From Bacteroidales bacterium (GTDB lineage Bacteria; Bacteroidota; Bacteroidia; Bacteroidales; WRLA01): DNA of 64,000 nucleotides. This document shows, one piece after another, positions 1 to 64,000 of the stretch. The notes beneath the pieces were generated by a model. The model saw nothing but the letters and a program-made list of their open reading frames with translations, ran no database searches and was not told the origin of the DNA. The stretch lies in the NCBI GenBank assembly GCA_965230045.1, contig OZ245940.1, positions 1,999,403 to 2,063,402 of the forward strand, written 5' to 3'. Every line of letters starts with the position of its first letter. Position 1 is the first letter of the stretch. Made by a program: the position numbers and the translations under genes.

Positions 1-135
1 AGCTTACTAAAGTAAGTGACTGGTTTCAATACCAAGAATAACGCTGAGATCGGACATTATGGACAAGCACTATTTAGTGTCTGTCTATAAAGTCGGGTTT
101 CTGATTCAGAATGTTCGAGGTCGAGGCATTTCTTT
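1..135. mobile_element. Two abutting fragments of MITE family A (subtype A1): the right part of one copy (1..70, cut by the window edge), a TATTTA junction (71..76), and the left ~57 bp of a second copy (77..~135)
   Basis: 1..70 matches the right half of the complete copies at 29554..29696 and 46931..47073 (cttactaaagtaag loop, aacgctgagatcggacattatggac terminus). 77.. starts with the family terminus gtgtctgtctataaagtcggg...gaggtcgaggcat and then breaks off. Confidence 0.6.
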
Positions 136-140
136 TTGAT

Positions 141-627
141 ATTTCACTATTGTTCGAGCATCATATCAGGAAGTTGCTAAAACAAAGGTTTATGCTTTTC
201 CCAAAAAAAATTCTGTATCCCAAACGGCATATATGAAAACAATATTTATCCTGACGTCGTTATTGATTATGGCAATGATTGTATTGGAGTCTATGATGTG
301 AAGTATAAAAAGTTTGATTTTTTAAATGGCGTTAATCGTGAAGACAGATTTCAGTTAATAACTTATGCTGCCTCATATCTTAGAAAATACAAAATTATTG
401 ACAGTGGAATCATATACCCTATTGGTGAATCAAATTGTGATAAAATCAATGCTATAAAACCTCAGTATCTTTGGGTTGGTAATATTAAGATTCCTTTTAA
501 GGTCAGGTTTTATAAAATCAAGCAAGATATTGCTTGGCAAAGGATAGTTGGTAATAATTTTTTGGATAAATTCTTTTGCAATTTGAAAGAAATTACTTCT
601 TCTACGGAAGAGAAATTGATTAATTGA
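141..627 (+). pseudogene. McrC-like / PD-(D/E)XK restriction-endonuclease C-terminal remnant, 5'-truncated by the MITEs and frameshifted
   Basis: Frame 1 reads ...NIYPDVVIDYGNDCIGVYDVKYKKFDF...REDRFQLITYA, a D...D-x-K core followed by a Q-x-x-x-Y motif as in McrC-type nucleases. Upstream, frame 3 reads LFEHHIRKLLKQRFMLFPKK up to an A8 run (203..210). No N-terminal half is present. Confidence 0.4.
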
Positions 628-639
628 AAAACACCATCT

Positions 640-1548
640 ATGTCCCAACAAGGCACCATAAAACGATATACGCTCATTATTGAGAAGATCAATAACGGAC
701 AGTTTCCTGGTTTTGAAGAGATCAGGAGCTTCCTTTTTGAACAGGGTTTTGAAGTCAGTAAGCGAACCGTGCAGCGCGATATTGAGCAAATACGCACGGA
801 GTTTGGGCTGGAGATTGTATATGAGCGCCATAGGAACGGTTACTTTATCGACTTTGAGGAAAGCTACAATACAGATGCCTTTTTTCGCTTTCTGGAAATT
901 GTAAATACGGCTGAAATGCTCAAAACAAGCCTCTCGGAGAGCAAAGAAAGCCTGCGCTATATTTCTTTTGATGATGGTGGAGGATTGCGGGGCGTTTCTC
1001 AACTGGGACCTTTGCTCAAAGCTGTACGCGAGAAATGCTATATTTCATTTCGGCATCAAAGCTATTTCAGGGATAAAGCCAGGCGATACACCATAAAACC
1101 CTATTTGCTGAGGGAGTATCTGAACCGCTGGTATGTTATTGGGCTGATCGGGCCAATGAAAGAATTCCGGACTTTTGGCATCGACCGGATCACCGAACTG
1201 GAAGTGAAAGCAAAATCTTTTGAGCCTCATGCCGAGCTGGATGCGCGGGAAGCTTTCCGGAATATTATTGGCTTGGTTTATTCAATGAGCGCTGTGCAAT
1301 CTGTTATCCTTTCTTTCACCCCGGAGCAGGGAAAATACATTAAGAGCCTGCCTTTGCATCACAGCCAGGAGGTTTTGATTGACGATGAAAAAGAATGCCG
1401 CATCAAGCTGAGAGTCATTCCAAATTTAGAACTCAAACAGCAAATCCTGATGCAGGGAGATCGCGTAAAGGTGATTGAGCCTCAGTGGCTGGTGGAGGAA
1501 ATCAAGGAAATTTTATTAAAAAGCCTGGAACGATATTCCTCAGAATAA
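640..1548 (+). CDS. WYL-domain transcriptional regulator (N-terminal wHTH + WYL + C-terminal extension)
   Basis: HTH segment SKRTVQRDIEQIRTEFG. WYL-type segment RYTIKPYLLREYLNRWYVIGL...FRTFGIDRI. C-terminal KVIEPQWLVEEIKE. Starts 12 nt after the upstream ORF stop. Confidence 0.85.
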   Translation: MSQQGTIKRYTLIIEKINNGQFPGFEEIRSFLFEQGFEVSKRTVQRDIEQIRTEFGLEIVYERHRNGYFIDFEESYNTDAFFRFLEIVNTAEMLKTSLSESKESLRYISFDDGGGLRGVSQLGPLLKAVREKCYISFRHQSYFRDKARRYTIKPYLLREYLNRWYVIGLIGPMKEFRTFGIDRITELEVKAKSFEPHAELDAREAFRNIIGLVYSMSAVQSVILSFTPEQGKYIKSLPLHHSQEVLIDDEKECRIKLRVIPNLELKQQILMQGDRVKVIEPQWLVEEIKEILLKSLERYSSE

Positions 1549-1566
1549 TTTTGTTTTTCGCTTGAA

Positions 1567-1602
1567 TACGCCATAGTTTGGCGTAGTACAGGGATAATTT
1601 TG
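1567..1602 (+). promoter_or_regulatory. Putative promoter/operator of the ATPase-protease operon: inverted repeat TACGCCA-N5-TGGCGTA (1567..1585) and a Bacteroidota-type -7 box TAATTTTG (1595..1602)
   Basis: The palindrome was read directly. TAATTTTG fits TAnnTTTG and lies 18 nt upstream of the ATG at 1620. Confidence 0.35.
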
Positions 1603-1619
1603 TCATCGATAAAAATAAT

Positions 1620-3665
1620 ATGATGGCAAAAGAAAACAATCAATCAAAACACATTCAACAGAAATACAAAGTCCTTGAGAATGCAAGGCAAACCCTCAAA
1701 AAAGAATTCATTGGCATAGATGGGATTATTGATGAAATCATTGAAAATGTAAGTGCCTGGTATTTGATGCCGCAACTTTTGGAGCGTCCGGTTGTGATCA
1801 ACCTTTGGGGTCTGACCGGAGTAGGAAAAACATCGGTGGTCAACCGTTTGGCCGAACTGCTCGATTATAAGAGTTTATACTACCGCTTCGATTTAGGCGA
1901 AAAAGAAAAGGGATATTCATTTGGGAGTACAGTGGATGAAATTAAAGAAAATGAAGAAGAAGAACCCATAATTTTCGCTCTGGATGAAATTCAGCAATGT
2001 CGGACAAAAATAGCTTCACGTCCTACTTTTCAGGACAAAAACCGGATGGTTTGGGATTTACTGGATAACGGCAAAATACAGTTTGTTGAATACTCACACG
2101 AACTTTGGCGAATTAAAAACCTGACATGGCGGCTCTACCAATTCATATTATTGGGCATCAAAGTAAAAGACGGCATTGTTTGTAGTCATAAGCAACAATA
2201 TCGGGATGAATTTGATGTGGATGATGATGAAGCGATTCTGCGTTTTATTCCGGAAAAGTATTATACATACATTATCAATCTGGCAGGCGATAAATTAAAT
2301 TTAAGCCTAAAGCAGGATCTTGAGAAAATCCTTTTGTCTGGAACCGCTGAAGAAAATATACAATTCCTTAAAAAAGTCATTAAAATAGGAAACGGGCCAA
2401 AAGTGGCGAATTTTTCAAAAGCTCTGATTTTTGTTTTGGGTAACCTGGATGAGGCATATAGCATGAGCGGCAATTACAGCTCTGATATGGATGCAGATGT
2501 TTTCCACCGTCTGTCAATCAAATTAAACGTTCCCAGAATCAAAAGTACCCTGGGCAAAATGTTTCGGGACGAACAGGTTGCCCGCCTTGGCAATATCCAT
2601 ATTATCTATCCGGCACTGAGCCGGAATTCCTATGAGCTGATTATTAAAAAAGAGCTTCATCAGCTTGCTCTTCAATTAAACAAACACTTTAATGTTCTGA
2701 TCGAATTTAGCGACAGTATTCATCAACTCATCTATGAAGAAGGTGTTTACCCCAGCCAGGGTGTTCGTCCGGTTTTTACCACCATTCATCAGATATTAAA
2801 AAGTACATGCAGTAACTTTTATGCGCAGATTTTAGCAAAAAATATAGATGCCGACAAACTTTTGTTTGAGCGTGCCGGCAACAAAATAAGGTGTATCTGC
2901 AAAAAGCTGAATCAAAGTGTATTTATACTGGAGTCAACCATAAAAACTTCCCTGGGCGATTTGCGCAAAAACAGAATGGACGATTTACAAGCAATTACTG
3001 CTGTTCACGAAAGTGGCCACGCTGTTTTATCCATTTCTTTGCTGGGAACAATTCCTGAAGCTGTTTATTCGGTCAGCTCCGATGCGGACAAGCATGGTTT
3101 TGTTTATTTCGAAGATGAATGGCCATTTATACCTCGCAAAGAAATCACGGCACGGGCAGCCGTATTGCTTGGAGGTTTTGTTGCTGAAAAGCTGATTTTT
3201 GGTCAGGAAAACCAAACCAATGGTTCCGAATCGGATATAAGCAAAGCAACTCAACTATTGCAATTTGCTTTTGCTAACTCAGGATTTGGAAAGCATCCCA
3301 TTCAATATGGTTTGCCGGTTTACGAGACGAAGGAAACCTACCATAATTATCAGGAAATGGAGGCTCAGGTCAAGGAGAGCCTGCAGAAATCTCTTCAACT
3401 GGCAGAACAGTGCCTCCAAAAGGAGTTTGCCCTCTTGCTAAAAATGTCTGATTACTTAAGTAAAAACAGCGTTCTTTCAAAAGCAAAAATCAAAGAATTA
3501 ACTGAAAAATACCTACAGGGATCAGGCGCTGAAAATGATAAATGGAACAGCTCTTTTTATCGGGATCAACTAAAAAACAAAATCCGGGAGTACGGAGACG
3601 AAGAACCTAACAATAAAGCAGTAGGTAATTCATTGATACTCAATAGCGATAAGAATACAGCCTAA
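1620..3665 (+). CDS. Soluble P-loop AAA+-type ATPase fused to an FtsH-type (M41) zinc metalloprotease domain; no TM segment
   Basis: Walker A LWGLTGVGKTS (K70, nt 1827..1829). Walker B PIIFALDEIQ. Lid-like MFRDEQVARLGNIHIIYPAL. Protease half: ITAVHESGHAV (HESGH at nt 3006..3020), AAVLLGGFVAEKLIFG, GSESDISKATQLL. These parallel FtsH HEAGHA / LLGGRAAEE / ASNDIxxAT. Confidence 0.85.
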   Translation: MMAKENNQSKHIQQKYKVLENARQTLKKEFIGIDGIIDEIIENVSAWYLMPQLLERPVVINLWGLTGVGKTSVVNRLAELLDYKSLYYRFDLGEKEKGYSFGSTVDEIKENEEEEPIIFALDEIQQCRTKIASRPTFQDKNRMVWDLLDNGKIQFVEYSHELWRIKNLTWRLYQFILLGIKVKDGIVCSHKQQYRDEFDVDDDEAILRFIPEKYYTYIINLAGDKLNLSLKQDLEKILLSGTAEENIQFLKKVIKIGNGPKVANFSKALIFVLGNLDEAYSMSGNYSSDMDADVFHRLSIKLNVPRIKSTLGKMFRDEQVARLGNIHIIYPALSRNSYELIIKKELHQLALQLNKHFNVLIEFSDSIHQLIYEEGVYPSQGVRPVFTTIHQILKSTCSNFYAQILAKNIDADKLLFERAGNKIRCICKKLNQSVFILESTIKTSLGDLRKNRMDDLQAITAVHESGHAVLSISLLGTIPEAVYSVSSDADKHGFVYFEDEWPFIPRKEITARAAVLLGGFVAEKLIFGQENQTNGSESDISKATQLLQFAFANSGFGKHPIQYGLPVYETKETYHNYQEMEAQVKESLQKSLQLAEQCLQKEFALLLKMSDYLSKNSVLSKAKIKELTEKYLQGSGAENDKWNSSFYRDQLKNKIREYGDEEPNNKAVGNSLILNSDKNTA

Positions 3666-3669
3666 AAAT

Positions 3670-4665
3670 ATGCAAGCCAAACTAATACCTTTGAAGAAAG
3701 TTTTTGAGAAGCATAATCTTTACAGGCTTTTTGATATTGACTTCGATAAGGCAGAGACGGTAGTGTGGCTATACAGACATGAACAACGTCTTTTCTGTCT
3801 CTTTAAATCCAAGGGCAAGTACCTGCTTCTTCATACCGATGGTTACCATTTTTGGTGTCGGGATACTGTCTATTGGGAGTATTACATTTATGATTCCTTG
3901 CATGAATCCTTCCGGAACATCAATCAGTTGTTTTACGATAGCATACCTTATTATGGTGTATGTAATCAAAGTAGAAGACAACTGGAGTATTGGATGAATA
4001 TAATCCCGGTTTGGGCAATATTGAGACCCAGATATTTATCAGTAATAGCCAGGGCGTATATACATGATCGTTTATCAAGCTTACAGGATACACCTAATTC
4101 AAATGAAGTGGCCTGGTTTGTGGATTCTGTGTATAAAATTTTCTGGAAAGAGTATTTTTTCAAAAAAAGCAGTAGCCAAATTGCTTCAATTCAGCCAATA
4201 TTACAGGATTTGGTCATAAAATGTATCGCTAAGAAAAAGTATCATGAAATTTACAAAAAAATTTGCAATGTAAAGACCGGATCATTTGTAATTGACTCTT
4301 TTACTTTGATTTATGATGATTGCAGTCAGATAGAATTTGAGATGGAAAGACAAAGATACAAGGAGATGATCAAGATATCGCCGGGAGATTACTCAGATTT
4401 TCTGATCAAAGAGGAGCAAATTCGGTCTAGTGACCAATTTTTGAATGAGCTTGAATGTAGCAATGGTGTAAAATTTACAAGTATAAAATTAAGGATTGAA
4501 TACGATTTGTACATTGATGGTTCGATGGAATTTGAGTACGATCAATACACGAATAAACTTGGTGAAAGATTTCGAGCCATTTATTATCAGATTGTTAAAG
4601 AGAAAATAATTGATGAAGATAGTATAGAAAACATGCCCATTTATAAGTTATTGAAGGGGACGTAG
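3670..4665 (+). CDS. Hypothetical 331-aa protein, operonic partner of the ATPase-protease
   Basis: A long ORF starting 4 nt after the upstream stop. Visibly rich in W/Y/F. No signal peptide, TM segment or catalytic motif recognised. Confidence 0.7.
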   Translation: MQAKLIPLKKVFEKHNLYRLFDIDFDKAETVVWLYRHEQRLFCLFKSKGKYLLLHTDGYHFWCRDTVYWEYYIYDSLHESFRNINQLFYDSIPYYGVCNQSRRQLEYWMNIIPVWAILRPRYLSVIARAYIHDRLSSLQDTPNSNEVAWFVDSVYKIFWKEYFFKKSSSQIASIQPILQDLVIKCIAKKKYHEIYKKICNVKTGSFVIDSFTLIYDDCSQIEFEMERQRYKEMIKISPGDYSDFLIKEEQIRSSDQFLNELECSNGVKFTSIKLRIEYDLYIDGSMEFEYDQYTNKLGERFRAIYYQIVKEKIIDEDSIENMPIYKLLKGT

Positions 4666-4704
4666 CATTGAAGCCCTGCGGGAAAGTGTGTAATTTAGCC
4701 CTGT

Positions 4705-6097
4705 GGGAGTATTCAGAAAAGTGTGTCAGCTGCTTGCCCTGCAACGCCCTGGAGCCTTGGCGGAAGGGCGTTGCAGGGCAAATATAAGCAATTATAAATA
4801 GCGGGCATAACGGTCTCCAAATTTTTCGATGAGTTCTCTCTGTATGGACCCCCAATTGAAGGCCTTGCGCTTCCAGCTTTTTTTGTTGTGCATCAATGCT
4901 AGATACAGCTGTTTTATCAGTCCTTTGTCGTTGCTCCAGGCTCCTTTGGACTTGGTTATCTTGCGCATAATACGATGCACTGCCTCAACTGGATTGGTGG
5001 TGTAGATCATCCGCCTGATATGATGCCCATAGTCCATAAACGCCATCAGTTCCTCCCAGTTTTCCTCCCATTTTGGACGGATGTTTTTGTATTTGCCGTC
5101 CCATTTCTGTCCAAATGATATTAAAGCTGTTTCGGCTTGTTGCCTGTTTGCTGCTGTATAGATCTTACGCAGATCAGAGCAAAGAGCCTTCCTGTCTTTG
5201 TCGCTTACAAAGCGGGTAGATGTGCGTACCATATGCACTATGCAGCGCTGTACAATGGCTTTGGGATAAACCTGGCCTATAACCCCGGAAAAGCCTTTAA
5301 GCCCATCTACACAAAAAAACAAAACTTCCTCTACGCCACGTTCCTTAAGGTCTTCCAGGATCATGCCCCACTGGTTGGCCCCTTCTGATTCGTTTATGTA
5401 AAGCCCAAGGATATCGCGTTGGCCTTCAGCGTCTATGCCATAACATGTATAGATGGCTTTGCTGATAATATGACCCGCTTCGCGGACTTTAAAGTGAACA
5501 GCATCAAGGTATATGACACTGTAGCACGGAAATAGCAACCGCTGCTGCCATTGGGTAATTTCAGGCCATACACGGTCGGTTACCGAACTGATTACTCCGG
5601 CGCTTATTTCAAGCCCATATAGGTGCTGCAACTGGTAGCGCACATCCTCAACTGATTGACCGCGGGCGTATAGGCTTAGGATTATTTCATCTACCCCGTT
5701 CCCAAGGTCCCTGTCCCACTTTTTAACCAAAATCGGCTCATGGTCGCCTTGGCGGTCACGCGGCGTGCGTACCTGCAGCGCTCCGGCAGCACTGCGTACT
5801 TTTTTCTCCGTATAGCCATTGCGCCGGTTGCCGCTGTCAACCTTTTGGCTTAAACTATGATTTATCTCGCCCTCTAAGGCTGCATTTACCATAGTTTGAA
5901 GCATCTCGCTGAAAACACTGCCTTCTCCAAATAAGGATTCTCCACTGTATAAGCGACTTAGTACTCTTTCTCGTAAATGCGCATCTGGTATCAACTCTTC
6001 CATGCGCGGGGATTTCTTGTTTTTCTTTCTTGTCATGTGTCAAATGTATTAATTCAGTTCTAATTCCCAAACATGACACACTTTTTTGAACAGCCTC
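4705..6097 (-). mobile_element. Intact IS256-family insertion sequence (1393 bp) with an 8-bp target-site duplication AGCCCTGT
   Basis: Direct repeats AGCCCTGT at 4697..4704 and 6098..6105. Imperfect terminal inverted repeats gggagtattcagaaaagtgtgtca / gaggctgttcaaaaaagtgtgtca (19 of 24 positions match). Confidence 0.9.
4792..6036 (-). CDS. IS256-family (mutator-type) transposase
   Basis: Typical IS256 segments: YLDAVHFKVRE...AIYTCYGIDAEGQRDILGLY, FFCVDGLKGF, VQRCIVHMVR, YTTNPVEAVHR. Confidence 0.95.
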   Translation of the reverse strand: MTRKKNKKSPRMEELIPDAHLRERVLSRLYSGESLFGEGSVFSEMLQTMVNAALEGEINHSLSQKVDSGNRRNGYTEKKVRSAAGALQVRTPRDRQGDHEPILVKKWDRDLGNGVDEIILSLYARGQSVEDVRYQLQHLYGLEISAGVISSVTDRVWPEITQWQQRLLFPCYSVIYLDAVHFKVREAGHIISKAIYTCYGIDAEGQRDILGLYINESEGANQWGMILEDLKERGVEEVLFFCVDGLKGFSGVIGQVYPKAIVQRCIVHMVRTSTRFVSDKDRKALCSDLRKIYTAANRQQAETALISFGQKWDGKYKNIRPKWEENWEELMAFMDYGHHIRRMIYTTNPVEAVHRIMRKITKSKGAWSNDKGLIKQLYLALMHNKKSWKRKAFNWGSIQRELIEKFGDRYARYL

Positions 6098-6173
6098 AGC
6101 CCTGTACTAAGAAGTGAGACCATTATAACTGTTACTCATTAGGTAAACAAGCTCAATTATTTTCATTTATAAT

Positions 6174-6668
6174 TTAGAATGAGTCAAATCCTTTTTGTGT
6201 TAAAACCATGCAAAAAACATGTCTGTCTTCAGTTGTAATTAAATCATTTTCAACCAATCTCTCAATTGCTCTTTCAATCAAAGCATTTTCTTTAGGATTT
6301 AACCATTTACTTAAGTTAAAGTTAATCCATCTATAATCGACAACATGATTAACTTTTGAATTAGTATCAGCAAATTGTTGCATAATTATACTACCAATTC
6401 TTTCAATTACTTCATCTTCATTAATTGGGTAGATTGCATCAAATCCTTTCTCAGTCAAAACTAAACAGAATCCACTTCTGTCATCGGTTTTTATTAAACC
6501 ATCATTTACTAAATCATTAATTGCTGGATTAATTAAATTTTGCTCTTTGGCGTTTAACTGTCTTAATAGTACTTGGTTTATCCACCTTTCTTGAATTACG
6601 TGCTTGGGTTTTGAATTTGTTTCTACAAACTGATTCATTATCAAATTTGCAATATCATTTTGTGTCAT
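6174..6668 (-). CDS. Hypothetical protein built from two tandem ~80-aa repeats
   Basis: The two halves align (QFVETNSKPKHVIQERWIN...LVNDGLIKTDDRSGFCLVLTEKGFD versus QFADTNSKVNHVVDYRWIN...LVENDLITTEDRHVFCMVLTQKGFD). The DNA is AT-rich relative to its neighbours. Confidence 0.65.
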   Translation of the reverse strand: MTQNDIANLIMNQFVETNSKPKHVIQERWINQVLLRQLNAKEQNLINPAINDLVNDGLIKTDDRSGFCLVLTEKGFDAIYPINEDEVIERIGSIIMQQFADTNSKVNHVVDYRWINFNLSKWLNPKENALIERAIERLVENDLITTEDRHVFCMVLTQKGFDSF

Positions 6669-6867
6669 GTTTTATTGTTTTATAATTAATTCTACTTTAC
6701 GAACTTAATTTTTGTGGTTTAATGGTCTAATTTGCTTTAAACGAGTAAAAAGGGTTGAAAGATGGATATTCCGGACTAAACCGACCCACCCGACCGGCTG
6801 AAATAAACAGCAATAAAAAGCCATCAAAGACTGCCAATCCGGCGAATACTGCCCCATTGAAACGGAA

Positions 6868-6946
6868 AAAGGTACTTCAGGCAAACAAATCCGGGCTATG
6901 TTGACCCTTATTTATCGCTTTTTTTTGCCCGGCACGCAATCACAAG
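6868..6946. repeat. 79-bp direct repeat, copy 1 (partner at 8382..8460)
   Basis: aaaggtacttcaggcaaacaaatccgggctatgttgacccttatttatcgcttttttttgcccggcacgcaatcacaag versus the near-identical string at 8382..8460. Confidence 0.8.
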
Positions 6947-7303
6947 TTTGTTAATTTCTTCGATACTTAAGCCGGTGATTTCCTGGATAATATCAATTTC
7001 CATTCCTTTAAGGAGCAGATTCCTTGCTAAGGATAATTTTTCTTCTTTTCTGCCTTCTTCCCTGCCTTTAATTAGTGTTTGTCCATAGAGTCGAGAGTTT
7101 GCTCTATAAAGTTCAAATTCAAGGCGTGTGAAAAATCTAAACCGCAGTATACTAGGGTATATGAGGATTTAGATTTTGAGCAACAACGCAGAAGTTGGAC
7201 TTTATAGACGAACTCTAATTAGCCCCTTTTCTTCTGCCCAGTCAATGGAGTTTTTGATATCGTTGAGGATATCCGGATTGAAATTGTATTTTCTCCCGGT
7301 CAT
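6908..7303 (-). pseudogene. Truncated Rpn-family C-terminal paralogue, split by a MITE
   Basis: Reads MTGRKYNFNPDILNDIKNSIDWAEEKGLI, then the MITE, then KGREEGRKEEKLSLARNLLLKGMEIDIIQEITGLSIEE. This matches the C-terminus of the intact neighbour at 7308..8270. Confidence 0.7.
7075..7215. mobile_element. MITE family A, subtype A3, with a TAATTA target duplication (7069..7074 and 7216..7221)
   Basis: Termini gtgtttgtccatagagtcg ... ggactttatagacgaactc. The same element occurs at 29703..29843. The uninterrupted homologous site is at 7532..7537. Confidence 0.85.
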
Positions 7304-7307
7304 TGTC

Positions 7308-8270
7308 TCAGAGTTCATCCTGTAGTTTGCTGATTTCTTCCAGGCTTAAGCCGGTGATTTCCCGGATAATATCAATTTCCATATCTTTAAGGAACAGATT
7401 CCTTGCTAAGGATAATTTTTCTTCTTTTCTGCCTTCTTCCCTGCCTTCTTCCCTGCCTTCTTTTCTACCTCTAATAATTCCTTTCTTCTCTCCCTCAATC
7501 AGCCCTTCTTGTTTGCCTTCTTCCCTGCCTTTAATTAGCCCCTTTTCTTCTGCCCAGTCAATGGAGTTTTTGATATCGCGATAGGCATTTAGGCTGAACT
7601 GATATTCTTTGTACTCCTTTGAATCCAAACGGGCAATTTCTGCCGTTTCAAAGAATTTAAGGAAAACCTGTTCCCTCAGTTTTTCAGGCACGCGGTCCAA
7701 GCGGTTTAGGTTTTTGATCACATAAAGCCATTTTTCAAATTTGCTTTCCAGCTCCGATAGCTCCTTGCTGAATTTGGGCATAGCGAGATAAATGTAAGTG
7801 AGCTTGTCGTAGAAAATATCCTTGCTGTCCAAATCACAGATCTTCGCATCGAAACGGTATTTGTCCTCCGGGCTCTCGTCGCCCTTAAACACGAAATCCA
7901 AAATACCAATGGTATAAACGTGCTTGAGCTCAAAATTCCAGTCTTTGCCTTTGTCTTTTGCCTGCTCCTGAATCGGGAAAGTAGAATAAAAAACAGTGCG
8001 ATCCTTGAAATACTTCTGTTCTGCCTTTTGCATTTCCACAATGAAACGCTCGCCCTTTTCGTTTTTGCAGTAAATATCAAAAATAGCCCTGCGGTCGCCC
8101 AAGGCAATCGGCAGGTTTTCGTTGGGCAAATACGACAGCTCCACAATGTTGCCTTCCTGCTCGCGCAACAGCTCGTTCAGGAAATCCTGCAATAAATCCT
8201 TGCTGGGCTCCTCGCCAAACAATCGTTTAAAACCGTAATCCGTAAAAGGATTGATGTATTTTTCTTTCAT
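7308..8270 (-). CDS. Rpn-family recombination-promoting nuclease / PD-(D/E)XK putative transposase
   Basis: N-terminus MKEKYINPFTDYGFKRLFGEE...LLQDFLNELL with IFDIYC...FIVEMQ core. C-terminal E/G/K-rich repeat and LSLEEISKL tail. Confidence 0.85.
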   Translation of the reverse strand: MKEKYINPFTDYGFKRLFGEEPSKDLLQDFLNELLREQEGNIVELSYLPNENLPIALGDRRAIFDIYCKNEKGERFIVEMQKAEQKYFKDRTVFYSTFPIQEQAKDKGKDWNFELKHVYTIGILDFVFKGDESPEDKYRFDAKICDLDSKDIFYDKLTYIYLAMPKFSKELSELESKFEKWLYVIKNLNRLDRVPEKLREQVFLKFFETAEIARLDSKEYKEYQFSLNAYRDIKNSIDWAEEKGLIKGREEGKQEGLIEGEKKGIIRGRKEGREEGREEGRKEEKLSLARNLFLKDMEIDIIREITGLSLEEISKLQDEL

Positions 8271-8381
8271 AGCTAAAGTGCTGGTTCACAAAAATAATAC
8301 ATTATAGGCACTAAAATCAATTTTAGCAAAAGCTTTTTGATATTATGAGAGCACAACAGGCAACTGACCCTTTAAAAGAAT

Positions 8382-8460
8382 AAAGGCACTTCAGGCATCC
8401 AAATCCGGGGCATATTGACCCTTATTTATCGCTTTTTTTTGCCCGGCAACCGATCACAAG
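8382..8460. repeat. 79-bp direct repeat, copy 2 (partner at 6868..6946)
   Basis: Same orientation and near-identical sequence. The two copies bracket the Rpn gene and its truncated paralogue. Confidence 0.8.
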
Positions 8461-8593
8461 ATGGCGAATGATCAATAAAAAAAACGCTGCAACACTCCTG
8501 CAACACATCAACAACATTATTGCACAACTGCTACAGGAGCCTTGCTTATTACGGACACTATGGCAAACGTATCTAAATTTGCTGTTATATTGA

Positions 8594-8873
8594 ATGGATA
8601 TACTCTCTTGTCAAGCTTACCGGAGGACATTTGTCTCCATTATTGGCAAAACAATAAAAGGAGCAAAATCCATGGTAAAAAAAATCCTTATTCACTCATT
8701 AAACGCCTGGGCAGCTGAAAGTGGTCTGGTTTTAGGGCATGTCAAAACGGATGGAAGTCAAATAAGATTACTGCAACTCCAAAATGCTGAATTTACTGAT
8801 GCTGAAAAACGAAAAACCTTGAAATCAGGAGATAAAGGTAAAGTGCCAGAGGCTGGTTTTATGAAAGTACTTA
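8594..8873 (+). pseudogene. ISAs1-family transposase remnant (central fragment only)
   Basis: SIIGKTIKGAKS...ILIHSLNAWAAESGLVLGHVKTDG resembles the ISAs1 segment AIDGKTLRGS...HLVSA...GLVLGQ.KV. The expected KSNEITAIP follows only in another frame (KSNKITATP). The DDE domain is missing and the ORF runs into a MITE. Confidence 0.45.
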
Positions 8874-9015
8874 GTTTCCGTCTATAAAGTCCGCTAACTT
8901 CGTTACGCTTGCCCGAAAAATGCTCATTTACACCAGTAAACTCTGCTTTTTCGGGCTGCGCAAGCCTCGTTATCGAACTTTCTAGCTCAGAAACACGACA
9001 TTATAGACAGACACT
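8874..9015. mobile_element. MITE family A, subtype A2 (inverted), with TSD TACTTA (8868..8873 and 9016..9021)
   Basis: Reverse complement of the copies at 29407..29547 and 51103..51243. A perfect 6-bp duplication flanks it. Confidence 0.85.
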
Positions 9016-9107
9016 ACTTAATTAATGATGCGTTGCCTTATTAAAATTGTTCCACCGTTTTGGTAATTCGGTTTTATCCTTTTACCTTTACAAACAAACG
9101 AACTCTT

Positions 9108-10124
9108 ATGTCACGAAAGATTGTAATGCTTGTTGATGAGCGGACACTGCCAAACCTGCAGTTTATACATGAATTTGGCGCCGGTGCAGATGAATACATC
9201 TTTATAACCACCCGAAAAATGGAAGTGCCGGACGCCAATCGGGTGAACTGGATTATAAAATCTGCTGGAATTGATGATGAAAAATGTAGCCGGCTGGTAT
9301 GTGACCCTCACGGTATTAGCCAAACTTCCCAGCAACTTTCAGGTTTGAACCTTGATTTGGCTAATGAGTACCTGGTGCATATTACTTGCGGAACAAAAAT
9401 TATGGCTTTGGCGGCCTATAGTTTTTTCGGTCGTTTCCCGAAAGCAAGGATTATCTTCAGCTTTTTGGGTGAAGGCTCATACCGTCAGCTCCATCCGCAT
9501 ATTACGAGGGCGGAGCATGAATATAAAACCAAACCCTCGCTCAAAGCTTCATTGCTTGCGCATGGGTTAAAAATAGCTTTTGCAGACAGGAAGCTAACAG
9601 ATGCAGGCATGGGGCGTCATTTGATGGATGAATGCATCAAAAACAATAACCGTCAAAACCATATTCCTGAGATACGAAAGGCCATGAAATGCATCACGCC
9701 CGAAGAGCGATCCTATTTTAGCGGAGGTTGGTTTGAAGAATATGTTTATGATCGTATCAAAACTGAGTTGAAACTGGCTGATGATCAGATTGCTATGAAA
9801 GTAAGCGTGCGAAAAGCAGAAGTTTATAATGAGTTTGATGTGATTTTCCTCTACCGTGACCGCATTCATGTGGTAGAGTGCAAAGCATATTTTTCACGGC
9901 ATAACCTCAAAACAAAGGTAGAAGGAGCTTTGTATAAACTGGGTGCTTTGGATGATAAATTTGGCATGAACACCCGATCTTTGTTTTTTACAAACCTTGA
10001 TTTTGCGCGTGACGATATCCGTTTGAATGAAGTGTTGCGGGCACGGGCCAAGGACCTGAAGGTGCGCTTTGTTGATATGTCGGATATACGGGAAAGGCGC
10101 CTGAACCTTTCCGTACATGAATAA
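9108..10124 (+). CDS. CARF-like domain + PD-(D/E)XK nuclease protein (Card1/Can2-like, DUF1887-type)
   Basis: N-terminus KIVMLVDERTLPNLQFI...EYIFITT follows the DUF1887/CARF start pattern. C-terminal nuclease core EFDVIFLYRDRIHVVECKAY (nt 9831..9890). The ATG at 9108 is preferred over the TTG at 9060. Confidence 0.7.
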   Translation: MSRKIVMLVDERTLPNLQFIHEFGAGADEYIFITTRKMEVPDANRVNWIIKSAGIDDEKCSRLVCDPHGISQTSQQLSGLNLDLANEYLVHITCGTKIMALAAYSFFGRFPKARIIFSFLGEGSYRQLHPHITRAEHEYKTKPSLKASLLAHGLKIAFADRKLTDAGMGRHLMDECIKNNNRQNHIPEIRKAMKCITPEERSYFSGGWFEEYVYDRIKTELKLADDQIAMKVSVRKAEVYNEFDVIFLYRDRIHVVECKAYFSRHNLKTKVEGALYKLGALDDKFGMNTRSLFFTNLDFARDDIRLNEVLRARAKDLKVRFVDMSDIRERRLNLSVHE

Positions 10125-10176
10125 AAAAAGCACCTGTAATAGTTGCAGATGCTTTTTGGTGGAATAAATGTCTTGC

Positions 10177-10812
10177 TTATTTTTTTGCCAGGTAAGATGA
10201 AACTCCTTCCTGAGTTGGTTTCATTGCTTCATCACCTTTGTGCCAGTCGGCAGGGCAAACTTCACCGTTTTCTTCGAAGAACTGAAGTGCATCGATCATG
10301 CGGAGCGTTTCCTCAACACTTCTGCCCAGTGGCATATCATTAACAACCTGATGACGCACAACGCCTTGCTTGTCGATGAGGAAAAGACCACGATACGAAA
10401 CGGCTTCACCATCAAATGTGCTCAGGTCGTCCTCTTCATCATAATCATATTCACCGGCCAAAACATCGTAATTTTCTGATATAGTTTTGCTTAGGTCAGA
10501 AACCAGGGGAAATTTTACGCCTTGGATCCCGCCTTTGTTTTTTTCGGTATTTAACCAGGCAAAATGGGAAAATTTTGAATCAACGGAACAGCCAACAACA
10601 GCTACATTGCGTTTTTCAAATTCTTCTATTTTATCCTGAAATGCAATGATTTCGGTAGGACAGACAAAAGTGAAATCGGCAGGGTAGAAGAAGAAAATGA
10701 CGTGTTTTTTCCCAATAAATTGCTCCAATGAAAATTTTTCGACGAATTCGCAGCCGTTAATCACAGCATCTGCTTCGAAATGAGGGGCTTTTTTACCAAC
10801 TAATACGGACAT
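10177..10812 (-). CDS. Typical 2-Cys peroxiredoxin (AhpC/Prx1 family)
   Basis: FFFYPADFTFVCPTEI peroxidatic Cys motif and GEVCPADW resolving Cys motif. Confidence 0.95.
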   Translation of the reverse strand: MSVLVGKKAPHFEADAVINGCEFVEKFSLEQFIGKKHVIFFFYPADFTFVCPTEIIAFQDKIEEFEKRNVAVVGCSVDSKFSHFAWLNTEKNKGGIQGVKFPLVSDLSKTISENYDVLAGEYDYDEEDDLSTFDGEAVSYRGLFLIDKQGVVRHQVVNDMPLGRSVEETLRMIDALQFFEENGEVCPADWHKGDEAMKPTQEGVSSYLAKK

Positions 10813-10920
10813 AATTCTTGTAATTTTGTTTTTTATTGATTTTCTGTTCTTTAGATATTACAAATCTACAAATTTATTGTTTTTCCACACTGCATTAACA
10901 AGCAAAGCAGTCAGTTGTTT

Positions 10921-12405
10921 TTAGTTTAACAGGTTTTTTTCATCGAACTCGATGGTGCTGTTGTTTCTGAAGTTGAAGAGGGTCAGCTTTCGCACAGTAT
11001 AGTAGTATTGCCAATAGGTTTCCAGGGCATTGTAATACGATATTTTTGACCGATCGAAACTTTGCTGAGCTTCGGTAAGTTTAAGCACATCATTAATTTT
11101 ACCGATCATATAGCGTTTGCGGGTGATTTCATAGCTTTTGCGCGCAACGGTATCGGCTTTGGCTGCGATGGTCAGAAGTTGGTTCTGCATATTGAAATTA
11201 GCAGTTTGAAGGTATATATTTTGTTCAAAATCAATCCGTTCCTGTTCAACCCTGATATATTCCAGTTCACGGCCTGATTCTGCCATTTTAATTCTTCCTT
11301 TGGATCTTCCCCAGTCCAGAATTGGAACAGATATCCCTACATTTACCTGCTGTTGGTCTAGTGGTTTTTTATATGCATCAGAAAGTTCTTCAGCAGATTG
11401 AGTCAATCCGAAAACGGCATAGATATTAGCGTCAAAGCGTCCCTGCATTTTTGCATAATTCAGGCTTTTGTCCGCTTCCAGGAGCCTTCGCTCAAACTCC
11501 ATGCCGCTGGATGTATTGGTGTGGGCAAGCTCAATGGCTTCTTCAATATTAACCTGAAATGGATTGCTTTCTGCAGGTGGGATGAGCTTTACCTCGAGAT
11601 TATGGGGCAATCGCAGGAAGCTCAGGAATCTTTGTAACTGGCTGTTGTAATTGAGTTTGGCCTGCTCCAGGTCTGATTGGGCGTTTAAAAGTTTTAGCTC
11701 CAAATTAAGTACTTCATCTTCAGAGGTTTTGCCCATATTGTAACGGCCTTTGCCAATAAAAAACAAAGTGTCATAATATGCAACATTTTCTTCCGCAATA
11801 TCGGTTTGTACCTGTGCGACCAGCAAATTAAAAAAGTTTCTAATGGATGTCAGTGCCACATCCTCCATGTCTTCCAAATATACGCGTTTCGCCTTTTCAT
11901 ATTTTAAAGGCTCAATCCTTTTTGCCCATTTATAATCGTTGTACTGAAAGATAGGTTGGTTATAGCTGATATTGACGGGTGTGCTCAGGTAACTTGTTTG
12001 CGTGATGGTATCAAAAATATTATCGGTTCGCCTTAATCCGCTGTTGAGTGATATAACCCCACCGGTTAGCCCAATATTTTGCTGCAGTGAAAGTTGTCCG
12101 GAAAAAGAGGTGTATTTCTGTTCTTTGTATTCGATGGTTCCATCCGGCTGCGTAACCTCATTAATTGCCCTGTTAAAATTTGGAAGGGTGGCATCAACAC
12201 TGAGCAAGGGGAGGTAATTTGCTTTAAAAGTTCGGAATTCCCAAAAGCTTTGCCTGAATGTATGCTTGGCAATCAAAGCAATGTTGGACCTTTGTTGGGC
12301 AACTGTTATTACTTCATCAAGAGTAAAAACCCGTTCTTCCTGTGCCTTTACAAAAGGGCAGGAGAGGAGTATGAGCAGGATGGTCAGTATATTTAATATT
12401 TTCAT
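10921..12405 (-). CDS. TolC-family outer-membrane efflux protein
   Basis: Signal peptide and two-repeat coiled-coil/beta-barrel pattern. Last gene of the MFP-permease-OMP operon. Confidence 0.85.
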   Translation of the reverse strand: MKILNILTILLILLSCPFVKAQEERVFTLDEVITVAQQRSNIALIAKHTFRQSFWEFRTFKANYLPLLSVDATLPNFNRAINEVTQPDGTIEYKEQKYTSFSGQLSLQQNIGLTGGVISLNSGLRRTDNIFDTITQTSYLSTPVNISYNQPIFQYNDYKWAKRIEPLKYEKAKRVYLEDMEDVALTSIRNFFNLLVAQVQTDIAEENVAYYDTLFFIGKGRYNMGKTSEDEVLNLELKLLNAQSDLEQAKLNYNSQLQRFLSFLRLPHNLEVKLIPPAESNPFQVNIEEAIELAHTNTSSGMEFERRLLEADKSLNYAKMQGRFDANIYAVFGLTQSAEELSDAYKKPLDQQQVNVGISVPILDWGRSKGRIKMAESGRELEYIRVEQERIDFEQNIYLQTANFNMQNQLLTIAAKADTVARKSYEITRKRYMIGKINDVLKLTEAQQSFDRSKISYYNALETYWQYYYTVRKLTLFNFRNNSTIEFDEKNLLN

Positions 12406-12438
12406 TTTAATCTGTTTCTTGGGTTAAATTAAAAGGGA

Positions 12439-13797
12439 TTAATCGTGGCGCAATGAGGTTACCGGATCCTGTTCCGATGCCCTTTTTGCGGGCATATAGC
12501 CAAACAATATTCCTACACCGGCCGATACGCCAAACGAAATCACAATGCTTACCACACTGATGATGGTCAGGATACCGGTTATTTTCATAATGAGTTTGGC
12601 GAAAATAACACCGAGCAAAATACCGATGATACCCCCAGCCAGGCTGATGAGTGTAGATTCCATCAGGAACTGCATCACGATATCCCGCTTACGGGCGCCA
12701 ATAGCAAGCCGCACTCCAATTTCGCGGATACGTTCCATCACGGATGCCAGCATAATATTCATAATCCCAATGCCGCCCACAATCAGCGAAATACTGGCAA
12801 TGGCGCCAAGCACGATATTGAAAATATCTTTGGTGCGTTGTTCTTGCTTAAGCAGAAGCTCGGGAATAGTGATTTCAAAATCCTGTGCCCCGGAATGCCT
12901 GCGCAGGATCATCCGGCTCAAAACTTCCGCAGTAGGACTGAGGTAGCGGCTGTCCGTTACCTGCACGGTAATTTTATCGAGCTGGTTGCGGTTGCTCTCT
13001 TCGGTAGAAGATGAACTTCGCCTTCGTCCCCTGCGGGATATTGATTCGCTGGTGATCCTGGCCCGGTCATTATATCTGCTCAATACACTTGTCAGGGGCG
13101 CAAATACATCATTTTGACTCAAATCCATACCGAGCTCGCTGAGCTTGCCCGATGTGTTCAAATCTTTGATGATTCCGCACACTGTAAACCAGATGTCTCC
13201 GCATTTGATGCTTTTCCCAATTGGGTCTTCCTTTTGAAAAAGGCGTGCGCTGAGTTTCTGGCCAATCACACAGACGGGTTTGTCTGATTTCATATGCTGT
13301 TCATCAAAGAAATGCCCTTTGATCAGTTCATGGCCAAAAACGTCAAAATAATTTGGGGTAACTCCTTTTAATGTGGCTTTGCTTTTGTTTCCTGCTCGGA
13401 TAACGGTAGTGTTATAACTTACTTCGGGGCAAACATTTAGTGCTGTGGGCACATTCTGTTCAATAGCAATTGCTTCTTCCATGCTGAGGCCACGGGAAAG
13501 TTTGCCCATATTTTTTCCCTGGTCTTCATTGCCTGAATCGGAATCGGAATCAGAGTCGGAATCGGAATTTTCATCATCGCTCCTGGCGTTATCTGTTTTA
13601 GCCGAGATAATGATGTTGTTGACACCCACAAGTTTCATTTGGTCGAGGATTTCCTTTTGTGCCCCTTTGCCGATGGATAACATGGCAATAACGGCAGCAA
13701 CGCCAAAAATAATGCCCAAAGTAGTGAGCAGACTGCGGGTTTTATTGGCGATTACGGCCTCAAGAGCAATCAGGAGGATTTGTATGAAGCGTTCCAT
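12439..13797 (-). CDS. MacB-type ABC transporter permease (MacB periplasmic domain + FtsX) with an SD-rich insertion
   Basis: N-terminus ANKTRSLLTTLGIIFGVAAVIAM. C-terminus FtsX-like EIGVRLAIGARKRDI...PAKRASEQDPVTSLR. Insert is SDDENSDSDSDSDSDSGNEDQ. Confidence 0.9.
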   Translation of the reverse strand: MERFIQILLIALEAVIANKTRSLLTTLGIIFGVAAVIAMLSIGKGAQKEILDQMKLVGVNNIIISAKTDNARSDDENSDSDSDSDSDSGNEDQGKNMGKLSRGLSMEEAIAIEQNVPTALNVCPEVSYNTTVIRAGNKSKATLKGVTPNYFDVFGHELIKGHFFDEQHMKSDKPVCVIGQKLSARLFQKEDPIGKSIKCGDIWFTVCGIIKDLNTSGKLSELGMDLSQNDVFAPLTSVLSRYNDRARITSESISRRGRRRSSSSTEESNRNQLDKITVQVTDSRYLSPTAEVLSRMILRRHSGAQDFEITIPELLLKQEQRTKDIFNIVLGAIASISLIVGGIGIMNIMLASVMERIREIGVRLAIGARKRDIVMQFLMESTLISLAGGIIGILLGVIFAKLIMKITGILTIISVVSIVISFGVSAGVGILFGYMPAKRASEQDPVTSLRHD

Positions 13798-13809
13798 ATT
13801 GTCCTCCTT

Positions 13810-15054
13810 TTATTGTTTTTTGTTCAGCAATCGTAGTTTGAAATCTTCAGGATCCTGCGGCATCGAAAGATATACGGTTTGGCCTTCTTCCAGTCCTTCC
13901 TCAATGACAATTGCATCGGAGTTGCTGGCCCCTGTTATGACTTCCTGCTTATTGCTTTTTGTGAAAACGTACGTCATGGAATCATTGCTGTGCACGCATT
14001 CCAGCGGCAGGAAAAGGACATCATCCAAAATATCGGTGATAATGGTGACCTGGGTAGTCATTGCGGGTTTCAGGATGGAATCAGATTCGTTCAGGTCGAT
14101 GATAACTTCATAAACCTTTGCGGTTGAATTGCGCAATTGCTCGCCGATATTGGCAACGGAAACAACATTTCCTGTATAGCTTTTTTCGGGGAAGGCATCA
14201 ATGCCAATGGTTGCCTCCTGCTTTTCACTCAGCTTGCTGATATCTATTTCGTTAACATAGGTTTTGGTAATCATCATGCTCAGGTCGGGCAATTTGGCTA
14301 CGATGGGGTCCCAGGGGCTAACCGATGAGCCGGTTTCAATTTTTCCGCGCCAGCCTTTGTGGTAAATCACCATTCCGGGCTGGGGTGCCATAATGGTGAA
14401 ATTGGCCATGGCACGCATGTATTTTTCCACTTTGAGTTTTTGTGAGTTCAGGTCGGCCTGTACTTCACGCACCTCTGCTTTGGCTTTGGTGATTTGCAAA
14501 TCATAATTGTTTTTCATTTGCCTGAAAGCCCGTTGCGATTTTTCCAGGGCAATTTGCGCCTGCCTTTGGGTTGCCGGTGGTTCGTAAATAGACTGTTCCA
14601 CTTCAATTTTCTTTTCTTCCAATTCAAATTCCTGATTGATGAGGTTGTTGCGCAATTCACGCATCCGCAGCGAAGTGTCGATCATCTTTTGTTCCAGCTG
14701 GCTTTCAAGTTTCGTAATTTCATTGTCCAGCTCTTTCATCCGGTTGGCAATGGGTGTTTTGTCGAGTTGGGCAACAAATTCCCCTGAATCTACTACCGTA
14801 CCTTCTGCAATGAGTTTATCAATTTTAATATCATCATAGAATCCGAGGCTTCGGAGGATATTGGATTCAAAACGGATATCGGTAGAATTTTTGGCTTCCA
14901 GTTCTCCGGTTGTACGCACATCAATAACGAATTCGCCTTTTTTAACATTGGTGAAAATGTCTTCTTTCTGGCTGCCGTCTGAACCGCCAATAAGAAAGGC
15001 CAGGATTAGGATTACAGCAACAGATGCCAGGATGATCCAGTTTCTTTTATTCAT
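13810..15054 (-). CDS. Efflux periplasmic adaptor (HlyD/MacA-type membrane fusion protein)
   Basis: N-terminal anchor, long coiled-coil segment, beta-barrel C-terminus. Operonic with the permease. Confidence 0.85.
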   Translation of the reverse strand: MNKRNWIILASVAVILILAFLIGGSDGSQKEDIFTNVKKGEFVIDVRTTGELEAKNSTDIRFESNILRSLGFYDDIKIDKLIAEGTVVDSGEFVAQLDKTPIANRMKELDNEITKLESQLEQKMIDTSLRMRELRNNLINQEFELEEKKIEVEQSIYEPPATQRQAQIALEKSQRAFRQMKNNYDLQITKAKAEVREVQADLNSQKLKVEKYMRAMANFTIMAPQPGMVIYHKGWRGKIETGSSVSPWDPIVAKLPDLSMMITKTYVNEIDISKLSEKQEATIGIDAFPEKSYTGNVVSVANIGEQLRNSTAKVYEVIIDLNESDSILKPAMTTQVTIITDILDDVLFLPLECVHSNDSMTYVFTKSNKQEVITGASNSDAIVIEEGLEEGQTVYLSMPQDPEDFKLRLLNKKQ

Positions 15055-15209
15055 TCCTTTAGTATTAGATTTAAAACTCTTTTATGATTGCGAAAGGGAA
15101 ATTTAGGTCAAAGTAAGCTATTTCTCTTTATTTTGTCAAATTTTTCTTATTATTTCTTTTGGCGAATATTTTATTTGGACATTTATAAGCCAAAACCACA
15201 GGCAAGAGC

Positions 15210-15240
15210 AAAAAAAAGCTGCCTCCGGAAGAGAGGCAGC
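15210..15240 (-). terminator. Rho-independent terminator downstream of tsf
   Basis: On the minus strand: gctgcctc-tcttccg-gaggcagc followed by T8. Confidence 0.7.
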
Positions 15241-15265
15241 CTTATGTTTTTGAGTTGTTTCGGAA

Positions 15266-16099
15266 TTAACCGTCGAGGCCAACACGTTTGAAATTAACTA
15301 CTTTAAGGTCTTTGTTAACTTCTTTAAGATATTGGCTTACAGATTTTTTGGTGTCTTTGATGAAATCCTGCTCAGCAAGAGTATTGTCTTTGAAGAAACG
15401 CTGGAGTTTTCCCTGAGCGATTTTTTCAATAATTTGTTCCGGTTTGCCTTCCTGAATGGCTTGCTCGCGGCCTACCTTGAGTTCACGTTCTTTTACTTCA
15501 TCAGAAACGCTGTCTTTATCAACGGCAACAGGATTCATAGCAGCAACCTGCATCGCGAGGTCGTGACCTGCTTCTGCTTCCTGCTCGCCATTTTGGTTTA
15601 AAGCAACAAGGGTTGCAATGCGGTTACCGTGGTGGTTATAACCTGCAACGAGTTCTGACTCGAGGCATTCCATTGCGCCGAGGTCGATTTTTTCGCCAAT
15701 TGTACCCGTAAGGTCTGTTACGTGATCAGCGATAGTGCGGCCTTCGATTTCCATTCCCTTAAGTTCGTCAAGGGTTTTGGCTTTATTTTCGATAGATACT
15801 GCAGAAACTTTTTTAGCGAAATCAATGAAATCCTGGTTTTTCGCTACGAAATCTGTTTCGCAGTTCAGCATAATAATTGTACCAAAAGTTTTGTCTTCGT
15901 TGATTTTTGCGAAAACAAATCCTTCGCCAGCCTCGCGGTCGGCACGTTTTGCAGCAACCTTCTGACCTTTTTTGCGGAGGTAATCGATTGCTTTTTCGAA
16001 ATCACCGTCAGTTTCAACAAGCGCCTTCTTACAGTCCATCATTCCTGCGCCTGTGGTTTTCCTGAGCTTATTAACTTCAGCTGCTGTAATTTTTGCCAT
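15266..16099 (-). CDS. tsf: Translation elongation factor Ts
   Basis: MAKITAAEVNKLRKTTGAGMMDCKKAL... is the canonical EF-Ts N-terminus. Located downstream of rpsB. Confidence 0.97.
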   Translation of the reverse strand: MAKITAAEVNKLRKTTGAGMMDCKKALVETDGDFEKAIDYLRKKGQKVAAKRADREAGEGFVFAKINEDKTFGTIIMLNCETDFVAKNQDFIDFAKKVSAVSIENKAKTLDELKGMEIEGRTIADHVTDLTGTIGEKIDLGAMECLESELVAGYNHHGNRIATLVALNQNGEQEAEAGHDLAMQVAAMNPVAVDKDSVSDEVKERELKVGREQAIQEGKPEQIIEKIAQGKLQRFFKDNTLAEQDFIKDTKKSVSQYLKEVNKDLKVVNFKRVGLDG

Positions 16100-16179
16100 T
16101 ATTTATGGGTTTTAAACAGAAAATACGTGCTAAGGAACACGTATTTTCGAGGGTTTATTAATTATTTTATAAAATACGA

Positions 16180-17037
16180 TTAGTCATTATTTTTATCTGA
16201 TTTCGACATCACTTTACGTGGACGTTTTTTGCGCTTGGGCTGGTCATCGTCGTCATCTTCCTCAGCAACTGCTGCTTTCTTTTCTTCTGCTTCCTCCTGT
16301 TCGGCAGCTAGCTCGGCAGCCTGGTCTGCAGCACGCTTTTCACGTTCCACTTTGCGTTCGTCAAGACCTTCCTGAATTGCCTGAACCATAATTTTGATGA
16401 TAATGGCAATGGATTTGCTGGCATCGTCATTGGCAGGAATTGGGAAATCAATGAGTTGCGGGTTAGAATTGGTATCAACAATAGCGAAAGTAGGAATATT
16501 GAGTTTCTTTGCTTCATGAACAGCAATGTGTTCTTTGCTGATATCAACGATAAAAATAGCAGCCGGCAAACGGTTTAGGTCGGCAATACTACCAAAGTTT
16601 TTTTCCAGTTTCTGGCGTTCGCGCTGAATTTGCAGGCGCTCGCGCTTGGAAAGGTTATTGTAGTTGTCTGTCTCAACCAGTTTGTCGATGGAGGTCATTT
16701 TCTTAACAGCTTTGCGGATTGTTGCAAAGTTGGTAAGCATACCGCCGGGCCAACGCTCAGTAGCGTAAGGCATATCCACTTTTTTAACTTCCTGGGCTAC
16801 GATGTCTTTTGCTTGTTTTTTTGTTGCAACAAACAAAACTTTTTTACCTGATTTGGCTACCTGCTTCAGTGCAGCTGCAGCTTCTTCTATTTTTGCTGCG
16901 GTTTTGTAGAGGTCAATGATGTGGATACCATTGCGTTCCATAAAAATATATGGCGCCATGTTGGGGTTCCACTTACGTTTAAGGTGGCCAAAGTGTACAC
17001 CTGCTTCCAGTAATTCTTCGAAATTTGCTCTTGCCAT
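16180..17037 (-). CDS. rpsB: 30S ribosomal protein S2 with a charged C-terminal extension
   Basis: LLEAGVHFGHLKRKWNPNM...IVDTN motifs. The tail is rich in E/A/D/K. Confidence 0.97.
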   Translation of the reverse strand: MARANFEELLEAGVHFGHLKRKWNPNMAPYIFMERNGIHIIDLYKTAAKIEEAAAALKQVAKSGKKVLFVATKKQAKDIVAQEVKKVDMPYATERWPGGMLTNFATIRKAVKKMTSIDKLVETDNYNNLSKRERLQIQRERQKLEKNFGSIADLNRLPAAIFIVDISKEHIAVHEAKKLNIPTFAIVDTNSNPQLIDFPIPANDDASKSIAIIIKIMVQAIQEGLDERKVEREKRAADQAAELAAEQEEAEEKKAAVAEEDDDDDQPKRKKRPRKVMSKSDKNND

Positions 17038-17136
17038 GTTTACTTTCTTTAATTAGCAACGACCAAGTAGTCTCCTAAAGGAAAGTCTTAACCGTTTAGA
17101 TGCTAAACATAATTGAATAAAAAGTGAATAATTTGA

Positions 17137-17523
17137 TTAACGCTTGCTGAACTGGAATTTCTTCCTTGCTTTTGGTTGACCAGGCTTTTTGCGTTCTACC
17201 ATACGTGGGTCACGACGCATCAAACCATTTGCTTTCAGTACAGGGCGATATTCAGGGTCGATTTCGCAAAGTGCGCGGGAAATTGCAAGACGAAGAGCTT
17301 CGGCCTGACCTGTGATTCCGCCACCATCGAGGTTGACTTTAATATCGTATTTGCCTGTAGTTTCAGTCAAAACAAAAGGTTGTTCAACAACTTTGTGCAG
17401 TGTAGGCACACTGAAATATTCTTTGTAATCTTTCTTATTAATGGTAATCTTGCCTTCGCCCTCGGACATATAAATACGGGCTACAGCAGTTTTACGTCTG
17501 CCTAATGTATTAATGTACTCCAT
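17137..17523 (-). CDS. rpsI: 30S ribosomal protein S9
   Basis: GRRKTAVARI...GGGITGQAEA...PRMVERKKPGQPKARKKFQFSKR. Confidence 0.97.
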   Translation of the reverse strand: MEYINTLGRRKTAVARIYMSEGEGKITINKKDYKEYFSVPTLHKVVEQPFVLTETTGKYDIKVNLDGGGITGQAEALRLAISRALCEIDPEYRPVLKANGLMRRDPRMVERKKPGQPKARKKFQFSKR

Positions 17524-17525
17524 TG

Positions 17526-17984
17526 TTATTGCTTAATTGTACTTAAATCAACTTCTTTTGGTTGCTGACCCTGGTGAGGGTGTTCCGTACCTGCATAAAC
17601 ATACAGGTTCTTGAAGATCGCACGTCCAAGCTTGTTCTTGGGGAGCATACCTTTAATGGCATGACGAAGGATTTCTTCCGGACGGCTTTTCATCAGCTCA
17701 TCAGCTGTACGGCTGCGCTGGCCTCCGGGGTAACCCGTATGACGGATATACTCTTTCGTTTGCATTTTGTTCCCGCCGAATACAACTTTGTCGGCATTGA
17801 TCACGATCACATTGTCGCCACAGTCGGCATGTGGAGTAAAGCTGGGCTTATATTTCCCACGCAACATTTTGGCTACCGTTGTGGATAAACGGCCTACCGT
17901 GGCATTCTCTGCATTAACAATAACCCACTCTTTTTGAGCAGTTTCCTTGTTTGCACTGATTGTTTTGTAACTTAACGTATTCAT
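17526..17984 (-). CDS. rplM: 50S ribosomal protein L13
   Basis: WVIVNAENATVGRLST..AKMLRGK...FTPHADCGD..VVINA. Directly upstream of rpsI. Confidence 0.97.
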   Translation of the reverse strand: MNTLSYKTISANKETAQKEWVIVNAENATVGRLSTTVAKMLRGKYKPSFTPHADCGDNVIVINADKVVFGGNKMQTKEYIRHTGYPGGQRSRTADELMKSRPEEILRHAIKGMLPKNKLGRAIFKNLYVYAGTEHPHQGQQPKEVDLSTIKQ

Positions 17985-18130
17985 TTAACCTCTAAATTTC
18001 TTTTTATAATTAGCCTATAAGGGCTCAAAAAGGGCTGCAAAGGTAGATATATTTTTTGATTTAACAAACAGACTCCAAATTATTTGCAGAAATTTTCATC
18101 AAAGCATTTTCTACCTGCATACCAGCATAG

Positions 18131-18158
18131 AAAAAGGCCACCTCGCGGCGGCCTTTTC
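18131..18158 (-). terminator. Rho-independent terminator downstream of tRNA-Gln
   Basis: On the minus strand: aaaaggccgcc-gcga-ggtggcc followed by TTTTT. Confidence 0.6.
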
Positions 18159-18160
18159 TG

Positions 18161-18233
18161 TTGTCCCATTAGGGCTCGAACCTAAACTCTTCTGAACCAA
18201 AATCAGACGTGTTGCCAATTACACCATGGGACA
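18161..18233 (-). tRNA. tRNA-Gln (anticodon UUG)
   Basis: Folded by hand. Acceptor TGTCCCA/TGGGACA (U1-A72), D stem GTGT/ACAC, anticodon stem TCTGA/TCAGA with loop TTTTGGT (anticodon TTG), T arm TTAGG-TTCGAGC-CCTAA. CCA is not encoded. Confidence 0.9.
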
Positions 18234-18460
18234 TCCCGTTTCATTGATTTGGGATTGCAAAAGTACTGCTTTTTGTGAATCATCCAAATGTTTTTTTGGA
18301 TTTTTTGAAGTTTTTTCCGGAATTCCAAAAGCTGATGGCTCTTAATATTTCTTAAAAGCGAAATCTGCCAATCCTCTTCATACATTTTTTTTTATTTTCG
18401 CAGGCATATTCGTATAATACAGCCAGATGATCTGGCTCAATTTTAAAACTGTTTCCCGGA

Positions 18461-21400
18461 ATGAAAGATTTCAAATTCCTTAACAATGTTACCGGTTGGG
18501 TAGTTTTTCTTATCGCAACCCTCGTCTATTTTATGACTCTGGAACCTACTGCCAGCTGGTGGGACTGTGGCGAATACATCGCAACGGCCTATAAGCTACA
18601 GGTGGGACACCCTCCGGGAGCTCCTTTGTTTCAATTGTTGGGTCGCTTCTTCTCCCTTTTCGCTTTTGGGAATACTGCCAATGTGGCGATGATGATCAAT
18701 GCGATGTCTGCTTTATCCAGTAGCTTTACCGTGCTTTTCCTTTTCTGGATTATCACAATGCTGGCAAAAAAAGCACTTAGCATTAAAGAAGATAGTTTTT
18801 CTTTTGATCAGCAACTTATGGTGCTTGCTGCAGGTGTTGTGGGCGCCCTCGCTTACACATTCTCCGATTCATTTTGGTTTTCTGCTGTTGAAGGTGAAGT
18901 CTATGCCATGTCGGCCTTTTTTACAGCACTCACGTTTTGGGCTATACTGAAATGGGAAGCCGTAGCTGATCTGCCGCACGCTAGCCGTTGGCTGCTTTTT
19001 ATCTCATATCTCGTTGGTTTAACTATTGGTGTGCACTTGCTGAACCTTCTGGCAATTCCGGCAATTGCATACATTATATATTATAAAAAGTATCCTGAAT
19101 TCAGCTGGAAAGGTTTTTTTGTGACCGGTGCCCTTTCAATTGTTGTGTTGGCTTTTATTATGTATATCATCATCCCGGGAACGGTAAAACTGGCCGGTAA
19201 TTTTGAGCTGTTCTTTGTCAACAGTATGGGTCTGCCATTTAATTCAGGTACAGTGGTTTTCTTTATGCTGCTTATCGGCCTGATCGTTTTTGGCCTGCAC
19301 TATACGGTGAAACATAAGCATGCTATGGCCAATATGGTTATCCTCGGATTTACCTTTATTTTAATTGGTTATTCATCCTTCTTTATTTTGGTAATTCGTG
19401 CTAATGCCAATACGCCCATCAATGAAAACGACCCCAAAGACGCAATTAGCTTACTGTCATACCTAAACAGGGAACAATATGGCTCCTGGCCGCTGCTCAA
19501 AGGGGAGTATTTCAATTCACCTATTAAAGAATATGGCGACAGAAGCCCTATTTACATTAAGGATTACAAAGAAGGAAAATACATTATCACCGATGACCGC
19601 AAAAATACGGTGCCAATTTATGATGACCGGTTCACAACCATTTTCCCGCGTATGTGGAGCAACCAAAAACCCGTACATGAGCAGGATTATAAAGAATGGG
19701 CTGATATCAAAGGTGTTCCGATTACTTATACAAAACCGGATGGTACTAAAGAGACGGTAATCAAACCTACTTTTGGTGAAAACCTGAAATTCTTTTTCCG
19801 TTATCAGATCGGGCATATGTACTTAAGGTATTTCCTCTGGAATTTCAGCGGAAGGCAAAATGATATCGAAGGCCACGGAAGCATTACCGATGGCAACTGG
19901 ATAACAGGCATTAATGCGCTCGACCGCATGCGTCTGGGCAATCAGGCCGATTTGCCGCATTCCAAACAAAATCCGGCCAACAACAAATTTTATTTGCTGC
20001 CACTTTTGCTTGGGCTGATTGGTTTCTTTTTCCACATCAACCGCGACGGGAAAAATGCCTGGGTTGTTGGCTTGCTTTTCCTGATGACCGGTTTGGCAAT
20101 TGTGGTATATCTAAACCAGCAACCGCATCAGCCGCGCGAAAGGGATTATGCCTATGCTGGTTCCTTTATGGCCTATACCATTTGGATTGGCCTGGGAACA
20201 CTGGCCATTGCCCGTCAACTGGCTCAACTCATGAATAAAAAGCTTGCCGTAGGCATCACATTCGTTGCCACCTTGCTGCTCGTCCCAGGCCTTATGGCTG
20301 CTGAAGGTTGGGACGATCACGACAGAAGCGGAAAAACGGCTGCACGTGATTACGCCATTAACTACCTGAATTCCTGTGCGCCCAATGCCATCCTGTTTAC
20401 CAATGGCGATAACGATACTTTTCCATTGTGGTACGCACAAGAAGTGGAAGGAATCCGTCCCGATGTGCGTGTCGTAAATTATATGCTTTCCGGTGGCGCC
20501 TGGTATGTGCATCAACTACAGCGGAAAGTGTATGATTCTGATCCATTGCCGCTTACATTGCGCCCCGATCAGTATGATAAAGGGATCAACGATGTGGTCC
20601 CCGTTATGGATATGAATGCACGCGGTGTTTATGTGCCTGTGAAAGACGCCGTGGATTTTATTGCCAACGATAAAAACAAACGCGACCTGGGCATGGGGCA
20701 AAAACTGGCTTTCCTTCCAGTTAAAAAACTTCGCATTCCGGTAGATAGCGCTAAAGTTGTGGACAATGGCACTGTTCCTTTGGATAAAGCCGGCGCTGTT
20801 GTCGATCAAATCGACTTCGATGTGAAAAAGCGCCTGCTCTATAAAAACGACCTGATGCTGCTCGATCTTATCGCTAGCAACAATTGGGAGCGCCCGATTT
20901 ATTTTGCCAACCCTTCAAGCGTTAGCGATGTGCTGGATGTGGATGACTACTGCCACCTCGAAGGTTTTGTTTATCGCCTGAAACCCTATAAAGCCGATCA
21001 CCATATCCGCAGGTTAGGTGGTATTGATGCCGATACATCCTTTAAAATCCTGACTGAAAATTGTCAGTGGGGCAATCTGGAAAAACCGGATATCGCAGTG
21101 GACCGTGAAAGTATGCGCAACAGCATCATTCCGAAACAGAATTTTATGCGCATCGCGGAAGCCCTGATTAAGGAAAACAAACCGGAGCAGGCAAAAGCGA
21201 TTCTTGATACCTGCATCTATTATTTCCCGGATGAGAAATTCCCCTTTGATTATTTCCTGTCCTCAGTGGCCGATATGTACTACCATGTTGGAGATACTGC
21301 CGGTGGCGATTACGTCGTTGAGCGTATCTTCAATAATTATGCTGATGATGTGGAATACTACCACAGCCTGAAAGAACCATTTTTTGAACTGTATTTCCAG

Positions 21401-21535
21401 GATATGCAGCGTAGTTTGGGTACGGTACAAAATCTTGTGCAGATGACCGAACGCAATAAACGTACCGCACTAAATGAAAAAATGACTGCCTGGTTGGATG
21501 AGGAGATCGCCCGACTGAGTGTCATGGGACAATAA
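18461..21535 (+). CDS. DUF2723-type large polytopic membrane protein (putative glycosyl/mannosyl-transferase-like)
   Basis: N-terminus TLEPTASWWDCGEYIATAYKLQVGHPPGAPLFQLLGRFF is characteristic of DUF2723. It has many TM segments and a large C-terminal soluble domain. Confidence 0.8.
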   Translation: MKDFKFLNNVTGWVVFLIATLVYFMTLEPTASWWDCGEYIATAYKLQVGHPPGAPLFQLLGRFFSLFAFGNTANVAMMINAMSALSSSFTVLFLFWIITMLAKKALSIKEDSFSFDQQLMVLAAGVVGALAYTFSDSFWFSAVEGEVYAMSAFFTALTFWAILKWEAVADLPHASRWLLFISYLVGLTIGVHLLNLLAIPAIAYIIYYKKYPEFSWKGFFVTGALSIVVLAFIMYIIIPGTVKLAGNFELFFVNSMGLPFNSGTVVFFMLLIGLIVFGLHYTVKHKHAMANMVILGFTFILIGYSSFFILVIRANANTPINENDPKDAISLLSYLNREQYGSWPLLKGEYFNSPIKEYGDRSPIYIKDYKEGKYIITDDRKNTVPIYDDRFTTIFPRMWSNQKPVHEQDYKEWADIKGVPITYTKPDGTKETVIKPTFGENLKFFFRYQIGHMYLRYFLWNFSGRQNDIEGHGSITDGNWITGINALDRMRLGNQADLPHSKQNPANNKFYLLPLLLGLIGFFFHINRDGKNAWVVGLLFLMTGLAIVVYLNQQPHQPRERDYAYAGSFMAYTIWIGLGTLAIARQLAQLMNKKLAVGITFVATLLLVPGLMAAEGWDDHDRSGKTAARDYAINYLNSCAPNAILFTNGDNDTFPLWYAQEVEGIRPDVRVVNYMLSGGAWYVHQLQRKVYDSDPLPLTLRPDQYDKGINDVVPVMDMNARGVYVPVKDAVDFIANDKNKRDLGMGQKLAFLPVKKLRIPVDSAKVVDNGTVPLDKAGAVVDQIDFDVKKRLLYKNDLMLLDLIASNNWERPIYFANPSSVSDVLDVDDYCHLEGFVYRLKPYKADHHIRRLGGIDADTSFKILTENCQWGNLEKPDIAVDRESMRNSIIPKQNFMRIAEALIKENKPEQAKAILDTCIYYFPDEKFPFDYFLSSVADMYYHVGDTAGGDYVVERIFNNYADDVEYYHSLKEPFFELYFQDMQRSLGTVQNLVQMTERNKRTALNEKMTAWLDEEIARLSVMGQ

Positions 21536-21589
21536 AAAAACTGATAAAAAGATTAGAGGTCAGTAGATAAGTACATAGAATGATTTATG

Positions 21590-21785
21590 CTCGTGAATAA
21601 ATAGATTTCTCCTCCCGCTGGTCGTCGAAATGACTGTTTACTAATTGTTTGGGCAAAGGCGGCTTACGGTCACTGAGCGTCCTGTGGTGAGCGTAGCCGA
21701 ACCAAGTCGAAGTGCGCCGCCTTTGCCACTTGAACACAACAAAAGGTCATTTCGATGCCGAAGTTTCGGCAGAGAAATCTATGTT
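21590..21785. repeat. Core hairpin repeat (the same core as inside MITE family B) nested in the IS
   Basis: Concentric inverted repeats tagatttctc/gagaaatcta, tcgaaatgac/gtcatttcga and ggcaaaggcggc/gccgcctttgcc surround the module ggtcactgagcgtcctgtggtgagcgtagccgaaccaagtcgaagtgcgcc. Confidence 0.75.
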
Positions 21786-22232
21786 ACTCAATAACAAATT
21801 CAGCAGTTCCGCATTAAAAAAGCCTAACTCGTAAGGCCGTGAAAATAAAGGGGATAATAATTTAGGTCAGAAATATTTTTCGCACTATTTTTGCACGCAA
21901 TTGGCCTGACACCTTCAATAACATTTACTAAGGCGTAAGTTGTTGATTATAAATTAGTTAACCACAAACAGGCGAATGACCGCCATTCCTAGGGGATGTG
22001 GGTTTCATGTTTTTTTAATTAAAAAACGCCGGGGCTAAGCCACGTATACCGGCGTTTTTGTTTACCGCTAAGATACTGCAATTCAGCGAAATGACCAAAA
22101 TTTTTATCGTTTTTTTGTTATATTTTTGCAATTATTTTCTATACTTCGTATATTATATAGAAGACGGAAAAATTGAGAAAAAGGGCTAGGTGCAAAGCCA
22201 AAATCGAATTGCACCAAATTTTCACCTTCACA

Positions 22233-23519
22233 ATGCAGGTGAGTATAACCATCAAGCGGCATTTCCCGGATTTTTTGAATCTTCTCGCCCAAGTAAGCGA
22301 TCAGCGCAAACAACCAATTTACAAAGTTGAGGAATTATTGATGGCAGTAGTAGCGATGTTCCTTTTTAAGCGTGGTTCCAGAAACCATGCAGACAACACC
22401 GCTAGAAAAGGAAGCTATTGTTTTAATTTTGAAAGGCTTTTCGGTTGTAGGCTGCCCGATCTGGACACTTCCAACAGACTGCTTAAACAACTGGACCCAA
22501 AAGAATTGGAAGAGATAAAGCGAAAGATGGTACAGCTGCTCTTAAGAGCGAAAGTATTGAATAAATACAAACTCTTTGGGCTCTATCACCTTATTGGGAT
22601 TGATGCCACAGGAACTCATAGTTTTGACTACGAACCTTATCCCGAATGTCCTTATAAAACATACAAGAGCGGAAAGCGGACATGGACAGCCTATGTACTG
22701 GAAGCAAAGATTATGTGTGGAAACGGATTTAGTTTTTCAATGGCTACTGAATGGGTCAAAAACCCCATAAACCAAGATTATGAAAAACAGGATTGTGAAC
22801 TAAAGGCCTTTAAACGGCTCAGCAAAAAGATCAGGCAGATGTATCCACGCCTACCGATCGCCATTGCGGCCGATGGACTGTACCCCAACGATAATGTCTT
22901 TAAAACTTGCGCTTCCAACCAATGGCGGTTTATCATCACCCTTAAAGATGGCAACCTTCCCAGCATATGGGAGGAAGTAAACCTGCTCAAAAAAGCAGGT
23001 GCCCTTGCTACAGAAAAAAACTATGACATCCATGGGCAGCACAAAATCTCCACCGAATATTGTTTTCTTAACAGTATTGCTTATAAAACACACAATATCA
23101 ACTTTTTGGAAACACAAATTGTCACAACGGCCATACAAAATAACGAGCTGCCTGTTAAAGAGCGTTTTGTCCATATTACTGATTTAGAGGTTACAAACAA
23201 AAATGCTAAAACCATAAGTGATTACGGGCGTTTAAGATGGAAAATTGAAAACGAAGGCTTTAATGCACAAAAAAATTCTGGCTATAATCTATCGCACAAA
23301 TACTCTAGAACATCGTTTTGCGCAACCCAGAATTATTATCAATGCTTGCAAATAGCCCACATGATAAATCAATTGGCACATAAATCCCAGCGCGTCCAGA
23401 AAATGATATCAAGCCATGATTCTTTGAAATCCTTCGAGGAATGCATTATAGTTTTATTGATTGCAGGTAATCTTACTGATTTTCCCACGCCAAACTTTAA
23501 CTGCCAGATGAGATACTGA
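22233..23519 (+). CDS. DDE transposase (IS4-like superfamily)
   Basis: LIGIDATGTHSF, IAADGLYPNDNVF and LRWKIENEGFNAQKN..YNLSH are typical DDE_Tnp_1 segments. ATG at 22233 is preferred over the TTG at 22173. Confidence 0.85.
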   Translation: MQVSITIKRHFPDFLNLLAQVSDQRKQPIYKVEELLMAVVAMFLFKRGSRNHADNTARKGSYCFNFERLFGCRLPDLDTSNRLLKQLDPKELEEIKRKMVQLLLRAKVLNKYKLFGLYHLIGIDATGTHSFDYEPYPECPYKTYKSGKRTWTAYVLEAKIMCGNGFSFSMATEWVKNPINQDYEKQDCELKAFKRLSKKIRQMYPRLPIAIAADGLYPNDNVFKTCASNQWRFIITLKDGNLPSIWEEVNLLKKAGALATEKNYDIHGQHKISTEYCFLNSIAYKTHNINFLETQIVTTAIQNNELPVKERFVHITDLEVTNKNAKTISDYGRLRWKIENEGFNAQKNSGYNLSHKYSRTSFCATQNYYQCLQIAHMINQLAHKSQRVQKMISSHDSLKSFEECIIVLLIAGNLTDFPTPNFNCQMRY

Positions 23520-23774
23520 AACTAAAAAAACAGAGAACCCCTGCTCAGACATTCAGGGCAAAACCTATTAACAAAAAAAGGAGGTAATTTTTTAAGTCAT
23601 AATGATGAAGGCAACTGGCTAAATGCTGGCAGGTAAAACTATGCCCAATAGTTTCAATGCCAAATGATCTTTCTATGAAAATAACTTCTTGCGGAATTGC
23701 TGAACAAATTATTATCGTTTTTGTGATTTGCCAAAACTAATATGCACCTACATGCTGACCTCTAAAAAAGATTT

Positions 23775-23806
23775 AAAATCCGGTATCTGATGTGCCGGAT
23801 TTTTTT
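23775..23806 (+). terminator. Rho-independent terminator, probably the original terminator of the DUF2723 gene displaced by the IS
   Basis: aaaatccgg-tatctgatgtg-ccggatttttttg. It lies immediately after the right TSD copy. Confidence 0.65.
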
Positions 23807-23978
23807 GTCTATGCTAAAAGCATGCTTCATGCCGCTATAAATTCCTGTATCCATGATTTTAGGAAGTTTTTGTTCCAATTACCCACTTAACAATATCTTA
23901 AAGGATGCTGAAAATCGTTTGGTTTTTAAGAAATTGTAAACCCTTTTAACATCCGGGAAACCGGATTACTTTTGTGGC

Positions 23979-24605
23979 ATGGAGCATTATATAACAGGTT
24001 TTGTTCTGGGTTTAAGCCTCAGCCTTTCTATTGGGCCTGGGTTCATTGGGATTTTTCAAACGACATTGAACAAAGGATTCCGTTCGGGTTTGAGTTTTGC
24101 AGCCGGAATTTGGATCAGTGATCTATGCGTTTTCCTGATAACCTTCTATTGGGCTTATTTATTGGTTGATAATATTGATAATCAAAGGTTTATTGCTTTG
24201 GTGGGAGGTGTTGTCCTCCTGATTTTTGGTATGCTTTCGTTTTGGCGCACTCCTAAGCTTGATATTCAACACGGTCAAACTGTGCAAAAGGGTAATCTGA
24301 GCTTAATCCGTGGGTTTCTTTTTAATATTGCAAATCCTTTTGCTTATATTTTCTGGTTAGGAATCAGCAGTATAGCAGGGAGTGTTAATGAAGTCCGGGG
24401 TATAGGGGATTATTTTATTTTGTATGCGGGGGTTTTTACAAGCGGTTTTGGGGCTGATATTGTAAAATGTGCGCTTTCCGGCTGGATAAGAAGTCGTTTA
24501 AAGGGAAAAATGATGCTGCGTTTGCACCGGCTTTCCGCTTTGATTATCCTTATGGCCGGCCTTTATATTTTTCTGTTTAAAGGTCTGCTGTTAACGCCTC
24601 ATTAA
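23979..24605 (+). CDS. LysE/RhtB-family amino-acid exporter
   Basis: Six-TM profile. N-terminus ITGFVLGLSLSLSIGPG is typical of LysE translocators. Confidence 0.8.
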   Translation: MEHYITGFVLGLSLSLSIGPGFIGIFQTTLNKGFRSGLSFAAGIWISDLCVFLITFYWAYLLVDNIDNQRFIALVGGVVLLIFGMLSFWRTPKLDIQHGQTVQKGNLSLIRGFLFNIANPFAYIFWLGISSIAGSVNEVRGIGDYFILYAGVFTSGFGADIVKCALSGWIRSRLKGKMMLRLHRLSALIILMAGLYIFLFKGLLLTPH

Positions 24606-25515
24606 ACTCCACGCGCGCCTCCACAGCATAATGGTCGCTCATAAATGACTTTTCAGTTCCGTCCTGATAATCAAATTTCTGAACCTTAAGCTCCATTTGT
24701 TTTATCGTTTTCCTCTGGTCCTTATAAAGAATAAAATCAATGGTTTGACTGTAGTCAACGCCATAGGTAAGAGGATTATCCAGATCGTAGGTTATGTGGC
24801 TGTCTCCGGTCCAGATTCCGCACTGGGCTTCCAGATCCCGGAGCATTGAACCATAATCCCGGCTATGGTCTTCTGCTGTGTTGAAATCTCCGCAAATGAT
24901 CTGGGGATATATATTGATATTGTGGCTCTTCAGTAATTTGTTGTTAAGCTCACTTATCTGTGCCTGCCTTATTTCCTGGTCGCCGGTAGCCTGAAGGTGG
25001 GTTACTGCCAGCTGAAAGTTTTGGTTATTAAAAATGCCCTCAACAAGCAGCCCGCCTTTACGGGCAATACGCTCTATTCCAAAGGATTTTTTGAAACTAA
25101 ATTCCTGTATATTGAACAAAGGGAATTTACTGATGACCCAAAGGCCACTGTTCAATAAAAGCGAGCTGTAATTATTCGCCGGACCATAATCAAAAGGGAA
25201 AATGTCGCTCAGTTCTTTTTGTAAATAACGCCTGATTTGGCTGTCAAATGCTTCCTGAAATACGATAATGTCATATTTGCTGTTTTTCAGGGCTTTAACG
25301 ATTTCTTCAGCGCGTTCCGAACCCGAAGTATAAAGCTGGCAGCCTGGAAGCATATAAATATTCCAGCTGAGTATGCTCAGGTAGTTTCTGCCGGGTTGGT
25401 AATTGTATGTCTCTCGTGGAATTTCTGCTTTGTGGTTGGTCAATGAAACGGGTTTTTGCCAGAAAAGTAAAAACACCATAAAGAAGCAGAATGATAAGGT
25501 TTTTCTTTTGAACAT
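24577..25515 (-). CDS. Endonuclease/exonuclease/phosphatase (EEP) family protein, sphingomyelinase-like, secreted
   Basis: LSWNIYML, IIVFQEAFD, ICGDFNT and SDHYAV motifs, plus an N-terminal signal peptide. Confidence 0.8.
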   Translation of the reverse strand: MFKRKTLSFCFFMVFLLFWQKPVSLTNHKAEIPRETYNYQPGRNYLSILSWNIYMLPGCQLYTSGSERAEEIVKALKNSKYDIIVFQEAFDSQIRRYLQKELSDIFPFDYGPANNYSSLLLNSGLWVISKFPLFNIQEFSFKKSFGIERIARKGGLLVEGIFNNQNFQLAVTHLQATGDQEIRQAQISELNNKLLKSHNINIYPQIICGDFNTAEDHSRDYGSMLRDLEAQCGIWTGDSHITYDLDNPLTYGVDYSQTIDFILYKDQRKTIKQMELKVQKFDYQDGTEKSFMSDHYAVEARVEFNEALTADL

Positions 25516-25719
25516 GCCTGTATATCATTGTTTCGTGCAAAAGTATCATAGGCTTGATAAGCGAACTTAAAGCCTCTGTAACTTTTACTTTATCAATTTC
25601 AGGGCGATGGAGTCTTATGTTTCTTTTTTTTTAAGCATCTCATTACTCAAAAGAATCATCAGCATTCCTTATACTTTTGTGTACATTATAAAATCTTTAT
25701 ATTCAGGTTTTTAATATTT

Positions 25720-26071
25720 GGTTATACTAGGAATTTCGTGGGTCACAATAATGTTTGAAAATAATATGCAGATATTTATTATTGAACATTGGATTCCTAA
25801 CAGATTCCTTCCTACACAAAGCCTTAATCACTTCGTTTGGCTTTGTTACGGTCGGAATGATGCTGTTTATTAGGTGTTTAAGGCAAATGCGGTCTGGTCA
25901 CTGAGCGTCCTGTGGTGAGCGTAGCCGAACCAAGTCGAAGTGCGCCGCATTTGCCTCCTGACTTCATAAAACCGTGTCATTCCAACAAAGTTTCCGAAGT
26001 ATGAGGAAACTTTGGAGGAATCTGTTTGGGATAGCATTCAAGTTTCTTTCCACGAAATTCCGTTTAGAACC
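25720..26071. mobile_element. MITE family B copy 1 (352 bp) with an 8-bp TSD TAATATTT
   Basis: TIR ggttatactaggaatttcgtggg / ccacgaaattccgtttagaacc. TSD at 25712..25719 and 26072..26079. Confidence 0.85.
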
Positions 26072-26093
26072 TAATATTTGTTTTGTCGGCCTG

Positions 26094-27305
26094 TTATACG
26101 CAAAGTTTTAATCCTTCCTTCCCTGAATAATAATCCGGAATGCGGGAACGCATATTATAAGCGGAGGCCATCGACTGGCCATAGGCTCCTGCAGACCGGA
26201 TCACAAGCCTGTCGTTTCGCTTTAGCTGTGGTATTAAGACATCACGGGCAAAAATATCCGAAGATTCGCAAACCGGACCGGCAACCGTATATCTCCGATT
26301 GGCGCCAGATGATCCCAGCTTTTGGATTTTATGTTCTGCACCGTACAAAGCCGGTCGCATCAAATCGTTCATCCCGGCATCAATTATGGCAAAATCGCGC
26401 TCCGGCCCCTTTTTGATGTACAATACCTTGCTGAGCAGATATCCACATTGGGCCACCAGGGAACGGCCCGGTTCTATGTGGATTTGCTGTCCCTTTTCCA
26501 GATGGATATTGCGGCTTAAACTGCCAATCCAGCCTGCGAAATCAGGAATTGGTGTTTCGTCGGGATTTTGGTAATTCACGCCTAAGCCACCGCCCGCATT
26601 GATGATCTGAGGAAAAAAGCCTCGCTCTTTAAAATATTTTTGAATACTGTTGATGTGCTCTGTTAAACCGCTAAATGTATTGATGTCAATAATTTGTGAC
26701 CCAATATGAAAGTGCAGCCCTTTGAATTCCAGAGATTTTCCGTTTCTGAGAATATCCAAAGCGTTTTCCAGTTCGTCCAGTTGAATGCCAAATTTGTCGT
26801 TGCGGGTTGCTGTAGTGATTTTTTTGTGCGTACCGGCATCAAAATCAGGGTTTATGCGCAGCGCTACTCGGGCTTTGGCCCCTATTCCGGAAGCAATATT
26901 ATTAATGACCTCCAGCTCGTCCAAACTTTCGCAATTGAAGCAGAGGATGTCGTGTTCCAGGGCATATTTTATTTCTTCATCACTTTTTCCTACGCCGGCA
27001 AATACAATTTCCGAGGTCCGAAAACCTGCCTCCAAAGCTGTTTTTATTTCCCCTCCGCTGACACAATCTGCACCTAGTCCATGCCCAGAAAGTAATTTCA
27101 GAATGGGCGCGTTATTGTTGGCTTTCAGTGCATAGTGCACTTTGATGCCATCTCTTTCCGCTAAATGCATCAAAAGGACTGCGGTTTGCTCGAGCAGCTC
27201 CATATCGTAAAAATAAAACGGGCCGGGAAGCATTTCCAAACAGTGGGGCAAATGGCTAATTGCTGCTGATGCAGGATCGTTCTGTATATTGGCTTGTGAT
27301 TTCAT
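26094..27305 (-). CDS. lysA: Diaminopimelate decarboxylase
   Basis: FYFYD...HYALKANNN..IL..L...G.GADCVSGGE, with the CESSD motif near the C-terminus. The start is uncertain; M at 27233 would remove the overlap with lysC. Confidence 0.93.
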   Translation of the reverse strand: MKSQANIQNDPASAAISHLPHCLEMLPGPFYFYDMELLEQTAVLLMHLAERDGIKVHYALKANNNAPILKLLSGHGLGADCVSGGEIKTALEAGFRTSEIVFAGVGKSDEEIKYALEHDILCFNCESLDELEVINNIASGIGAKARVALRINPDFDAGTHKKITTATRNDKFGIQLDELENALDILRNGKSLEFKGLHFHIGSQIIDINTFSGLTEHINSIQKYFKERGFFPQIINAGGGLGVNYQNPDETPIPDFAGWIGSLSRNIHLEKGQQIHIEPGRSLVAQCGYLLSKVLYIKKGPERDFAIIDAGMNDLMRPALYGAEHKIQKLGSSGANRRYTVAGPVCESSDIFARDVLIPQLKRNDRLVIRSAGAYGQSMASAYNMRSRIPDYYSGKEGLKLCV

Positions 27306-28617
27306 GCAATGCTCTTAGTGTTTTTGTTTTATCATTTTGATCGACTAAAAAGGTGATGCTGTTGTGCGATGATCCATACGAAATCATGCGTACTTCAATA
27401 GTGCTCAGCGCATTAAAAATGGCAGAAACTTTTCCCTGATTTTCTTTTAAATGGTCGCCAACAACACAGATGATGGATAAATTATTTCGGAAACAAACAG
27501 ATCCGTAGGCTTTTAAGTCATGGAGTATGGCCTTTAGCCTGCAGCTTTGGTCGATACTTACCGAAACGCTGATTTCGGACGTACTGACCAAATCAATGGA
27601 TGTTTGGTGTTGCTCGAAAACTTCAAAAATTCTGCGCAAATAGCCGTAAGCCATCAGCATTTTGCTGCTTTTTACCGTGATGGAAATTATGTTATCGCGT
27701 GCAGCAATGGCTTTGATGTCGCCTGTTTGTGTATTATCGGAGATAATCGTTCCTGCGGCATTGGGTCGGAAAGTGTTTTTGAGCAAGACCGGAATTCCGG
27801 CTTCCTGCGCGGGCATCAAGCTGAGCGGATGTAAGACCCTTGCCCCAAAATAAGCGAGTTCTGCTGCTTCACCAAACGAAAGCTGCCGCAATGGCGTAGG
27901 TGTTTCCACAAAACCGGGATCATTGTTGAGGAATCCGTCCACATCGCTCCAAATCTGGATCTGGTCGGCCTTGGCTGCCTGCCCCAATAAACTGGCACTG
28001 AAATCACTGCCTCCGCGCCCCAGATTGCTGATCTGTCCTTTATAATCGCTGCAAATAAAGCCCTGGCTGATGATGAATCTGCTTTCGGGATGTTCCTCTT
28101 TCCATGTCAGCAAATTTTTCCGGATATCTTCGGCGCATACTTCTCCTGCTTCATTTTGCTGTATGATGTCCGGAGCATGCATTAGCGTTGCATGGATGTT
28201 GTTTTCACGGAGCAAAAGCTGCAGGATTTTGGACGAGATCAATTCCCCCATGGCCAGGATTTCCCTGTGGATGACCTCAGCGAAAACCGCCAATGAAAGC
28301 ACATCAAGCCGCCTGAAAAAAGTGAGGATGTTTTTTTGCGCTTCTTCGAGTTGGATGCTGCTTTGAAAAACGGCAGAACTAAGCCCGAGATAATAATCAT
28401 AAAGTTTTTCCTTTTCATTCAGCAGAAGTTCTTTTTGTGTGTTTTTCATTGCCAGGCAAATAGATTCCAGCCTGTCCGTGCTTTTTCCATTTGCCGAAAC
28501 CAAAACAATCTTTTCTTCATCATTCCCGATGATCTGCAGCACATTTTTTAAGCCTTCTGCCGAACCAACCGATGTGCCACCAAATTTATAAATCTGCATC
28601 TTGAAATTTTTTGGCAA
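27256..28617 (-). CDS. lysC: Aspartate kinase
   Basis: IYKFGGTSVG N-terminus, amino-acid kinase core, C-terminal ACT-like repeats. The true start is probably MQIYKFGG at 28599. Confidence 0.92.
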   Translation of the reverse strand: MPKNFKMQIYKFGGTSVGSAEGLKNVLQIIGNDEEKIVLVSANGKSTDRLESICLAMKNTQKELLLNEKEKLYDYYLGLSSAVFQSSIQLEEAQKNILTFFRRLDVLSLAVFAEVIHREILAMGELISSKILQLLLRENNIHATLMHAPDIIQQNEAGEVCAEDIRKNLLTWKEEHPESRFIISQGFICSDYKGQISNLGRGGSDFSASLLGQAAKADQIQIWSDVDGFLNNDPGFVETPTPLRQLSFGEAAELAYFGARVLHPLSLMPAQEAGIPVLLKNTFRPNAAGTIISDNTQTGDIKAIAARDNIISITVKSSKMLMAYGYLRRIFEVFEQHQTSIDLVSTSEISVSVSIDQSCRLKAILHDLKAYGSVCFRNNLSIICVVGDHLKENQGKVSAIFNALSTIEVRMISYGSSHNSITFLVDQNDKTKTLRALHEITSQYTERSCISSN

Positions 28618-28701
28618 ACCTATGGCGGCTATGTTTTTGCTGCAAATTTTCTATGCAAGATAAACAATTATAAAACATTTTGTTAAATTTGAAACAAAAT
28701 T

Positions 28702-29367
28702 GTGCATATGATCAGTATTCAACAAGCTGTAGATCGTTTGATTTCCTCGCGCCCGTTTATGGAAGAAGCATTGTATGAGGGATTGTTAAACCTTTCATCA
28801 GTGGCACGCAGGCTGCAATCTGAACTCGAAGAATTGCTTGGGAAAAGGGTGCAAACAGGGGCAATTGTTATGGCATTGCGCCGGCATGTGCCCGGGAAAT
28901 TGCATCAGTTGCGCAGCAAAAACCGGAAGAGTGTAAACCGCATTAATAAAATGACTGTGCGCGCCGGGATTTGCTCCTATACTTATCATAATTTTCCTGG
29001 ATTGATGAGGCATTTGCAAATACTAACCCACGCATTTCAGGAGAAAGATGCAGAGTTTTTTACTTTCTCAATGGGTGTTTTTGAAACTTCGGTTTTTGTG
29101 CACGAAAGCGCCGCCAAATTCGTGCAGGAAGTTTTTCACGACAAGGAATGTGTGGCCAGTTATAAAAACCTTTCCTGCATTACCCTTAATCTTCCCGATG
29201 ATAATGCGGAATCTCCCGGATATTATTATTCTATTTTAAAGCGCATTGCCTGGGAAGGCATCAACATCCGTGAAGTTCTTTCCACCACAAATGAATTTTC
29301 CCTTATGCTCGATGAAAAAGATGTGGATCAGGTTTTTGCTGTTTTAAATAAACCGGTGGTTTTGTGA
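28702..29367 (+). CDS. Hypothetical protein with an ACT-like C-terminal domain
   Basis: C-terminus ILKRIAWEGINIREVLSTTNEFSLMLDEKDVDQVFAVL resembles ACT-domain segments. Divergent from lysC. Confidence 0.5.
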   Translation: MHMISIQQAVDRLISSRPFMEEALYEGLLNLSSVARRLQSELEELLGKRVQTGAIVMALRRHVPGKLHQLRSKNRKSVNRINKMTVRAGICSYTYHNFPGLMRHLQILTHAFQEKDAEFFTFSMGVFETSVFVHESAAKFVQEVFHDKECVASYKNLSCITLNLPDDNAESPGYYYSILKRIAWEGINIREVLSTTNEFSLMLDEKDVDQVFAVLNKPVVL

Positions 29368-29406
29368 TCGGATATTTCCTTAATCAGACAGGGCCTCTCC
29401 TAATTA

Positions 29407-29843
29407 GTGTTTGTCTATAATGTCGTGTTTCTGAGCTAGAAAGTTCGATAACGAGGCTTGCGCAGCCCGAAAAAGCAGAGTTTACTGGTGTAAATGAGCA
29501 TTTTTCGGGCAAGCGTAACGAAGTTAGCGGACTTTATAGACGGAAACTAATTAGTGTCTGTCTATAAAGGCGGGTTTCTGATTCAGAATGTTCGAGGTCG
29601 AGGCATTTCATTTGCTGGAAACGAGGAGTTTACTGGAGTAAATGACTGTTTCCAGCAAATGAAATAACGCTGAGATCGGACATTATGGACAGAAACTAAT
29701 TAGTGTTTGTCTATAATGTCGGGAGTTTGCTCTATAAAGTTCAAATTCAAGGCGTGTGAAAAATCCAAACCGGATAATACTCAAGTATTTGAGGATTTGG
29801 ATTTTGAGCAACAACGCAGAAGTTGGACTTTATAGACGAACTC
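29407..29843. mobile_element. Tandem array of three different MITE family A members (A2 29407..29547, A1 29554..29696, A3 29703..29843), each junction being exactly TAATTA
   Basis: TAATTA at 29401..29406, 29548..29553, 29697..29702 and 29844..29849. Each unit has termini GTGTyTGTCTATAA... / ...TTATrGACnGAAAC-like. Confidence 0.9.
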
Positions 29844-29898
29844 TAATTACAACGGAAAATTGTAATCAGGAGAGTTGTGCATTTTCGTGGCAGGCCAT

Positions 29899-30642
29899 TT
29901 ATCTAAAAAATTCAGTAAAACCGTATAATTTTTCGACATAGATCACGGAATTGGGTTTAATGCAAAATTCGCTTAATCCAACTCTGGAAGTGAAGTCAGC
30001 CCAATCATAAGTGTACCCCATTCTTGTCCACGGCATAGGAGAAGTACCATAATATGAATAAATCAAATTTGAGTCAAACCAGGCTTTGTATGCTGAATCA
30101 GCATTCGGTGCTAAATTTTGATATGCTGTTTTGTCATCAATTTCATTGTCTCCTGCAGGACGGAAAAGGTCAGAGCTTTTGATCCACAGCACAGCAATAT
30201 GGGTGTATTCCTTTTGAGGAGGAAGCCCAAGGAGCTGTTTGAACCGCATGGTGGTATCCTTTGAACTTCCATCGGGATTGAATGAAAAACGCTGGTGTGC
30301 TTGCTGCGGAATAAAAACCCAAACATCGCCCCACCAATTTGAGAGGCTGTCAACTTTGTAGCTGTCGGGAAATGCGGTTAAGTTTGCCACTTGCAGGTAG
30401 TTTTCTCCGTCTATTTCTTTCCATTTTAGATGAGGATTTGAACTGCTAATGGCCCATAAACTGTCAATAACGTAGCTGCTGTCGGCTGTCATGGCGTTAT
30501 AGACTGAATTTTGGTATAAAGTTTCTAAATCTACTGTAACAGGTTTGGGTTCAATAGCTTCCTCGTCTTTTTGACAGGACACAAGGACCATAATACAAAT
30601 CAAGCATAACAGCTGAAGTAATTGTTTCTTTTTCATGATCAT
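29899..30642 (-). CDS. Hypothetical lipoprotein
   Basis: Signal peptide ending LVSC (lipobox-like). No other motif recognised. Confidence 0.7.
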   Translation of the reverse strand: MIMKKKQLLQLLCLICIMVLVSCQKDEEAIEPKPVTVDLETLYQNSVYNAMTADSSYVIDSLWAISSSNPHLKWKEIDGENYLQVANLTAFPDSYKVDSLSNWWGDVWVFIPQQAHQRFSFNPDGSSKDTTMRFKQLLGLPPQKEYTHIAVLWIKSSDLFRPAGDNEIDDKTAYQNLAPNADSAYKAWFDSNLIYSYYGTSPMPWTRMGYTYDWADFTSRVGLSEFCIKPNSVIYVEKLYGFTEFFR

Positions 30643-30726
30643 AGGTTTTAAATAGGTTTTGAAAAATCAAAATTACTTCCTTTGAATCAGAAAAAGATTG
30701 ACTTAAGTTAATAAATTTGTAGTCAG

Positions 30727-31335
30727 CTAAGATTTTGAAATCCGTTTTCGGATGCGGCTCAAGCTTTCCGGTGTGATGCCCAGATATGATGCTATGTGCC
30801 TTCCTGAAATATTTTGAACTAGTTTTGGGTTTTGATTCAAAAGCTCAAGATAATTGTCTTCAGGGCTTTGTGTGTTTATCTTTGCGTCTTTATTTTCTGT
30901 ATTAATAAGTGCAAATTCGATCATTTTCCGACCTGTTTTTTCGGCATTGGGTGCTTGTTCGTAAAGCTGTTCCATAGATTTTCTGGAAAACTGCAGTACC
31001 AATGCCGGGCTGAGTGCCTGAAGCGCAATTGTAGAAGGTGTTTTTTGCCTGTAGGATGAATAGGAATTAAAGAACTTTACCGGAAAATGGAAATCAAAGG
31101 TGTATTCTTTTGTGCCTTTAAATGTATATTTGCGTACAACGCCCTCTAAAAGGCAGTAAATATTGTTTTCTATCTCATTGATTTGCAGTAAAAACTCATT
31201 TTTATTGTAGCTTACAGTTTTAATTAGAGACCTGAAAATATCCCAATCTTTTTCGGTTGTTTGGATGTTCTGAAATAAAGTAGTTTGGATTTTTGTGCAT
31301 ATCGCTTCGGTATCATATTGATTTATTGTTTTCAT
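30727..31335 (-). CDS. Crp/Fnr-family transcriptional regulator
   Basis: cNMP-binding-like N-terminal domain. C-terminal HTH SGRHIASYLGITPESLSRIRKR. Confidence 0.85.
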   Translation of the reverse strand: MKTINQYDTEAICTKIQTTLFQNIQTTEKDWDIFRSLIKTVSYNKNEFLLQINEIENNIYCLLEGVVRKYTFKGTKEYTFDFHFPVKFFNSYSSYRQKTPSTIALQALSPALVLQFSRKSMEQLYEQAPNAEKTGRKMIEFALINTENKDAKINTQSPEDNYLELLNQNPKLVQNISGRHIASYLGITPESLSRIRKRISKS

Positions 31336-31671
31336 GTCTTTTTTAGTTTCTAATAAAGTGTGTGATTTGCTGCATGCTGATGCTTTTCATGTCATTAGTA
31401 GTTTTGTTTTCTGATTTTTTATTACAAGTAATCAGAAAAATGTGTCCGCTGCTCTTACCGCATGCTCCTTTATGCAGTATTTCATTATGCTTTTAATTTT
31501 TGTTCAGACCAATGGCCTGTCTGTTTTTATTCGTCTAAGTTAACAAATTTAAGCCTGTATCATAAAATCCGTTGTTTGAATATCAATTCTGGCCATATCT
31601 TACCCTAAATTGGCCATATTTTCCATCGATAACTGCCTTTTATTGCATTTTTTTGCGCAAAAGAATAAATT

Positions 31672-33159
31672 ATGAATTTGCTTGGAATTGATCTTGGCAG
31701 CTCTTCGGTGAAAATTGCGCTCATCAATGGCGAAAATGGACGCCAAATTGCTGCTGCCGGTTGGCCGGAAAAGGAAATGGATATCCTCAGCCCGCAGTCC
31801 GGATGGGCGGAACAAAATCCTGATATTTGGATGAAGTGCATCTTTCAGGCCGCGCAACAGCTCAAAACAGATTATCCCTTTGAAATGAATAAAGTTGGAG
31901 CTATTGGCATCGCTTACCAAATGCATGGGCTGGTTGCTGTGGATCAGGAAGGGAAGCCAGTGCGCAATGCTATTATCTGGTGTGATAGTCGTGCAGTTTT
32001 CGTTGGAAATAAAGCTTTTGAAGATCTTGAAGCTGATTATTGCCTGAATCATTTTCTGAATTCACCTGGGAATTTTACAGCATCAAAGTTGAAGTGGGTA
32101 AAGGAAAACGAAGCGGAAATATATGCGAAAATCCACAAAATCATGCTGCCTGGCGATTATGTCGCTTACCGCCTGACAGGAGCTATGCAAACCACCGCAT
32201 CGGGTCTGTCGGAAGGGATTTTCTGGGATTATCAAGAAAATGATATTTCGAACGAATTGCTGAAATACTATGGGTTTGACCACAACATTTTACCGGAAGT
32301 AGTCGATACTTTTGCAAAACAAGCCTTTTTAAGAAAAGAGATTGCTGAGGTGATGGGCTTGCCGGCAGGAATCCCTGTGGCTTATCGCGCAGGTGACCAG
32401 CCCAATAATGCTTTTTCGCTGAATGTTTTGAATGCCGGTGAAATTGCCGCCACAGCCGGAACTTCGGGTGTAGTATATGGAGTTTCAGAACAAAAATCGC
32501 ACGATCCGCTTTCGCGTGTAAACACTTTTTTGCATGTCAATAATTCCCTGCAAAACCCACGGCTCGGAATTCTTTTATGCCTCAATTCTGTAGGCATTCT
32601 CAATTCATGGGTAAAACATCAGCTTTTGCTACAAAATATCTCTTATGAAGAAATGAATGCCTTGGCGCAAACAGTGCCAACAGCTTCGGAAGGATTATTG
32701 GTTTTTCCTTTCGGAAATGGTGCCGAGCGGGTTCTGGAAAACAAAAATATCGGTGCGAATTTTCAGGGCTTGAATCTTACATTGCATCGCATAGAGCATA
32801 TCCTGAGGGCTTTGCAGGAAGGCATTGCCTTTGCTTTTCAATATGGAATTGAAATTATGGAAGAAATGGGCATGCAGGTTTCTGTAATCAGGGCAGGCAA
32901 AGCCAATATGTTTTTGAGCAGCCTTTTTGCGCAAACCCTTGCTGATTTAAGCGGTGCGCGTATCGAGCTTTATAATACCAACGGCGCTGTTGGCGCGGCT
33001 CGTGCAGCCGGCTTGGGCTGTGAGTTTTATCATAATCCCGATGAGGCTTTTGTGGGCTTAAAAGTGCTGAACATTATTGAACCAAAGAAAAACCAGATTA
33101 TAAAGGATGCGTATCTCCGCTGGAAAGAAATTTTGAAACATCAATTGGGTGAAAATTAA
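31672..33159 (+). CDS. xylB: Xylulokinase (FGGY carbohydrate kinase)
   Basis: LLGIDLGSSSVK N-terminus and FGGY motifs. Directly upstream of xylA. Confidence 0.9.
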   Translation: MNLLGIDLGSSSVKIALINGENGRQIAAAGWPEKEMDILSPQSGWAEQNPDIWMKCIFQAAQQLKTDYPFEMNKVGAIGIAYQMHGLVAVDQEGKPVRNAIIWCDSRAVFVGNKAFEDLEADYCLNHFLNSPGNFTASKLKWVKENEAEIYAKIHKIMLPGDYVAYRLTGAMQTTASGLSEGIFWDYQENDISNELLKYYGFDHNILPEVVDTFAKQAFLRKEIAEVMGLPAGIPVAYRAGDQPNNAFSLNVLNAGEIAATAGTSGVVYGVSEQKSHDPLSRVNTFLHVNNSLQNPRLGILLCLNSVGILNSWVKHQLLLQNISYEEMNALAQTVPTASEGLLVFPFGNGAERVLENKNIGANFQGLNLTLHRIEHILRALQEGIAFAFQYGIEIMEEMGMQVSVIRAGKANMFLSSLFAQTLADLSGARIELYNTNGAVGAARAAGLGCEFYHNPDEAFVGLKVLNIIEPKKNQIIKDAYLRWKEILKHQLGEN

Positions 33160-33182
33160 AAATTATATAAATACAGAATAGA

Positions 33183-34496
33183 ATGCAAAAAGAATATTTT
33201 AAAGGGATCAATAAAATAGAATTTGAAGGAACATCTGGAAAAAACCCAATGGCCTTTCATTATTATGAGCCGGACCGCATTGTGGCCGGCAAGCCTATGA
33301 GGGAACATCTGCGTTTTGCCGTAGCATGGTGGCATAGCTTCTGCGCCAATGGGGCCGATCCTTTTGGCCGTGGGACCATCGCTTATGAATGGGACAATAT
33401 CACCGATCCCTTGCAGAAAGCAAAGGCTCGCATGGATGCCGCTTTTGAGTTTATGACAAAAATCGGGATCAATTATTATTGTTTCCACGATTTTGACCTG
33501 ATCGATGAAGCTGCCGGCATCCCGGAATCGGAAAAACGTTTGCAGCAAATGGTCGATTATGCCAAAGGGAAGCAGCAAGAAACAGGAAAACAACTCCTTT
33601 GGGGCACTGCCAACCTTTTTTCGCATCCACGCTATATGAACGGTGCAGTTACGAATCCTGATTTCAATGTGCTGGCCTATGCGGCTGCTCAGGTGAAAAA
33701 TGCGCTGGATGCGACTATTGCGCTGGGCGGGCAAAATTATGTGTTTTGGGGCGGACGTGAAGGTTACCTCTCGCTTTTGAATACCAATATGAAAAAAGAA
33801 CTCGATCATTTGGCGCAATTCCTTGGCATGGCGCGCGATTATGGCCGCAAAAACGGATTTGAAGGCACTTTCCTGATCGAGCCGAAACCTATGGAGCCTA
33901 CCAAACATCAATATGATTTTGACTCCGCCACCGTGATTGGTTTCCTGAAGGAATACGGCCTGGAAAAGGATTTTAAACTTAATATCGAAGTCAACCACGC
34001 TACACTTGCAGGCCATACTTTCCAGCATGAGCTGCAGGTGGCTGCCAACAGTGGGCTGCTGGGTTCTATTGATGCCAACCGTGGCGATTACCAAAATGGC
34101 TGGGATACGGATCAGTTCCCGCTCAACCTTTACGAAATCACGGAAGCTATGCTGGTCATTCTGGAAGCCGGCGGTTTGGGCAATGGCGGAATTAATTTCG
34201 ATGCCAAAATCCGTAGAAATTCAACCGATAAAAAAGATCTTTTTGTGGCCCATATCTCTGCCATGGATCTTTTTGCCCGCGCTTTGCTTGTTGCCGATAA
34301 TGTTTTGCGTAATTCGGATTACATGAAGCTGCGCGAAGAACGTTACAAGTCTTTTGCTTCGGGAGCCGGTAAGGATTTTGAAGCTGGAAAACTGAGTCTG
34401 GAAGATCTGCGCGATTTGGCGGTAAAGAATGGCGAACCTTCACAAATAAGCGGCAGGCAGGAATTTTTCGAGAATATTCTGAATCTATACATTTAG
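33183..34496 (+). CDS. xylA: Xylose isomerase
   Basis: [15 protein letters not shown]...[16 protein letters not shown] and [17 protein letters not shown] are canonical XylA segments. Confidence 0.97.
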
Positions 34497-34502
34497 TTGA
34501 TT

Positions 34503-35885
34503 ATGAATGCTCCATCATACAGTAAAGCTTATATTGCACTGATTACGCTTGTGGCCACTTTGGGCGGATTGCTTTTTGGTTACGACACTGCCGTGATTTC
34601 CGGTGCGGAAAAATCGGTGCAGCAATTTCTGATCAGCAGCCAGGGGCTCAGTACTTTGGTTCATGGCCTGACCATTTCCAGTGCCCTGATCGGCTGCATC
34701 ATAGGAGCCGCTCTTTCCGGTTTGCTCTCATCGGGGATGGGACGTAAAAAATCCATGATGATTGCTGCTCTTTTGTTTTTTCTGTCTGCACTCGGCTCAG
34801 CGCATCCGGAATTTTTGTTTTTCGATAAAGGAAAAGCTACAATTGGCCTGCTGTGGATGTTTAATTTTTACAGGATTATTGGTGGAATAGGAGTGGGGCT
34901 GGCCTCGGCCATTGTTCCGGTTTATTTGGGCGAAATTGCCCCGGCCGCAATACGCGGAAGGCTGGTTTCCTACAACCAGTTTGCTATTATTTTCGGGATG
35001 CTGGTGGTTTATTTTGTGAACTGGGGCATTGCCAAAGGCCAGAGCATCGAATGGATTGACTCCATTGGCTGGCGCAGGATGTTTCTCTCGGAAGCTATTC
35101 CTGCCGGTGTTTTTGGCCTTTTGCTCTTTCTCGTGCCCGAATCGCCGCGATATCTTTCGCTCAAAAAGAAAGAGGACGACGCATTGCGGATCCTTGAGAA
35201 AATCAACGGCATAGCCCGTGCCCGCGAAATCATGAACGATATCCAAACTTCCTTAAGCGATCGTTCAGGTAAATTGCTGTCGTATGGCAAAGTGGTTTTG
35301 GTTATTGGTGTTTTGCTTTCTGTTTTTCAGCAGTTTGTGGGCATAAATGTGGCATTGTACTATGCGCCGCGGATCTTTGAAAGCATGGGCGCAGGCAAAG
35401 ATGCCAGTATGATGCAAACGGTTGTGATGGGCCTGGTCAATGTTGTTTTTACTGTGCTGGCCATTGCCACAGTTGACCGCTGGGGCCGCAAACCGCTGCT
35501 GATGGTTGGCTCCGTGGGCATGGCGGTTGGCATGTTTGCCATTGCCGGGCTCAGTTATTTTGAAGTGATTGGCATCGGGACTTTGGTCTTTATCATAATT
35601 TATACCGCTTCCTTCATGATGTCGTGGGGGCCAATTTGCTGGGTGCTCATTTCAGAGATTTTCCCCAATAAAATCCGCGGTCGTGCTGTTGCACTGGCTG
35701 TTGTGGCACAATGGGCTTCCAATTATTTTATTTCATCAACTTATCCGTCCATGATGGAGTTCAGTGGGGCTTTTACTTATGGTTTTTATGGCCTGATGAG
35801 CATGCTTTCCCTGATTTTTGTTTGGAAAATGGTTCCCGAAACCAAAGGAAAAACCCTCGAAGAGCTGGAAAAACACTGGAAATAA
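34503..35885 (+). CDS. Sugar-porter-family MFS transporter (XylE-like sugar:H+ symporter)
   Basis: LGGLLFGYDTAVISGA, GRKKS, PESPRYL and VDRWGRKPLL are sugar-porter signatures. ATG at 34503 is preferred over the TTG at 34497. Confidence 0.9.
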   Translation: MNAPSYSKAYIALITLVATLGGLLFGYDTAVISGAEKSVQQFLISSQGLSTLVHGLTISSALIGCIIGAALSGLLSSGMGRKKSMMIAALLFFLSALGSAHPEFLFFDKGKATIGLLWMFNFYRIIGGIGVGLASAIVPVYLGEIAPAAIRGRLVSYNQFAIIFGMLVVYFVNWGIAKGQSIEWIDSIGWRRMFLSEAIPAGVFGLLLFLVPESPRYLSLKKKEDDALRILEKINGIARAREIMNDIQTSLSDRSGKLLSYGKVVLVIGVLLSVFQQFVGINVALYYAPRIFESMGAGKDASMMQTVVMGLVNVVFTVLAIATVDRWGRKPLLMVGSVGMAVGMFAIAGLSYFEVIGIGTLVFIIIYTASFMMSWGPICWVLISEIFPNKIRGRAVALAVVAQWASNYFISSTYPSMMEFSGAFTYGFYGLMSMLSLIFVWKMVPETKGKTLEELEKHWK

Positions 35886-35970
35886 ATATTGATTCATCGG
35901 ACGACGGACAAAGTCATCCGATGAACATCATTGAAACAATATCCTTAACTCAAAAAAAAGTTCTATTATT

Positions 35971-36888
35971 ATGGCTGTTTTTATGAGTACTGATATGACC
36001 GAACGTGCATTAGGACAAAATTACTTCTCAAATCCAAATTGCCCGGTGAACCTTAACAGGGTATGCCGGCAAAAGCAGGTCTCGCATGAGCATGACCTGA
36101 CAGAAACAGAACATTATCACGATTTCGTAGAGATTGTTTTTATCCTCAATGGACAAGGCGTTCAGATTCTTGAGGGTAAGGAGTATCCCGTGGGTATGGG
36201 CGATGTCTTCGTGCTTCAGGGAAATCAGCGGCATTATTTTAAGGATGCAGAAAAGCTCGAAATCGTTAATGTGATGTTTGATGCTACAAAAAAAACAAAA
36301 ATAATACCCCCGGAGATCAAACACCTGGATGGGTACAAAGCTCTTTTTATTCTGGAGCCATCCTTCAGGGCGCGTAACAATTTTCGCAATATGCTCCGTC
36401 TAAATCCAAAAGATATGGCTGCTGTTGAATTGATTCTGAGTGTTATGTTTTACGAACAAGAACAAAATGAAGAAGGCAGCACCATTATCCTTGTGAACCG
36501 CTTTCAGGAGCTGATCATTCATCTTTCCCGCCACTTCAGCAATATTCCATCTGTAAAAGCCCAAAGTTTGGTGCGCATCAGCAAAGTGATGGATTTTATG
36601 GAGCAAAACCTTTCGGAGAACCTTTCTATCGATAATTTGGCACTTATGGCCAATATGTCGAAAAGGAATTTTATGCGTAATTTTAAATTGACAATAGGTC
36701 TTTCGCCCGGAAATTATTTGAACGAGATACGGATGAAAAAGGCATGCAGCCTGCTGCGGGAATCCCGGACTACCATAAAAGAAATTGCCTTTCAATGTGG
36801 TTTTTCCGATAGCAATTATTTTACGAAATGCTTTAAAAAATCGGTAAATATTACACCTGCAAAATACCGTATGCGGTTTAAAGGATGA
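35971..36888 (+). CDS. AraC-family transcriptional regulator (cupin + HTH)
   Basis: Cupin-like HYHDFVEIVFILNG. C-terminal AraC HTH ...IKEIAFQCGFSDSNYFTKCFKK. Confidence 0.88.
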   Translation: MAVFMSTDMTERALGQNYFSNPNCPVNLNRVCRQKQVSHEHDLTETEHYHDFVEIVFILNGQGVQILEGKEYPVGMGDVFVLQGNQRHYFKDAEKLEIVNVMFDATKKTKIIPPEIKHLDGYKALFILEPSFRARNNFRNMLRLNPKDMAAVELILSVMFYEQEQNEEGSTIILVNRFQELIIHLSRHFSNIPSVKAQSLVRISKVMDFMEQNLSENLSIDNLALMANMSKRNFMRNFKLTIGLSPGNYLNEIRMKKACSLLRESRTTIKEIAFQCGFSDSNYFTKCFKKSVNITPAKYRMRFKG

Positions 36889-36894
36889 CGCCTT

Positions 36895-36990
36895 TTGCAA
36901 AGTCAAAGGGTAAGTGCGGCTTCTCGCTTGGTTCGGCTCCGCTTACTTCGACAAGCTCGGCACAGCGGACCATGGGACGCTCGAAGACCT
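36895..36990. repeat. Diverged, inverted relative of the inner module of the hairpin repeats
   Basis: Contains cttggttcggctccgct...ggacgctcgaagacc, similar to the reverse complement of ggtcactgagcgtcc...agcgtagccgaaccaag. Confidence 0.35.
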
Positions 36991-37081
36991 TAAAAAGCGC
37001 TTCTTAAGAGGAAATGTGACCAGGCATGAGGTATTCCGATAGCCTACGGAAGGAGGGATCTGTTGGGGATTTAACTTTTGT

Positions 37082-37451
37082 GGTTCTACTAGGAATTTCG
37101 TGGGTAACAATAATGTTTGAAAATAATATGGAGATATCTATTAATAAACTATTGATCCCTAACAGATTCCTCCCTTCACAAAGCCTTAATCACTTCGTTT
37201 GGCTTTGTTCCGGTCGGAATGACGCTGTTTATTACTTGTTTAAGGCAAATGCGGCGAGGACATCTTTAAAATATACTATTGTGTCCTCGCCGCATTTGCC
37301 TCCTGACTCCATAAAAACGCGTCATTCCGACAAAGTTTTCCGAAGAATGAGGAAACTTTGGAGGAATCTGTTTGAAATAGCATTCTAATTTCTTTCCACG
37401 AAATTCCGTGTAGAACCACATTTGTCTTTCCACGAAATTTCGTGTAGAACC
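37082..37451. mobile_element. MITE family B copy 2 (37082..37417) plus an extra solo right TIR (37426..37451)
   Basis: TIR ggttctactaggaatttcgtggg / ccacgaaattccgtgtagaacc. Flanks ACTTTTGT / ACATTTGT (7 of 8 positions match). The inner loop differs from copies 1 and 3. Confidence 0.8.
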
Positions 37452-37482
37452 TTTTTTATTGAGAAAATTGTACTTTCGAAGC

Positions 37483-37944
37483 ATGAAACTCAAAAGTTTA
37501 AATGACAGGTCTGATTTGCAGGGCCGAAAACTGCTCACAAAGAGATTTGCGCAATACCAAAAACTTATAGCCGAACTCAATCAGCGGGAATTGCCGGAAA
37601 GCATCATCGGCTTTATCAACCAAAAAACGGACTTCCTTAATGCTGTGCCCAATTATGACAATAGGTTCGGAAAGTACTTGCGATCGGCTTTGGTGCAGAT
37701 TATTGATTCGCTTGAAAAGGAACTTCAGCTTGTGCCAAAAAATCATTATCAGAACAAATATCTGGCTTTGGGGCTGGTTTTTGGCGTGCCTTTCGGTTTT
37801 ATTTTCGCAACAATACTCGATCAAATGGCTTTTATCAGCATTGGTTTGCCTATCGGAATGTCCATTGGAATAGCTATCGGTGCTTCCATGGATAAGAAGG
37901 CTGCACGCGAAGGCCGGCAATTGGATGTTGAAGCTTTTTATTAG
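37483..37944 (+). CDS. Hypothetical membrane protein (C-terminal Gly-rich TM region)
   Basis: C-terminus LALGLVFGVPFGFIFA...ISIGLPIGMSIGIAIGASM. ATG at 37483 is preferred over the TTG at 37459. Confidence 0.55.
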   Translation: MKLKSLNDRSDLQGRKLLTKRFAQYQKLIAELNQRELPESIIGFINQKTDFLNAVPNYDNRFGKYLRSALVQIIDSLEKELQLVPKNHYQNKYLALGLVFGVPFGFIFATILDQMAFISIGLPIGMSIGIAIGASMDKKAAREGRQLDVEAFY

Positions 37945-38169
37945 GCTTTTTTTCAGTGGATTAGGCGGTTACGGCTTCTCCCTTAATTTGCTTAACAACC
38001 TCTTTGTAATGTCTTGGATAGTTTAGAACAAATCTGCATGAAATATTTTTTCCCTGATATCCCGGTCGAAGCAAAAAAAGCGTATCCTCCGCGCATAAAA
38101 AAAGCCGGTCAAAAAAAGACCGGCCTTTAACAAAAAGGTTATCGAAGGTTTACATGTACTCAAACAAAA

Positions 38170-40248
38170 TTATTTGTTGTCATTTTTCTTGTCAGCAAGT
38201 TTCTTCAGGATTTCTTCCTGTACCGCTGGTGAAACCGGCATATACTGGTGGAAGTCCATAGAATAGCTGGCACGACCGCTGGAAAGGTTTCGCAATGTGC
38301 TGGCATAGCCAAACATCCCGCTGAGCGGAACAAAAGCAAGCAGTTTTTGCGATCCCTTGCGGAAACGGCGCATAGATTCTACCTTGCCACGACGACGGTT
38401 GAGGTTGCCTACGACATCGCCGATATATTCATCAGGTGTGTTTACTTCTACTTTCATTACAGGCTCCAGCAGGACAGGGTTTGCTTTCATAAAGGCTTCT
38501 TTAAAAGCAATGGAGGCACAGGTTTGGAAAGCCATATCCGAAGAATCTACCGGGTGGTGCTTACCGTCAACAAGTACGATTTTAACATCAACAACAGGGA
38601 ACTCGGCCAAAACACCACGCTCCATGGTTTTTCTGATTCCTTTATCAACCGATGGGATGAATTCGTTAGGAATAACACCGCCTTTGATATTGTCGATAAA
38701 CTCGTATCCGCTGCCGCCATTGGGCTCCATGCGGAAAGTAGTTTGTGCAAACTGGCCCTTGCCACCGGTTTGCTTGGAGTGACGGTATTCTGCCCTGATT
38801 TCGGACTGAATGGTTTCGCGGTAAGCAACAGCAGGCTCGCCCACGTTTACTTCAATTTTAAATTCGTCTTTAAGGCGGTCAACCATAATTTCCAGGTGCA
38901 GCTCGCCCATACCTGCAATCAGTGTTTCCTCTGTTTCTTCATCAAAATGAACATTGAAAGAAGGGTCTTCGATGGAGAGCTTGTGCAGCGCTTCGCCCAG
39001 TTTGCCCTGATCTTTGCGGGTTTTGGGCTCAATGCGCAGTTCAACTACTGATGGCGGTACATTAATTGATTCGAGATGAACCGGGGCATCCGGAGCGCAA
39101 AGTGTATCACCGGTTTTGGTAACTTTCATGCCAATGAGTGCAACAATATCGCCGGGCATTGCTTCTTCAATTTCCTCACGGTCTTTCGCGCGGATTTTCA
39201 TAATGCGCCCAATACGTTCCATCTTGCCTTTTGTGCTGTTATACACCTGCATGCCGCTTTTCAGGGTGCCGGAATACATGCGGATAAAAGTCTGCTGGCC
39301 AACATAAGGGTCGTTGATCAGTTTAAACGCCAGTGCGGCAAAAGGCTCTTTGCAGCTCGGGCCGCGCGTATGCGTTTTTTCTTCGTCATCTACATCTGTT
39401 CCTACAACGGCTTCAACATCAAGCGGGCTTGGCAGATAGTCAATTACCGCGTCAAGCAGCATCTGGACACCTTTGTTTTTGTAGGCAGAACCGCAGAAAA
39501 CCGGAGTGATATACATTTTTAAAGCTGCTTCGCGTGCCGCTGCTTTAAGCATTTCATTGGAGATGGGTTGCTCTTCCAGGAAAAGCTCCATTAATTCTTC
39601 ATCGAATTCGGCCAGTTTTTCGATCAGGTTGTTGCGTGCTTCTTCTGCTGCATCTTTCATATCTGCAGGAATTTCAACAATCTGGCGGCTTCCGTCTTCT
39701 TCGAAAAGATGCGCTTTTTCTTCAATCAAGTCTATAATGCCTTTAAAATCTTCTTCAGCACCAATTGGAAGCTGGAATGGCGTTGCATTGGCATCCAGAT
39801 ATTCGTCCATTGAGCCAACAGCCTGGGCAAAATCAGCACCGGTGCGGTCCATTTTGTTGATGAATGCAATACGTGGCACTTTGTAACGGTCAGCCTGGTT
39901 CCAAACGGTTTCACTTTGAGGTTCAACACCACTTACAGCGCAGAAAAGGGCAACCATACCGTCGATTACGCGCAGCGAACGCTCTACCTCAATAGTGAAG
40001 TCAACGTGGCCGGGAGTATCTATGATATTGATATTGTGATCGTTCCATTTTGCGCTGATCGCAGCGGATGCAATGGTAATACCGCGTTCCTGTTCCTGTT
40101 TCATGAAGTCCATGGTGGCCTGGCCGTCATGTACTTCGCCCAACTTCCGGTTTACGCCCGTGAAAAACAGTATGCGTTCTGTTGTTGTGGTTTTTCCCGC
40201 ATCAATATGGGCTGCAATTCCGATGTTCCTCAAACGACTTAAAGACAT
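38170..40248 (-). CDS. Elongation factor G family GTPase (stand-alone paralogue, not in a str-type operon)
   Basis: [33 protein letters not shown] and NKMDR G-motifs. Full five-domain length. Confidence 0.93.
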
Positions 40249-40658
40249 TTTAAAAATTATTTATAATGATTAGTACTTTCTTCTATAATATGCCTGCTCT
40301 CAGATGAAAACATAAAAAAATTGAACCGCTGCAAAGCATATTATGTTCATCCCGGCTTTGCTAAAGGTCCAATTCCTCTTGATCTCACTAATTGCTTTAG
40401 GCTGTATGAACGTTAATTTCTTCTTAATTTAAAATTAAATTTCTTATTTTCAGTAGCTTAATATGAATTCTTCTTCTGAAAATTTGAGGGTGCAAAATTA
40501 GATTACTTTTTAATACGCGCAACATTAAATTTATATTAATTGGAATTTTTTGGACTTAAATTGTCTTTATCAGCCACCAAAATGCCGGCTGCCCATACGA
40601 TCAAGGGGTGGGCTAATAAATAATTTTTGAATATCAGGTCTTTGGCGATGTCGCTATT

Positions 40659-40916
40659 TTAAAATATTATGCGGCATTTATCTGATCCCTGCCCAGCCAT
40701 TTTGCGTCTGCATACTGTGCGCACCAAAATCCTCAGTCCCATAAACAGTAATCCCATCAACGACAATACCGAAAATACGATTAAAGTGATCACGGAAAAT
40801 TCGATTACCGTATGCCAGAAATTTGCATAGGCTTCATCCGAATCAATCAAATAGCCAAAGCCTGTCAGCAGGAGCGCCAATCCAAAAATGTAAGGGAGCA
40901 GTTTCGTGAATTTCAT
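40659..40916 (-). CDS. Small hypothetical membrane protein (2 TM)
   Basis: Two hydrophobic segments. No other evidence. Confidence 0.4.
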   Translation of the reverse strand: MKFTKLLPYIFGLALLLTGFGYLIDSDEAYANFWHTVIEFSVITLIVFSVLSLMGLLFMGLRILVRTVCRRKMAGQGSDKCRIIF

Positions 40917-40994
40917 AAAATGGGGTTTCTTTTTAAACGGCAGATTCTGGAAATTAGTGCGTGCACAATTATCTTTCCAGGCTGTATTCTAAAT

Positions 40995-41363
40995 GGTTCT
41001 ACTAGGAATTTCGTGGGTTACAATAATGGTTGAAAAAAAATATGCAGATATTTATTAATGACCTATGGTATCCCTAACAGATTCCTCCCTCCCGATAGCT
41101 ATCGGGACAAAGCTTTAATCATTTCGTTTAGCTTTGTTCCGGTCGGAATGACGCTGTTTATTAGGTGTTTAAGGCAAATGCGGCCTGGTCACTGAGCGTC
41201 CTGTGGTGAGCGTAGCCGAACCAAGTCGAAGTGCGCCGCATTTGCCTCCTGACTTCATAAAAACGCGTCATTCCGACAAAGTTTTCCGAAGTATGAGGAA
41301 ACTTTGGAGGAATCTGTTTGGAATAGCATTCAAGTTTCTTTCCACGAAATACAGTGTAGAACC
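40995..41363. mobile_element. MITE family B copy 3 (369 bp)
   Basis: TIR ggttctactaggaatttcgtggg / ccacgaaatacagtgtagaacc. Flanks TTCTAAAT / TCTAATAT. Same inner module as copy 1. Confidence 0.8.
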
Positions 41364-41478
41364 TCTAATATTAAGGAGTAATTATTGTTATTCAAAATAA
41401 AATTATCGTTTAACAATAAATATTTCTTGCTTTTTGATAATTCTTGCCTTATCTTTGCTGCATTAAAAATCAATTGCT

Positions 41479-42108
41479 ATGAAAACACAAAATCAATCTT
41501 TCAGTATCAAATTAATTTTTTGGGGCACCCAAATTACGTTTTGGCTCTTTTGTGCCTCCATGCTCGTAGGCGTTTTTCTGTCTGTTGGCTTTATTTATGG
41601 TTTCATCCGGCCGGATAACCTGGCTGTAGGTGTTCCGGTTGGACTGGACCTTGCGCAAAACGGCCTGCTGCAAATTGATGGCCACGATATAGCCGTGCGT
41701 TTTGTTGAGATGCAGGGCAGAATCCGTTTTAGCGACGGAACACCACAGTTTATTGGGCGCATTTACGGTGTATTTATGCTGCTGGCCATTGCATTGTTTT
41801 TCTACGTCTTTTACACCTTTAAAAACTTCATCGGCACAATTTATAAAGGCGATTATTTCAATAAAAGAAATATCGGCCTTCTTAAAAGGATTGCCTATGC
41901 TGTTGCTCTTGGCTGGTTGTTTATGCTGTTTTATGCCTATTTTCAGTATTTCTACATTGTGCAGCGCCTCGATTATCCGGTACTCGACAGTGCCGCAGAC
42001 TTGCAATTTTATCCTGCTGTTTTGCTTGCAGCCCTTTTTATTTGGGTGCTCTCGCATGTCTTTGTAAAAGGCGTCGAATTACAGGAAAATAACGATTTAA
42101 CTATTTAG
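41479..42108 (+). CDS. DUF2975-type membrane protein
   Basis: Four-TM profile and the usual pairing with a downstream YozG-like HTH gene. Confidence 0.65.
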   Translation: MKTQNQSFSIKLIFWGTQITFWLFCASMLVGVFLSVGFIYGFIRPDNLAVGVPVGLDLAQNGLLQIDGHDIAVRFVEMQGRIRFSDGTPQFIGRIYGVFMLLAIALFFYVFYTFKNFIGTIYKGDYFNKRNIGLLKRIAYAVALGWLFMLFYAYFQYFYIVQRLDYPVLDSAADLQFYPAVLLAALFIWVLSHVFVKGVELQENNDLTI

Positions 42109-42250
42109 TGCTTGTCCATAATGTCCGATCTCAGCGTTATTTCTTTTGCTGGAAACAGTCATTTACGCCAGTAAACTCCTCGTTTCCAGCAAAAGAAATG
42201 CCTCGACCTCGAACATTCTGAATCAAGCACAGTACTTTATAGACAGAAAC
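42108..42250. mobile_element. MITE family A, subtype A1 (inverted), with TSD TATTTA (42102..42107 and 42251..42256)
   Basis: Termini gtgcttgtccataatgtccgatc ... ctttatagacagaaac. A perfect 6-bp duplication flanks it. Confidence 0.85.
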
Positions 42251-42259
42251 TATTTAATT

Positions 42260-42481
42260 ATGGGTATTATAGTTAACCTTGACGTGATGCTGGCCAAACG
42301 AAAGATGAGCCTCACCGAATTAAGCGGACGCATTGGGATCACTATGGCCAATCTCAGCATCCTAAAAAAAGGAAAAGCCAAAGCGGTGCGCTTCAGCACG
42401 CTGGAAGCTATTTGCGAAGTGCTGGAATGTCAGCCCGGCGATATCCTGGAATATGAACCTCAAAAAAAACTTTCAAAATGA
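42260..42481 (+). CDS. XRE/YozG-like helix-turn-helix transcriptional regulator
   Basis: MGIIVNLDVMLAKRKMSLTELSGRIGITMANLSILKKGKAKAVRFSTLEAICEVLECQPGDILEY. The ORF-track start at 42146 lies inside the MITE and was rejected. Confidence 0.85.
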   Translation: MGIIVNLDVMLAKRKMSLTELSGRIGITMANLSILKKGKAKAVRFSTLEAICEVLECQPGDILEYEPQKKLSK

Positions 42482-42687
42482 GTAAAGACAGAACGCCTAA
42501 GGAATTTATTGTTGGCCGCAACATCAGGCTGACCTGCCAAATATGTGGCCATAAACGTTTTTATACCCGCAAAACTTTGATGAATACGGTGGCTTTCAGT
42601 TTCCTGAATATTGATTGGGCCAATAAAAAAGCCACCAATTATATTTGTGAGCAGTGTGGCTATATCCATTGGTTTATGGAAGAGTGA
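42478..42687 (+). CDS. Small zinc-ribbon protein (CxxC...CxxC)
   Basis: CQICGH ... CEQCGY. ATGA start/stop overlap with the HTH gene. Confidence 0.55.
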   Translation: MSKDRTPKEFIVGRNIRLTCQICGHKRFYTRKTLMNTVAFSFLNIDWANKKATNYICEQCGYIHWFMEE

Positions 42688-42749
42688 AACTTTGGATATA
42701 TTGGCGCCCTCTATAGCCCAGCCATCAAGCTTCCGCTTCAACGGACAAA

Positions 42750-42875
42750 GCTACCGCGCGTGTCCCAGCTACCGCGCGTGTCCTCCCCAGCTACCGCGCG
42801 TGTCCTCACGCGTGGTACTGCTTAAATATCAACCACAATAACATCTTCGGGTATCGATTTTTTTCTGCATAATCC
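42750..42875. repeat. REP-like hairpin units plus an 89-bp direct repeat (42787..42875), copy 1
   Basis: agctaccgcgcgtgtcc occurs three times, closed by cacgcgtggtactg. It is followed by a short remnant of a RayT-like gene 3' end. The partner copy is at 50555..50643. Confidence 0.75.
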
Positions 42876-43236
42876 CTGATATTCCGTGATACCTCATATG
42901 ATTCATAGCACCCATCGGATAACGCTACTCATCGGATGACTCCAAGTCATCCGATGAGTAGGTCTAATTTGCCTCAATAAGTATATTTACAGAATATCTG
43001 CCCGAAGCAAGCCCGCAGCAGCCGGCTGCCCGCAAAGTATTTACAGGGACTTGGTATAGCGATGGTATAGCGAAAACCCCTGTGGGGACAATGCGGGTTT
43101 TGCGGGGAATTACCGAAAAAATCGGTAAAAATTTGCCTTACAAAATTGCCATAATCCCGCATGCTTTTACTAATTGCTAAGGTCTTCCTGGGTTTACTTC
43201 AAGTATTTAGATTGATGATTACAGGCGTAGAAATTA

Positions 43237-43320
43237 TTTTTGATGCGCATCAAAAACTTTTTTTACGCGCATAAAAACCATTTTTCATGCGCATGAAAAT
43301 CAATTTTGATGCGCATGCAA
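43237..43320. promoter_or_regulatory. Four phased 18-bp palindromes TTTTnATGCGCATnAAAA (centres ~43245.5, 43268.5, 43290.5, 43312.5)
   Basis: ttttgatgcgcatcaaaa and ttttcatgcgcatgaaaa are perfect dyads and the other two have one mismatch each. Spacing is 23/22/22 bp. The array lies ~230 bp upstream of the integrase gene. Confidence 0.6.
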
Positions 43321-43548
43321 ATTTCAAGGCAACAAGAGCTGTTGAAAGAAAGATGCTTTTGTGTGTTCAGATAAGACACGGCTACTTGGTGAGCGGATCA
43401 GGTTTTTTGCCAAATACAGGCGGGCTTGTTTGGTTTATGCCATTAATATGATTGCCCTCCGAAAAACGCGGGTAATCCCAAAAAAAAACATAGAACCATA
43501 CGTACCAATCAATATTTTCCATATATTTGATGTTTGAAACAAAAATAA

Positions 43549-44700
43549 ATGAGGAAGCCCAAAATCACACTGGCATTTGAAGAACACAGCAAGCAGGCGG
43601 TGGTATGCCTGTGTTTTGAAAAGGACTCCACACTTATCTGGAAGGTGAAAGCCCTCCCGAATGCCCGTTGGAGCCAGAGCAGAAAGTTTTGGGACATTCC
43701 AAAAGAAGCATTTGATCTGCATACAGTATTTGAAGTACTCAATCCGTTTGCTTATTTGGATTATTCGGCATTAAAAACAAAAGGGGCAAAGCCTGAACTG
43801 AATAAAAACGCCAGAAGACCGAAACCTAATCCAACTGATAAATTATCCAATACGCATCAGCATGAACTTTCCGAGTTTCGGGTATGGATGCAGCAGCAGC
43901 GCTATGCCACAAACTCAATTAAAATTTATCAGTATTGCCTCGCTAATTTCTTTCGTTTTTACCCTGAAAAGGAAATTGATGAAATCAACAATCGTGATAT
44001 CGAAAAATTCAATCATGATTTTATTTTAAAAAACGGATATTCCTCAAAAACCCAAAACCAGTATATCAGTGCCATTAAAACCTATTATTTGAAAATGAAA
44101 GGCACCAATCATATACTGGCTCAACTTGAACGCCCAATTGAAGGCCAAAAGCTTCCAAAAGTACTGCCCGTTGATTTGGTGCAAAAAATGCTTGAATGCA
44201 TTTCAAACATCAAACATAAAACCGCATTAACCACAATTTATGCGTTGGGACTGCGACGAAGCGAATTATTGAATATAAAATTGAGGGATATCAGTTTTGA
44301 AAGAGATGCCGTAGAAATCCGTAATTCAAAAGGGAAAAAAGACAGGGTTCTGCCTCTGCCCCGTAGTTTAAAGCAACTGCTCACAACCTACCTCCGGCAT
44401 TTTGAGCCACAGATTTGGCTCATCGAAGGGCAAAAGCCGGAAAGCCAGTATTCGCCTACAAGCCTTGAGAAAATTTTTAAAAAATACCTGGCAAATGTTA
44501 CCATAAACGACGCTTTTTCACTACATTGCCTGCGACATAGTTATGCAACACATTTATTGGACATGGGGGTAGATTTGCGGATCATACAGGAATTGCTCGG
44601 GCATAAAAGCAGCAGAACAACAGAGATTTATACACATGTGAGCATGAAGAATTTAAAAAACGTTAAAAACCCATTGGATCAATTTGGAGGAATAACATGA
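43549..44700 (+). CDS. Tyrosine-type site-specific recombinase/integrase
   Basis: C-terminal catalytic region LRHSYATHLLDMGVDLRIIQELLGHKSSRTTEIYTHV. The R...HxxR...Y pattern is present. Confidence 0.92.
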   Translation: MRKPKITLAFEEHSKQAVVCLCFEKDSTLIWKVKALPNARWSQSRKFWDIPKEAFDLHTVFEVLNPFAYLDYSALKTKGAKPELNKNARRPKPNPTDKLSNTHQHELSEFRVWMQQQRYATNSIKIYQYCLANFFRFYPEKEIDEINNRDIEKFNHDFILKNGYSSKTQNQYISAIKTYYLKMKGTNHILAQLERPIEGQKLPKVLPVDLVQKMLECISNIKHKTALTTIYALGLRRSELLNIKLRDISFERDAVEIRNSKGKKDRVLPLPRSLKQLLTTYLRHFEPQIWLIEGQKPESQYSPTSLEKIFKKYLANVTINDAFSLHCLRHSYATHLLDMGVDLRIIQELLGHKSSRTTEIYTHVSMKNLKNVKNPLDQFGGIT

Positions 44701-44854
44701 ATACATTTGAAATAAAAACAATAAAAGGTGAACATATCCGCAGTATAATGTTGGATATAGTTACTAAAGGTGAACATATAAGTAGTTATGGGTTATTAAA
44801 ATTGCAACACATATAAATCAATTTATTAATGTTTAATTTAAAAAAGGAAGTATT

Positions 44855-45307
44855 ATGAAACAATTATTTTTTTTAACTCTAACAATGACAATGTTAGTCG
44901 GACAATTAATGGCTCAAAGTGGAAAGATTTATTTTTCAAATGGTAAAACATTAAATTTTTCAGAAATTAATTATTTGCAAGGTAAGCTGACAGAAACTAA
45001 AGCCAGTTTTAAAGATGGTAAAATGAGAATTGATTATGAAAATAGTATTAGAGAAGTTCCATTTGACAAAATCAAATCAATTGAGGTGAAAACTTGGAAA
45101 CCTAATTGTCCGACTTGCAACTCTTTATTTGATGTAAACTTAAATATTCAAACGAAATCAGGGGTTTATATAACCAATACAAATCATACATTGCTTGAAT
45201 ACGTAATTGTGTTTATCAATGACGAACTGACTGGTGAACAAGTTAGACAGAAAGTTTATTTTGGCTCAAGTGGAAAAAAGAATATTAACAAAATTGTAAT
45301 CTACTAA
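44855..45307 (+). CDS. Hypothetical secreted protein
   Basis: N-terminal signal peptide MKQLFFLTLTMTMLVGQLMA. AT-rich DNA. Confidence 0.6.
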   Translation: MKQLFFLTLTMTMLVGQLMAQSGKIYFSNGKTLNFSEINYLQGKLTETKASFKDGKMRIDYENSIREVPFDKIKSIEVKTWKPNCPTCNSLFDVNLNIQTKSGVYITNTNHTLLEYVIVFINDELTGEQVRQKVYFGSSGKKNINKIVIY

Positions 45308-45523
45308 TAACAACCCATAACATTTTGTATAAGTAATGGCAGATATGTGCTAAATTTTAAGGTTCGTAACCTGCTCAAACTGCGTAGTGGTTTGACAGGA
45401 AACTACCACGCAATCTGCCACTACTCATACAATTTACCGTTGGCATGCATTGTAAAACGCTTAGACAATAGAGAAAATTTTTTGTAAAAAAGAAGAACCA
45501 TTAACAAATAAAATCTAATCATT

Positions 45524-46576
45524 ATGAAGCGAATTTCCTTATTAACAATTTTGTTATTTTATCTAGTATTCTTTTTCGGGTGTGAAAAAGAAGAATCCAG
45601 TGTTAATCCTAAAGCTAATTTCATGAACTTCAGATTACATGATATTTATTGGTCTGAATCGGTAGATCAAGATTCAGACTGTTTTCCATCAAGTCGTGTT
45701 TTAGTGTTTGAAATGTCAATTTCTTGTACGTGCGAAAACAACTTTAATATTAATGTTTATTCTGATAATATTTTGTGTGGCAGCTCTTTAAATAATAGTA
45801 TAACTGAAAGTAGTTGCAATGGCATGGAACCAATTATTCAAAAGTTTGAGGTTATTGTAAATGACAATAATAAACTTACTCATGATGAATATGACTTTGA
45901 TGTAATAATAAACTCTAATGGTTTTAGTGAAGATATATGGCCAAACCCGGCAAATTATAATCCATTTTGGTCAGAATTTGTTGATATGTTTAGTGATCAA
46001 AAGTTTGAAACTGATGATGAAGAAATTCTTCCGGATGGGCAATGGCTAATTTATGATGATGATAGTTTTGAATCTCAAATGAGTCCAGCCACTATCCCAT
46101 TGCCTAATATGGGAAATGGTAATATGGCAGTATTCTGGACCAGATTCACAAAACCTATTGAATGGCAAGATTACAATTTAGTAATTAAAAAAGTTAAAGT
46201 GTTTAATAAATCTGGGGCAAACCTTCCAATTAATATTGTTGCTTCGTCAGGCTCTGTTTTCCATCATGGATACAATTTTCCAACACATGAAGGTGAATAT
46301 GGCTCATGGCAAAATATTTATTCTGATAAAGTATGGGATTCAAACACATGGATTGAAGTTGAGACTGATAAAGAAATTAATGCTGAAGATTTTTTTGTTG
46401 GTATCGAACATGTTGAAATGTTTACGTTTTTAATTGGTGTTGACGTTCAAAACCAATCAACAGCAAGAAGTGGAATTACCACATATAATGCTGCTTGGAA
46501 CTTGTTCATGGGAGCATTTAATGATGCTGAATACGGGATTAGGGTATATGTGGAACCAATAGGAGGATGTAATTAA
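45524..46576 (+). CDS. Hypothetical lipoprotein
   Basis: Signal peptide with lipobox-like FFFGC. AT-rich DNA. No recognisable domain. Confidence 0.6.
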   Translation: MKRISLLTILLFYLVFFFGCEKEESSVNPKANFMNFRLHDIYWSESVDQDSDCFPSSRVLVFEMSISCTCENNFNINVYSDNILCGSSLNNSITESSCNGMEPIIQKFEVIVNDNNKLTHDEYDFDVIINSNGFSEDIWPNPANYNPFWSEFVDMFSDQKFETDDEEILPDGQWLIYDDDSFESQMSPATIPLPNMGNGNMAVFWTRFTKPIEWQDYNLVIKKVKVFNKSGANLPINIVASSGSVFHHGYNFPTHEGEYGSWQNIYSDKVWDSNTWIEVETDKEINAEDFFVGIEHVEMFTFLIGVDVQNQSTARSGITTYNAAWNLFMGAFNDAEYGIRVYVEPIGGCN

Positions 46577-46930
46577 AAGTTTGTGTAAGACTTTATGGAA
46601 CTTTTACTTAACTCAAATGTACAAAGTTGAAGATGTAAAAACAACGACATGCCAACAATTAAGCAACGTTTTCCGGCCATAGCCGGAATATCCCGTTAGG
46701 CGGGACAAGTAGTGCTTTGTGTTGAACAGCCTGTCCCGAGCCATTCGGGAAAACCGGTGTACCTATATATTGGGGAATCAATTTTTGCGGTATTTTCTGC
46801 CAAATACCTTAAGGGAAGGGAAAGCAGGCCATTTTCAGCCGAAAAGCTTTGGTTTGCAATAATTCAAATGAACGTTTTGTCAAGATATGATGCCTGCCAC
46901 AGTCCATTTTGTGGGGCTTAGGCATAATTA

Positions 46931-47073
46931 GAGTTCGTCTATAAAGTCGTGTTTTTAGTTCAGAATGTTCGAGGTCGAGGCATTCTCGGTATTGAAAATA
47001 AGGAGCTTACTAAAGTAAGTGACTGGTTTCAATACCGAGAATAACGCTGAGATCGGATATTATGGACAAAAAC
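46931..47073. mobile_element. MITE family A, subtype A1
   Basis: gagttcgtctataaagtcg...gaggtcgaggcat...cttactaaagtaag...gatcggatattatggacaaaaac. Left flank TAATTA, right flank degenerate (TAACCA). Confidence 0.8.
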
Positions 47074-47133
47074 TAACCATATCAGTCCTGCATTGCAGGG
47101 GCAGAAGGAAAACAATAAAGCATGTGCATTTTC

Positions 47134-47391
47134 TCAGCAATCATCCGGAGCCCTGATTCGCTCATGGAATGATTCGGGGATTATTTCCACGAGCCACATC
47201 CTCCCGCCACAGTTGGTGCAAAATCCCACAACAATGTTCATGCGTGTTTCTGCAATTTCTTCCCAGCCCATTTTCTTTTTTTGCGGCCTTGGCTGGTTAA
47301 AATATTCATACAGGGCAGGCAAGGCCTTTCCTTTTGCAGCCGAAGACATACTGAATTCTTCATTAAATAAACCATTTTTGAATAAAATCAA
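47134..47391 (-). CDS. Hypothetical 85-aa ORF, possibly a gene fragment between a MITE and the IS1380-type element
   Basis: ORF only. Contains CTNCGG. No family recognised. Confidence 0.3.
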   Translation of the reverse strand: MILFKNGLFNEEFSMSSAAKGKALPALYEYFNQPRPQKKKMGWEEIAETRMNIVVGFCTNCGGRMWLVEIIPESFHERIRAPDDC

Positions 47392-47502
47392 TGAAGAACT
47401 CTATCCTAAATTATTCATAAACCAAAAAAAAATAGGGAAATTTGTGCGATACCTCATTGATATTCAGTATCTTTATGTCGGCAAACAAAAACAAAAATCC
47501 CT

Positions 47503-48879
47503 ATGGCTAAAAATACAAAGAATATTTCAAACAGTGGCACAAAACCACAGGAAATTACACAAAAGAGCCTTTTTCCTCTCACCAGTTCAAATGGCAAAAA
47601 GGTTGAGGTTAACTTTACTTTGAAAAAGACATCAAGTGATGGCGGCCTATTATTGCTTCGCGAAGTAGAAAAACAGCTTGGTTTAATCGACAGCCTTGCA
47701 GGCTGCATTGAAGACCCCCGCAACCAAAGTTATGTCAAGCACAGCACAAAACGCCTTCTAAGCCAGCGTATTATGCAAATTGCTGCAGGCTATGAAGATG
47801 CAAATGACTGCAATGCGCTCAGGGACGATGAGGTAGTTAAGGTATGCTGTGAGACTACAGAAAGCCTTTCAGCCCAGCCTACAATGAGTCGTTTTGAGAA
47901 TCAAATCACGGCTTCTCAGAACTACAAAATGGCCAAGGTCTTTGTAGATAAATTTATCGCTTCCTATGACCACGAACCAAAAATTATTATACTTGATTCT
48001 GACGATACAAGCAGCTTAACATATGGTAATCAGCAGCTTACCATGTTCAATAATTACTACGGGGACTATTGCTATATGCCTTTGCACATATATGAAGGCT
48101 TTTCGGGCAAGCTGGTAACCACTATCCTCAAACCTGGCCGCCGCAGCAAAAGCCTTGATGTTTTTTCGATCCACAAACGCATCATAAGCTACCTGCGCCA
48201 GCATTGGCCCAACACGATGATCATCCTTAGGGGCGACAGCCATTTTTGTTCCAAAGAGTTTATGGAGTGGGCAAGGGAGAGCCATAGGGTTGAATTTATC
48301 ACAGGGCTCAGTGGCAATTCTGTTTTAAACCAAAAGGCCAAAATAACCATAGAAAGCGCCAAAAAAAACTTCCAACAGTCGGGTACACCAGTGAAACGTT
48401 ATCATAGCTTTCAATATCAGGCATCCAGTTGGGCTTTTGCCGAACGAGTGGTAGTCAAAGTAGAAGTAAGCAGCATGGGGACAAATGTAAGGTATATTGT
48501 CAGCAGCCTGCAAAATGTTCGTGCCAAGGCGCTTTACGAACAAGGATATTGTGCAAGGGGCGCAGCCGAATTGCGTATCAAAGAACATAAAACATACCTT
48601 AAGTCGGACAGGATGTCCTGCAACAGCTTTAAGGCCAATCAGTTCAGGTTGTTTTTGCATTCTGCTGCTTATGTCCTGATGCACAGCTTGCAAAGCATGG
48701 CGTTAGTAGGGACAGAGTTTGCTAAAGCAACTATGAAAACACTTCAATTGAAGCTGATCAAAGTAGCTGCCCGGGTCAAAGTACTGAAATCAAAAATTAA
48801 AATAGAGCTGCCTGCAGAATTTTACAGCGACCGGGTGTTTATGAAATGCTTTAAGAAATTTGAAACCCTAAGGATTTAG
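47503..48879 (+). CDS. IS1380-family DDE transposase (element ends not resolved)
   Basis: GGLLLLREVEKQLGLI, IAAGYEDANDCNALRDD, MSRFEN, ILDSDDT, RGDSHF and ELRIKEHKTYLKSDRMSC..F.ANQFRLFLHSAAYVL are typical IS1380 segments. Confidence 0.88.
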   Translation: MAKNTKNISNSGTKPQEITQKSLFPLTSSNGKKVEVNFTLKKTSSDGGLLLLREVEKQLGLIDSLAGCIEDPRNQSYVKHSTKRLLSQRIMQIAAGYEDANDCNALRDDEVVKVCCETTESLSAQPTMSRFENQITASQNYKMAKVFVDKFIASYDHEPKIIILDSDDTSSLTYGNQQLTMFNNYYGDYCYMPLHIYEGFSGKLVTTILKPGRRSKSLDVFSIHKRIISYLRQHWPNTMIILRGDSHFCSKEFMEWARESHRVEFITGLSGNSVLNQKAKITIESAKKNFQQSGTPVKRYHSFQYQASSWAFAERVVVKVEVSSMGTNVRYIVSSLQNVRAKALYEQGYCARGAAELRIKEHKTYLKSDRMSCNSFKANQFRLFLHSAAYVLMHSLQSMALVGTEFAKATMKTLQLKLIKVAARVKVLKSKIKIELPAEFYSDRVFMKCFKKFETLRI

Positions 48880-49362
48880 GCCAAAATTCGGTAAGCTAAT
48901 GTTCTTCAACATCTTGATGTCAAATAAAATTTTCAATGGGCTTTACGGGAAAACCCAAATAGGAAAATTATGCTCATAAGCCATGTGATTAGAGTAAATA
49001 TATAGAAATTTAAGCGATTATTCTTGATTCGCAATGCCTGACCCTGCTCGGTTAAAAAATTTTGTCTGTTTTTGGGAGTTTATGAATTAAACAGGCTATA
49101 GGTAAGCCGTATGAGGGAAAACTTCATAGCCTGTCCCGACTTATTCGGGATACGGTTTGATGAAGGGGGTACTGATAGCATACAAATAATTATTATCTTT
49201 ACGGAGATTAAATGGAGTGTGCTATCAGGCTCTACTCTACTGGCCAAGCAGGAGAGAACGTGCATGCGGAGAATAACGAGCATAAAAAGCGCATAATTTG
49301 CGGAGATTGTTTGATTTGCGGAGAAAAGGCCTTATATTTGCCGCATAAATTGCGGAGATATA

Positions 49363-50481
49363 GTGATGTATATTCATAATAGAACAAATTGGACAAATTT
49401 TACCTGGAACGACAAGAAAGTTTTGTTGAAACTAAGCGAAACTCGAAACTTGCAGGGAAAACTATTAGGGCGAATGGAGTCTCTTGGATTTGATTTGCAA
49501 AATGAAGCCATGTTGAATACTTTAACGCTTGAAATAGTCAAATCATCTGAAATTGAAGGAGAAATTCTTGAAAAAGAACAAGTTCGCTCATCAATTGCTC
49601 GTAGTCTTGGTATTGATATAGCAGGAGCAATTGAGTCTGAAAGACATATTGATGGCATCGTTGAAATGATGCTTGACGCAACCCAACGCTATGATCTACC
49701 TCTCACCAAAGAGAGATTATTTGGCTGGCATTCAGCATTATTCCCTACAGGTTGGAGTAAAATGTTTAAGATAGTCGTAGCGAACTGGAGAAAAGATTCC
49801 AAAGGCACAATGCAAGTCGTGTCAGGGCCATTAGGTAGAGAAAAGGTTCATTTTGAAGCCCCTGCTGCAGAACGGATTGACGCTGAAATGGATGAACTTA
49901 TTGATTGGATTGAAAATGAAAAAGGAGTTGACCCTGTTCTTAAAGCTGCAATATCTCACCTGTGGTTTGTTACCATTCATCCATTTGAGGACGGAAATGG
50001 ACGTATAACGAGAGCGATTACTGAGATGATTTTAGCTCGTTCTGATAAAAGTGTCAAACGTTTCTATAGTATGTCGGCTCAAATCCGAACTGAAAGAAAA
50101 CAATATTATGAGGTATTGGAAAAAACACAAAAAGGAGATTCTGACATAACCGAATGGATTTTATGGTTTTTGGATTGTTTGCAAGGAGCAATTAACTCTA
50201 CTTATGAAGTGCTTCAGAGAGTGCTGGAAAAAGCAGAATTTTGGAAAATTCATTCTACTACTATTTTAAATGAACGACAACAAAAAATGATTAATCGCTT
50301 GTTAGATGGATTTACAGGCAAACTTACAACTACAAAGTGGGGCAAGATTTGTAAATGCTCTCAAGATACTGCACTTAGAGACATACAGGACTTGATTAAG
50401 AAAGATATTTTGCAAAAAGAAGCTAGTGGAGGAAGAAGTACAAATTATGAATTGATACCAATGCCAGGCTATAACAATTAA
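49363..50481 (+). CDS. Fic-family protein (Fic/DOC fold with N-terminal inhibitory-helix motif and C-terminal wHTH)
   Basis: Active-site motif HPFEDGNGRITRA. An N-terminal SSEIEG fits the (S/T)xxxE(G/N) inhibitory motif. Confidence 0.92.
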   Translation: MMYIHNRTNWTNFTWNDKKVLLKLSETRNLQGKLLGRMESLGFDLQNEAMLNTLTLEIVKSSEIEGEILEKEQVRSSIARSLGIDIAGAIESERHIDGIVEMMLDATQRYDLPLTKERLFGWHSALFPTGWSKMFKIVVANWRKDSKGTMQVVSGPLGREKVHFEAPAAERIDAEMDELIDWIENEKGVDPVLKAAISHLWFVTIHPFEDGNGRITRAITEMILARSDKSVKRFYSMSAQIRTERKQYYEVLEKTQKGDSDITEWILWFLDCLQGAINSTYEVLQRVLEKAEFWKIHSTTILNERQQKMINRLLDGFTGKLTTTKWGKICKCSQDTALRDIQDLIKKDILQKEASGGRSTNYELIPMPGYNN

Positions 50482-50519
50482 GCGCCCTGGCTGTGCGCAG
50501 CGCGAAGTCTGGACGTCCC

Positions 50520-50643
50520 CCAGCTACCGCGCGTGTCCCCACGCGTGGTACTGCCCAGCTACCGCGCGTGTCCCCACGCGTGGTACTGCTTAAATGTCAA
50601 CCAAAATAACATCTTCGGGTATCCCTTTCTTTCTGCATAATCC
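50520..50643. repeat. Two full REP-like hairpin units plus the 89-bp direct repeat (50555..50643), copy 2
   Basis: cagctaccgcgcgtgtccccacgcgtggtactg occurs twice. The stem is taccgcgcgtg/cacgcgtggta with one G-T pair. Confidence 0.75.
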
Positions 50644-50815
50644 AATGCACTACTGAAAACACCAGGCCATCTTCGGCAGGCTTTTGATGAACGTACCTGA
50701 TTTTTTCCGAGATCACTTCATTGCTCAATAATTCAATCGGTTTACTGTCGTGCCTCCAGAATTGGTGGTTCTTGACATTTGAAGATTCTTTTACAGCTTT
50801 TGAGAAACTTTCCAA
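50597..50815 (-). pseudogene. RayT-like (COG1943, IS200/IS605-type Y1 transposase-like) C-terminal remnant, N-terminally truncated and frameshifted
   Basis: HQFWRHDSKPIELLSNEVISEKIRYVHQKPAEDGLV fits the conserved C-terminal half of this family. The expected ...SSALDYAERKG tail is readable only in another frame. Confidence 0.55.
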
Positions 50816-50953
50816 TAAGCATTCCTAATTGCACATGGAGTTGAACTTAAAAAAAACGCACAATTAGGAATTAGGGCAAGCTTGATGCTGCGCCAGTAGG
50901 AGAGGCAGTTCATCCCTCGCTTCTTTATGGAATGTTGCCTGGGCCGATAATTA

Positions 50954-51243
50954 GTTTCTGTCCATAATGTCCGATCTCAGTGTTATTCTTGTTCTGCAAC
51001 CAAGTCATTTACTAAGGTAAACTCCTTGTTTTCAGCCCTGCGAATGCCTCGACCTCGAACATTCTGAATCAGAAACCCGACTTTATAGACGAACTCTAAT
51101 TAGTGTTTGTCCACAGAGTCGGGTTTCTGAGCTAGAAAGTCCGATAACGAGGCTTGTGCAGCCCGAAAAAGCGGAGTTTACTGGGGTAAATGAGCATTTT
51201 TCGGGCAAGCGTAACGAAGTTAGCGGACTTTATAGACGGAAAC
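50954..51243. mobile_element. Tandem pair of MITE family A members (A1 inverted 50954..51096; A2 51103..51243) joined by TAATTA
   Basis: TAATTA at 50948..50953, 51097..51102 and 51244..51249. Confidence 0.88.
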
Positions 51244-51372
51244 TAATTATGGGCTTTCAATACCTGCAACCCAAAGCCTTAAGTCCTTTTAACTTATCCC
51301 AAAGTTATTCACAGAAGCACTTTGCAATCCAATTTTATTAATTTTGCAGAGTGAACATGCTAAAAGCACTGA

Positions 51373-52797
51373 ATGAATACACAATATGGTCCAATAGATG
51401 AGGAGGAATTCGGGGGGCTTCTGGGGCGCTATGAAGATATGCTGAACCGGAAGGAATCCTACTTCTTTGATGTGGAAGATTTCGAGAGCATCATTAACTA
51501 TTACCTTGATAATGACATGCTTTCGCGCGCCAATCAGGCATTGCGCTTTGCATTGCAGATTTATCCTTCTCATGTTAGCCTGAAAATTAAACAGGCACAA
51601 CTTTTCTCTGCCGAGAACAAAGAGGACAAGGCTTTGAACATCCTTTCTCAGGCCGAACAGCTGGAACCCGGAAATTCCGAAATATTCCTTACCAAAGGCG
51701 CTATATACAGTAAGCTCAACCGTAACGAAGCTTCTATTGCTGAATTTATGAAATCGCTCAGCGATGAAGACGTGCAGGAAGAAGCTTTTTCGAGCATTGC
51801 CCTCGAATATGAAAAGCTGGGCGAATACGGACAAGCAATTGATTACCTGAAGAAATCACTGGCGCTGGATTATGATAATGAATCGGTACTGACCGAGCTG
51901 GCTTTTTGCTACGAAATGGCGCAAAAGCACAGCGATGCTATTGGTTTTTACAAGGCTTATCTCGATGAACGCCCTTTTTCTACCATTGGCTGGTTTAATC
52001 TGGGTTTGGCTTATAGTGCCCTCGACCAGCAGGAAGAAGCCATTGATGCCTATGATTTTGCTTTGGCCATTGATGAAGAACATGCTTCATCCGTGTTCAA
52101 TCGGGCAAACAGCCTGGCCAATCTCGGACGTTATCAGGAGGCCATAGAATCGTACAGGGATTCTGCAAAATACGAACCCGGCGACTACCTTACCTATTTC
52201 TATATGGGCGAGTGCTTTGAAAAGCTGGGCGATTATGCCAATGCGCTGGAAAACTACCGCAAATCGCTCGAACTCGACAGTTTTTCATCAGATACCTGGC
52301 TGGGTATCGGTGTTTGCCTGGCCGAAATGGACCGTCCCTCAGAGGCTTTGCCTTATGTGGAAAAAGCTATTGAGCTGGAACCCAATACCGGCGATAACTG
52401 GTTTGTGATGGGCGACCTGCAAATGCGCCTGAATCGTTTTGATAAAGCAGTCGAAGCTTATAACCGCGTTATTTTTCTGGAAAAAGAAAATGCGGACGCA
52501 TGGCTGGAACGTGCTGCTGCCTATCTGGAACTCGAAAATACACAAGAAGCAATCGCATCACTGCAGGAGGCTTTGATCCATCTTCCGGCGAATCCTGTAC
52601 TGCATTTCCGACTGGCCGGCATTTTGGCTTTAAGTGGTGATGTCCCAACAGCTCTTGCAGAATTTGAAAAAGGACTGCAAATCAATGCCCGGCTCTTTCA
52701 TGAAACCTATGTTTATGATGCCGGTCTGGTTGAGAATGACGCTTTCCTGGATTTGCTGGATCAATACGCAGGCGAGGATTTTACCGACGAACAATAA
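51373..52797 (+). CDS. Tetratricopeptide-repeat (TPR) protein
   Basis: Repeated 34-aa A/Y/L patterns throughout (e.g. WFNLGLAYSALDQQEEAIDAYDFALAID). Confidence 0.85.
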   Translation: MNTQYGPIDEEEFGGLLGRYEDMLNRKESYFFDVEDFESIINYYLDNDMLSRANQALRFALQIYPSHVSLKIKQAQLFSAENKEDKALNILSQAEQLEPGNSEIFLTKGAIYSKLNRNEASIAEFMKSLSDEDVQEEAFSSIALEYEKLGEYGQAIDYLKKSLALDYDNESVLTELAFCYEMAQKHSDAIGFYKAYLDERPFSTIGWFNLGLAYSALDQQEEAIDAYDFALAIDEEHASSVFNRANSLANLGRYQEAIESYRDSAKYEPGDYLTYFYMGECFEKLGDYANALENYRKSLELDSFSSDTWLGIGVCLAEMDRPSEALPYVEKAIELEPNTGDNWFVMGDLQMRLNRFDKAVEAYNRVIFLEKENADAWLERAAAYLELENTQEAIASLQEALIHLPANPVLHFRLAGILALSGDVPTALAEFEKGLQINARLFHETYVYDAGLVENDAFLDLLDQYAGEDFTDEQ

Positions 52798-52900
52798 GAA
52801 CTGGAGCACAGGTTTTCTTTTGTCCGACAGGAGCATTAATAAAAAAGGATATTGCGAAACGCTTGATTATTCACAATTTGCCGATCAAAAATAAAAGCTG

Positions 52901-53515
52901 ATGAATATTTTCCGAAGATTATACGATTGGGTATTGCACTGGGCAGAAAGTCCTTATGGTGCAGTGGCGCTTTTTGTTTTGTCATTTGCCGAAGCATCAT
53001 TTTTCCCCATTCCGCCCGATCCTCTGCTGATTGCGCTGGTGCTGGGCGCGCAAAACAAAGCATTCCGCTATGCACTCAATGCAACCATTGGCTCGGCTAC
53101 CGGGGCCATTTTCGGATATTATATCGGCTATGCCATTTGGTGGGGCGCCGATGGTTCCTTCTCTTCCGTGGCCAATTTCTTTTTCGATAATATTCCCGGA
53201 TTTACCACAGCAGTTTTCGACCGCGTACAGGCATTATACGAACAGTGGAATTTCTGGGTGGTTTTCACCGCCGGATTTACACCTATTCCGTTTAAAGTAT
53301 TCACCATAGCAGCAGGCGCTTTCAATGTGAACATTTTTATGGTGGTCATTGCTTCTTTGGTGTCACGCGCCGGGCGTTTCTTCCTCGTGGCATGGCTCAT
53401 CTGGAAATACGGAAAATCCATTAAAGCATTCATCGACAAATACTTCAACCTGCTCGCCATCCTCTTTACTGTTCTTCTAATTGGTGGTTTTGTGGCGATC
53501 AAATATCTTTTTTAA
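52901..53515 (+). CDS. YqaA-family (DedA/VTT-related) membrane protein
   Basis: ESPYGAVALFVLSFAEASFFPIPPDPLLIALVLG is the typical YqaA N-terminus. Confidence 0.8.
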   Translation: MNIFRRLYDWVLHWAESPYGAVALFVLSFAEASFFPIPPDPLLIALVLGAQNKAFRYALNATIGSATGAIFGYYIGYAIWWGADGSFSSVANFFFDNIPGFTTAVFDRVQALYEQWNFWVVFTAGFTPIPFKVFTIAAGAFNVNIFMVVIASLVSRAGRFFLVAWLIWKYGKSIKAFIDKYFNLLAILFTVLLIGGFVAIKYLF

Positions 53516-53517
53516 GC

Positions 53518-54261
53518 ATGAAAACTTTTGGCCTGATCGGATATCCGCTGGGACATTCATGGTCGGCTGCTTATTTTTCTGAAAAGTTCCGCCGTTTGGG
53601 ACTTGATGATCATGCTTACCGGCTGTTTCCTCTAAAAAATATTCAGGAATTTACCGAACTCCGGAAAACTCATCCCCGGCTCATTGGGCTGAATGTGACG
53701 ATTCCTTATAAACAATCGGTAATCCCTTTTCTGGATTTGCTTGATGATGTGGCATCAGCTATTGGCGCAGTAAACTGCATACTAAAAAGCCCGGAAGGGA
53801 AATTCAAAGGTTTCAATACCGATGCTTTTGGTTTTGAAAAAGCTTTGCGTCTGAAAAACGGTCATCAACGAAAAAATGTTTTGGTATTGGGTACGGGCGG
53901 TGCATCAAAAGCTGTGGTTTATGTTTTGCGAAAGCTCGGAATTTCATATCAGTTGGTTTCCCGGAAAGCATCACCGAATATTCTGAGCTATAATAATTTA
54001 GATGCCAACACTTTCAAATGCTTTGATTTGATCATCAATACCACGCCTTTGGGAATGTGCCCCAATGTGGAAAGCTGTCCTGATCTACCCTGGGATGGGG
54101 CGGGCAGTCACCAGTTATTTTTTGATCTGGTGTATAATCCGGAGCAGACCGCATTTCTCGAAAAAGCAGCCGCAAGGGGAGCGCAAACCGAAAATGGCTC
54201 GAAAATGCTGGAATTGCAGGCCGATGCATCATGGGAAATATGGAATAAATCGCAGCTTTGA
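53518..54261 (+). CDS. aroE: Shikimate dehydrogenase
   Basis: FGLIGYPLGHSWS...GLNVTIPYKQ...VLGTGGASKAV. Confidence 0.9.
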   Translation: MKTFGLIGYPLGHSWSAAYFSEKFRRLGLDDHAYRLFPLKNIQEFTELRKTHPRLIGLNVTIPYKQSVIPFLDLLDDVASAIGAVNCILKSPEGKFKGFNTDAFGFEKALRLKNGHQRKNVLVLGTGGASKAVVYVLRKLGISYQLVSRKASPNILSYNNLDANTFKCFDLIINTTPLGMCPNVESCPDLPWDGAGSHQLFFDLVYNPEQTAFLEKAAARGAQTENGSKMLELQADASWEIWNKSQL

Positions 54262-54321
54262 ACGTTATTCCCTTTTTAACGTTATTTTTGGAGACACAAA
54301 CATCAATTATTTCAGAGATTT

Positions 54322-54633
54322 ATGTCAGTATTGCTCGAATTTGCTATGTTCCCAACCGATAAGGGAGCAAGCGTAAGTGCTTATGTGAAGCGCATCATTG
54401 CCCATATCCGCGATAAAGGATATAACTACAAACTTACTGCAATGGGAACCATTGTTGAAACCGAAACACTGGATGAAGCTTTGGAAGTGGTCAGGGAGTC
54501 CTATGCGCAGCTGGAGGAAGATTGCGAACGCGTGTATTCCAGTCTGAAATTTGATATCCGAAAAGGCAGCGAAAACCGCATGGACAAAAAACCGGCCAGT
54601 ATTGAAGAAAAAATAGGGAAAGTCAGTAAATGA
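54322..54633 (+). CDS. MTH1187/YkoF-family thiamine-binding protein (DUF77)
   Basis: VLLEFAMFPTDKGASVSAYVKRII..I...G..YKLTAMGTIVE. Confidence 0.8.
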   Translation: MSVLLEFAMFPTDKGASVSAYVKRIIAHIRDKGYNYKLTAMGTIVETETLDEALEVVRESYAQLEEDCERVYSSLKFDIRKGSENRMDKKPASIEEKIGKVSK

Positions 54634-55481
54634 GGATAAAGGATTTGTTTTTATTGGCCTTTTTGCTCTTGTTCACAGTTTCAGCAGCAAAAGCTCAGGA
54701 CAGTGCTGTGCGCTATCCGGTGCGGATTAATGGGCAATGGTTCAAGGATTTTGGGGGTGATTTTATTCAAACCGGTCTGGCTCCGTTAAAATGGGACGGC
54801 AGATCATGGATAAAATTTGGTGGCTTTGCAGCGGTAACCGGCGGATTGATGGTTTTTGATGAAGATATCCATACTTTTTTGCTTGATCATGATTCGCCAT
54901 TTATCACACAGCAAAGTGAGAATTTATTGAATGATATGTGGTCGTTTCAATATGTGCTGCCTGCCATGGGATTAACTTATGCCGCTGCCCGAATCGGTAA
55001 GAATGACCGCCTCGCTTTTACCAGCCTTACTGCTTTCCGGGCATTTATGGTCACCACGGTTTTTACGGGCGGCTTCAAAATGATGTTTCATCGTCACCGT
55101 CCCAACGAGCACGAGCCTCCGGATGCTTATATCTGGGACGGCCCTTCATTGAGTACGGATTTTTTATCATTCCCCTCAGGGCATTCTTCGCTTTCCTTTG
55201 CTGTGGCTGCGGTTGTAGCCTCCGAATATTCTGAAAATAAATGGGTAGGAGGGATCGCCTACGGTCTGGCAGGGCTTACTGCCATCTCGCGCATATACGG
55301 CAATAAACACTGGGCTTCCGATGTGCTTGCAGGTTCTGTTCTGGGCTATGCTATTGGCCGTTTTGTTCATAAACGTGCTTCAGGAAGAATGGATGCCGAA
55401 AAGAGGAAATTCAGTTTTGCCCCGGCAATTATGCCCGGTGGAGGTTCGGGTATTGTATTGACTTATAAAATTGGTGGTTAG
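54630..55481 (+). CDS. PAP2-family phosphatase
   Basis: KMMFHRHRP ... PSGHSS ... SRIYGNKHWASDV is the tripartite PAP2 motif. Signal peptide present. Confidence 0.88.
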   Translation: MRIKDLFLLAFLLLFTVSAAKAQDSAVRYPVRINGQWFKDFGGDFIQTGLAPLKWDGRSWIKFGGFAAVTGGLMVFDEDIHTFLLDHDSPFITQQSENLLNDMWSFQYVLPAMGLTYAAARIGKNDRLAFTSLTAFRAFMVTTVFTGGFKMMFHRHRPNEHEPPDAYIWDGPSLSTDFLSFPSGHSSLSFAVAAVVASEYSENKWVGGIAYGLAGLTAISRIYGNKHWASDVLAGSVLGYAIGRFVHKRASGRMDAEKRKFSFAPAIMPGGGSGIVLTYKIGG

Positions 55482-55483
55482 GA

Positions 55484-56161
55484 CTATTCCCTGATCAAGG
55501 CTTTTAAGGCCTGAACATTCAGGATCCGGATTTCTTTTCCATGTGTTTCAATGATTTTATCTTCGCGCAACTCTTTGATACTCCGTGCCAATGCCGGACG
55601 GCTAACGCCAAAAAGTACCGCCAATTGTTCCTGCGAACTTTCCATTATTAGGGTTTGTGACCGGGTCTCCCTGCTTTTTGTCAGGTAATAATGTGCCAGT
55701 TTCCCCTTGATGTCCTGAAAAAACAGGAATTTGATTTTTTCGGATAAAAATTGGGCCCGGCTGGAAATATTATCCAGGTAATTCCTTAAAATCAGCTCGT
55801 TGGCTCCAAGCAACTGCAGGAAATCATTTTTTGGGATATTGAGAACCCGGCTTTCTTCATTGGCAATAATGGAAACCGGATAATGGTTTTGTTTCCCAAA
55901 CAAAAATGCAGGAGCAAGCATACGTATGGCTTTTATATCTTCAATTTTTATCGCTTTTCCATTGAAGTCCATCATTTCACCGCGTACACTGCCGCTCAAA
56001 AGGATCAGTTGGGCAGTGGTTTCATCTCCGCTTTGTGCGATGAGGGATTCCCTTTTAAAACTCTTTTCCTGGTAATAGATTTGACTCAAAAGAAGTTCGA
56101 TTTCATGCTCTTTTAATCCCTTAAAAAGAATGCATTGGCTGAGATATGCGGCAGTTGTCAT
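55484..56161 (-). CDS. Crp/Fnr-family transcriptional regulator
   Basis: cNMP-binding-like fold. HTH SQEQLAVLFGVSRPALARSIKELRE. Confidence 0.88.
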   Translation of the reverse strand: MTTAAYLSQCILFKGLKEHEIELLLSQIYYQEKSFKRESLIAQSGDETTAQLILLSGSVRGEMMDFNGKAIKIEDIKAIRMLAPAFLFGKQNHYPVSIIANEESRVLNIPKNDFLQLLGANELILRNYLDNISSRAQFLSEKIKFLFFQDIKGKLAHYYLTKSRETRSQTLIMESSQEQLAVLFGVSRPALARSIKELREDKIIETHGKEIRILNVQALKALIRE

Positions 56162-56196
56162 AATATTTTGTTAATTTCGGTATTAAAATACCAAAT

Positions 56197-56241
56197 TGTA
56201 ACTTAGGTTACAGTTTCTAATCTGAGGGCACAATATATTTG
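56197..56241 (+). promoter_or_regulatory. Crp/Fnr-type operator TGTAA-N6-TTACA (56197..56212) plus -7 box TATATTTG (56234..56241) in the divergent intergenic region
   Basis: The 16-bp palindrome tgtaacttaggttaca is perfect. TATATTTG fits TAnnTTTG and lies 27 nt before the ATG at 56268. Confidence 0.55.
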
Positions 56242-56267
56242 TCTCAAAATTAAAAAAATGATACGCC

Positions 56268-57170
56268 ATGGAAAGAGAAATTGTTCATATCGACGAAGAA
56301 AAATGTAATGGTTGCGGACTTTGTGTGCCCGAATGCCATGAAGGTGCTTTGCAGATCATTGATGGAAAAGCGCGCCTGGTGAGTGATTTGATGAGCGATG
56401 GGTTAGGCGCTTGCCTGGGACATTGTCCGCAAGACGCCATCAGTATCGAAAAGCGTGAAGCACAGCCGTATAACGAAACAGAGGTAATTGCTTTAATGAT
56501 CCAAAAAGGCCGCAATACGGTTTTGGCACATATGAAGCACCTGAAAGATCATAATGAAACGGTCTATCTCAAAGAGGCCGTAAATTATTTGCTCGAAAAT
56601 GAAGGAAAAATCGATTTTGATGTAAAGGAAGTCATCCGCGAGGTGCATAACAGTGGCAAAAAACCACAAGCCGTTCAGCAAGTCGCTCAAATGCATCATC
56701 ACCATGGTGGGGGATGTCCGGGCTCAAAAAGTATGGACTTTGGAAATATTGATCCGGATGTGCCGGCTGCTGCCCTGGGAACGCAGGCCAGCCAACTAAA
56801 GCAGTGGCCGGTGCAAATGCATCTCGTGCAGCCCAATGCCAGCTATTTTCAAAATTCCGACCTTTTGCTTGCAGCCGATTGTGTTGCGTTTTCTATGGGA
56901 AATTTCCATCAGGATTACCTTAAAGGCAAAAGTCTGGCCGTGCTTTGCCCCAAGCTGGATCAGGGCATAGATTCTTATATCGAAAAAGTGCGCATGATGA
57001 TTGATGACGCAAAAGTGAATACCATCACAGTGATGATGATGCAGGTGCCTTGTTGCAGCGGTTTGCTCCATATCGTGAAAGCAGCACAGGCGAATGCAAA
57101 CAGAAAAGTGCCGGTGAAATCCATTATTGTTGGCTTGCAGGGGGAATTGCTGAAGGAAGAATGGGTGTAA
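56268..57170 (+). CDS. 4Fe-4S dicluster domain protein
   Basis: CNGCGLCVPEC and a second Cys cluster CLGHCP near the N-terminus. Histidine-rich linker and a Cys-containing C-terminal domain. Confidence 0.8.
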   Translation: MEREIVHIDEEKCNGCGLCVPECHEGALQIIDGKARLVSDLMSDGLGACLGHCPQDAISIEKREAQPYNETEVIALMIQKGRNTVLAHMKHLKDHNETVYLKEAVNYLLENEGKIDFDVKEVIREVHNSGKKPQAVQQVAQMHHHHGGGCPGSKSMDFGNIDPDVPAAALGTQASQLKQWPVQMHLVQPNASYFQNSDLLLAADCVAFSMGNFHQDYLKGKSLAVLCPKLDQGIDSYIEKVRMMIDDAKVNTITVMMMQVPCCSGLLHIVKAAQANANRKVPVKSIIVGLQGELLKEEWV

Positions 57171-57768
57171 ATCTTTCTTTTCTGTTTTTTGGATAATAAA
57201 TAGTCAAAAAGTTAATTATCTTAATATCAATATTTTAATGAGGCTAATGCTTTGAGTTTGGGCGTCTTGATTTCATTTTAATAGCTATTTGTTGGCAATA
57301 AAGATATTTGTGCAATCAGGATTATTCTCCTGTTATGCGCATACGTCTATTGATTTTACGTTAGACGAAAATTTTAATCCAATTGTTTTCAAAACAAGAA
57401 TCATCCTCGTTTAGACAGTGGGGCGGCCTGTCAAAACAGTGGTTCTTGAGCCTGTCGAAAGACGGGCCGGATAAGGGTGAATTCCCGATGCTTAGAATTT
57501 CCATCAAAGGGCAACAGCTTTGCCGAGGCACGAGGCACTACTTTGATTGGAAATTCTTGGTATCGGGAAGAGCGGGGGGAAGCATTGTTTTGACTTGGCT
57601 TTTTGGTTCCTTTTGTGCCAAGACAAAAGGAATAAAAACAGTGGTCGAAGACATGCTTTATATTCAATATTTTTAGAGTTTACAGATGCCTAAAGTTAAA
57701 AACTGGTGTCTTATCTGGAAAACAGGAGGGAGAATTGCTAAAGGAAGAATGGGTGTAAATCTTTCGTT
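57138..57768. other. ~540-bp non-coding segment bracketed by ~42-bp direct repeats (57138..57181 and 57722..57768) that copy the 3' end of the Fe-S gene
   Basis: cagggggaattgctgaaggaagaatgggtgtaaatctttc versus caggagggagaattgctaaaggaagaatgggtgtaaatctttc. The interior contains several strong helices. Confidence 0.7.
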
Positions 57769-57894
57769 TATATAATCTGCATTGGCCTTGCAATGCTGTT
57801 GAAACGGTGTTGCAACGGCATTGCAACGCCAATAAAAAGGTTTTATCGAGACATGAAATCAGCTTAAAAACAGCAGGTACTTCTGAGGCAAGGT

Positions 57895-58125
57895 TTATCC
57901 GCGATAGGGCTCCACCTTAATGTTGAACTCTTTATGCTTGTTCTTGTTTTTGCATTTCGATTTATCCGTGCCTCCGCAGACACAGCCTCCATGTTTCCCT
58001 GCACTGTCGTCGTGAGAGCTGCATGACTTGGTAAAAACACCGTTTTTAAACATAAACATCTTAATAGCAATGCCGGCAATGGCAATTCCGAGAAGAACTG
58101 TAGTCAGAAGGAGTAATTTGAGCAT
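57895..58125 (-). CDS. Small membrane-anchored Cys/Lys-rich protein
   Basis: MLKLLLLTTVLLGIAIAGIAI anchor followed by CSSHDDSAGKHGGCVCGGTDKSKCKNK. ATG at 58125 is preferred over the TTG at 58158. Confidence 0.45.
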   Translation of the reverse strand: MLKLLLLTTVLLGIAIAGIAIKMFMFKNGVFTKSCSSHDDSAGKHGGCVCGGTDKSKCKNKNKHKEFNIKVEPYRG

Positions 58126-58204
58126 CTTTTTACGCGTTTCTTGTTTGAGAAATAACAACGCTGCGGCATCTTTGTTTGGTATATCCTGATAATATTTCCT
58201 TTGA

Positions 58205-59830
58205 CTATTGTATCACCCCAAACTGCCGTGCTCCCACAAACTCATTCCCACAAACAACCTGTAAAATATAGTTCCCGCTTTTGTAACTCTCCAAAGATAT
58301 AATATATTCTTCTGTGCCCTGTGGCAATGGATAAGTGGCCAGCATCCTGCCTTGCAGGTCGAAAACAAGCAGCTCGCCTTTTTGAGGCAGGGGGGCAAAA
58401 CGGATGTTGATCTGCCCTTGGGCCGGATTGGGTGCTATTTGTATTTTGTTTTCCGGCTTTTTGGGTAGCTCGCCCGTGGCAGTGGTAATGATAAAATCCT
58501 CTGCATAAAACTCTACCGCCCCGCTGGGGATACCGCCCGGGCACCAGGGGTCGTAATGGTTGGTGTCGGTTTGCAGGCTGTCGTATTCCAGATCGGAATT
58601 GAGTTTGAAAAGTACACTGCCCGGTTCGGAATAATCTGTTGTGAAGAAGTAGAATTTATCATCTTTGCTTTTGGCTACCTCAGAATATAAGTTTGGCTCG
58701 TTGGATACCAGGCTTTTTATCTTGATAATACTTCCATTGGTATCCAGCTTTACGGCCAGGCTTTGGTATTCATATTCAATATAGGGTAAAGTGTCCGGAG
58801 CTTCAGGGTCTCTGTACCAACGTGCTGAAGCAATTAAAGTGCTGTCATTCAAAAGAGCACCGGAATAATAACGCGCCGGCTTATATCCATCAAAATGAAA
58901 GGATTGATAGTTGGCTGTATTTTGCCCGTTTGCATTATATACATTGAGTGCCGGGCTGCTGTACTCAAATTTGAATTCCCCCAGGCCAATAAATTTTTCG
59001 GTATCCGGAAAATTTAAAGCTTTTAAAGCCCCGCCTAAGAAAACAGTATCCCTGATGCTGGGGGCGTCTGCCCAAAGGAATTCCCCATCGGGACTGACAC
59101 ATGCATAGTAGGGGCTTGAAAACCATTCCAGAGAATCCCAACGGTAATAGCATTCCCCGGCACAAATGGTATTGCCCGATGGCAGCATTTCTATATCACG
59201 GATTAATGGAAGGATAATATTGCTGTCGCCGGCATAGGAATGCAATGGGCAGTTCCAAATGAGTTCCCCTTCTGGGGAATACTTAAGGATATAGCTTTCC
59301 GTTCCCGAAGCATTGGGGTCAAGATAGCGCATTAGGGTTACAATATTGCCATCAGGAGCCAATGCAAGATCAACACCATAATTAAGTATTTCCGGCGAAT
59401 AATAAAGCATGGCCCATTCTTTTTTGCCACATGCATTAAGCTTTATCAGGAAAGGGTCGTTGTTTGAGCTTAAAGCTTTTGTGCCTCCAATGGAATATAT
59501 ATTGCCATTGTTGTCCTGCTGGCTTTGTACGATATAATTGTAAGTTTCCTCATGAAGTATGTCAAAAGTGTGTATGTCTTTCTCCCAGAGTTTGTTTCCA
59601 TTAATATCTGTTTTAGAGATAAGGCCTTGATAAGAAAAGCCATTATTGCTTAAATTGTGAGTCAATAGTATTCCATTATCCTGGCTAATGTTAATTTTTC
59701 TTGAGATAGTATTGTATCTTATTACGGCCTTCCAAATGGAATCATTTTGAGCTTTGATAAGAAGTGAGTTTAGGACTAAAAAAAGGGTTAGGCTTATATA
59801 TGGTTTCATATTTATTTTGCTTTTTGGCAT
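58205..59830 (-). CDS. Secreted protein with a T9SS C-terminal sorting domain (paralogue A)
   Basis: Signal peptide. C-terminus IAPNPAQGQINIRF...GNYILQVV...FGVIQ is a type-A CTD pattern. Confidence 0.85.
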   Translation of the reverse strand: MPKSKINMKPYISLTLFLVLNSLLIKAQNDSIWKAVIRYNTISRKINISQDNGILLTHNLSNNGFSYQGLISKTDINGNKLWEKDIHTFDILHEETYNYIVQSQQDNNGNIYSIGGTKALSSNNDPFLIKLNACGKKEWAMLYYSPEILNYGVDLALAPDGNIVTLMRYLDPNASGTESYILKYSPEGELIWNCPLHSYAGDSNIILPLIRDIEMLPSGNTICAGECYYRWDSLEWFSSPYYACVSPDGEFLWADAPSIRDTVFLGGALKALNFPDTEKFIGLGEFKFEYSSPALNVYNANGQNTANYQSFHFDGYKPARYYSGALLNDSTLIASARWYRDPEAPDTLPYIEYEYQSLAVKLDTNGSIIKIKSLVSNEPNLYSEVAKSKDDKFYFFTTDYSEPGSVLFKLNSDLEYDSLQTDTNHYDPWCPGGIPSGAVEFYAEDFIITTATGELPKKPENKIQIAPNPAQGQINIRFAPLPQKGELLVFDLQGRMLATYPLPQGTEEYIISLESYKSGNYILQVVCGNEFVGARQFGVIQ

Positions 59831-59876
59831 ACTTAAAGCAGTCGGGAACCCAGAGGGTTTCCCGACTGCTAAAGTG

Positions 59877-60365
59877 TTAATTATTAATTACATTGAAAGT
59901 CCGGGTTCCGATTGAATGGTTTTTATCAGCTAATTTCAGGAAATAACTGCCCGTAGGATAATTTTGCAAATTTAATTTATATTGGTCCATGCCATTGGAA
60001 AGCATAATGGCATCCATAATTTTTCCATTGGCATCATATACGCTCAGTAAGGCGCTGTTTTTTAATTCTGAGAAACGGATGTTGAGCTTTTCTGTTGCAG
60101 GGTTTGGATAAACGCTAAGCTTTGGTGTGTCTTTTTCAGCTATTTCCAGCTTTCTGTATTTTTCAAAAGGGTCTTCTGTATTGCCCGATTTAAAACCTTC
60201 GTCCTGCAGGTAAAGGGGTTCGGAATACTCAATGGCTTTTGCCGTAAGCAGTATGTTGCGGGCATATGCAGCCGCTAAACTGTTGGGATCATGGCCAATC
60301 TGTATTAGGTTTTGTCGGATGAGGGGGAAGGCTTTATCTGATATTATCGGGTTTGTATTCATCAT
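59877..60365 (-). CDS. Small ORF that is essentially only a T9SS C-terminal domain (paralogue A), with no visible signal peptide
   Basis: LSVYPNPATEKLNIRF...GSYFLKLADKNHSIGTRTFNVINN. Confidence 0.6.
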   Translation of the reverse strand: MMNTNPIISDKAFPLIRQNLIQIGHDPNSLAAAYARNILLTAKAIEYSEPLYLQDEGFKSGNTEDPFEKYRKLEIAEKDTPKLSVYPNPATEKLNIRFSELKNSALLSVYDANGKIMDAIMLSNGMDQYKLNLQNYPTGSYFLKLADKNHSIGTRTFNVINN

Positions 60366-60374
60366 ACCAAAAGT

Positions 60375-62030
60375 TTAATTTATCACCCCAAACTGCCGTG
60401 CTCCTACAAACTCATTCCCACAAACAACCTGTAAAATATAGTTCCCGCATTTGAAGCCCTCCAAAGATAAAATATATTCTTCTGTGCCCTTTGACAATGG
60501 ATAAGTGGCCAGCATCCTGCCTTGCAGGTCGAAAACAAGCAGCTCGCCTTTTTGAGGCAGGGGGGCAAAACGGATGTTGATCTGCCCTTGGGCCGGATTG
60601 GGTGCTATTTGTATTTTGTTTTCCGGCTTTTTGGGTAGCTCGCCCGTGGCAGTGGTAATGATAAAATCCTCTGCATAAAACTCTACCGCCCCGCTGGGGA
60701 TACCGCCCGGGCACCAGGGGTCGTAATGGTTGGTGTCGGTTTGCAGGCTGTCGTATTCCAGATCGGAATTGAGTTTGAAAAGTACACTGCCCGGTTCGGA
60801 ATAATCTGTTGTGAAGAAGTAGAATTTATCATCTTTGCTTTTGGCTACCTCAGAATATAAGTTTGGCTCGTTGGATACCAGGCTTTTTATCTTGATAATA
60901 CTTCCATTGGTATCCAGCTTTACGGCCAGGCTTTGGTATTCATATTCAATATAGGGTAAAGTGTCCGGAGCTTCAGGGTCTCTGTACCAACGTGCTGAAG
61001 CAATTAAAGTGCTGTCATTCAAAAGAGCACCGGAATAATAATGCGCCGGCTTATATCCATCAAAATGAAAGGATTGATAGTTGGCTGTATTTTGCCCGTT
61101 TGCATTATATACATTGAGTGCCGGGCTGCTGTACTCAAATTTGAATTCCCCCAGGCCAATAAATTTTTCGGTATCCGGAAAATTTAAAGCTTTTAAAGCC
61201 CCGCCTAAGAAAACAGTATCCCTGATGCTGGGGGCGTCTGCCCAAAGGAATTCCCCATCGGGACTGACACATGCATAATAGGGGCTTGAAAACCATTCCA
61301 GAGAATCCCAACGGTAATAGCATTCCCCGGCACAAATGGTATTGCCCGATGGCAGCATTTCTATATCACGGATTAATGGAAGGATAATATTGCTGTCGCC
61401 GGCATAGGAATGCAATGGGCAGTTCCAAATGAGTTCCCCTTCTGGGGAATACTTAAGGATATAGCTTTCCGTTCCCGAAGCATTGGGGTCAAGATAGCGC
61501 ATTAGGGTTACAATATTGCCATCAGGAGCCAATGCAAGATCAACACCATAATTAAGTATTTCCGGCGAATAATAAAGCATGGCCCATTCTTTTTTGCCAC
61601 ATGCATTAAGCTTTATCAGGAAAGGGTCGTTGTTTGGGCTTAAAGCTTTTGTGCCTCCAATGGAATATATATTGCCATTGTTGTCCTGCTGGCTTTGTAC
61701 GATATAATTGTAAGTTTCCTCATGAAGCATGTCAAAAGTGTGTATGTCTTTCTCCCAGAGTTTGTTTCCATTAATATCTGTTTTAGAGATAAGGCCTTGA
61801 TAAGAAAAGCCATTATTGCTTAAATTGTGTGTCAAAAGGATGCCATTATCCTGGCTAATGTTAATTTTTCTTGAGCGAGAATTGTATCTTATTACGGCCT
61901 TCCAAATGGAATCATTTTGAGCTTTGATAAGAAGTGAGTTTAGGACTAAAACCAGGGTTAGGGTTATATATAGTTTCATAATTTGATATTGCTTTTGGGT
62001 ATTATTGAAGCAGTCAGGAAACCGAAACAT
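60375..62030 (-). CDS. Secreted protein with a T9SS C-terminal sorting domain (paralogue B)
   Basis: Near-identical to 58205..59830. The probable start is MKLYITLTL at 61979. Confidence 0.85.
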   Translation of the reverse strand: MFRFPDCFNNTQKQYQIMKLYITLTLVLVLNSLLIKAQNDSIWKAVIRYNSRSRKINISQDNGILLTHNLSNNGFSYQGLISKTDINGNKLWEKDIHTFDMLHEETYNYIVQSQQDNNGNIYSIGGTKALSPNNDPFLIKLNACGKKEWAMLYYSPEILNYGVDLALAPDGNIVTLMRYLDPNASGTESYILKYSPEGELIWNCPLHSYAGDSNIILPLIRDIEMLPSGNTICAGECYYRWDSLEWFSSPYYACVSPDGEFLWADAPSIRDTVFLGGALKALNFPDTEKFIGLGEFKFEYSSPALNVYNANGQNTANYQSFHFDGYKPAHYYSGALLNDSTLIASARWYRDPEAPDTLPYIEYEYQSLAVKLDTNGSIIKIKSLVSNEPNLYSEVAKSKDDKFYFFTTDYSEPGSVLFKLNSDLEYDSLQTDTNHYDPWCPGGIPSGAVEFYAEDFIITTATGELPKKPENKIQIAPNPAQGQINIRFAPLPQKGELLVFDLQGRMLATYPLSKGTEEYILSLEGFKCGNYILQVVCGNEFVGARQFGVIN

Positions 62031-62048
62031 TTCCCGACTGCTAAAGTG

Positions 62049-62561
62049 TTAATTATTAATTACATTGAAAGTCTGGGTTCCGATTAAATGGTTTTTATCA
62101 GCTAATTTCAGGAAATAACTGCCCGTAGGATAATTTTGTATGTTCAATTTATATTGCCCCATGCCATTGGAAAGCATAATGGCATCCATAATTTTTCCAT
62201 TGGCATCATATACGCTCAGTAAGGCGCTGTTTTTCAATTCTGAGAAACGGATGTTGAGCTTTTCTGTTGCAGGGTTTGGATAAACGCTAAGCTTTGGTGT
62301 GTCTTTTTCAGCTATTTCCAGCTTTCTGTATTTTTCAAAAGGGTCTTCTGTATTGCCCGATTTAAAACCTTCGTCCTGCAGGTAAAGGGGTTCGGAATAC
62401 TCAATGGCTTTTGCCGTAAGCAGTATGTTGCGGGCGGCAATATCTGTCATAGAAAGCAGCCCTGTGGTATATATTTGTTTCAACATGTTTCCCGAAATTT
62501 TGGTTGAGGTTTTTGCGTAATATTGAAATGCAAGTATAATAATTCTATCTGGTTTATGCAA
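62049..62561 (-). CDS. Small T9SS-CTD-only ORF (paralogue B)
   Basis: The C-terminal ~125 aa are near-identical to 59877..60365. The N-terminus is unrelated. Confidence 0.55.
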   Translation of the reverse strand: MHKPDRIIILAFQYYAKTSTKISGNMLKQIYTTGLLSMTDIAARNILLTAKAIEYSEPLYLQDEGFKSGNTEDPFEKYRKLEIAEKDTPKLSVYPNPATEKLNIRFSELKNSALLSVYDANGKIMDAIMLSNGMGQYKLNIQNYPTGSYFLKLADKNHLIGTQTFNVINN

Positions 62562-62621
62562 GAATTATTTTTGAATTTTTAATTTGGTTTCCGCGAAAGA
62601 TGGATTTCGATTGCATATTCG

Positions 62622-63743
62622 TTATGCAATGTCATGTATATCGTTGGTGATTATTCCTCCATCCACCGAAAATATCCTGTGCGCTACTTTGTGGTGTTGG
62701 AAAATCCGTTCTACGCGTTCGCGCTGTGTGTCGCTGATGAAAATCTGGCCAAAACCGTCATTGCTCACCATTTCAATAATCTGGTCCACCCGTTTATCGT
62801 CCAGTTTGTCAAAAATATCATCCAGCAAAATAATCGGTTTGAAATTTTTAATGATCCGGGTGTGCTTGTATTGTGCCAGCTTAATGGCAATAACAAAGGA
62901 TTTTTGCTGGCCCTGGGAGCCGAATTTTTTGAGTGGATGTCCCGAAATCCTGAAATTCAGGTCGTCGCGGTGCACGCCGCTTCCGGTATATTTCAGCATA
63001 CGGTCGCGCTCCAGGTTTTTGCGCAGCAGTTCTTCGGTGCTGTGCTGCAAAAGCTGTGAACTGTATTCTATGCTTACTTCCTCCTGTTGCCCGGAAATAA
63101 AACGGTAATAATCCTGAAAAACCGGCGCGAATTCTTCAATAAATTTCTTGCGCACTTCATGGATTTTTTCTCCCAGCACAATCAGTTGCTGATCCCAGGG
63201 TTCGAGCAGATTTTGGTCAAATTGCTGCTGTGTGGCAAAATGTTTCAGTAAAATATTTCTTTGCTGTACACTTTTATTATAGCGGATCAGATTGTCCAGA
63301 TAATCTTTATCAAATTGTGCGATAACGCTGTCCATATATTTCCGGCGCAGCTCCGAGCCATCGTTGATGAGGTCGCGGTCGTAAGGGCTGATCATTACCA
63401 AAGGGATAAGCCCGATATGATCGGCCAGGCGCTGGTAGTCTTTTTTGTTTTTGCGGAACTGCTTGGGCTGGCCTTTTTTCTGTATGCACTGCACCAGGTC
63501 TTCCTCGCCCGCGCTGTTTTCGTAATAACCATGAATGGCAAAGAAATCTTCCCCATGCTTGATGTTCTGGCTGTCGGAAGGATTGAAATAGCTTTTGCAA
63601 AAAGAGAGATAATAAATGGCATCGAGGATATTGGTTTTGCCTGCGCCATTGTATCCCACAAAGCAATTGATTTTTTCTGATAATTCCAGATCTGCTTCCG
63701 AGCAGTTTTTAAATTGGGCCAGTTTGAGTTTTTTTAGGTGCAT
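62622..63743 (-). CDS. recF: DNA replication and repair protein RecF
   Basis: MHLKKLKLAQFKN...FVGYNGAGKTNILDAIYYLSF Walker A. C-terminal LLDDIFDKLD Walker B/signature region. Confidence 0.95.
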   Translation of the reverse strand: MHLKKLKLAQFKNCSEADLELSEKINCFVGYNGAGKTNILDAIYYLSFCKSYFNPSDSQNIKHGEDFFAIHGYYENSAGEEDLVQCIQKKGQPKQFRKNKKDYQRLADHIGLIPLVMISPYDRDLINDGSELRRKYMDSVIAQFDKDYLDNLIRYNKSVQQRNILLKHFATQQQFDQNLLEPWDQQLIVLGEKIHEVRKKFIEEFAPVFQDYYRFISGQQEEVSIEYSSQLLQHSTEELLRKNLERDRMLKYTGSGVHRDDLNFRISGHPLKKFGSQGQQKSFVIAIKLAQYKHTRIIKNFKPIILLDDIFDKLDDKRVDQIIEMVSNDGFGQIFISDTQRERVERIFQHHKVAHRIFSVDGGIITNDIHDIA

Positions 63744-63946
63744 GGCAAAGCTTTGTGCAAAAATACATTTTCCTGAGGTATAAAACTGATTAGGTTTTAC
63801 CTGCTTTCGGGTCGATGTGGAAATTTTTGCTTGATATCTGCGAGGGAAAATTAGTCGCGCGCTATTAAAGGGTTTTGTTTACCGTAATCAAAAGGAGTTT
63901 TTATTTCACGATTAAAATAACTAAGTTTGTATTAAATTAATTGTCA

Positions 63947-64000
63947 ATGGAAAGTTTGAGAGAAAGGGTTACGATTGATGAGAATATCTGTAACGGCAAA
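63947..64000 (+). CDS. Start of a DUF433-like small protein (partial, runs off the window)
   Basis: MESLRERVTIDENICNGK matches the DUF433 start pattern (I.IDP.ICGGKP). Only 18 codons are visible. Confidence 0.4.
   Translation, partial: MESLRERVTIDENICNGK

Follow-up and report, generated by a model that had tools for sequence, protein, structure and literature searches.

We examined three genes that lie near the start of the window, by which we mean the whole 64,000-nt stretch of DNA that was analyzed. As the original prediction stated, the three ORFs are co-directional, with intergenic gaps of 71 nt between genes 1 and 2 and 4 nt between genes 2 and 3. The genes and the features around them are as follows.

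298..627, + strand: ORF of 109 aa that weakly matches Pfam McrBC (E 0.043)
640-1548, + strand: gene 1 (302 aa), wHTH–WYL–WCX transcription factor
1569-1583, no strand: putative WYL operator, 15-bp palindrome CGCCA-TAGTT-TGGCG of the form CGNCA-N5-TGNCG
1595-1602, + strand: Bacteroidota-type −7 element TAATTTTG (consensus TAnnTTTG), read from the sequence
1620-3665, + strand: gene 2 (681 aa), soluble AAA+ ATPase–M41 zinc protease fusion
3670-4665, + strand: gene 3 (331 aa), lineage-restricted protein with no domain match
4705..6097, − strand: IS256/Mutator-family insertion sequence (Transposase_mut, 311.7 bits, plus terminal inverted repeats)
7308-8270: PDDEXK_2 (Rpn-like) gene
9060-10124: Card1-type CARF nuclease gene

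The insertion sequence begins about 40 nt past the end of gene 3, as predicted. It carries a transposase ORF at 4792-6036 and terminal inverted repeats of 17 nt (4712-4728 and 6074-6090), and it bounds the module as context rather than as a component. Upstream, a decayed McrC-like gene had been proposed. A short ORF does stop 12 nt short of gene 1, but its McrBC match is weak and covers only profile positions 277-312 of 318 (the last ~35). It is possibly the C-terminal remnant of a McrC-like gene and probably lies outside the module. In the locus of a sister genome (L001), a McrB gene (AAA_5 plus McrB_lid) is found two genes upstream of the WYL gene. The Rpn and CARF genes expected nearby largely held up as the PDDEXK_2 and Card1-type genes listed above. 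No RNA-repair gene was found within 12 kb of the module in the window. We concluded, in agreement with the original prediction, that genes 1 and 2 sit in accessory, IS-ridden, defense-island-like DNA and that the module has no match to a named defense system in PADLOC.

We found that gene 1 has the predicted wHTH, WYL domain, and C-terminal extension. It matched Pfam WYL at 47.1 bits (cut-off, 21.8) and WCX at 44.9 bits (cut-off, 23.9), and it fell slightly below the threshold of 25 for HTH_11 (23.8). Recognition-helix residues R42, T43, and R46 and WYL-domain residues W164, Y165, and R183 are invariant in 29 gene 1 homologues. When the WYL profile was compared with the PDB, PafBC was the best match (E 1.4e-13), followed by DriD (3e-10), CapW (1.4e-4), and BrxR (2e-4). 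dN/dS was 0.11 for gene 1 relative to its L001 copy, 0.21 for gene 2, and 0.39 for gene 3.

Gene 2 joins a P-loop ATPase to an M41 protease whose motifs are intact, as had been read from the sequence. It matched Peptidase_M41 over aa 457-627 at 55.7 bits (cut-off, 29.9) and the ClpB_D2-small lid over aa 333-399 at 26.8 (cut-off, 21.9), and generic AAA models matched near Walker A. Walker A residues G67, G69, and K70, Walker B residues D122 and E123, and M41 residues H463, E464, H467, and D539 are invariant in 79 of 79 homologues. The absence of a membrane anchor was also borne out: no segment exceeded the transmembrane threshold, and the maximum KD19 (1.48) falls within the M41 core. Approximately, the ATPase core spans aa 55-330 and contains a ~100-aa helical insertion (aa ~150-258); the lid (aa 333-399), a small β-domain (aa ~410-440), and the M41 domain (aa 457-627) follow.

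The protease is of the FtsH type, as claimed, but the ATPase is not. In PDB profile searches, FtsH structures matched aa 448-641 only, and D2 structures of Hsp104, ClpB, and ClpC matched aa 264-408, which holds the lid, sensor-2, and arginine-finger regions. We rejected an FtsH-derived ATPase, as these profile matches are Clp-D2/HCLR-like. An AF2 model of gene 2 (pLDDT, 72.8) had FtsH, YME1, and AFG3L2 as its top Foldseek matches, with ClpB NBD2 next. Like these membrane proteases, gene 2 has an HEXXH motif with a third-ligand Asp and places its ATPase N-terminal to the protease. Unlike them, it has no transmembrane anchor and no classical-clade AAA module, and it carries the ClpB_D2-small lid, a GVRP sensor-2 motif, and the helical insertion. 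It differs from ClpB, ClpC, and Hsp104 in having a single ATPase ring without an N or M domain and a covalently fused protease in place of docking to ClpP. Among defense systems, Dodola offers a weak match between its Clp-like ATPase DolB and the gene 2 N terminus (aa 6-91 only; E 6.4e-7) with no match to DolA, and IetAS shares the ATPase-plus-protease logic with no match to IetA or IetS. In contrast to both, the gene 2 protease is of the M41 type and is fused to the ATPase.

As predicted, gene 3 has no recognized motif, with no match in Pfam, PADLOC, NCBIfam, or PHROGs. An AF2 model, which had been suggested as a check on this 331-aa protein, reached a pLDDT of 36.8, too low for use. A full HMMER search returned only three relatives. 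Two (P0121 and P0122) are the halves of a gene 3 copy split by an IS in L001. The third (P0123; 177 aa) is 29% identical to gene 3 over aa 1-162 and directly follows a WYL gene 72% identical to gene 1 at a locus where the protease gene is absent. Given the 4-nt gap, gene 3 is probably co-transcribed with gene 2. The proposal that genes 2 and 3 co-occur, and with it that of a conserved three-gene operon, was not sustained. Gene 3 is accessory cargo of one lineage and no conserved partner itself, and the conserved unit is the WYL plus AAA–M41 pair without it.

The 71-nt gap ahead of gene 2 contains the palindrome, 11 nt ahead of the −7 element and 51 nt ahead of the gene 2 ATG; the −7 element itself lies 17 nt ahead of that ATG. 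This is the only exact CGNCA-N5-TGNCG in the window. In 1.24 Mb of related loci, we observed 95 exact boxes, against 4.0±1.4 in Markov-1 simulations. An exact box is present at −48 to −62 from the AAA–M41 ATG in 46 of 70 non-RtcB loci, and allowing up to one mismatch at 44 to 71 nt raises the number to 57; a recognizable box was not found in 13 of the 70. The consensus of 58 aligned promoters places TAnnTTTG, the published Bacteroidota −7 consensus (PMC7366714), at a constant 11-nt spacing from the box. The box is the published box of the WYL activators DdaA (CGWCA-N5-TGWCG) and DriD (CGAC-N7-GTCG) (PMC12392091). DdaA regulons combine DNA-damage and defense genes, and a gene listed as "ftsH" is among the DdaA targets in basal lineages (PMC12392091).

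DriD (Caulobacter) and DdaA (Moraxellaceae) activate non-SOS DNA-damage and anti-phage regulons. They share with the module the wHTH–WYL–WCX architecture, a box over the −35-equivalent region at a constant distance from the −10-equivalent element, and a regulon that mixes restriction or defense genes with damage-response genes. The module differs in coming from the Bacteroidota/FCB group with a σABfr-type promoter, and gene 1 is local and island-borne, with no recA or uvrA targets seen in the loci sampled. Gene 1 is modestly similar to DriD (profile E 3e-10), and activation would be by analogy. CapW and BrxR, repressors of CBASS and BREX, resemble gene 1 in their three-domain architecture, and like it they come from defense islands and have a palindromic operator in the promoter of the operon next to them. 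The module, however, has no CBASS or BREX genes, shows much weaker profile similarity to them, and carries the box of the activator group. Because of the box match and the profile similarity, gene 1 resembles DriD, DdaA, and PafBC and is nearer this activator group than the BrxR/CapW type to which it had been likened.

We also followed the pair across loci. With crude longest-ORF gene calls and many loci on short metagenome-assembled-genome contigs, a WYL gene lies within five genes upstream of the protease in 43 of 75 loci (directly adjoining in 24), and about 40% of protease loci have no WYL gene nearby. Identity to gene 1 reaches 64% among the protease-linked WYL proteins, whose conservation exceeds that of the protease. 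Where cargo genes split the WYL and protease genes, each unit has its own box. The box also precedes swappable cargo (GmrSD, Mrr, HsdR, DEDD exonuclease, PDDEXK, and HIRAN genes), and UDG-like genes are linked as well. Cargo in WYL-linked loci is mostly DNA acting (GmrSD, Mrr, HsdR, McrB, HIRAN, and UDG-like). In 120 metagenome contigs picked by the box and −7 pattern alone, 42 carry a gene 1-family WYL homologue and 6 carry the protease, which makes up 4 of the roughly 92 downstream genes that could be scored. Thus, the protease is a minority box target, one regulon member and no hub. The box targets in the loci that we sampled included no canonical DNA-repair genes (recA or uvrA).

In 11 Bacteroidales loci, the protease instead occupies the order rtcB–prfH–protease–kptA–tatD (PrfH, 294.5 bits with a cut-off of 166.65; KptA, 258.7 with a cut-off of 239), directly after rtcB–prfH. 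The protease and kptA are spaced by 1 to 3 nt in several of these loci, and in L027 a gene for a cREC domain protein overlaps the stop codon of the protease gene. The 11 proteases form one derived clade nested within the WYL/box-linked family, and this clade has neither a WYL gene nor a box. The published RtcB2–PrfH operon, which repairs ribotoxin-cut ribosomes (PMC9304027), has two genes and no protease. Distant homologues occur on very large viral contigs near RtcB, KptA, RF-1, and cREC genes. The family is absent from phage-record and plasmid collections. At least 228 genome loci encode a relative, with names overwhelmingly from Bacteroidota and no obvious mobile carrier.

How gene 1 acts on the promoter can be read in two ways. 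The palindrome spans the −33 region, and the TTTG within it is invariably on the gene-proximal side. This TTTG could itself be the −33 element, in which case occupancy of the box would repress, as with CapW and BrxR; binding of ssDNA to the WYL domain would then release the DNA and de-repress gene 2 (PMC11662680). We consider such a repressor possible but doubtful, as the box is common to two experimentally shown activators, is placed as DriD sites are on promoters without a −35 element, and belongs to a regulator whose WYL profile matches PafBC and DriD better than CapW and BrxR, by 5 to 9 orders of magnitude. DriD sites lie across the −35 position, a constant distance from the −10 (PMC13004042). 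Since the box and its promoter position are shared with DriD and DdaA, activation is by analogy more likely than relief of repression. A feedback role, in which the protease acts on the gene 1 regulator or on regulon products to end the response, seems improbable. The Pup-proteasome ends the PafBC regulon response, and the PafBC genes are found with those of the proteasome system; PafBC is also the top PDB match here, and the WYL and protease genes are tightly co-inherited. Nevertheless, the RtcB clade and viral homologues keep the protease without a WYL gene, and we saw no sequence sign of the WYL protein as a substrate.

The role of the protease is likewise open to several readings. It could be mainly an RNA-repair or ribosome-rescue accessory that clears nascent chains, ribosomal proteins, or ribotoxins once RNA has been cut, with the WYL-linked copies answering RNA rather than DNA damage. 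The rtcB operons, the coupled cREC gene, and the viral neighborhoods fit this reading, but we think it rather unlikely, as the RtcB-linked loci are one derived clade, WYL-linked cargo acts mostly on DNA, and the window copy has no RNA-repair neighbors. We give somewhat less credence to a self-contained anti-phage or abortive-infection system in which the WYL protein keeps a toxic protease, alone or together with gene 3, off until infection, when it would be expressed and destroy host or phage proteins. WYL control of defense operons is established (PMC11662680), and the island setting (Card1 CARF and Rpn-like nucleases, ISs, McrB upstream in L001), the weak DolB match, and neighbors at other loci that match PADLOC candidates PDC-S26, HEC-06, and PDC-S48 or are GmrSD, Mrr, and HsdR genes all point that way. 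Against it stand the lack of a PADLOC system match, the poor conservation of gene 3, the RNA-repair clade without a WYL gene or box, the resemblance to activators that control repair genes too, and the family's absence from phage and plasmid collections and mostly Bacteroidota distribution. An ordinary housekeeping FtsH paralogue present by chance is refuted: homologues are labeled "cell division protease FtsH" in some sources, yet gene 2 lacks the anchor, has an ATPase of non-FtsH type, falls far short of the FtsH equivalog cut-off (43.7 bits versus 600), and has relatives in variable, accessory neighborhoods.

The cargo that shares the regulator and box, together with the RNA-repair clade, leads us to favor, at a probability of roughly 60%, the reading that the AAA–M41 protease, paired with its WYL regulator, carries out the protein degradation in a response to nucleic-acid damage or conflict. 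A dimeric gene 1 protein of the DriD/DdaA type would bind the palindrome, cover the −33 region of the promoter, and from there control gene 2 and co-transcribed gene 3. The signal may be ssDNA sensed by the WYL domain, as in DriD, DdaA, and CapW (for CapW, PMC11662680), so that a buildup of damaged or foreign nucleic acid would probably turn expression on. The output would be a cytosolic, presumably hexameric protease whose Clp-D2-like ring unfolds proteins into an FtsH-type zinc protease chamber. Candidate substrates are toxins, nucleases, stalled complexes, and nascent chains that cause damage or are trapped by it; neighboring enzymes would cut or repair nucleic acid while the protease removes proteins.

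What stands of the proposed defense-type operon is a real, conserved, uncharacterized pair with a shared box in accessory DNA; its three-gene, BrxR/CapW-like, and defense-specific aspects do not, the last given the clade within RNA-repair operons. The module looks like a nucleic-acid-damage or defense response pair rather than a three-gene defense system. Its soluble ATP-driven zinc protease belongs to a widespread but unstudied family. Throughout Bacteroidota, this regulator and its box would drive swappable neighbors that encode type IV and type I restriction nucleases, DEDD and PD-(D/E)XK nucleases, and HIRAN and UDG-like proteins, and one derived protease clade would have moved into rtcB–prfH–kptA–tatD operons for RNA and ribosome repair.

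We found three co-directional ORFs separated by gaps of 71 nt and 4 nt, as the original prediction had described them. Its account of the surroundings was mostly correct as well: an IS256-family element, an Rpn-like PDDEXK_2 gene, and a Card1-type CARF nuclease were all found, and for the McrC remnant that it also proposed, the profile match was weak. The following features (window positions) are referred to here.

640-1548, gene 1, ORF for the WYL regulator, co-directional with genes 2 and 3
1569-1583, box CGCCA-TAGTT-TGGCG, in the 71-nt gap 5' of gene 2
1595-1602, −7 element TAATTTTG, 11 nt past the box, fits the Bacteroidota consensus TAnnTTTG
1620-3665, gene 2, ORF for the AAA–M41 protease, 71 nt after gene 1
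3670-4665, gene 3, ORF, 4 nt after gene 2
4705-6097, IS256-family element with inverted repeats at 4712-4728 and 6074-6090
9060-10124, + strand, Card1-type CARF nuclease (CARF_Card1 plus Card1_endonuc)
18161-18233, − strand, tRNA gene, the sole Rfam match in the window

The gene 2 product had been read as a soluble fusion of an ATPase to an M41 protease, and the domain matches bear this out. Peptidase_M41 (PF01434) matched aa 457-627 with 55.7 bits against a cut-off of 29.9, and the M41 alignment with T. maritima FtsH spans the HEsGH and GAssDIekAT motifs. In Pfam, generic P-loop models matched around Walker A, and a ClpB_D2-small lid was matched at aa 333-399. With NCBIfam, we found that the ATPase half is like the second ring of ClpA/ClpB/ClpV and that resemblance to FtsH is confined to the C-terminal third, with every score far under the equivalog cut-offs. 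When we searched the PDB with a profile of 24 homologs, FtsH structures were matched only over aa 448-641, and the D2 structures of Hsp104, ClpB, and ClpC were matched over aa 264-408. Foldseek with an AF2 model (pLDDT, 72.8) ranked FtsH, YME1, and AFG3L2 best overall and ClpB NBD2 next. We found no transmembrane anchor in the protein; the maximum 19-residue hydropathy was 1.48, in the M41 core, and the N terminus is polar.

FtsH shares the M41 domain, with its HEXXH motif and Asp ligand, with the gene 2 product. In contrast, FtsH has an N-terminal transmembrane anchor and a classical AAA module, and the gene 2 product has neither. We rejected assignment to the FtsH equivalog (TIGR01241, 43.7 bits against a cut-off of 600) and to the classical AAA clade (PF00004, 19.1, below the cut-off of 21.2, with ClpA/ClpB/ClpV D2 matches instead). 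Walker A and B, sensor-1 N275, and R322 are invariant in 79 full-length homologs, as are sensor-2 R383 (in GVRP), H463/E464/H467, and D539 (79/79). Since both the ATPase and the zinc-site residues are invariant in these homologs, we concluded that motor and protease are both under selection. The dN/dS of gene 2 was 0.21 against its sister copy, which is 95% identical. Gene 2 encodes a Clp-type motor and an M41 protease in one protein, both of them intact.

We found no named system for genes 2 and 3 in PADLOC 2.0.0, NCBIfam, or PHROGs. Dodola was rejected because the DolB match covers aa 6-91 only (E value, 6.4e-7) and not the full length; PADLOC gave no DolA match for gene 1, gene 3, or the upstream ORF. 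IetAS was likewise rejected, as PADLOC matched neither the IetA ATPase nor the IetS subtilase in any of the three proteins. The vWA–MoxR "FtsH ternary systems" (PMC7159879) were ruled out, having a classical FtsH ATPase and no WYL protein. No description of a WYL–M41 pairing was found in the literature searched, which covered the RNA-repair surveys in part.

The gene 2 family comprises >2000 90%-identity clusters of proteins that are typically ~680 aa long and ~50% identical, most of them labeled hypothetical or "FtsH." In a collection with one genome per species, at least 228 stretches encode a relative, and we retrieved the best 80 of the 228. Nearly all hosts among these best 80 are Bacteroidota, and the few exceptions are Chlorobiota, Ignavibacteria, and other bins. 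Species with a homolog include Mangrovibacterium lignilyticum, Confluentibacter citreus, and Dysgonomonas gadei. The sole "gammaproteobacterial" locus (L041, from a bin labeled Luminiphilus sp.) carries a frameshifted protease gene (493 + 185 aa). Because the closest relatives of its protease homolog are all Bacteroidota-type proteins, this contig is probably mis-binned.

To these 80 genome-scan loci we added three fetched earlier and the window, giving 84 loci, of which two are duplicate copies and many are short MAG contigs; their ORFs were longest-ORF calls clustered by BLASTP. We found a WYL/WCX gene of ~300 aa within five genes upstream of the protease gene in 43 of the 75 loci with enough upstream sequence, and in 24 of those 75 it directly adjoins the protease gene. 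The linked WYL proteins are up to 64% identical to the gene 1 product and on this ground better conserved than the protease is. The WYL and protease genes are often separated by one to three variable genes, or such genes sit just 3' of the protease gene. They encode RNase_T/DEDD exonucleases, GmrSD/DUF262 pairs, PDDEXK_4 nucleases (PADLOC candidate PDC-S26), DUF2779, a UDG-like protein, DUF429, McrB, DnaB_C, a UVR-motif protein, PcfJ, a cREC receiver, Mrr, HsdR, and HIRAN.

The gene 1 product has a WYL domain (PF13280, 47.1 bits against a cut-off of 21.8), a C-terminal WCX domain (PF25583, 44.9 bits against 23.9), and an N-terminal HTH_11 match slightly below its cut-off (23.8 bits against 25). 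W164 and Y165 are invariant in 29 homologs, and so are R42, T43, and R46 of the presumed recognition helix. In CapW and DriD, the WYL domain is known as the sensor of single-stranded DNA. The original prediction had likened this regulator to BrxR and CapW. When we searched the PDB with a profile of 29 linked WYL proteins, CapW (1.4e-4) and BrxR (2e-4) scored far more poorly than PafBC (1.4e-13) and DriD (3e-10), the latter spanning WYL and WCX. BrxR and CapW repressors adjoin the BREX and CBASS operons that they control; in contrast, neither PADLOC nor Pfam found BREX or CBASS components among the window genes. Because box sequence, promoter layout, and profile scores agree, we place the gene 1 product with DriD and DdaA, not with BrxR and CapW.

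Both DdaA and DriD are WYL proteins that activate non-SOS responses to DNA damage (PMC12392091). DdaA also regulates an "ftsH" in Alcanivoracaceae and basal Moraxellaceae, which may or may not be a relative of gene 2; a search with the L041 homolog that addressed this returned only Bacteroidota-type proteins. The DdaA box is CGWCA-N5-TGWCG, and the DriD box is CGAC-N7-GTCG; the palindrome found here, CGNCA-N5-TGNCG, corresponds to the published DdaA box and agrees with the DriD box in geometry (PMC12392091). We found 95 occurrences of it in 1.24 Mb of related loci, 24-fold over the 4.0±1.4 expected under a first-order Markov model. An exact box starts 48 to 62 nt 5' of the protease ATG in 46 of 70 loci outside the RtcB clade (protease homologs inside rtcB–prfH–kptA–tatD operons), and a box with at most one mismatch precedes the protease gene in 57 of the 70. 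Alignment of 58 promoters gave the consensus A.T.CG.CAT..TTTGGCG.A-N9-TA..TTTG, with 11 nt from the box end to TAnnTTTG. Where cargo splits the WYL and protease genes, a second box lies 5' of the cargo. Boxes also lie 5' of GmrSD, DEDD exonuclease, DUF2779, PDDEXK_4, DnaB_C, UVR-motif, Mrr, HsdR, and HIRAN genes and sometimes 5' of the WYL gene itself. The WYL regulator is conserved, and a DdaA/DriD-type box stands in the promoters of the protease gene and of neighboring cargo. The window has one exact box, and since one-mismatch copies are no commoner than chance, gene 1 has no recognizable box of its own there. Neither recA nor uvrA was seen among box targets in the short loci sampled; the targets seen were restriction, DEDD, and PDDEXK nucleases, HIRAN, a UVR-motif protein, DnaB_C, and AAA ATPases.

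From this correspondence, the gene 1 product would be expected to bind the box. The sign of regulation can be read in two ways. DriD sites lie across the position that a −35 element would take in their promoters, which lack one, and their spacing to the −10 element is constant (PMC13004042); the box here is laid out alike. The conserved gene-proximal TTTG of the box could also be the −33 element itself, in which case repression would be favored. A σ70 promoter and terminator scan was uninformative, with counts equal to the shuffled level; promoters of Bacteroidota are not of the σ70 type.

We also scanned metagenomes with one box variant plus the −7 element and no protein anchor and took 120 contigs among those matching. 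Among the 120 contigs listed, 42 carry a WYL homolog of the gene 1 family; thus, box and regulator travel together with or without the protease. The protease made up 4 of ~92 scorable downstream genes and was present in 6 of the 120 loci listed, so its apparent rank as the commonest box target was an artifact of the protease-anchored survey. The commonest target in this sample (29 of 120 loci listed, e.g., L146:3051-4205) is a soluble classical AAA ATPase of ~375 aa (PF00004) with a GKSGTGKT Walker A and an ALLRKGRL second-region motif, encoded directly 3' of the box and −7 promoter. Neither the protease-anchored loci nor the window has this gene. This ATPase looks like a second uncharacterized ATPase output of the same regulon.

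Gene 3 fared differently from the prediction of a three-gene system. Its product had no match in four profile libraries (Pfam, PADLOC, NCBIfam, and PHROGs). A word-indexed search found one homolog, and a full HMMER run against 1.84 billion representatives yielded three proteins. Two of the three are the two parts of gene 3 as it stands in the sister genome (L001), where an ISL3 element lies between it and gene 2 and an IS66 insertion interrupts it. The remaining protein (P0123, 177 aa) is 29% identical over aa 1-162, and its gene lies within L084:6775-8534, directly 3' of a WYL gene that shares 72% identity with gene 1. The L084 locus keeps the gene 1–gene 2 intergenic region, with a degenerate box, and the first protease codons; the rest of the protease is absent, and the gene appears to have been deleted. 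The dN/dS of gene 3 was 0.39. An AF2 model from a 4-sequence alignment had a pLDDT of 36.8, too poor for a fold search. Since its relatives are limited to the L001 halves and P0123, we concluded that gene 3 is lineage-restricted cargo of the WYL locus and not a conserved partner.

The insertions at this spot, ISL3 and IS66 in L001 (12067-13284 and 14020-16936) and the IS256-family element in the window, are independent. Window segments 4597-4704 and 6098-6759 are missing from L001, and for this reason the two genomes do not share the final 22 codons of gene 3. A 164-aa ORF at 6174-6668 (− strand) has two tandem winged-helix-like units, and 6159-6247 and 6414-6502 form a DNA repeat (71% identity); weak HTH_27/HTH_45 matches were all that was found for it. 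The immediate neighborhood of the Card1-type CARF nuclease (9060-10124) has neither cas10 nor a CRISPR array, and this nuclease may be an orphan cyclic-oligoadenylate effector. The Rfam scan of the window gave one tRNA and nothing more. tRNA genes are frequent integration sites of islands.

In 11 loci (Dysgonomonas, Tannerellaceae, Prevotella, and other Bacteroidales bins), we found the protease gene in the arrangement rtcB–prfH–[protease]–kptA–tatD, with PrfH at 294.5 bits (curated cut-off, 166.65) and KptA at 258.7 (cut-off, 239). These loci have no WYL gene and no box. Because they form one clade nested within the WYL/box-linked family, the arrangement is derived. RtcB2 and PrfH make up a known two-gene system by which ribosomes cut by ribotoxins are rescued and re-ligated (PMC9304027); here, rtcB and prfH adjoin the protease in this one derived clade only and are absent from window positions 1-12000. 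A stand-alone gene for cREC (cyclic-phosphate processing receiver) overlaps the protease stop codon by 4 nt at L027:12007-12372, and a member of the same cluster lies 3' of the protease gene in L030 after a 51-nt gap. As both loci are WYL/box linked, they connect the context of DNA damage with that of RNA repair.

When we searched phage records and plasmids with gene 2, all that matched were true FtsH genes, which are distant from it. Eighteen IMG/VR contigs, most of 85 to 519 kb and one labeled a giant-virus MAG, encode full-length homologs that are 27 to 35% identical. Walker A is intact in these, and 3 of 17 have no HExGH match. Within ~6 kb of several of them we found RtcB (L087/L102), KptA (L097), an RF-1/PCRF-domain protein (L098), or cREC (L086/L099); L096 has a Band_7/SPFH protein as a neighbor. 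The protease is recurrently associated with nucleic-acid-cutting and nucleic-acid-repair enzymes.

According to the model that we favor, single-stranded DNA or damaged nucleic acid would build up and act as the trigger, and the box-bound gene 1 product would turn on gene 2, and gene 3 with it. The gene 2 product would form a cytosolic ring that unfolds and degrades damage-linked proteins, with toxins, nucleases, trapped complexes, or nascent chains as putative substrates. Stated broadly, Bacteroidota and related phyla would have their own WYL-driven non-SOS response to nucleic-acid damage and invasion, acting through the DriD/DdaA box; one recurrent output would be a hitherto unrecognized class of soluble AAA+–M41 protease, which clears the proteins that cause DNA or RNA damage or the protein debris left by it; as part of the same reading, the protease would have been recruited into RtcB–PrfH–KptA operons and jumbo-phage genomes. 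We regard this reading as tentative, with a probability of roughly one in four for the whole. DdaA targets also include RM, Zorya, and CRISPR-Cas loci (PMC12392091). A defense role for the locus may hold as a special case, but the evidence is not specific to it, and a three-gene defense system is unsupported.

The gene 2 family is large and uncharacterized, with a chimeric build that sets a Clp-type motor on an FtsH-type protease without a membrane anchor, and its members are routinely misnamed FtsH or "hypothetical." The locus provides a concrete, testable operator and promoter, and the box can be used for discovering new island cargo genes. If our reading is true, the DriD/DdaA-type WYL regulon, known from Alphaproteobacteria and Moraxellaceae, would extend to Bacteroidota, and in biological conflicts the AAA+–M41 protease would serve nucleic-acid repair as a general partner for "protein clean-up." Its recurrence beside restriction and repair cargo, in rtcB–prfH–kptA operons, and on very large viral contigs offers a handle on what proteolysis adds to RNA and DNA repair and defense.

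Follow-up and report, generated by a model that had tools for sequence, protein, structure and literature searches.

Known self-compartmentalizing ATP-dependent proteases include FtsH, Lon, ClpXP/ClpAP, HslUV, and the proteasome. AAA+ proteases present a handful of textbook architectures, and a widespread, undescribed pairing of motor and peptidase would extend this list. The defense system IetAS pairs an AAA ATPase with a protease; the protease partner is a separate subtilase and IetA an FtsH-type AAA, unlike the Clp-D2/M41 fusion that is the subject of this analysis. The Pfam domains present in dolB and ietA are given in PMC10924106. Solved WYL regulators of the type encountered here sense single-stranded DNA (ssDNA), according to two reports (PMC11662680, PMC12041258).

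We analyzed a 64,000-nucleotide stretch of a Bacteroidales genome (contig OZ245940.1; hereafter, the window), in which a 681-aa protein joins an ATPase of the Clp/Hsp100 type to an FtsH-type M41 peptidase (Table 1). It is reasonably probable, in our judgment, that this protein is a cytosolic, single-chain, ATP-dependent metalloprotease under the control of a WYL regulator, which would serve as an inducible and self-contained degradation machine in a defense or DNA damage setting. The open reading frame (ORF) reported in a first-pass annotation of this DNA is real, and both of the strings quoted there (LIFVLGNLDEAY and, at aa 314 to 346, MFRDEQVARLGNIHIIYPALSRNSYELIIKKEL) are present in its translation. 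Translation may in fact begin at a second ATG, at 1623, given the 680-aa length of the 95% relative. In a set of 31 bacterial homologues, the Walker A residues G64, G67, G69, K70, and T71 are invariant or nearly so, as are R316, E318, Q319, and R322 of the arginine finger region, G381, R383, and P384 of sensor 2, and H463, E464, H467, and D539 of the peptidase; in Walker B, D122 is invariant and E123 nearly invariant. The ATPase and peptidase motifs are also retained in 32 phage relatives. The C-terminal tail has conserved motifs of its own, namely, FYRxxLK (Y647, R648, L651, and K652) and SLN (L674 and N675).

Table 1. Coordinates of the protease gene, its parts, and its flanking elements in the window
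Feature	Residues (aa)	Position (nt)	Strand	Remarks
HTH-WYL-WCX transcription regulator, 302 aa		640..1548	+	Conserved partner gene upstream of the protease gene
Palindrome TACGCCA-tagtt-TGGCGTA		1567..1585	.	Putative WYL operator; core CGCCATAGTTTGGCG at 1569..1583; overlaps the -33 TTTG element
-7 box TAATTTTG		1595..1602	+	Matches TAnnTTTG; starts 11 nt after the palindrome
Protease gene	1-681	1620..3665	+	ORF translating to 681 aa; soluble AAA+/M41 fusion
N-terminal helices	1-55	1620..1784	+	Correspond to the helices before Walker A in Clp D2 (LxxxLxxxViGqdxai)
Walker A, GLTGVGKTS	64-72	1809..1835	+	Conserved; kept in phage relatives
Loop DLGEKEKGYSF	91-101	1890..1922	+	Between strand 2 and helix 2; position of pore loop 1
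Walker B, IFALDE	118-123	1971..1988	+	DE kept in phage relatives
Helical insert	~157-258	2088..2393	+	Mostly helical; family specific; pre-sensor-1 hairpin position
Sensor-1 strand LIFVLGNLDEAY	269-280	2424..2459	+	N275 invariant
Arginine finger region MFRDEQVARLGN	314-325	2559..2594	+	Aligns with F-x-PEF-x-NR-x-D of Clp D2 (ClpE and Hsp104 alignments)
Small (lid) domain, Clp D2 type	333-443	2616..2948	+	Pfam ClpB_D2-small; DSSP
Sensor 2, GVRP	381-384	2760..2771	+	Within the lid domain
Peptidase M41 domain	457-627	2988..3500	+	Pfam; alignments to Escherichia coli FtsH and to Yme1
HESGH	463-467	3006..3020	+	M41 zinc site
Third zinc ligand	D539	3234..3236	+	In the M41 domain
C-terminal tail	628-681	3501..3662	+	Low model confidence
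331-aa ORF		3670..4665	+	Begins 4 nt beyond the stop codon of the protease gene; lineage-specific ORFan

The peptidase half carries the zinc-binding and catalytic landmarks of FtsH, as the first-pass annotation had claimed. The Pfam model Peptidase_M41 (PF01434) matches aa 457 to 627 above its gathering score (E 7e-15); in the alignment, HESGH pairs with the HEAGH of FtsH, and the SESDI segment containing D539 pairs with the ASNDI that holds the third zinc ligand of FtsH. Searches with Pfam and NCBIfam models gave no match to a Lon_C or S16 domain in the protein. Homologues are annotated in several databases as "cell division protease FtsH," and FtsH ranked first when the full-length structure model was searched with Foldseek; both would be expected of an ordinary divergent FtsH paralogue that acts in membrane quality control and whose N terminus was mis-called or truncated. 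The likeness to FtsH is, however, limited to the peptidase half: alignments to FtsH, Yme1, and AFG3L2 chains are confined to aa ~438 to 646, the NCBIfam FtsH models match only aa 438 to 632, and TIGR01241 (FtsH) scores 43.7 bits versus a cutoff of 600. The Foldseek ranking itself is due to the M41 domain together with generic AAA similarity, and repeating the search with the N-terminal half alone returned Clp/Hsp100 proteins instead. There is no membrane segment in the 681-aa protein by hydropathy (the Kyte-Doolittle 19-residue mean peaks at 1.48, inside the M41 domain), which bears out the prediction that the N-terminal half is devoid of the FtsH transmembrane helices and leaves no cryptic one by this measure. 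Nor does an upstream exon supply an FtsH-like N terminus; the separate WYL gene ends at 1548 and is followed by a 71-nt spacer that bears a promoter, so that promoter and operator lie immediately upstream of the ORF. About 930 clusters share the same length of ~680 aa and the same start, and we found no N-terminal extension in the family; among the 150 best representatives, almost all matches begin at residue 1 to 30. The NCBIfam, hydropathy, PDB profile, Foldseek, and family start results already refute the FtsH-paralogue explanation, to which we attach a negligible probability.

The N-terminal ATPase is, as judged from profile matches and predicted structure, an AAA+ module of the Clp/Hsp100 D2 type, within the HslU/ClpX/Lon/RuvB group. 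A profile of aa 1 to 445 searched against all PDB sequences recovered ClpE (E 6e-12) and Hsp104 (2e-10), followed by ClpC, ClpB, and Skd3; Lon appeared at E ~0.5, and neither FtsH nor any other classic AAA protein was recovered at an E value of ≤1. Foldseek with an AlphaFold model of the same region (pLDDT 76) gave a comparable picture, in that all 50 matches listed are to ClpC, ClpB-NBD2, ClpA, or Skd3 (E 1e-7 to 3e-6), at TM-scores that are low (0.2 to 0.4) and with structure models that are of moderate confidence (pLDDT 73 to 76). Both searches agree with the first-pass placement of this half outside the FtsH/Yme1 clade. The Pfam model ClpB_D2-small (PF10431) matches aa 333 to 399 (E 5e-6; 26.8 bits versus a cutoff of 21.9), and the NCBIfam ClpA, ClpB, and ClpV models match aa 251 to 413, with the TIGR00763 (Lon) model restricted to aa 16 to 93 (E 7e-4). 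The P-loop region at aa 60 to 131 has only weak generic AAA matches in Pfam; PF00004 covers aa 62 to 131 at an E value of 0.0019, below its gathering score, which is in line with the earlier statement that this is no classic AAA with a second region of homology, and PF07724 (AAA_2) is not reported for the protein at an E value of ≤1. The stretch after Walker B, which had been compared with Clp/Hsp100 modules on the basis of its letters, indeed corresponds to the sensor-1, arginine finger, and sensor-2 (GxRP) region of Clp D2 in the alignments and by PF10431. The lid domain includes a three-stranded sheet (aa 413 to 440; DSSP of the models). At the other end of the module, alignment of aa 1 to 55 to residues 428 to 518 of ClpE D2, hydropathy, and DSSP of the models indicated helices with neither a separate substrate recognition N domain nor a transmembrane helix.

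Two departures from the Clp D2 module bear on how the ATPase might work. First, the canonical GYVG (aromatic-hydrophobic-Gly) pore loop is absent, as seen in the alignment of the protease family and in the comparison with Clp D2, and the segment from the RFD to Walker B falls ~13 aa short of its Clp D2 counterpart. The loop at the equivalent position has residues conserved within the bacterial clade (D91, G93, K95, S100, and F101), but the loop varies in the phage relatives; with a loop this short, and one that differs between bacterial and phage members, processive translocation is not assured. Second, an insert of about 100 aa (aa ~157 to 258) sits between the strands at aa 152 to 156 and 260 to 264, with a pLDDT of 80 to 91 in both models, and a profile of it recovered no relatives in PDB or Pfam. 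We consider this insert the likeliest candidate for a substrate- or partner-binding element; RuvB hairpin 1 is an example of partner binding at such a position in this AAA+ group. The lack of GYVG or any conserved aromatic pore loop, the variability of this loop across the family, and the large insert at a partner-binding position might together mean that, in place of a translocating unfoldase, the protein has a remodeler or a nucleotide-dependent switch, with the M41 domain cutting already accessible targets site specifically or so as to activate them. We hold this to be highly improbable, given that Walker A, Walker B, sensor 1, the arginine finger, and sensor 2 show little or no variation, the pattern expected of a hydrolyzing ring ATPase, and that no M41 peptidase (FtsH, Yme1, and AFG3L2) is known to work other than as a chamber that an AAA ring feeds. 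Like Lon and FtsH, the protein would be expected to form a ring, probably a hexamer, whose ATPase tier would pass polypeptide into the M41 chamber, and the first-pass terms "unfoldase" and "self-contained degradation machine" would then be apt. A Clp-type ring on an FtsH-type chamber, with neither membrane anchor nor canonical pore loop, would constitute a natural experiment in coupling.

The gene upstream encodes a regulator with the WYL (PF13280; 2e-12), WCX (PF25583; 1.5e-11), and HTH_11 (4e-5) domains of Pfam, which also matches the PADLOC WYL model (2e-30) and whose closest solved relatives in PDB include WYL domain proteins, PafBC, and a DeoR family regulator. A WYL homologue occurs, upstream on the same strand or divergently, in 53 of 82 related Bacteroidota loci; at least 10 loci with enough upstream DNA have none within 8 kb. 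The pairwise identities of the WYL proteins and the proteases co-vary (Mantel r = 0.57; none of 2,000 permutations reached this r). Between the two genes lies a palindrome whose core has the 15-bp consensus CGNCA-N5-TGNCG. In 40 of 66 nonidentical loci, the consensus occurs in the 120 nt that precede the protease gene, against a background rate of 0.005 per 120 nt, and in 38 of the 66 it lies 47 to 62 nt from the protease ATG. The single copy in the window is not significant by itself, with 41 of 100 shuffles giving at least one match, and the palindrome carries weight only because of its positional conservation across loci. It is followed, mostly at a spacing of 11 nt, by a TAnnTTTG box in 27 of the 40 loci; we take TAnnTTTG to be the Bacteroidota -7 promoter consensus, as in Bacteroides promoters. 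A scan for sigma-70 promoters was uninformative (16 sites versus 13.5 expected), as anticipated because the host belongs to the Bacteroidota. The string TACGCCATAGTTTGGCGTA is a candidate target sequence of the WYL protein.

The palindrome stays with the protease gene where a GmrSD/GmrSD_N/RNase_T cassette parts it from the WYL gene, and a second copy heads the cassette; a copy lies upstream of the WYL gene itself in 10 of 42 cases. From co-occurrence, it is the putative binding site of the WYL regulator. The adjacent HTH-WYL-WCX protein most likely binds there, over the -33 element of the promoter. In Bacteroidota, the protease gene is the part that stays constant within a small local regulon, and the same palindrome precedes the nuclease genes that are variably inserted into the cluster. 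Since WYL regulators of this type sense ssDNA, according to the reports cited above, the protease would be made upon phage attack or DNA damage and may act as the proteolytic arm of a defense or stress island. Conservation of the WYL gene, of the operator, and of the promoter makes this a directly testable circuit in the Bacteroidota, where stress and antiphage regulation is poorly mapped.

The genes that share the cluster fit such a setting. At least one nuclease-type neighbor is found in 38 of 82 loci, and the variable nucleases comprise GmrSD, PDDEXK_4 (the PADLOC candidate PDC-S26), RNase_T-like, and DUF2779 proteins; PADLOC matches of the neighbors are to the PDC-S26, PDC-S48/DEDDh, and HEC-06/Orf5/SspE-like models. 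Exchangeable nucleases in one regulon suggest a modular island logic. One locus (L002) contains GmrSD, a resolvase, and an integrase, and that of the 95% relative contains McrB, an unannotated 232-aa ORF, IS elements, and a type I restriction-modification (RM) specificity gene; the window's own upstream ORF has only a weak McrBC match. No clpP gene was seen among the annotated neighbors of the loci. The 331-aa ORF downstream of the protease was considered and rejected as a system partner: it has no Pfam, PADLOC, NCBIfam, or PDB match, its only homologue among 5.8e9 sequences is an IS-disrupted copy in the 95% relative, and it is absent from all other loci, leaving it as an ORFan and a local cargo gene.

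The constancy of the protease beside nucleases that vary (GmrSD, PDDEXK_4, RNase_T-like, and DUF2779) and the sharing of one operator by the protease and the inserted cassettes would also suit a regulatory or timer protease, as opposed to a killing effector; such a protease would degrade the WYL regulator or the coregulated nucleases and so limit self-damage. ClpXP, which degrades HsdR in restriction alleviation after DNA damage in Escherichia coli, provides a precedent. The regulator class, which senses ssDNA or DNA damage according to PMC11662680 and PMC12041258, is compatible with a timer. Nevertheless, many loci, the window included, have only the WYL gene and the protease with no conserved nuclease partner, and the phage relatives are without both the WYL gene and these nucleases; a timer function strikes us as rather unlikely.

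Some neighborhoods point instead to DNA repair. UmuD (Peptidase_S24) is encoded directly downstream of the protease in three loci (L062, L063, and L066), followed by an unannotated 419-aa ORF; a UVR-motif protein is present in L059 to L061, and a protein with a weak UDG-like match and a RecA/KaiC-like ATPase are further neighbors. With UmuD, the UVR-motif protein, and the RecA/KaiC-like ATPase nearby, a DNA damage role fits as well as defense. The protease might accordingly belong to a LexA-independent WYL regulon of the DNA damage response, for example, clearing stalled or cross-linked proteins from DNA, with no antiphage function. WYL regulators such as PafBC and DriD are reported to run DNA damage regulons, and some loci, such as L118, lie among ordinary chromosomal genes. 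On the other side, the commonest neighbors are restriction-type or PADLOC candidate defense nucleases, the loci carry integrases, resolvases, IS elements, and RM genes, and the gene is patchily distributed, not core. A dedicated damage response protease of this kind is, in our estimate, quite unlikely; we retain the broader reading of an inducible, WYL-gated metalloprotease in a defense or DNA damage setting.

The family comprises about 930 clusters at 50% identity (E ≤ 1e-30), nearly all of 650 to 720 aa, whose members are labeled "hypothetical" or, wrongly, "FtsH," a misleading annotation that could now be corrected. Bacteroidota and very large phages commonly carry it, on a taxonomic profile that rests on few source names, among them Mangrovibacterium lignilyticum and Flavobacterium sp. 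TSSA_36, which have homologues (P0076 and P0079); a contig scan that used the single protein as the query returned only the 95% relative, from a Bacteroidales metagenome-assembled genome. Among GenBank phages and PLSDB plasmids there is no full-length homologue, the matches being to the FtsH peptidase half only, and BFVD yielded only genuine giant virus FtsH proteins and fragments. The large-phage relatives have the same architecture with no WYL gene; such phages would carry the same machine minus its regulator, hinting at a role on both sides of the host-virus arms race. In the literature, including PMC10924106, PMC9122601, and PMC13552941, we could find no account of the Clp-D2/M41 architecture, nor any experiment or paper linking the family to defense; the motor and peptidase types are each known, and it is the fusion family that we could not find described. 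A more ambitious reading, which we offer tentatively as a possibility, is that the family represents a further class of self-compartmentalizing protease, with a Clp-D2 motor on an M41 chamber, that in Bacteroidota supplies the ssDNA-triggered, WYL-gated proteolysis within an immune or damage regulon that is modular in its exchangeable nucleases and that huge phages took up for their own use.

When set beside known systems, the regulatory arrangement resembles the WYL-controlled defense and damage modules BrxR/BREX-BrxU, CapW/CBASS, PafBC, and DriD, in which an HTH-WYL-WCX protein stands beside its presumed target genes (PMC9122601, PMC9122588); the palindromic promoter site and the GmrSD-type nucleases in the cluster are also shared. 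The constant regulated gene here is instead an AAA+ metalloprotease, for which we found no report in the literature as the constant gene of a WYL regulon. Among defense ATPases, the PADLOC model of the ClpB-like DolB of Dodola matches aa 6 to 91 (E 6e-7), a match limited to the P-loop region; no PADLOC model matches the protease over its full length, and the DolA partner (DUF6414) was not found among the neighbors scanned. Like FtsH, Yme1, and AFG3L2 (MEROPS M41), the protein fuses an AAA+ ATPase to a C-terminal M41 domain that has HExxH and Asp as the third zinc ligand, but it has neither transmembrane helices nor a periplasmic domain, and its motor is of the Clp D2 type, having the sensor-2 arginine and D2-small lid of such modules, in place of a classic AAA with a second region of homology. 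By sequence and by fold, the region of aa 1 to 445 is matched best by the D2 modules of ClpA, ClpB, ClpC, ClpE, Hsp104, and Skd3, which share with it the N-terminal helices, both Walker motifs, sensor 1 (xxGN), an FRxEF-type arginine finger, the GxRP sensor 2, and D2-small. It differs from Clp/Hsp100 proteins in its predicted single ATPase ring with no D1 or N domain, the absence of GYVG, the ~100-aa pre-sensor-1 insert, a fused metallopeptidase in place of a ClpP partner with its docking loop, and the lack of a detectable AAA_2 match. With LonA and LonB it would share the logic of a soluble, single-chain homo-oligomer and a motor of the HslU/ClpX/Lon/RuvB group, to which a weak Lon match at aa 16 to 96 corresponds; unlike Lon, it has a Zn-dependent M41 peptidase in place of the Ser-Lys S16 domain and has no Lon N-terminal domain. 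On this comparison, Lon is probably the best functional analogue of the Clp-D2/M41 protease.

The 681-aa translation of the protease ORF contains the strings quoted in the first-pass annotation, which had proposed a soluble chimera of a non-FtsH ATPase and an FtsH-type peptidase. A Pfam scan recovered Peptidase_M41 (aa 457 to 627; E = 7e-15) and ClpB_D2-small (aa 333 to 399; E = 5e-6), both above the gathering score, along with only weak, generic P-loop/AAA matches at aa 60 to 131. The FtsH zinc and catalytic landmarks claimed for the peptidase half are retained: in the phmmer alignment, HESGH lies opposite HEAGH and SESDI (D539) opposite ASNDI, the segment with which E. coli FtsH supplies its third zinc ligand. 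That the protein is nonetheless a plain FtsH paralogue, as the top rank of FtsH in a Foldseek search with the full-length model (pLDDT 73) might suggest, is refuted; this rank stems from the M41 domain together with AAA similarity of a generic kind. NCBIfam FtsH models are confined to aa 438 to 632 (score of 43.7 against a cutoff of 600), and in phmmer searches against PDB, Yme1 and FtsH align to the peptidase half only. The protein also lacks a membrane segment, as annotated, because the Kyte-Doolittle maximum (1.48, 19-residue window) falls inside the M41 domain.

The N-terminal half groups instead with the Clp/Hsp100 D2 modules. A profile of aa 1 to 445 searched against all PDB chains recovered only such modules (ClpE, 6e-12; Hsp104, 2e-10; ClpC; ClpB; and Skd3), with Lon at an E value of ~0.5 and neither FtsH nor any other classic AAA protein at E ≤ 1. 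These alignments span Walker A and the helices preceding it, together with the sensor-1/Arg-finger/sensor-2 block. An AlphaFold2 model of the same region (pLDDT 76; pTM 0.61) retrieved ClpC, ClpB-NBD2, ClpA, and Skd3 in Foldseek as 50 of 50 among the matches listed (E = 1e-7 to 3e-6), with TM-scores that are low (0.2 to 0.4) because of an insert and the domain orientations. The stretch thought to be a Clp-like sensor and lid is matched by the NCBIfam ClpA, ClpB, and ClpV models (aa 251 to 413). The family further displays the GxRP sensor-2 arginine and D2-small lid, which mark the HslU/ClpX/Lon/RuvB group and not the classic AAA proteins. Thus, by profile, fold, and motif, the architecture originally proposed stands.

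More than 2,000 homologs were found, the best being ~680 aa long and 45 to 52% identical, in Bacteroidales, Flavobacterium, Mangrovibacterium, Chitinophagaceae, and many metagenomes; they are annotated as "hypothetical," "AAA family ATPase," or, in error, "cell division protease FtsH." When the N-terminal profile was run exhaustively as an HMM query, 930 clusters (50% identity) scored at E ≤ 1e-30. Almost all of the best 150 are 650 to 720 aa long and matched from the first residues; members therefore share one uniform architecture and lack any N-terminal extension. A conserved FYRxxLK motif and a terminal SLN characterize the C-terminal tail across the bacterial clade; this poorly modeled tail might serve in docking or autoregulation. 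AAA+ proteases are themselves a well-known kind. No family in PADLOC, NCBIfam, or PHROGs covers this protein as a whole, and neither a Clp-type/M41 fusion nor a WYL-controlled AAA+ protease was described in the literature searched.

Across 82 loci (80 metagenomic and two genomic; median length, 8.6 kb), the sole strongly linked gene is a homolog of the upstream HTH-WYL-WCX regulator, present in 53 of them and 31 to 64% identical to it, either upstream on the same strand (75 nt to 5.4 kb away) or divergent (~170 to 650 nt away). Regulator and protease pairwise identities covary (Mantel r = 0.57, reached by none of 2,000 permutations). Among solved structures, those nearest to the regulator include WYL-domain proteins, PafBC, and a DeoR-family regulator. 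Four reports describe this regulator class as ssDNA sensors in defense and DNA damage control (PMC11662680, PMC12041258, PMC9122601, and PMC9122588).

We surveyed 66 nonidentical related loci for which 120 nt or more of upstream sequence was available, and the 15-bp palindrome CGNCA-N5-TGNCG was present within 120 nt ahead of the protease gene in 40, against a background of 0.005 per 120 nt elsewhere in the same loci. It lies 47 to 62 nt from the start codon in 38 of these 40, usually embeds TTTG, the -33 element, and is followed in 27 of the 40, mostly at 11-nt spacing, by TAnnTTTG, the Bacteroidota -7 consensus. Where a cassette separates the WYL and protease genes, the palindrome stays with the protease and a second copy stands at the front of the cassette. 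Divergent intergenic regions have two copies; the site also precedes some other neighboring genes and, in 10 of 42 cases, the WYL gene itself. This distribution is as expected for the operator of the adjacent regulator, and this candidate operator would define a small WYL regulon.

Features of the WYL-protease module and its surroundings (window positions unless marked as L001, the locus of the 95% relative)
Feature	Position	Strand	Remark
ORF upstream of WYL gene	298..627	+	Weak McrBC-family match, E 0.043
WYL regulator gene	640..1548	+	
Palindrome TACGCCA-tagtt-TGGCGTA	1567..1585		In 71-nt spacer ahead of protease gene
TAATTTTG	1595..1602		Begins 11 nt past palindrome
Protease gene	1620..3665	+	
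C-terminal tail, aa 628-681	3501..3662	+	
331-aa ORF	3670..4665	+	Starts 4 nt past protease stop codon
Mutator-family (IS256-type) transposase	4792..6036	-	Just downstream of module
PDDEXK_2 nuclease-family transposase	7308..8270	-	Just downstream of module
Split homolog of 331-aa ORF	L001 13330..14058 and about 16923..17183		

Variable genes occupy the WYL-protease interval or sit just downstream of the protease. These include a cassette with GmrSD, GmrSD_N, and RNase_T-like proteins, PDDEXK_4 nucleases, DUF2779 proteins, a UVR-motif protein, a RecA/KaiC-like ATPase, LRR and TPR proteins, and UmuD; at least one nuclease-type neighbor is present at 38 of the 82 loci. PADLOC defense-candidate matches among them comprise PDC-S26 (1.6e-120), PDC-S48/DEDDh, and HEC-06/Orf5/SspE-like proteins. 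In a rival reading, the protease would be a regulatory or timer protease acting on the regulator or on such nucleases. The cassette (GmrSD, 555 to 657 aa; a GmrSD_N-only protein, 740 to 797 aa; and an RNase_T/DEDDh exonuclease, 161 to 167 aa, matching the N-terminal part of PDC-S48) recurs between the two genes in L002, L009, L012, L014-L016, and L019. UmuD (Peptidase_S24, 149 aa) lies downstream of the protease gene in L062, L063, and L066, followed in L062 by a 419-aa ORF. A DUF2779 protein of ~500 to 650 aa with a weak Cas4-like match adjoins the WYL gene in the same orientation in L011, L062, and L076; in the clade bearing it, the WYL protein is ~35% identical to that of the window. The UmuD and DUF2779 neighbors hint at a link to DNA damage, and a DNA damage response protease is a second rival.

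The nearest relative (95% identity), from a Bacteroidales MAG, shows the order McrB-like AAA_5 gene, 232-aa ORF without a Pfam match, WYL, protease, IS elements, and type I RM specificity gene. The 232-aa ORF is intact there, and in the window, in-frame stops precede the ORF at the same place; the window copy (1 to 627) may be truncated or decayed. The 331-aa ORF matches no family or PDB entry, and its only homolog among 5.8 billion sequences is in the 95% relative, where an ISL3 element splits that copy; the ORF was rejected as a conserved module member and is an ORFan cargo gene. The region downstream of the module is an IS-rich, fast-changing island: ISL3, IS66, and IS21 elements stand in the relative where the window has its transposases. 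The PDDEXK_2 transposase has a low-complexity, E/G/R/K-rich C terminus.

IMG/VR contributed 32 loci (L084-L115) whose protease relatives, 27 to 35% identical over almost the full length, share the AAA, D2-small, and M41 architecture with intact catalytic motifs. Most are on very large phage-like contigs (100 to 550 kb), with L116 and L117 grouped with them; one (L090) has a helicase, a clamp loader, and a MazG-like gene around it, and a second lies in a phage-like gene array. No WYL neighbor was found at these phage loci, and cultured-phage and plasmid collections gave no full-length homolog.

Relative to Clp D2, the segment from strand 2 (RFD) to Walker B is ~13 aa shorter, and the GYVG pore loop is absent; in the equivalent loop (aa 91 to 101), D91, G93, K95, S100, and F101 are conserved in the bacterial clade and variable in the phage relatives. 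A third rival would make the motor a non-translocating ATP switch. Both ATPase and peptidase catalytic residues are all invariant or nearly so among homologs. Unlike Clp D2, the motor also has an extra ~100-aa helical insert (aa ~157 to 258; pLDDT 80 to 91), flanked in the models by two strands at the position of the pre-sensor-1 hairpin; its profile recovered no relative in PDB or Pfam, and its probable role is the selection of substrates or partners. The analysis establishes the domains, motifs, solubility, linkage to the regulator gene, conserved candidate operator, and gene neighborhood. The best-supported reading is a soluble ring protease, made in Bacteroidota from a WYL-controlled promoter in presumed response to ssDNA from phage replication or DNA damage, with the direction of regulation likewise presumed, that would act on presumptive targets within a defense or stress island. 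Its Clp-type motor, in an oligomer that we infer, would unfold substrates or translocate them into the M41 chamber, much as Lon or FtsH does.

Follow-up and report, generated by a model that had tools for sequence, protein, structure and literature searches.

A single-genus orphan gene behind a WYL-linked AAA+/M41 protease: a candidate cargo gene in a variable operon slot

In a Bacteroidales genome, a gene for a soluble protease of the AAA+/M41 type is followed almost immediately by an open reading frame (ORF) whose 331-aa product resembles no familiar protein. The question raised by this arrangement is what the second protein is to the first: a partner on which the protease depends, or a gene that shares its operon and little else. 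The window that we analysed is a stretch of 64,000 nt from contig OZ245940.1, and positions refer to it unless they follow a locus number. The orphan ORF, P0001, runs from ATG to TAG at 3670–4665 (+ strand). At its junction with the protease gene (3663–3672, + strand), which reads TAA-AAAT-ATG, the stop codon of the 681-aa protease ORF at 3663–3665 is followed by a gap of 4 nt and by the P0001 start codon at 3670. The coordinates, length and 4-nt gap in the original prediction, which was made from the sequence alone, are all confirmed. That prediction went on to describe P0001 as almost certainly co-expressed with the protease and as its probable sensor, substrate or toxin, and for this reason as the most informative component of the module.

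We find that P0001 is a genuine protein-coding gene. At its GC content of 34.5%, where ~7% of random codons would be stops, the chance of 331 open codons is ~2e-11 per start. Its codon-frame score is +0.16 in the annotated frame and −0.65 and −1.08 in the other frames. This score is below that of the genome's long ORFs (0.32 ± 0.07), and the GC content is below that of the genome (42.1%); low GC together with a weaker codon score fits an acquired island gene. The product is soluble and aromatic-rich. Its richness in Trp, Tyr and Phe, remarked on from the start, is borne out by the counts: W+Y+F make up 16.6% of P0001 compared to 9.7% and 11.6% in its two neighbours, and its aromatic content is within the top 2.5% of this genome's ORFs of at least 250 aa. 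The predicted absence of a signal peptide or TM segment also holds: all 19-residue Kyte-Doolittle windows, those at the N-terminus included, score at or below 1.1.

The protein appears to have two dissimilar parts. The N-terminal domain (residues 1 to ~165; 3670–4164, + strand) is basic, with a pI of 8.9, and contains 21% W/Y/F; it is the sole part common to the 177-aa relatives described below (P0127–P0130). The C-terminal region (residues ~206–331; 4285–4662, + strand) is acidic, with a pI of 4.5; besides the window, one other genome of the genus (G003) has it, up to residue 309, and it is seen nowhere else. A candidate internal tandem repeat in the C-terminal part (IEFEMERQRY / MEFEYDQYTN) was rejected, since the similarity covers 7 residues only (BLASTP E=0.16).

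P0001 is an orphan whose relatives are confined to one bacterial genus. An exhaustive phmmer search of 1.84 billion representative proteins returned three matches, all from this genus: two fragments of the G003 copy and the 177-aa protein P0127, which matches P0001 residues 1–163 at 30% identity (phmmer E=9.8e-14). No further relative came from a profile search of 5.8 billion proteins. Among 61 related genomes, a relative was found in only three, all of them among the five genomes of the genus; two of these five have neither P0001 nor the protease. A marginal match in genome G025 (E=9e-4) falls within an ORF of 740 aa whose sequence, judged by eye, resembles a TonB-dependent receptor, and we treated it as compositional noise. 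No P0001 relative was found in GenBank phages or PLSDB plasmids with tblastn, nor in IMG/VR and JGI contigs in pattern scans with alignment A2, and Rfam gave nothing in window positions 1–7000.

The original description of P0001 as a protein of no recognisable family withstood phmmer and profile searches against every collection used. Pfam, NCBIfam and PADLOC returned no family for P0001 at E≤1, and PHROGs returned just noise (E≥0.2). The best phmmer match among PDB chains, at E=1.6, is also noise, and the A2 profile had no PDB match at E≤10. When the two halves of P0001 were searched separately, and when P0127 was searched, no family appeared at E≤10. No housekeeping or other family matched P0001 in these searches. 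Structure prediction was no more revealing: AlphaFold2 models of the full-length protein (4-sequence alignment, pLDDT 36.8) and of the N-domain (6 sequences, pLDDT 36.0) are both unusable. What the alignments of P0001 with its P0127-type relatives (A1 and A2) do show is that an aromatic/hydrophobic core is kept at ~30% identity, and that K46, D75, H78, E79, D133 and R134 are conserved besides this core. A reading of the N-domain as a PD-(D/E)XK nuclease was considered and rejected: there is no Pfam match, motif or profile signal, the invariant A2 residues include no acidic-x-Lys in predicted strands, and hhalign comparison of P0001 with the PDDEXK_4 proteins of two related loci (L031 and L033) gave probabilities below 1%.

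The genes upstream of P0001 are easier to classify. The protease, P0002 (1620–3665, + strand, 681 aa), is a soluble fusion of an AAA+ ATPase with a Clp-type lid and a Peptidase_M41 domain, and its Walker A (GLTGVGKT), Walker B (ALDE) and zinc-binding (HESGH) motifs are intact. Before it lies P0003 (640–1548, + strand), an HTH-WYL-WCX regulator of BrxR/CapW-type architecture (Pfam HTH_11, WYL and WCX). Ahead of the protease gene, at 1567–1602 (+ strand, alignment A3), we find the dyad TACGCCA-N5-TGGCGTA together with the −7 box TAATTTTG; this region is conserved in G003 and in part in the more distant G004. From its sequence, the region probably serves both protease and P0001 as promoter and operator. 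A regulator of this type directly upstream and an inverted repeat in the promoter region together constitute the BrxR/CapW-type setting. The box at 1595–1602 is the sole + strand match to TAnnTTTG, the Bacteroidetes −7 box, within 1546–3686. Because no other occurs on that strand between this box and the P0001 start, P0001 probably uses the operon promoter. The 4-nt gap, the lack of an internal −7 box and a junction that can still be traced in a diverged relative make it likely that P0001 is co-transcribed with the protease; since this is something that we infer, we prefer "likely" to the "almost certainly" of the original prediction.

PADLOC has no strong match for P0002, the weak one being to DolB (E=6e-7 over 85 residues), and no match at E≤1e-10 was found in GenBank phages. 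In the literature on WYL regulators and M41/FtsH proteases, we found no description of such an operon; the nearest mention concerns some Moraxellaceae, in which an ftsH gene is under the control of the WYL regulator DdaA (PMC12392091).

The operon lies in an island whose order is mutS, tRNA-Gly, tRNA-Leu, pieces of Schlafen/AlbA_2 genes, the operon itself, an IS256 element, an Rpn-type PDDEXK_2 gene and a Card1-like CARF nuclease gene, beyond which housekeeping genes resume. The IS256-family element (4697–6103, − strand; transposase at 4792–6036, Pfam Transposase_mut) begins 31 nt past the P0001 stop and leaves the ORF uninterrupted. A second copy of 1,407 bp, 100% identical, is present elsewhere in the genome. 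Positions 4671–4690, 6 nt past the P0001 stop, resemble the left end of the adjoining element, and short sequences like the end of the element are found at five further genomic sites. Beyond the element, the ORF at 6174–6668 (164 aa) is winged-helix-like and very AT-rich (28.9% GC). The Card1-like gene (9060–10124; Pfam CARF_Card1 and Card1_endonuc) has no cas10 or cyclase gene among the few annotated ORFs around it.

If P0001 were the dedicated partner of the protease, it should recur where the protease recurs. Homologues of the protease number more than 2,000, with at most ~52% identity outside the genus, and the family is patchy: it was found in 15 of 401 sampled genomes of the order and in 10 of 401 of the phylum. 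We examined 28 loci around protease homologues, 26 of them outside the genus. A WYL regulator adjoins the protease in ~24 of the 28, so that the conserved unit is the WYL regulator plus the soluble AAA+/M41 protease. None of the 26 loci outside the genus contains a P0001 relative detectable by phmmer or hhalign, and hhalign probabilities for 57 co-located ORFs against P0001 were all below 5%. The conservation of this pair extends across the phylum, as judged from window 640–3665 and from L002, L003, L013, L028–L038 and L054–L064.

What occupies the neighbourhood of the protease instead varies from locus to locus. In one architecture, found at six loci, the order is WYL, DUF262, DUF262, RNase T, protease. 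Two examples of this five-gene operon are L061 8681–13213 and L062 8740–14049; in one metagenomic contig its neighbours are the BREX genes BrxL and PglZ, and in a second contig they are HNH, REase-ARP and CHAT genes. In the second architecture, WYL and protease are followed either by nothing co-directional for 94–418 nt or by a tightly spaced gene that differs among loci. Many loci consist of WYL and protease alone, some with a convergent gene downstream. Where a gene starts within 30 nt of the protease, it is a different one each time: a 136-aa protein, Metallophos, PDDEXK_4, a 143-aa protein or a 132-aa protein. Occupants of this slot include PDDEXK_4 nucleases in L031 (gap of 4 nt) and L033 (as second gene), a calcineurin-like phosphoesterase in L030 (4-nt overlap), Tpt1/KptA in L036, and small orphans of 132–147 aa in L028, L033 and L064.

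Some of these other orphans share the unusual composition of P0001. Four of them (L028 10927–11337, L064 8482–8925, L029 2767–3327 and L063 8652–9023) follow other proteases and are aromatic, with 15–20% W/Y/F; they are unrelated, with no sequence or profile similarity detectable. Genes can also be exchanged on the other side of the protease. In L032 and L059, an unrelated gene lies between the regulator and the protease, and the exchangeable genes in this position also include DUF429. The one in L059 is a 331-aa ORF that matches P0001 in length and is unrelated to it.

Within the genus, the only close copy of P0001, at ~95% nucleotide identity, is that of G003, and it is broken. An ISL3 element (L004 10047–11332) is inserted in the 8 bp that correspond to window 3665–3672, with the target duplicated; these 8 bp cover the spacer of 4 nt together with the start codon of P0001, which is thereby uncoupled from the operon, and the protease is spared. 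An IS66 element splits the same copy near codon 230. Further downstream, G003 joins window 4596 straight to 6760 (L004 15183–15339), after P0001 codon 309, and therefore lacks the last 22 P0001 codons, the IS256 element and the 6174–6668 ORF. For these 22 codons (4597–4662), a counterpart was found nowhere. The G003 protease is intact, with a full-length product of 680 aa that is 95% identical to P0002, and so is the WYL regulator. Because G003 keeps its protease while P0001 is broken, P0001 is dispensable: the protease does not require it.

The reverse loss is seen in the G004 lineage (six assemblies), which has a WYL gene, a 70–84-aa ORF and a 177-aa P0001-like ORF, and in which the protease is absent. 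Its WYL gene is orthologous to P0003 (72% identity), and it retains the promoter region, the −7 box and the ATGATG start of the protease gene. When the whole protease gene was matched locally to the DNA in between, the best-scoring segment was its last ~33 nt, which immediately precede the P0001-like gene; 6 of 500 shuffles reach this score. Given the kept ATGATG start and the ~33 nt of protease 3' end, the ancestor probably had WYL, protease and a P0001-like gene. The sequence remnants suggest that the protease was probably lost later by internal deletion in this lineage, and that P0001 was probably already linked to the operon in the ancestor of the genus. The apparent scar of this deletion surrounds the 70–84-aa ORF, at L010 (in G004) 9398–9643 and at L041–L045 4755–5000.

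These comparisons weigh against the proposal that P0001 is the informative sensor, substrate or toxin partner of the protease. Outside the genus it has no relative in the 26 loci, and within the genus the protease of G003 is intact next to a P0001 broken by insertion, while the G004 relative persists with no protease. Each gene thus persists without the other, unlike the members of an obligate toxin-antitoxin-like pair. The original prediction was to be refuted if P0001 did not recur beside homologues of the 681-aa protease; outside the genus it does not, and only the closest relatives are an exception. In two of the three P0001-bearing lineages, the gene has decayed, by IS insertion in G003 and to the 177-aa form in G004.

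Despite this decay, P0001 is under moderate purifying selection. Between the window and G003, dN/dS is 0.41 and 0.38 for its two alignable pieces, compared to 0.21 for the protease and 0.105 for the WYL gene; the P0001 values include time after the G003 copy broke, and constraint on the intact gene may be stronger or weaker. The binomial probability for dN/dS≥1 is 0.0025. P0001 evolves at 2–4 times the rate of its neighbours, faster than WYL and protease together (Fisher P=0.008). We reason that the identities of 72% for WYL and 30% for P0001 in the G004 lineage agree with the ~4-fold rate difference measured between the window and G003. Among polymorphic codons within that lineage, synonymous and non-synonymous counts are 2/6 for the 177-aa ORF, 0/5 for the small ORF and 8/3 for WYL, from which the 177-aa remnant looks neutral and the WYL regulator still constrained.

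Several known systems resemble parts of this locus. Defence systems of many kinds are reported as neighbours of BrxR-family WYL regulators (Picton et al. 2022, PMC9122601). With BrxR/CapW-type operons, as described there and in Blankenchip et al. 2022, the window shares the upstream HTH-WYL-WCX regulator, the inverted repeat in the promoter gap, downstream cargo that varies and the defence-island setting. However, its cargo is not BREX or CBASS but a soluble AAA+/M41 protease plus an orphan, and its regulation and defence role are putative. P0002 has the M41 peptidase domain with HESGH in common with FtsH, Yme1 and AFG3L2 (MEROPS M41); unlike them, it lacks a TM segment and has a Clp-type ATPase and lid. 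FtsH-type proteases are also not known to be followed by a dedicated partner like P0001.

Two-component defence systems offer another comparison. IetAS is a two-gene pair of ATPase and protease, and DolB of Dodola is ClpB-like. What the window shares with such systems is an AAA-type ATPase and a protease activity encoded in a defence island, next to a protein of unassigned role. P0002 differs in uniting ATPase and protease in one polypeptide, the extra gene P0001 is not conserved, and it matches neither IetS nor DolA (0 PADLOC families). The PDDEXK_4 nucleases (PF14281; L031 and L033) occupy the same slot and strand as P0001, are of similar size at 352–356 aa and, in L031, are set off by the same 4-nt gap, yet P0001 has no sequence or profile similarity to them, and P0001 and P0127 share no conserved D...(D/E)xK. 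Finally, like orphan accessory genes of defence islands, P0001 is restricted to a single genus, fast-evolving, low in GC, flanked by IS elements and often lost; unlike them, it shows purifying selection, and it is not placed at random in the island but has an old, exact coupling to a conserved operon.

The reading that we favour, with a probability of about 0.5, is that P0001 is a cargo gene, specific to its lineage and dispensable, which lies at the 3' end of a WYL-regulated defence-island operon, is co-transcribed with it and is now decaying. P0001 would be transcribed from the operator-bearing promoter at ~1567–1602 and translated directly after the protease, so that relief of repression by the WYL protein would release protease and P0001 together. 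Its product would be a soluble protein of two parts, a basic and very aromatic N-domain of ~165 aa and an acidic C-terminal part, encoded in a variable slot that elsewhere is empty or filled by unrelated enzymes and orphans. A defence role for the operon is suggested by association: the island is tRNA-linked and carries Schlafen/AlbA_2, Rpn and Card1-like genes, and cargo at related loci resembles SspE/GmrSD and DEDDh. It is tempting to speculate, from position and analogy, that P0001 is an add-on effector or target-recognition module, and its role may be analogous to those of the nucleases and phosphoesterases of the same slot. Only one intact copy is on record, and the gene may be on its way out.

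That last point leads to the strongest competitor, a less likely account in which P0001 is a decaying hitchhiker, a leftover without current function, formerly useful or picked up by accident, that is evolving towards loss and is still intact here by luck. The broken or truncated copies in two of three lineages, the neutral-looking polymorphism of the 177-aa form and the two further genomes of the genus without P0001 would all be expected if this were so, as would the highest dN/dS of the operon, the low GC, a codon score under the genome norm and the location in an IS hot spot. Yet its dN/dS is significantly below 1 (P=0.0025), the 331-codon frame has stayed intact despite an AT-rich context, and an aromatic/hydrophobic core kept at 30% identity across the genus argues for long-term selection for a folded protein. 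Such protein-level conservation (E=1e-13), seen with a relative that can no longer be aligned as DNA, also bears on whether P0001 is a gene at all. The lack of a family match and of a confident structure model could be due to a chance or mis-called frame in island DNA, but 331 open codons at 34.5% GC, dN/dS significantly below 1 and a positive codon signal in the annotated frame alone effectively refute this.

Could P0001 instead be an obligate partner of the protease, as substrate, adaptor, sensor or protease-controlled toxin, that has diverged past detection elsewhere? We consider this unlikely, and more so than decay. The 4-nt coupling and a linkage since the genus ancestor would suit a partner, several genes after other proteases are small aromatic-rich orphans (15–20% W/Y/F), and we reason that at ~50% protease identity a homologue evolving at 2–4 times the rate could escape sequence detection. 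Against this, many WYL-protease loci have no co-directional gene and others have recognisable, unrelated enzymes; hhalign was negative against the co-located ORFs; the G003 protease is under purifying selection (dN/dS 0.21) although P0001 is doubly disrupted; and the six assemblies of the G004 lineage retain a P0001-like ORF with no protease. Some of the same facts bear on an immunity or antitoxin-type protein that neutralises the protease or a neighbouring effector. Its orphan status, fast evolution, aromatic richness and position directly behind an enzyme potentially harmful to the cell are reminiscent of such proteins, but in G003, where ISL3 cuts P0001 off and IS66 splits it, the intact protease is tolerated with no need for it; moreover, most protease homologues have no such neighbour, and no toxin-like gene adjoins P0001 in the window. 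We regard this as quite improbable. Slightly more doubtful than an obligate partner in general, but ahead of immunity, is a bolder conjecture: P0001 would be the founder of an effector or phage-sensing module with a new fold, one that can work only in combination with the WYL-controlled AAA+/M41 protease and that this protease might, for instance, activate or remove on infection. The other aromatic-rich orphans after proteases would be its counterparts, related in structure but past recognition in sequence. If this were true, the operon would be a defence system of three components, the third of them hypervariable.

With the cargo reading preferred, P0001 is an unclassifiable accessory gene within a known kind of regulated island operon, and its novelty is modest. 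Taken alone, as an orphan with one intact copy on record, it is of limited importance. Its value is as a marker: regulator and protease are conserved, while the adjoining slot exchanges nucleases, phosphoesterases and orphans. This pattern of exchange is the one expected of a regulatory or processing cassette that serves interchangeable effectors, and the WYL and AAA+/M41 pair does look like such a cassette bracketing variable cargo. If the protease family proves to be a defence or stress module, P0001-like proteins would be candidate interchangeable outputs. If not, the locus would still record a datable loss of an orphan gene, in three ways within one genus: by an IS at the start codon, by an IS inside the gene, and by truncation after deletion of a neighbour. 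In either case, the conserved WYL and AAA+/M41 cassette with its exchangeable cargo is a more interesting object than P0001 itself.

What the first reader, a model, noticed from the sequence alone, without database searches (positions are those of the whole stretch)
9108..10124. Orphan CARF + PD-(D/E)XK nuclease (Card1/Can2-like) with no CRISPR-Cas or cyclase in sight
The N-terminal KIVMLVDERTLPNLQFI...YIFITT and the C-terminal EFDVIFLYRDRIHVVECK match the layout of cyclic-oligoadenylate-activated ancillary nucleases of type III CRISPR systems. The window has no CRISPR array, no cas10 and no CD-NTase. Either the signal generator is encoded elsewhere, or the gene is a stranded remnant, or it responds to a different ligand.
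Basis: partly seen in the sequence, partly recalled or inferred. Interest (0 to 1): 0.6.

Follow-up and report, generated by a model that had tools for sequence, protein, structure and literature searches.

The report
Orphan Card1-like nuclease, altered sensor pocket
This is an intact CRISPR-type "alarm-activated" nuclease gene in a genome that has no enzyme to make the alarm molecule; it is kept by strong selection across its genus, but its alarm-binding pocket has changed at key contact residues, as in a few known orphan relatives.

Summary
Window 9108..10124 (+) encodes a 338-aa Card1/Can2-family (DUF1887) protein with a CARF sensor domain and a PD-(D/E)xK nuclease domain. Pfam, PDB sequence search and a confident AlphaFold model all support this.

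It is a true orphan. The complete 5.14-Mb genome has type I and type II-C CRISPR-Cas but no Cas10, CD-NTase or mCpol.

It is not a decaying remnant:
- An ortholog is present in all five species of the genus.
- In four close species, dN/dS is 0.03-0.05 and both domains are constrained.
- The ~70 bp before the start codon is conserved.
- The nuclease motif E-ExD-ECK is intact.

The gene borders a defence-island hotspot (AhpC-Card1-[island]-MutS). In one sister species this island holds a type III locus.

The sensor pocket is non-canonical. Of five cA4 contacts conserved across the Can2 family, three are changed (Ser/Thr→Asp10, Gln→Arg12, Tyr→Phe117). NxTGGTK reads HxTCGTK. Alanine substitutions at two of these positions severely reduce cA4-induced activity in Cdn1, and the orphan VC1899 shares the Asp.

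Most likely it is a former type III effector kept as a nuclease gated by an altered or different signal. Orphan DUF1887 proteins are already known, so interest is moderate.

The parts
9108..10124 (+). Card1/Can2-family (DUF1887) gene, 338 aa plus stop
   Evidence: ORF and translation. Pfam PF23400 + PF09002 above cut-off. PDB and Foldseek best hit is Card1. The ATG at 9108 matches the N-termini of the homologs; the upstream in-frame TTG at 9060 is not supported by the homolog alignment.
9108..9527 (+). CARF (Rossmann-fold sensor) domain, residues 1-140
   Evidence: PF23400 covers residues 6-136. The model shows an alternating strand/helix pattern with pLDDT above 90. dN/dS is 0.02-0.08.
9129..9155 (+). 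CARF motif I, LVDERTLPN (residues 8-16). Asp10 replaces the conserved Ser/Thr, and Arg12 replaces the conserved Gln.
   Evidence: Position 10 is Ser in 37 of 40 homologs and position 12 is Gln in 34 of 40. These map to SthCan2 Ser19/His21 and Cdn1 T9/Q11.
9210..9212 (+). Thr35, a retained cA4 base contact (Can2 Thr42, Cdn1 T37)
   Evidence: Thr in 39 of 41 homologs; mapping; role from PMC7969007.
9378..9398 (+). CARF motif II, HITCGTK (residues 91-97), in place of the family's NxTGGTK. Lys97 is retained.
   Evidence: N in 40 of 41, G in 36 of 41 and K in 40 of 41 homologs. NxTGGTK is conserved in all seven Can2 clades and mediates cOA binding (PMC10783487).
9456..9458 (+). Phe117 in place of the conserved phosphate-binding Tyr (Can2 Tyr118, Cdn1 Y124)
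   Evidence: Tyr in 37 of 41 homologs; mapping. Y124A severely reduces cA4 activation of Cdn1.
9705..10091 (+). PD-(D/E)xK nuclease domain, residues 200-328, with E210 (GGWFEE), E242-x-D244 (NEFD), E257-C258-K259 (ECK) and K277
   Evidence: PF09002. These columns are invariant in 41 homologs. They align to Card1 D294/E308/K310 and match the E-ExD-(E/S)CK motif of PMC10783487. dN/dS is 0-0.05.
9036..9107 (+). Conserved promoter-proximal region upstream of the ATG
   Evidence: It is 85-93% identical across four species, while sequence further upstream cannot be aligned. It contains TTTG-N20-TACCTTTA, which resembles the Bacteroidota -33/-7 promoter consensus. That resemblance is an inference from my own knowledge and was not tested.
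7308..8270 (-). Rpn-type PD-(D/E)XK_2 'transposase' gene, the conserved neighbour of Card1 at the edge of the variable island
   Evidence: PF12784, 237 bits. The same neighbour is present in G002. The genome has three copies, and two copies bracket the 61-kb island in G002.
1..7307 (.). Variable defence-island cargo (WYL regulator, AAA-M41 protease, a 331-aa ORF, IS256, a wHTH protein). The island runs from MutS, just upstream of the window, to Card1.
   Evidence: ORFs and Pfam. MutS lies at genome 1993719-1996343. In G002 the same flanks enclose different cargo, including a type III locus.
10177..10812 (-). Peroxiredoxin-like (AhpC-type) gene, the first core gene on the other side of Card1. 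Synteny is conserved in G002.
   Evidence: ORF lists of the window and of L032 give near-identical proteins in the same order. The name is assigned from the sequence by my own knowledge; no profile search was run on it.

Best explanation
The gene encodes a functional Card1/Can2-family nuclease descended from a type III CRISPR accessory effector. It now stands alone at the border of a defence-island hotspot, in a genome that cannot make cyclic oligoadenylates.

Shown:
- The fold and the domain architecture.
- An intact two-metal PD-(D/E)xK site.
- Absence of Cas10, CD-NTase and mCpol from the complete genome.
- Conservation in the genus under strong purifying selection on both domains.
- Substitution of three of the five family-conserved cA4 contacts (Asp10, Arg12, Phe117), and of the N and first G of NxTGGTK. 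These changes are identical in four species.

Inferred:
- The protein still works as a homodimer, with a ligand site between the two CARF domains that allosterically switches on the nuclease, as in Card1, Can2 and Cdn1.
- The remodelled pocket no longer responds to cA4 from a resident Cas10 in the standard way.
- It is gated by an altered or different signal, or has become weakly constitutive or otherwise regulated, like VC1899. It then cuts DNA and/or RNA as a defence or stress nuclease independent of a resident type III system.
For: Family and fold.

Nuclease motifs are invariant in the family and present in the query.

Orphan status: no Cas10 by TIGR02578, TIGR02577 or PF22335, no SMODS, no mCpol. 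tblastn with three congeneric Cas10 proteins plus Csm3, Csm6 and Cas6 gave a best E of 0.4 for Cas10; the single lower value, 0.005 for Cas6, fell in a repeat-rich helicase. The weak hits resolved to RNase Y, a Schlafen-like protein, a helicase and a class III cyclase. Only type I and II-C loci and arrays are present.

Selection: orthologs in 5 of 5 genus species. Pairwise dN/dS is 0.03-0.05 with dS up to 0.31. The window genome's own branch has 19 synonymous and 2 non-synonymous changes. The CARF domain has omega 0.02-0.08 and the nuclease domain 0-0.05. The promoter-proximal ~70 bp is conserved.

Pocket: D10, R12, H91, C94 and F117 stand against S (37/40), Q (34/40), N (40/41), G (36/41) and Y (37/41). 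All four species share them. Ser19 and Tyr118 hydrogen-bond cA4 phosphates, and VC1899 (Asp9 at that position) is not activated by cA4 (PMC7969007). T9A and Y124A severely reduce cA4 activation of Cdn1 (PMC12825302).

Origin: the closest homolog outside the genus lies inside a type III locus. Other canonical-pocket homologs also lie in type III modules. Another orphan, P0010, also has an altered pocket.
Against: - No biochemical data exist for this protein.
- Thr35, Lys97, Gly95-Thr96 and Pro15-Asn16 are retained, so residual cA4 or other cOA binding is not excluded. Tyr→Phe is conservative, and an Asp could still bond a ribose hydroxyl.
- Three of the four species that share this pocket do have a Cas10 with an intact GGDD motif, so the pocket could be tuned to their cOA product.
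- The G004 ortholog is an orphan yet keeps a near-canonical pocket, so orphan status and pocket change are not strictly coupled.
- The context sample is small (9 homolog lineages).
- The time of type III loss, if any, in this lineage is unknown, so low dN/dS on the terminal branch does not prove selection in the absence of Cas10.
Confidence: 0.55

Rival explanations
1. Stand-by trans effector. The protein is still a cOA-activated nuclease, kept in the chromosome as a fixed receiver for type III CRISPR-Cas modules that come and go by horizontal transfer. In this genome it is idle because the type III module is currently absent.
For: Three congeners carry three different type III loci at three different places, each with a Cas10 that has a GGDD motif, while the Card1 ortholog stays at one fixed site. 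In G002 the type III locus lies in the island next to Card1. The Lys97/Thr35/GTK core of the pocket is retained. Cdn1 shows that Can2-family pockets can accept several cOA sizes.
Against: Each congener's type III locus already has its own candidate sensor/effector: a 478-aa CARF-PD-(D/E)xK-like protein, a Csx1/Csm6-like protein, and a weak NARF-like membrane protein. Two positions whose alanine mutants severely reduce cA4 activation in Cdn1 are changed, one to a negative charge. The gene is equally conserved in genomes without Cas10 (G000 and G004).
Confidence: 0.3
2. Stranded, decaying remnant of a lost type III locus with no current function.
For: No cOA synthase is present in the genome. 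Pocket residues are substituted.
Against: The frame is intact in five species. dN/dS is 0.03-0.05 over dS up to 0.31, including 19:2 on this genome's own branch. The CARF domain is as constrained as the nuclease domain. The pocket substitutions are identical in four species rather than scattered. The catalytic residues are invariant. The promoter-proximal DNA is conserved while its surroundings have been replaced.
Confidence: 0.05
3. The activating signal is made in this genome by an unrecognised synthase, or by invading elements, and is still a cyclic oligoadenylate.
For: Profile searches can miss very divergent palm-domain cyclases. The genome encodes a membrane class III nucleotidyl cyclase (genome 537129..538295) and a DAC c-di-AMP synthase. 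The adjacent island holds uncharacterised genes, a 331-aa ORF and an AAA-M41 protease.
Against: No candidate is genetically linked to the gene in any of the four species. The island cargo differs between species while Card1 is constant. All Cas10, CD-NTase and mCpol searches were negative, with positive controls in other genomes.
Confidence: 0.1

Closest known systems
Card1 of Treponema succinifaciens (PDB 6wxw/6wxx/6xl1), Can2 clade 5
   Same: Best sequence and structure match (phmmer 1.9e-31; Foldseek TM 0.76, 24-27% identity). It has the same CARF + PD-(D/E)xK layout, the same GGWFEEY / NExD / ECK / YKL nuclease motifs, and the same TIPN and GTK elements in the CARF domain.
   Different: Card1 is encoded in a type III-A locus and is activated by cA4. 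It has Ser11, Gln13, NITGGTK and Tyr where the query has Asp10, Arg12, HITCGTK and Phe117. The query is 44 residues shorter in the helical insertion between the domains. It has no Cas10 in its genome.
Can2 (SthCan2 7bdv, TsuCan2, TbrCan2 8q3y) and Cdn1 (9u49/8z4i)
   Same: Same family (DUF1887) and fold. Lys97 and Thr35 correspond to Can2 Lys99/Thr42 and Cdn1 K104/T37. The ECK-type nuclease site is as in SthCan2.
   Different: These are type III-B/D effectors with canonical Ser/Thr, Gln and Tyr contacts, which are needed for cA4 activation (T9A and Y124A in Cdn1). The query lacks these three side chains.
VC1899 of Vibrio cholerae (PDB 1xmx), the founding DUF1887 member
   Same: It is an orphan CARF nuclease with no type III system and a conserved nuclease site. 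It has Asp at the Ser19 position and Cys in the G-G-T-K motif (NASCGLR). It has lost the phosphate-binding Tyr, and cA4 does not activate it (PMC7969007; alignment).
   Different: VC1899 has lost all four conserved contacts (Asp9, Asp34, Arg96, Val115). The query keeps Thr35 and Lys97, so it is an intermediate. Sequence relatedness is distant (E 2e-6), which points to independent origins of the orphan state.
TieA (HP0986) of Helicobacter pylori
   Same: InterPro reports a DUF1887 domain in TieA. It binds and cleaves DNA without sequence specificity, with no cOA involved in the reported assays (PMC5100599).
   Different: No sequence comparison with the query was made here. TieA has been studied as a host-interacting protein of a pathogen, which is a very different biological setting.

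Membership tests
Card1/Can2 (DUF1887; Pfam PF23400 + PF09002; CARF4 CARF_PDDEXK) | N-terminal CARF Rossmann-fold domain of the Card1 type | tested here: met
   PF23400, 72.6 bits against a cut-off of 24.6. AF2 pLDDT 92.4. Foldseek ranks Card1, Can2, VC1899 and Cdn1 at the top.
Card1/Can2 (DUF1887; Pfam PF23400 + PF09002; CARF4 CARF_PDDEXK) | C-terminal PD-(D/E)xK nuclease with the E-ExD-(E/S)CK motif | tested here: met
   PF09002, 65.5 bits against 26.4. E210, E242-x-D244 and E257-C258-K259 are present and invariant in 41 homologs. The motif definition comes from PMC10783487.
Card1/Can2 (DUF1887; Pfam PF23400 + PF09002; CARF4 CARF_PDDEXK) | NxTGGTK cOA-binding motif, conserved in all seven Can2 clades | tested here: not met
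   The query has HITCGTK. The N (40 of 41 homologs) and the first G (36 of 41) are replaced; T, G, T and K are kept.
Card1/Can2 (DUF1887; Pfam PF23400 + PF09002; CARF4 CARF_PDDEXK) | Conserved cA4 contacts: Ser/Thr, Gln, Thr, Lys, Tyr (Cdn1 T9/Q11/T37/K104/Y124; Can2 Ser19/Thr42/Lys99/Tyr118) | tested here: not met
   The query has Asp10, Arg12, Thr35, Lys97 and Phe117, so 2 of 5 are kept.
Card1/Can2 (DUF1887; Pfam PF23400 + PF09002; CARF4 CARF_PDDEXK) | Encoded in or with a type III CRISPR-Cas system (Cas10 in the genome) | tested here: not met
   No Cas10, Csm or Cmr genes in the complete genome. Relatives with canonical pockets do lie in type III loci.
Card1/Can2 (DUF1887; Pfam PF23400 + PF09002; CARF4 CARF_PDDEXK) | cA4-dependent, metal-dependent nuclease activity as a homodimer | not testable with these tools
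   This needs purified protein. No multimer or ligand modelling was available.
VC1899-like orphan DUF1887 proteins | No type III system in the genome | tested here: met
VC1899-like orphan DUF1887 proteins | Pocket made unfavourable for cA4: an acidic residue at the Ser19 position and loss of the phosphate-binding Tyr | tested here: met
   Asp10 and Phe117. The VC1899 description comes from PMC7969007.
VC1899-like orphan DUF1887 proteins | Loss of all four conserved contacts, including Thr42 and Lys99 | tested here: not met
   Thr35 and Lys97 are retained.
VC1899-like orphan DUF1887 proteins | Nuclease not regulated by cA4 | not testable with these tools
   This needs a biochemical assay.

The most novel reading that the evidence does not exclude
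The CARF pocket of this genus-wide gene has been re-tuned by selection (Asp10/Arg12/His91/Cys94/Phe117, fixed in four species with omega about 0.03) to sense a molecule other than cA4. Candidates are a different cOA size, an endogenous adenylate signal such as c-di-AMP, or a phage-derived nucleotide. That would make it a CRISPR-independent, ligand-gated nuclease, and a natural intermediate showing how type III effectors are exapted after they lose Cas10.
Probability: 0.3. Interest if true: 0.7.

Novelty: new member of a known kind. Interest (0 to 1): 0.42.

Why it matters
Orphan CARF effectors are common in genomes but essentially unexplained. VC1899 has had a solved structure since 2004 and still has no known ligand or function.

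This case offers a cleaner system:
- The protein is close enough to Card1 to model.
- Selection clearly maintains both domains.
- Only some of the cA4 contacts are changed, so reverting them is a simple experiment.
- Sister species carry the same protein together with three different type III systems.

It could show whether stranded type III effectors become receivers for new signals, remain stand-by receivers for incoming type III modules, or turn into unregulated nucleases.

If it turns out to be an ordinary cA4 receptor, the result is simply another Can2 homolog whose partner locus was lost.

Tried and rejected
- **Weak genome hits to Cas10/mCpol profiles.** They resolved to RNase Y (HD/KH), a Schlafen/AlbA-like regulator, a repeat-rich helicase and a membrane class III cyclase. 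None is a Cas10.
- **Small repeat clusters from my CRISPR scan** (2.74, 3.42, 3.44 and 4.82 Mb). These are tandem or MITE-like repeats without unique spacers, not arrays. The G002 type III repeat is absent from this genome.
- **First ortholog DNA alignment (A1).** It used the wrong strand and was discarded. A2 is the valid one.
- **Rpn-Rpn deletion idea.** I tested whether recombination between the two Rpn copies that bracket the G002 island produced the window's arrangement. The outer flanks match (MutS and AhpC), but the window's island has its own cargo beyond its Rpn copy (WYL, AAA-M41, IS256). A simple Rpn-Rpn deletion is therefore not shown, only a shared hotspot.
- **Class-level co-occurrence statistic of Card1-like genes with Cas10.** The family is too rare (4 of 400 genomes) for a statistic.
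- **Loci of other genomes** are not placed in the Python box, so they were read with the ORF and alignment tools instead.
- **Papers not held:** the Card1 paper (Rostol 2021) and the CARF classification paper (Makarova 2020). The roles of Card1 residues were therefore taken from the Can2 and Cdn1 papers.
- **The sigma-70 promoter scan** found nothing upstream on the + strand. This is uninformative for Bacteroidota-type promoters.

Full report
**Observation.** Pfam finds a Card1-type CARF domain (PF23400, residues 6-136, 72.6 bits against a cut-off of 24.6). It also finds a Card1-like endonuclease domain (PF09002, residues 200-328, 65.5 bits against 26.4). PADLOC's best model is CARF4--CARF_PDDEXK at 2.8e-48. 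NCBIfam has no model for it. Against PDB sequences the best hits are Card1 (1.9e-31), Can2 (1.5e-15) and VC1899 (2e-6). An AlphaFold2 model built on 41 homologs has mean pLDDT 92.4 and pTM 0.88. Foldseek ranks Card1 first (TM 0.76, E 4e-26), followed by Can2, VC1899, Cdn1 and Can1. The family assignment is therefore confirmed.

**Is it really an orphan?** The window lies in a single-contig genome of 5.14 Mb.
- Profile searches of all six frames found no Cas10. TIGR02578 gave only a 19-bit HD match, TIGR02577 gave nothing meaningful, and PF22335 gave nothing.
- They found no CD-NTase (PF18144) and no mCpol. The control genomes did give hits.
- tblastn with the Cas10, Csm3, Csm6/Csx1, Cas6 and CARF proteins of three congeners gave a best E of 0.4 for Cas10. 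The one lower value, 0.005 for Cas6, fell in a repeat-rich helicase.
- The weak hits are RNase Y, a Schlafen-like regulator, a repeat-rich helicase and a membrane class III nucleotidyl cyclase.
- The genome does have CRISPR-Cas, with two cas1 genes. One belongs to a type I locus (cas6, cas5, cas3, cas8, cas7) with an array of about 148 repeats. The other belongs to a type II-C locus (cas9 of 1533 aa) with about 120 repeats. Neither type makes cyclic oligoadenylates; that statement rests on established knowledge.
- The only adenylate-cyclising enzyme recognised is a housekeeping DAC-domain c-di-AMP synthase.

**Evolutionary setting.** The family is rare in the class: 4 of 400 other genomes have a match. 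Yet it is present in all five species of this genus.
- In three species it is 98-99% identical. It lies in the same place, with the order tsf, efflux pump, TolC, AhpC-like gene, Card1, Rpn-type gene (shown for G002).
- The fourth species, G004, has an intact 53%-identical copy in another context.
- On the far side of Card1 and Rpn is a variable island that ends at MutS. It is about 12 kb in the window's genome and holds a WYL regulator, an AAA-M41 protease, IS256 and a wHTH protein. It is about 61 kb in G002, where it holds a pAgo-like gene, IS66, a second Rpn copy and a complete type III locus. That locus has an array, cas6, a 498-aa Cas10 with GGDD, RAMP genes and its own 478-aa CARF-nuclease-like gene.
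- G001 and G003 have two further, different type III loci elsewhere in their genomes. G001 has a short Cas10 with csm2-5 and a membrane protein with a weak NARF-like match. G003 has a classical III-A locus with an HD-Cas10, a Csx1/Csm6-like gene, cas1 and cas2.
- G000 and G004 have no Cas10 palm hit.
- The closest homolog outside the genus (P0004, 41% identity) sits inside a type III locus built like the G002 one. Other homologs lie in III-A or III-B loci, or next to the type III accessory genes MJ1673, MJ1674 and DUF7017.

The gene therefore descends from a type III effector. It now sits at a fixed site beside a defence-island hotspot whose type III content varies between species.

**Not a decaying remnant.**
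- Pairwise dN/dS among the four close orthologs is 0.03-0.05, with dS up to 0.31.
- On the window genome's own branch there are 19 synonymous and 2 non-synonymous private changes.
- The CARF domain (omega 0.02-0.08) is about as constrained as the nuclease domain (0-0.05).
- The ~70 bp before the ATG is 85-93% identical in the four species, while everything further upstream has been replaced by different mobile-element debris.
- That segment contains TTTG-N20-TACCTTTA, which resembles the Bacteroidota -33/-7 promoter. This is my inference and was not tested.
- The nuclease motif E-ExD-ECK (E210, E242-x-D244, E257-C258-K259) and K277 are present and invariant in 41 homologs. They align to Card1 D294/E308/K310 and match the motif definition in PMC10783487.

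**The sensor pocket is not canonical.** At positions that are nearly invariant in the family, the query and its three close orthologs differ from the consensus:

| Position | Query | Family consensus |
|---|---|---|
| 10 | Asp | Ser in 37 of 40 |
| 12 | Arg | Gln in 34 of 40 |
| 91 | His | Asn in 40 of 41 |
| 94 | Cys | Gly in 36 of 41 |
| 117 | Phe | Tyr in 37 of 41 |

- A profile alignment to the solved chains maps these onto SthCan2 Ser19, His21 and Tyr118, and onto Cdn1 T9, Q11 and Y124. Thr35 and Lys97, which are retained, map to Can2 Thr42/Lys99 and Cdn1 T37/K104.
- The Can2 paper identifies Ser19, Thr42, Lys99 and Tyr118 as the conserved cA4 contacts, with Ser19 and Tyr118 each bonding a phosphate. 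In the orphan VC1899 these are Asp9, Asp34, Arg96 and Val115, and cA4 does not activate that protein (PMC7969007).
- The Cdn1 paper states that T9, Q11, T37, K104 and Y124 are conserved in all Can2 clades. It also reports that T9A, K104A and Y124A severely reduce cA4-induced activity (PMC12825302).
- NxTGGTK is reported as conserved in all seven Can2 clades (PMC10783487). The query reads HxTCGTK.

The query thus keeps two of five conserved contacts. It carries an acidic residue exactly where VC1899 does. Among the homologs whose context I examined:
- The six with canonical pockets lie in or beside type III modules.
- The other strongly altered pocket (P0010: Gly, Arg, Ser, Arg) belongs to an orphan among housekeeping genes.
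- G004 is an orphan with a near-canonical pocket, so the coupling is not strict and the sample is small.

**Interpretation.** The best-supported reading (about 0.55) is a former type III effector that selection keeps as a working nuclease, whose sensor has been remodelled. It is probably no longer switched by cA4 in the standard way. It would be gated by an altered or different signal, or regulated otherwise, as has been suggested for VC1899.
- The main rival (about 0.3) is a stand-by cOA receiver for type III modules that come and go in this genus. The varied type III loci in the congeners, the retained Lys/Thr/GTK core, and the ligand plasticity shown for Cdn1 favour it.
- Against that rival: each congener's type III locus has its own candidate effector, the two hydroxyl contacts are lost, and the gene is equally conserved in genomes without Cas10.
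- Decay is unlikely (about 0.05).
- An unrecognised synthase cannot be excluded (about 0.1).

**Novelty.** Orphan DUF1887 proteins with pockets unsuited to cA4 are already described (VC1899). TieA of H. pylori is reported to carry DUF1887 and to cut DNA. NCBI already names relatives 'DUF1887 family CARF protein'. This is therefore a new member of a known kind. Its useful features are an intermediate pocket, clear purifying selection on both domains, and natural comparison strains with and without type III systems.

**Limits.** No dimer or ligand modelling was possible. The Card1 and CARF-classification papers were not available. Earlier notes from this scan describe window 1-10130 as a decayed defence island and 640-4665 as a WYL/AAA-protease module. 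My ORF and Pfam results agree with these descriptions where they overlap.

Noticed in passing
window 7308-8270 (-); genome copies at 3471954-3472877 and 3475839-3476786: An Rpn-type PD-(D/E)XK_2 'transposase' gene is the fixed neighbour of Card1. The genome has three copies, 86-100% identical. In sister species G002 two same-orientation copies bracket the 61-kb island that holds the type III locus, so these genes may mark or drive rearrangement of the island.
   Followed up: partly
window 640-4665 (+): A WYL-WCX regulator (302 aa), a soluble AAA + peptidase M41 fusion (681 aa) and a 331-aa ORF with no Pfam hit lie together in the variable island. An earlier follow-up (e1-2835069) already treats this as a WYL-controlled protease module.
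   Followed up: partly
L026:16678-17574 (G001 type III locus): This type III locus (short Cas10, csm2-5, cas6b) has no CARF or SAVED gene nearby. Instead it has a 298-aa protein with a signal/TM segment, a coiled coil and a C-terminal domain with a sub-threshold match to NARF (PF20299, E 4e-4). It could be a membrane effector with a Rossmannoid sensor.
   Followed up: partly
L029:4386-5822 (G002 type III locus): A 478-aa protein with a weak Card1-type CARF match (E 9e-4) and a D...D-x-K motif (EYDILCVTDKGTIIALDAK) occupies the position where relatives carry the ~340-aa Card1-like gene. It is a divergent second CARF-nuclease lineage in the same genus.
   Followed up: no
L032:14682-16769 (-) (G002, beside Card1/Rpn): A 695-aa ORF with a PIWI-like motif (GKLGGIPWRL), probably a prokaryotic Argonaute, and a 361-aa partner ORF lie in the same island. 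They are absent from the window's genome (tblastn found nothing).
   Followed up: partly
genome 1100789-1121421 and 2153154-2168330 (outside the window): There are two very large CRISPR arrays (about 148 and 120 repeats) with type I and type II-C cas genes. The type I repeat ends in ATTGAAAT, the kind of 8-nt handle that type III complexes also use. Each locus contains an ORF beginning ...YHI(Y/F)N(R/H)G, apparently a REP-associated tyrosine transposase-like gene.
   Followed up: partly
window 12439-13797 (-): A MacB-type ABC permease carries an acidic (Asp-Ser)n low-complexity insert (DSDSDSDSDS) in its periplasmic domain. The insert is conserved in G002.
   Followed up: no
window 4792-6036 (-) and 22173-23519 (+): An intact IS256-family transposase lies inside the island. 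A 448-aa ORF that looks like a DDE (IS4-type) transposase, judged by eye with no profile search, interrupts otherwise core genes further downstream.
   Followed up: no
L030:1135-1749 and 2766-3896 (G003 type III-A locus): A 204-aa protein with a faint Csm6-CARF match lies upstream of cas1 and may be a ring nuclease. A 376-aa ORF of unknown function lies on the opposite strand between cas1 and cas2.
   Followed up: no
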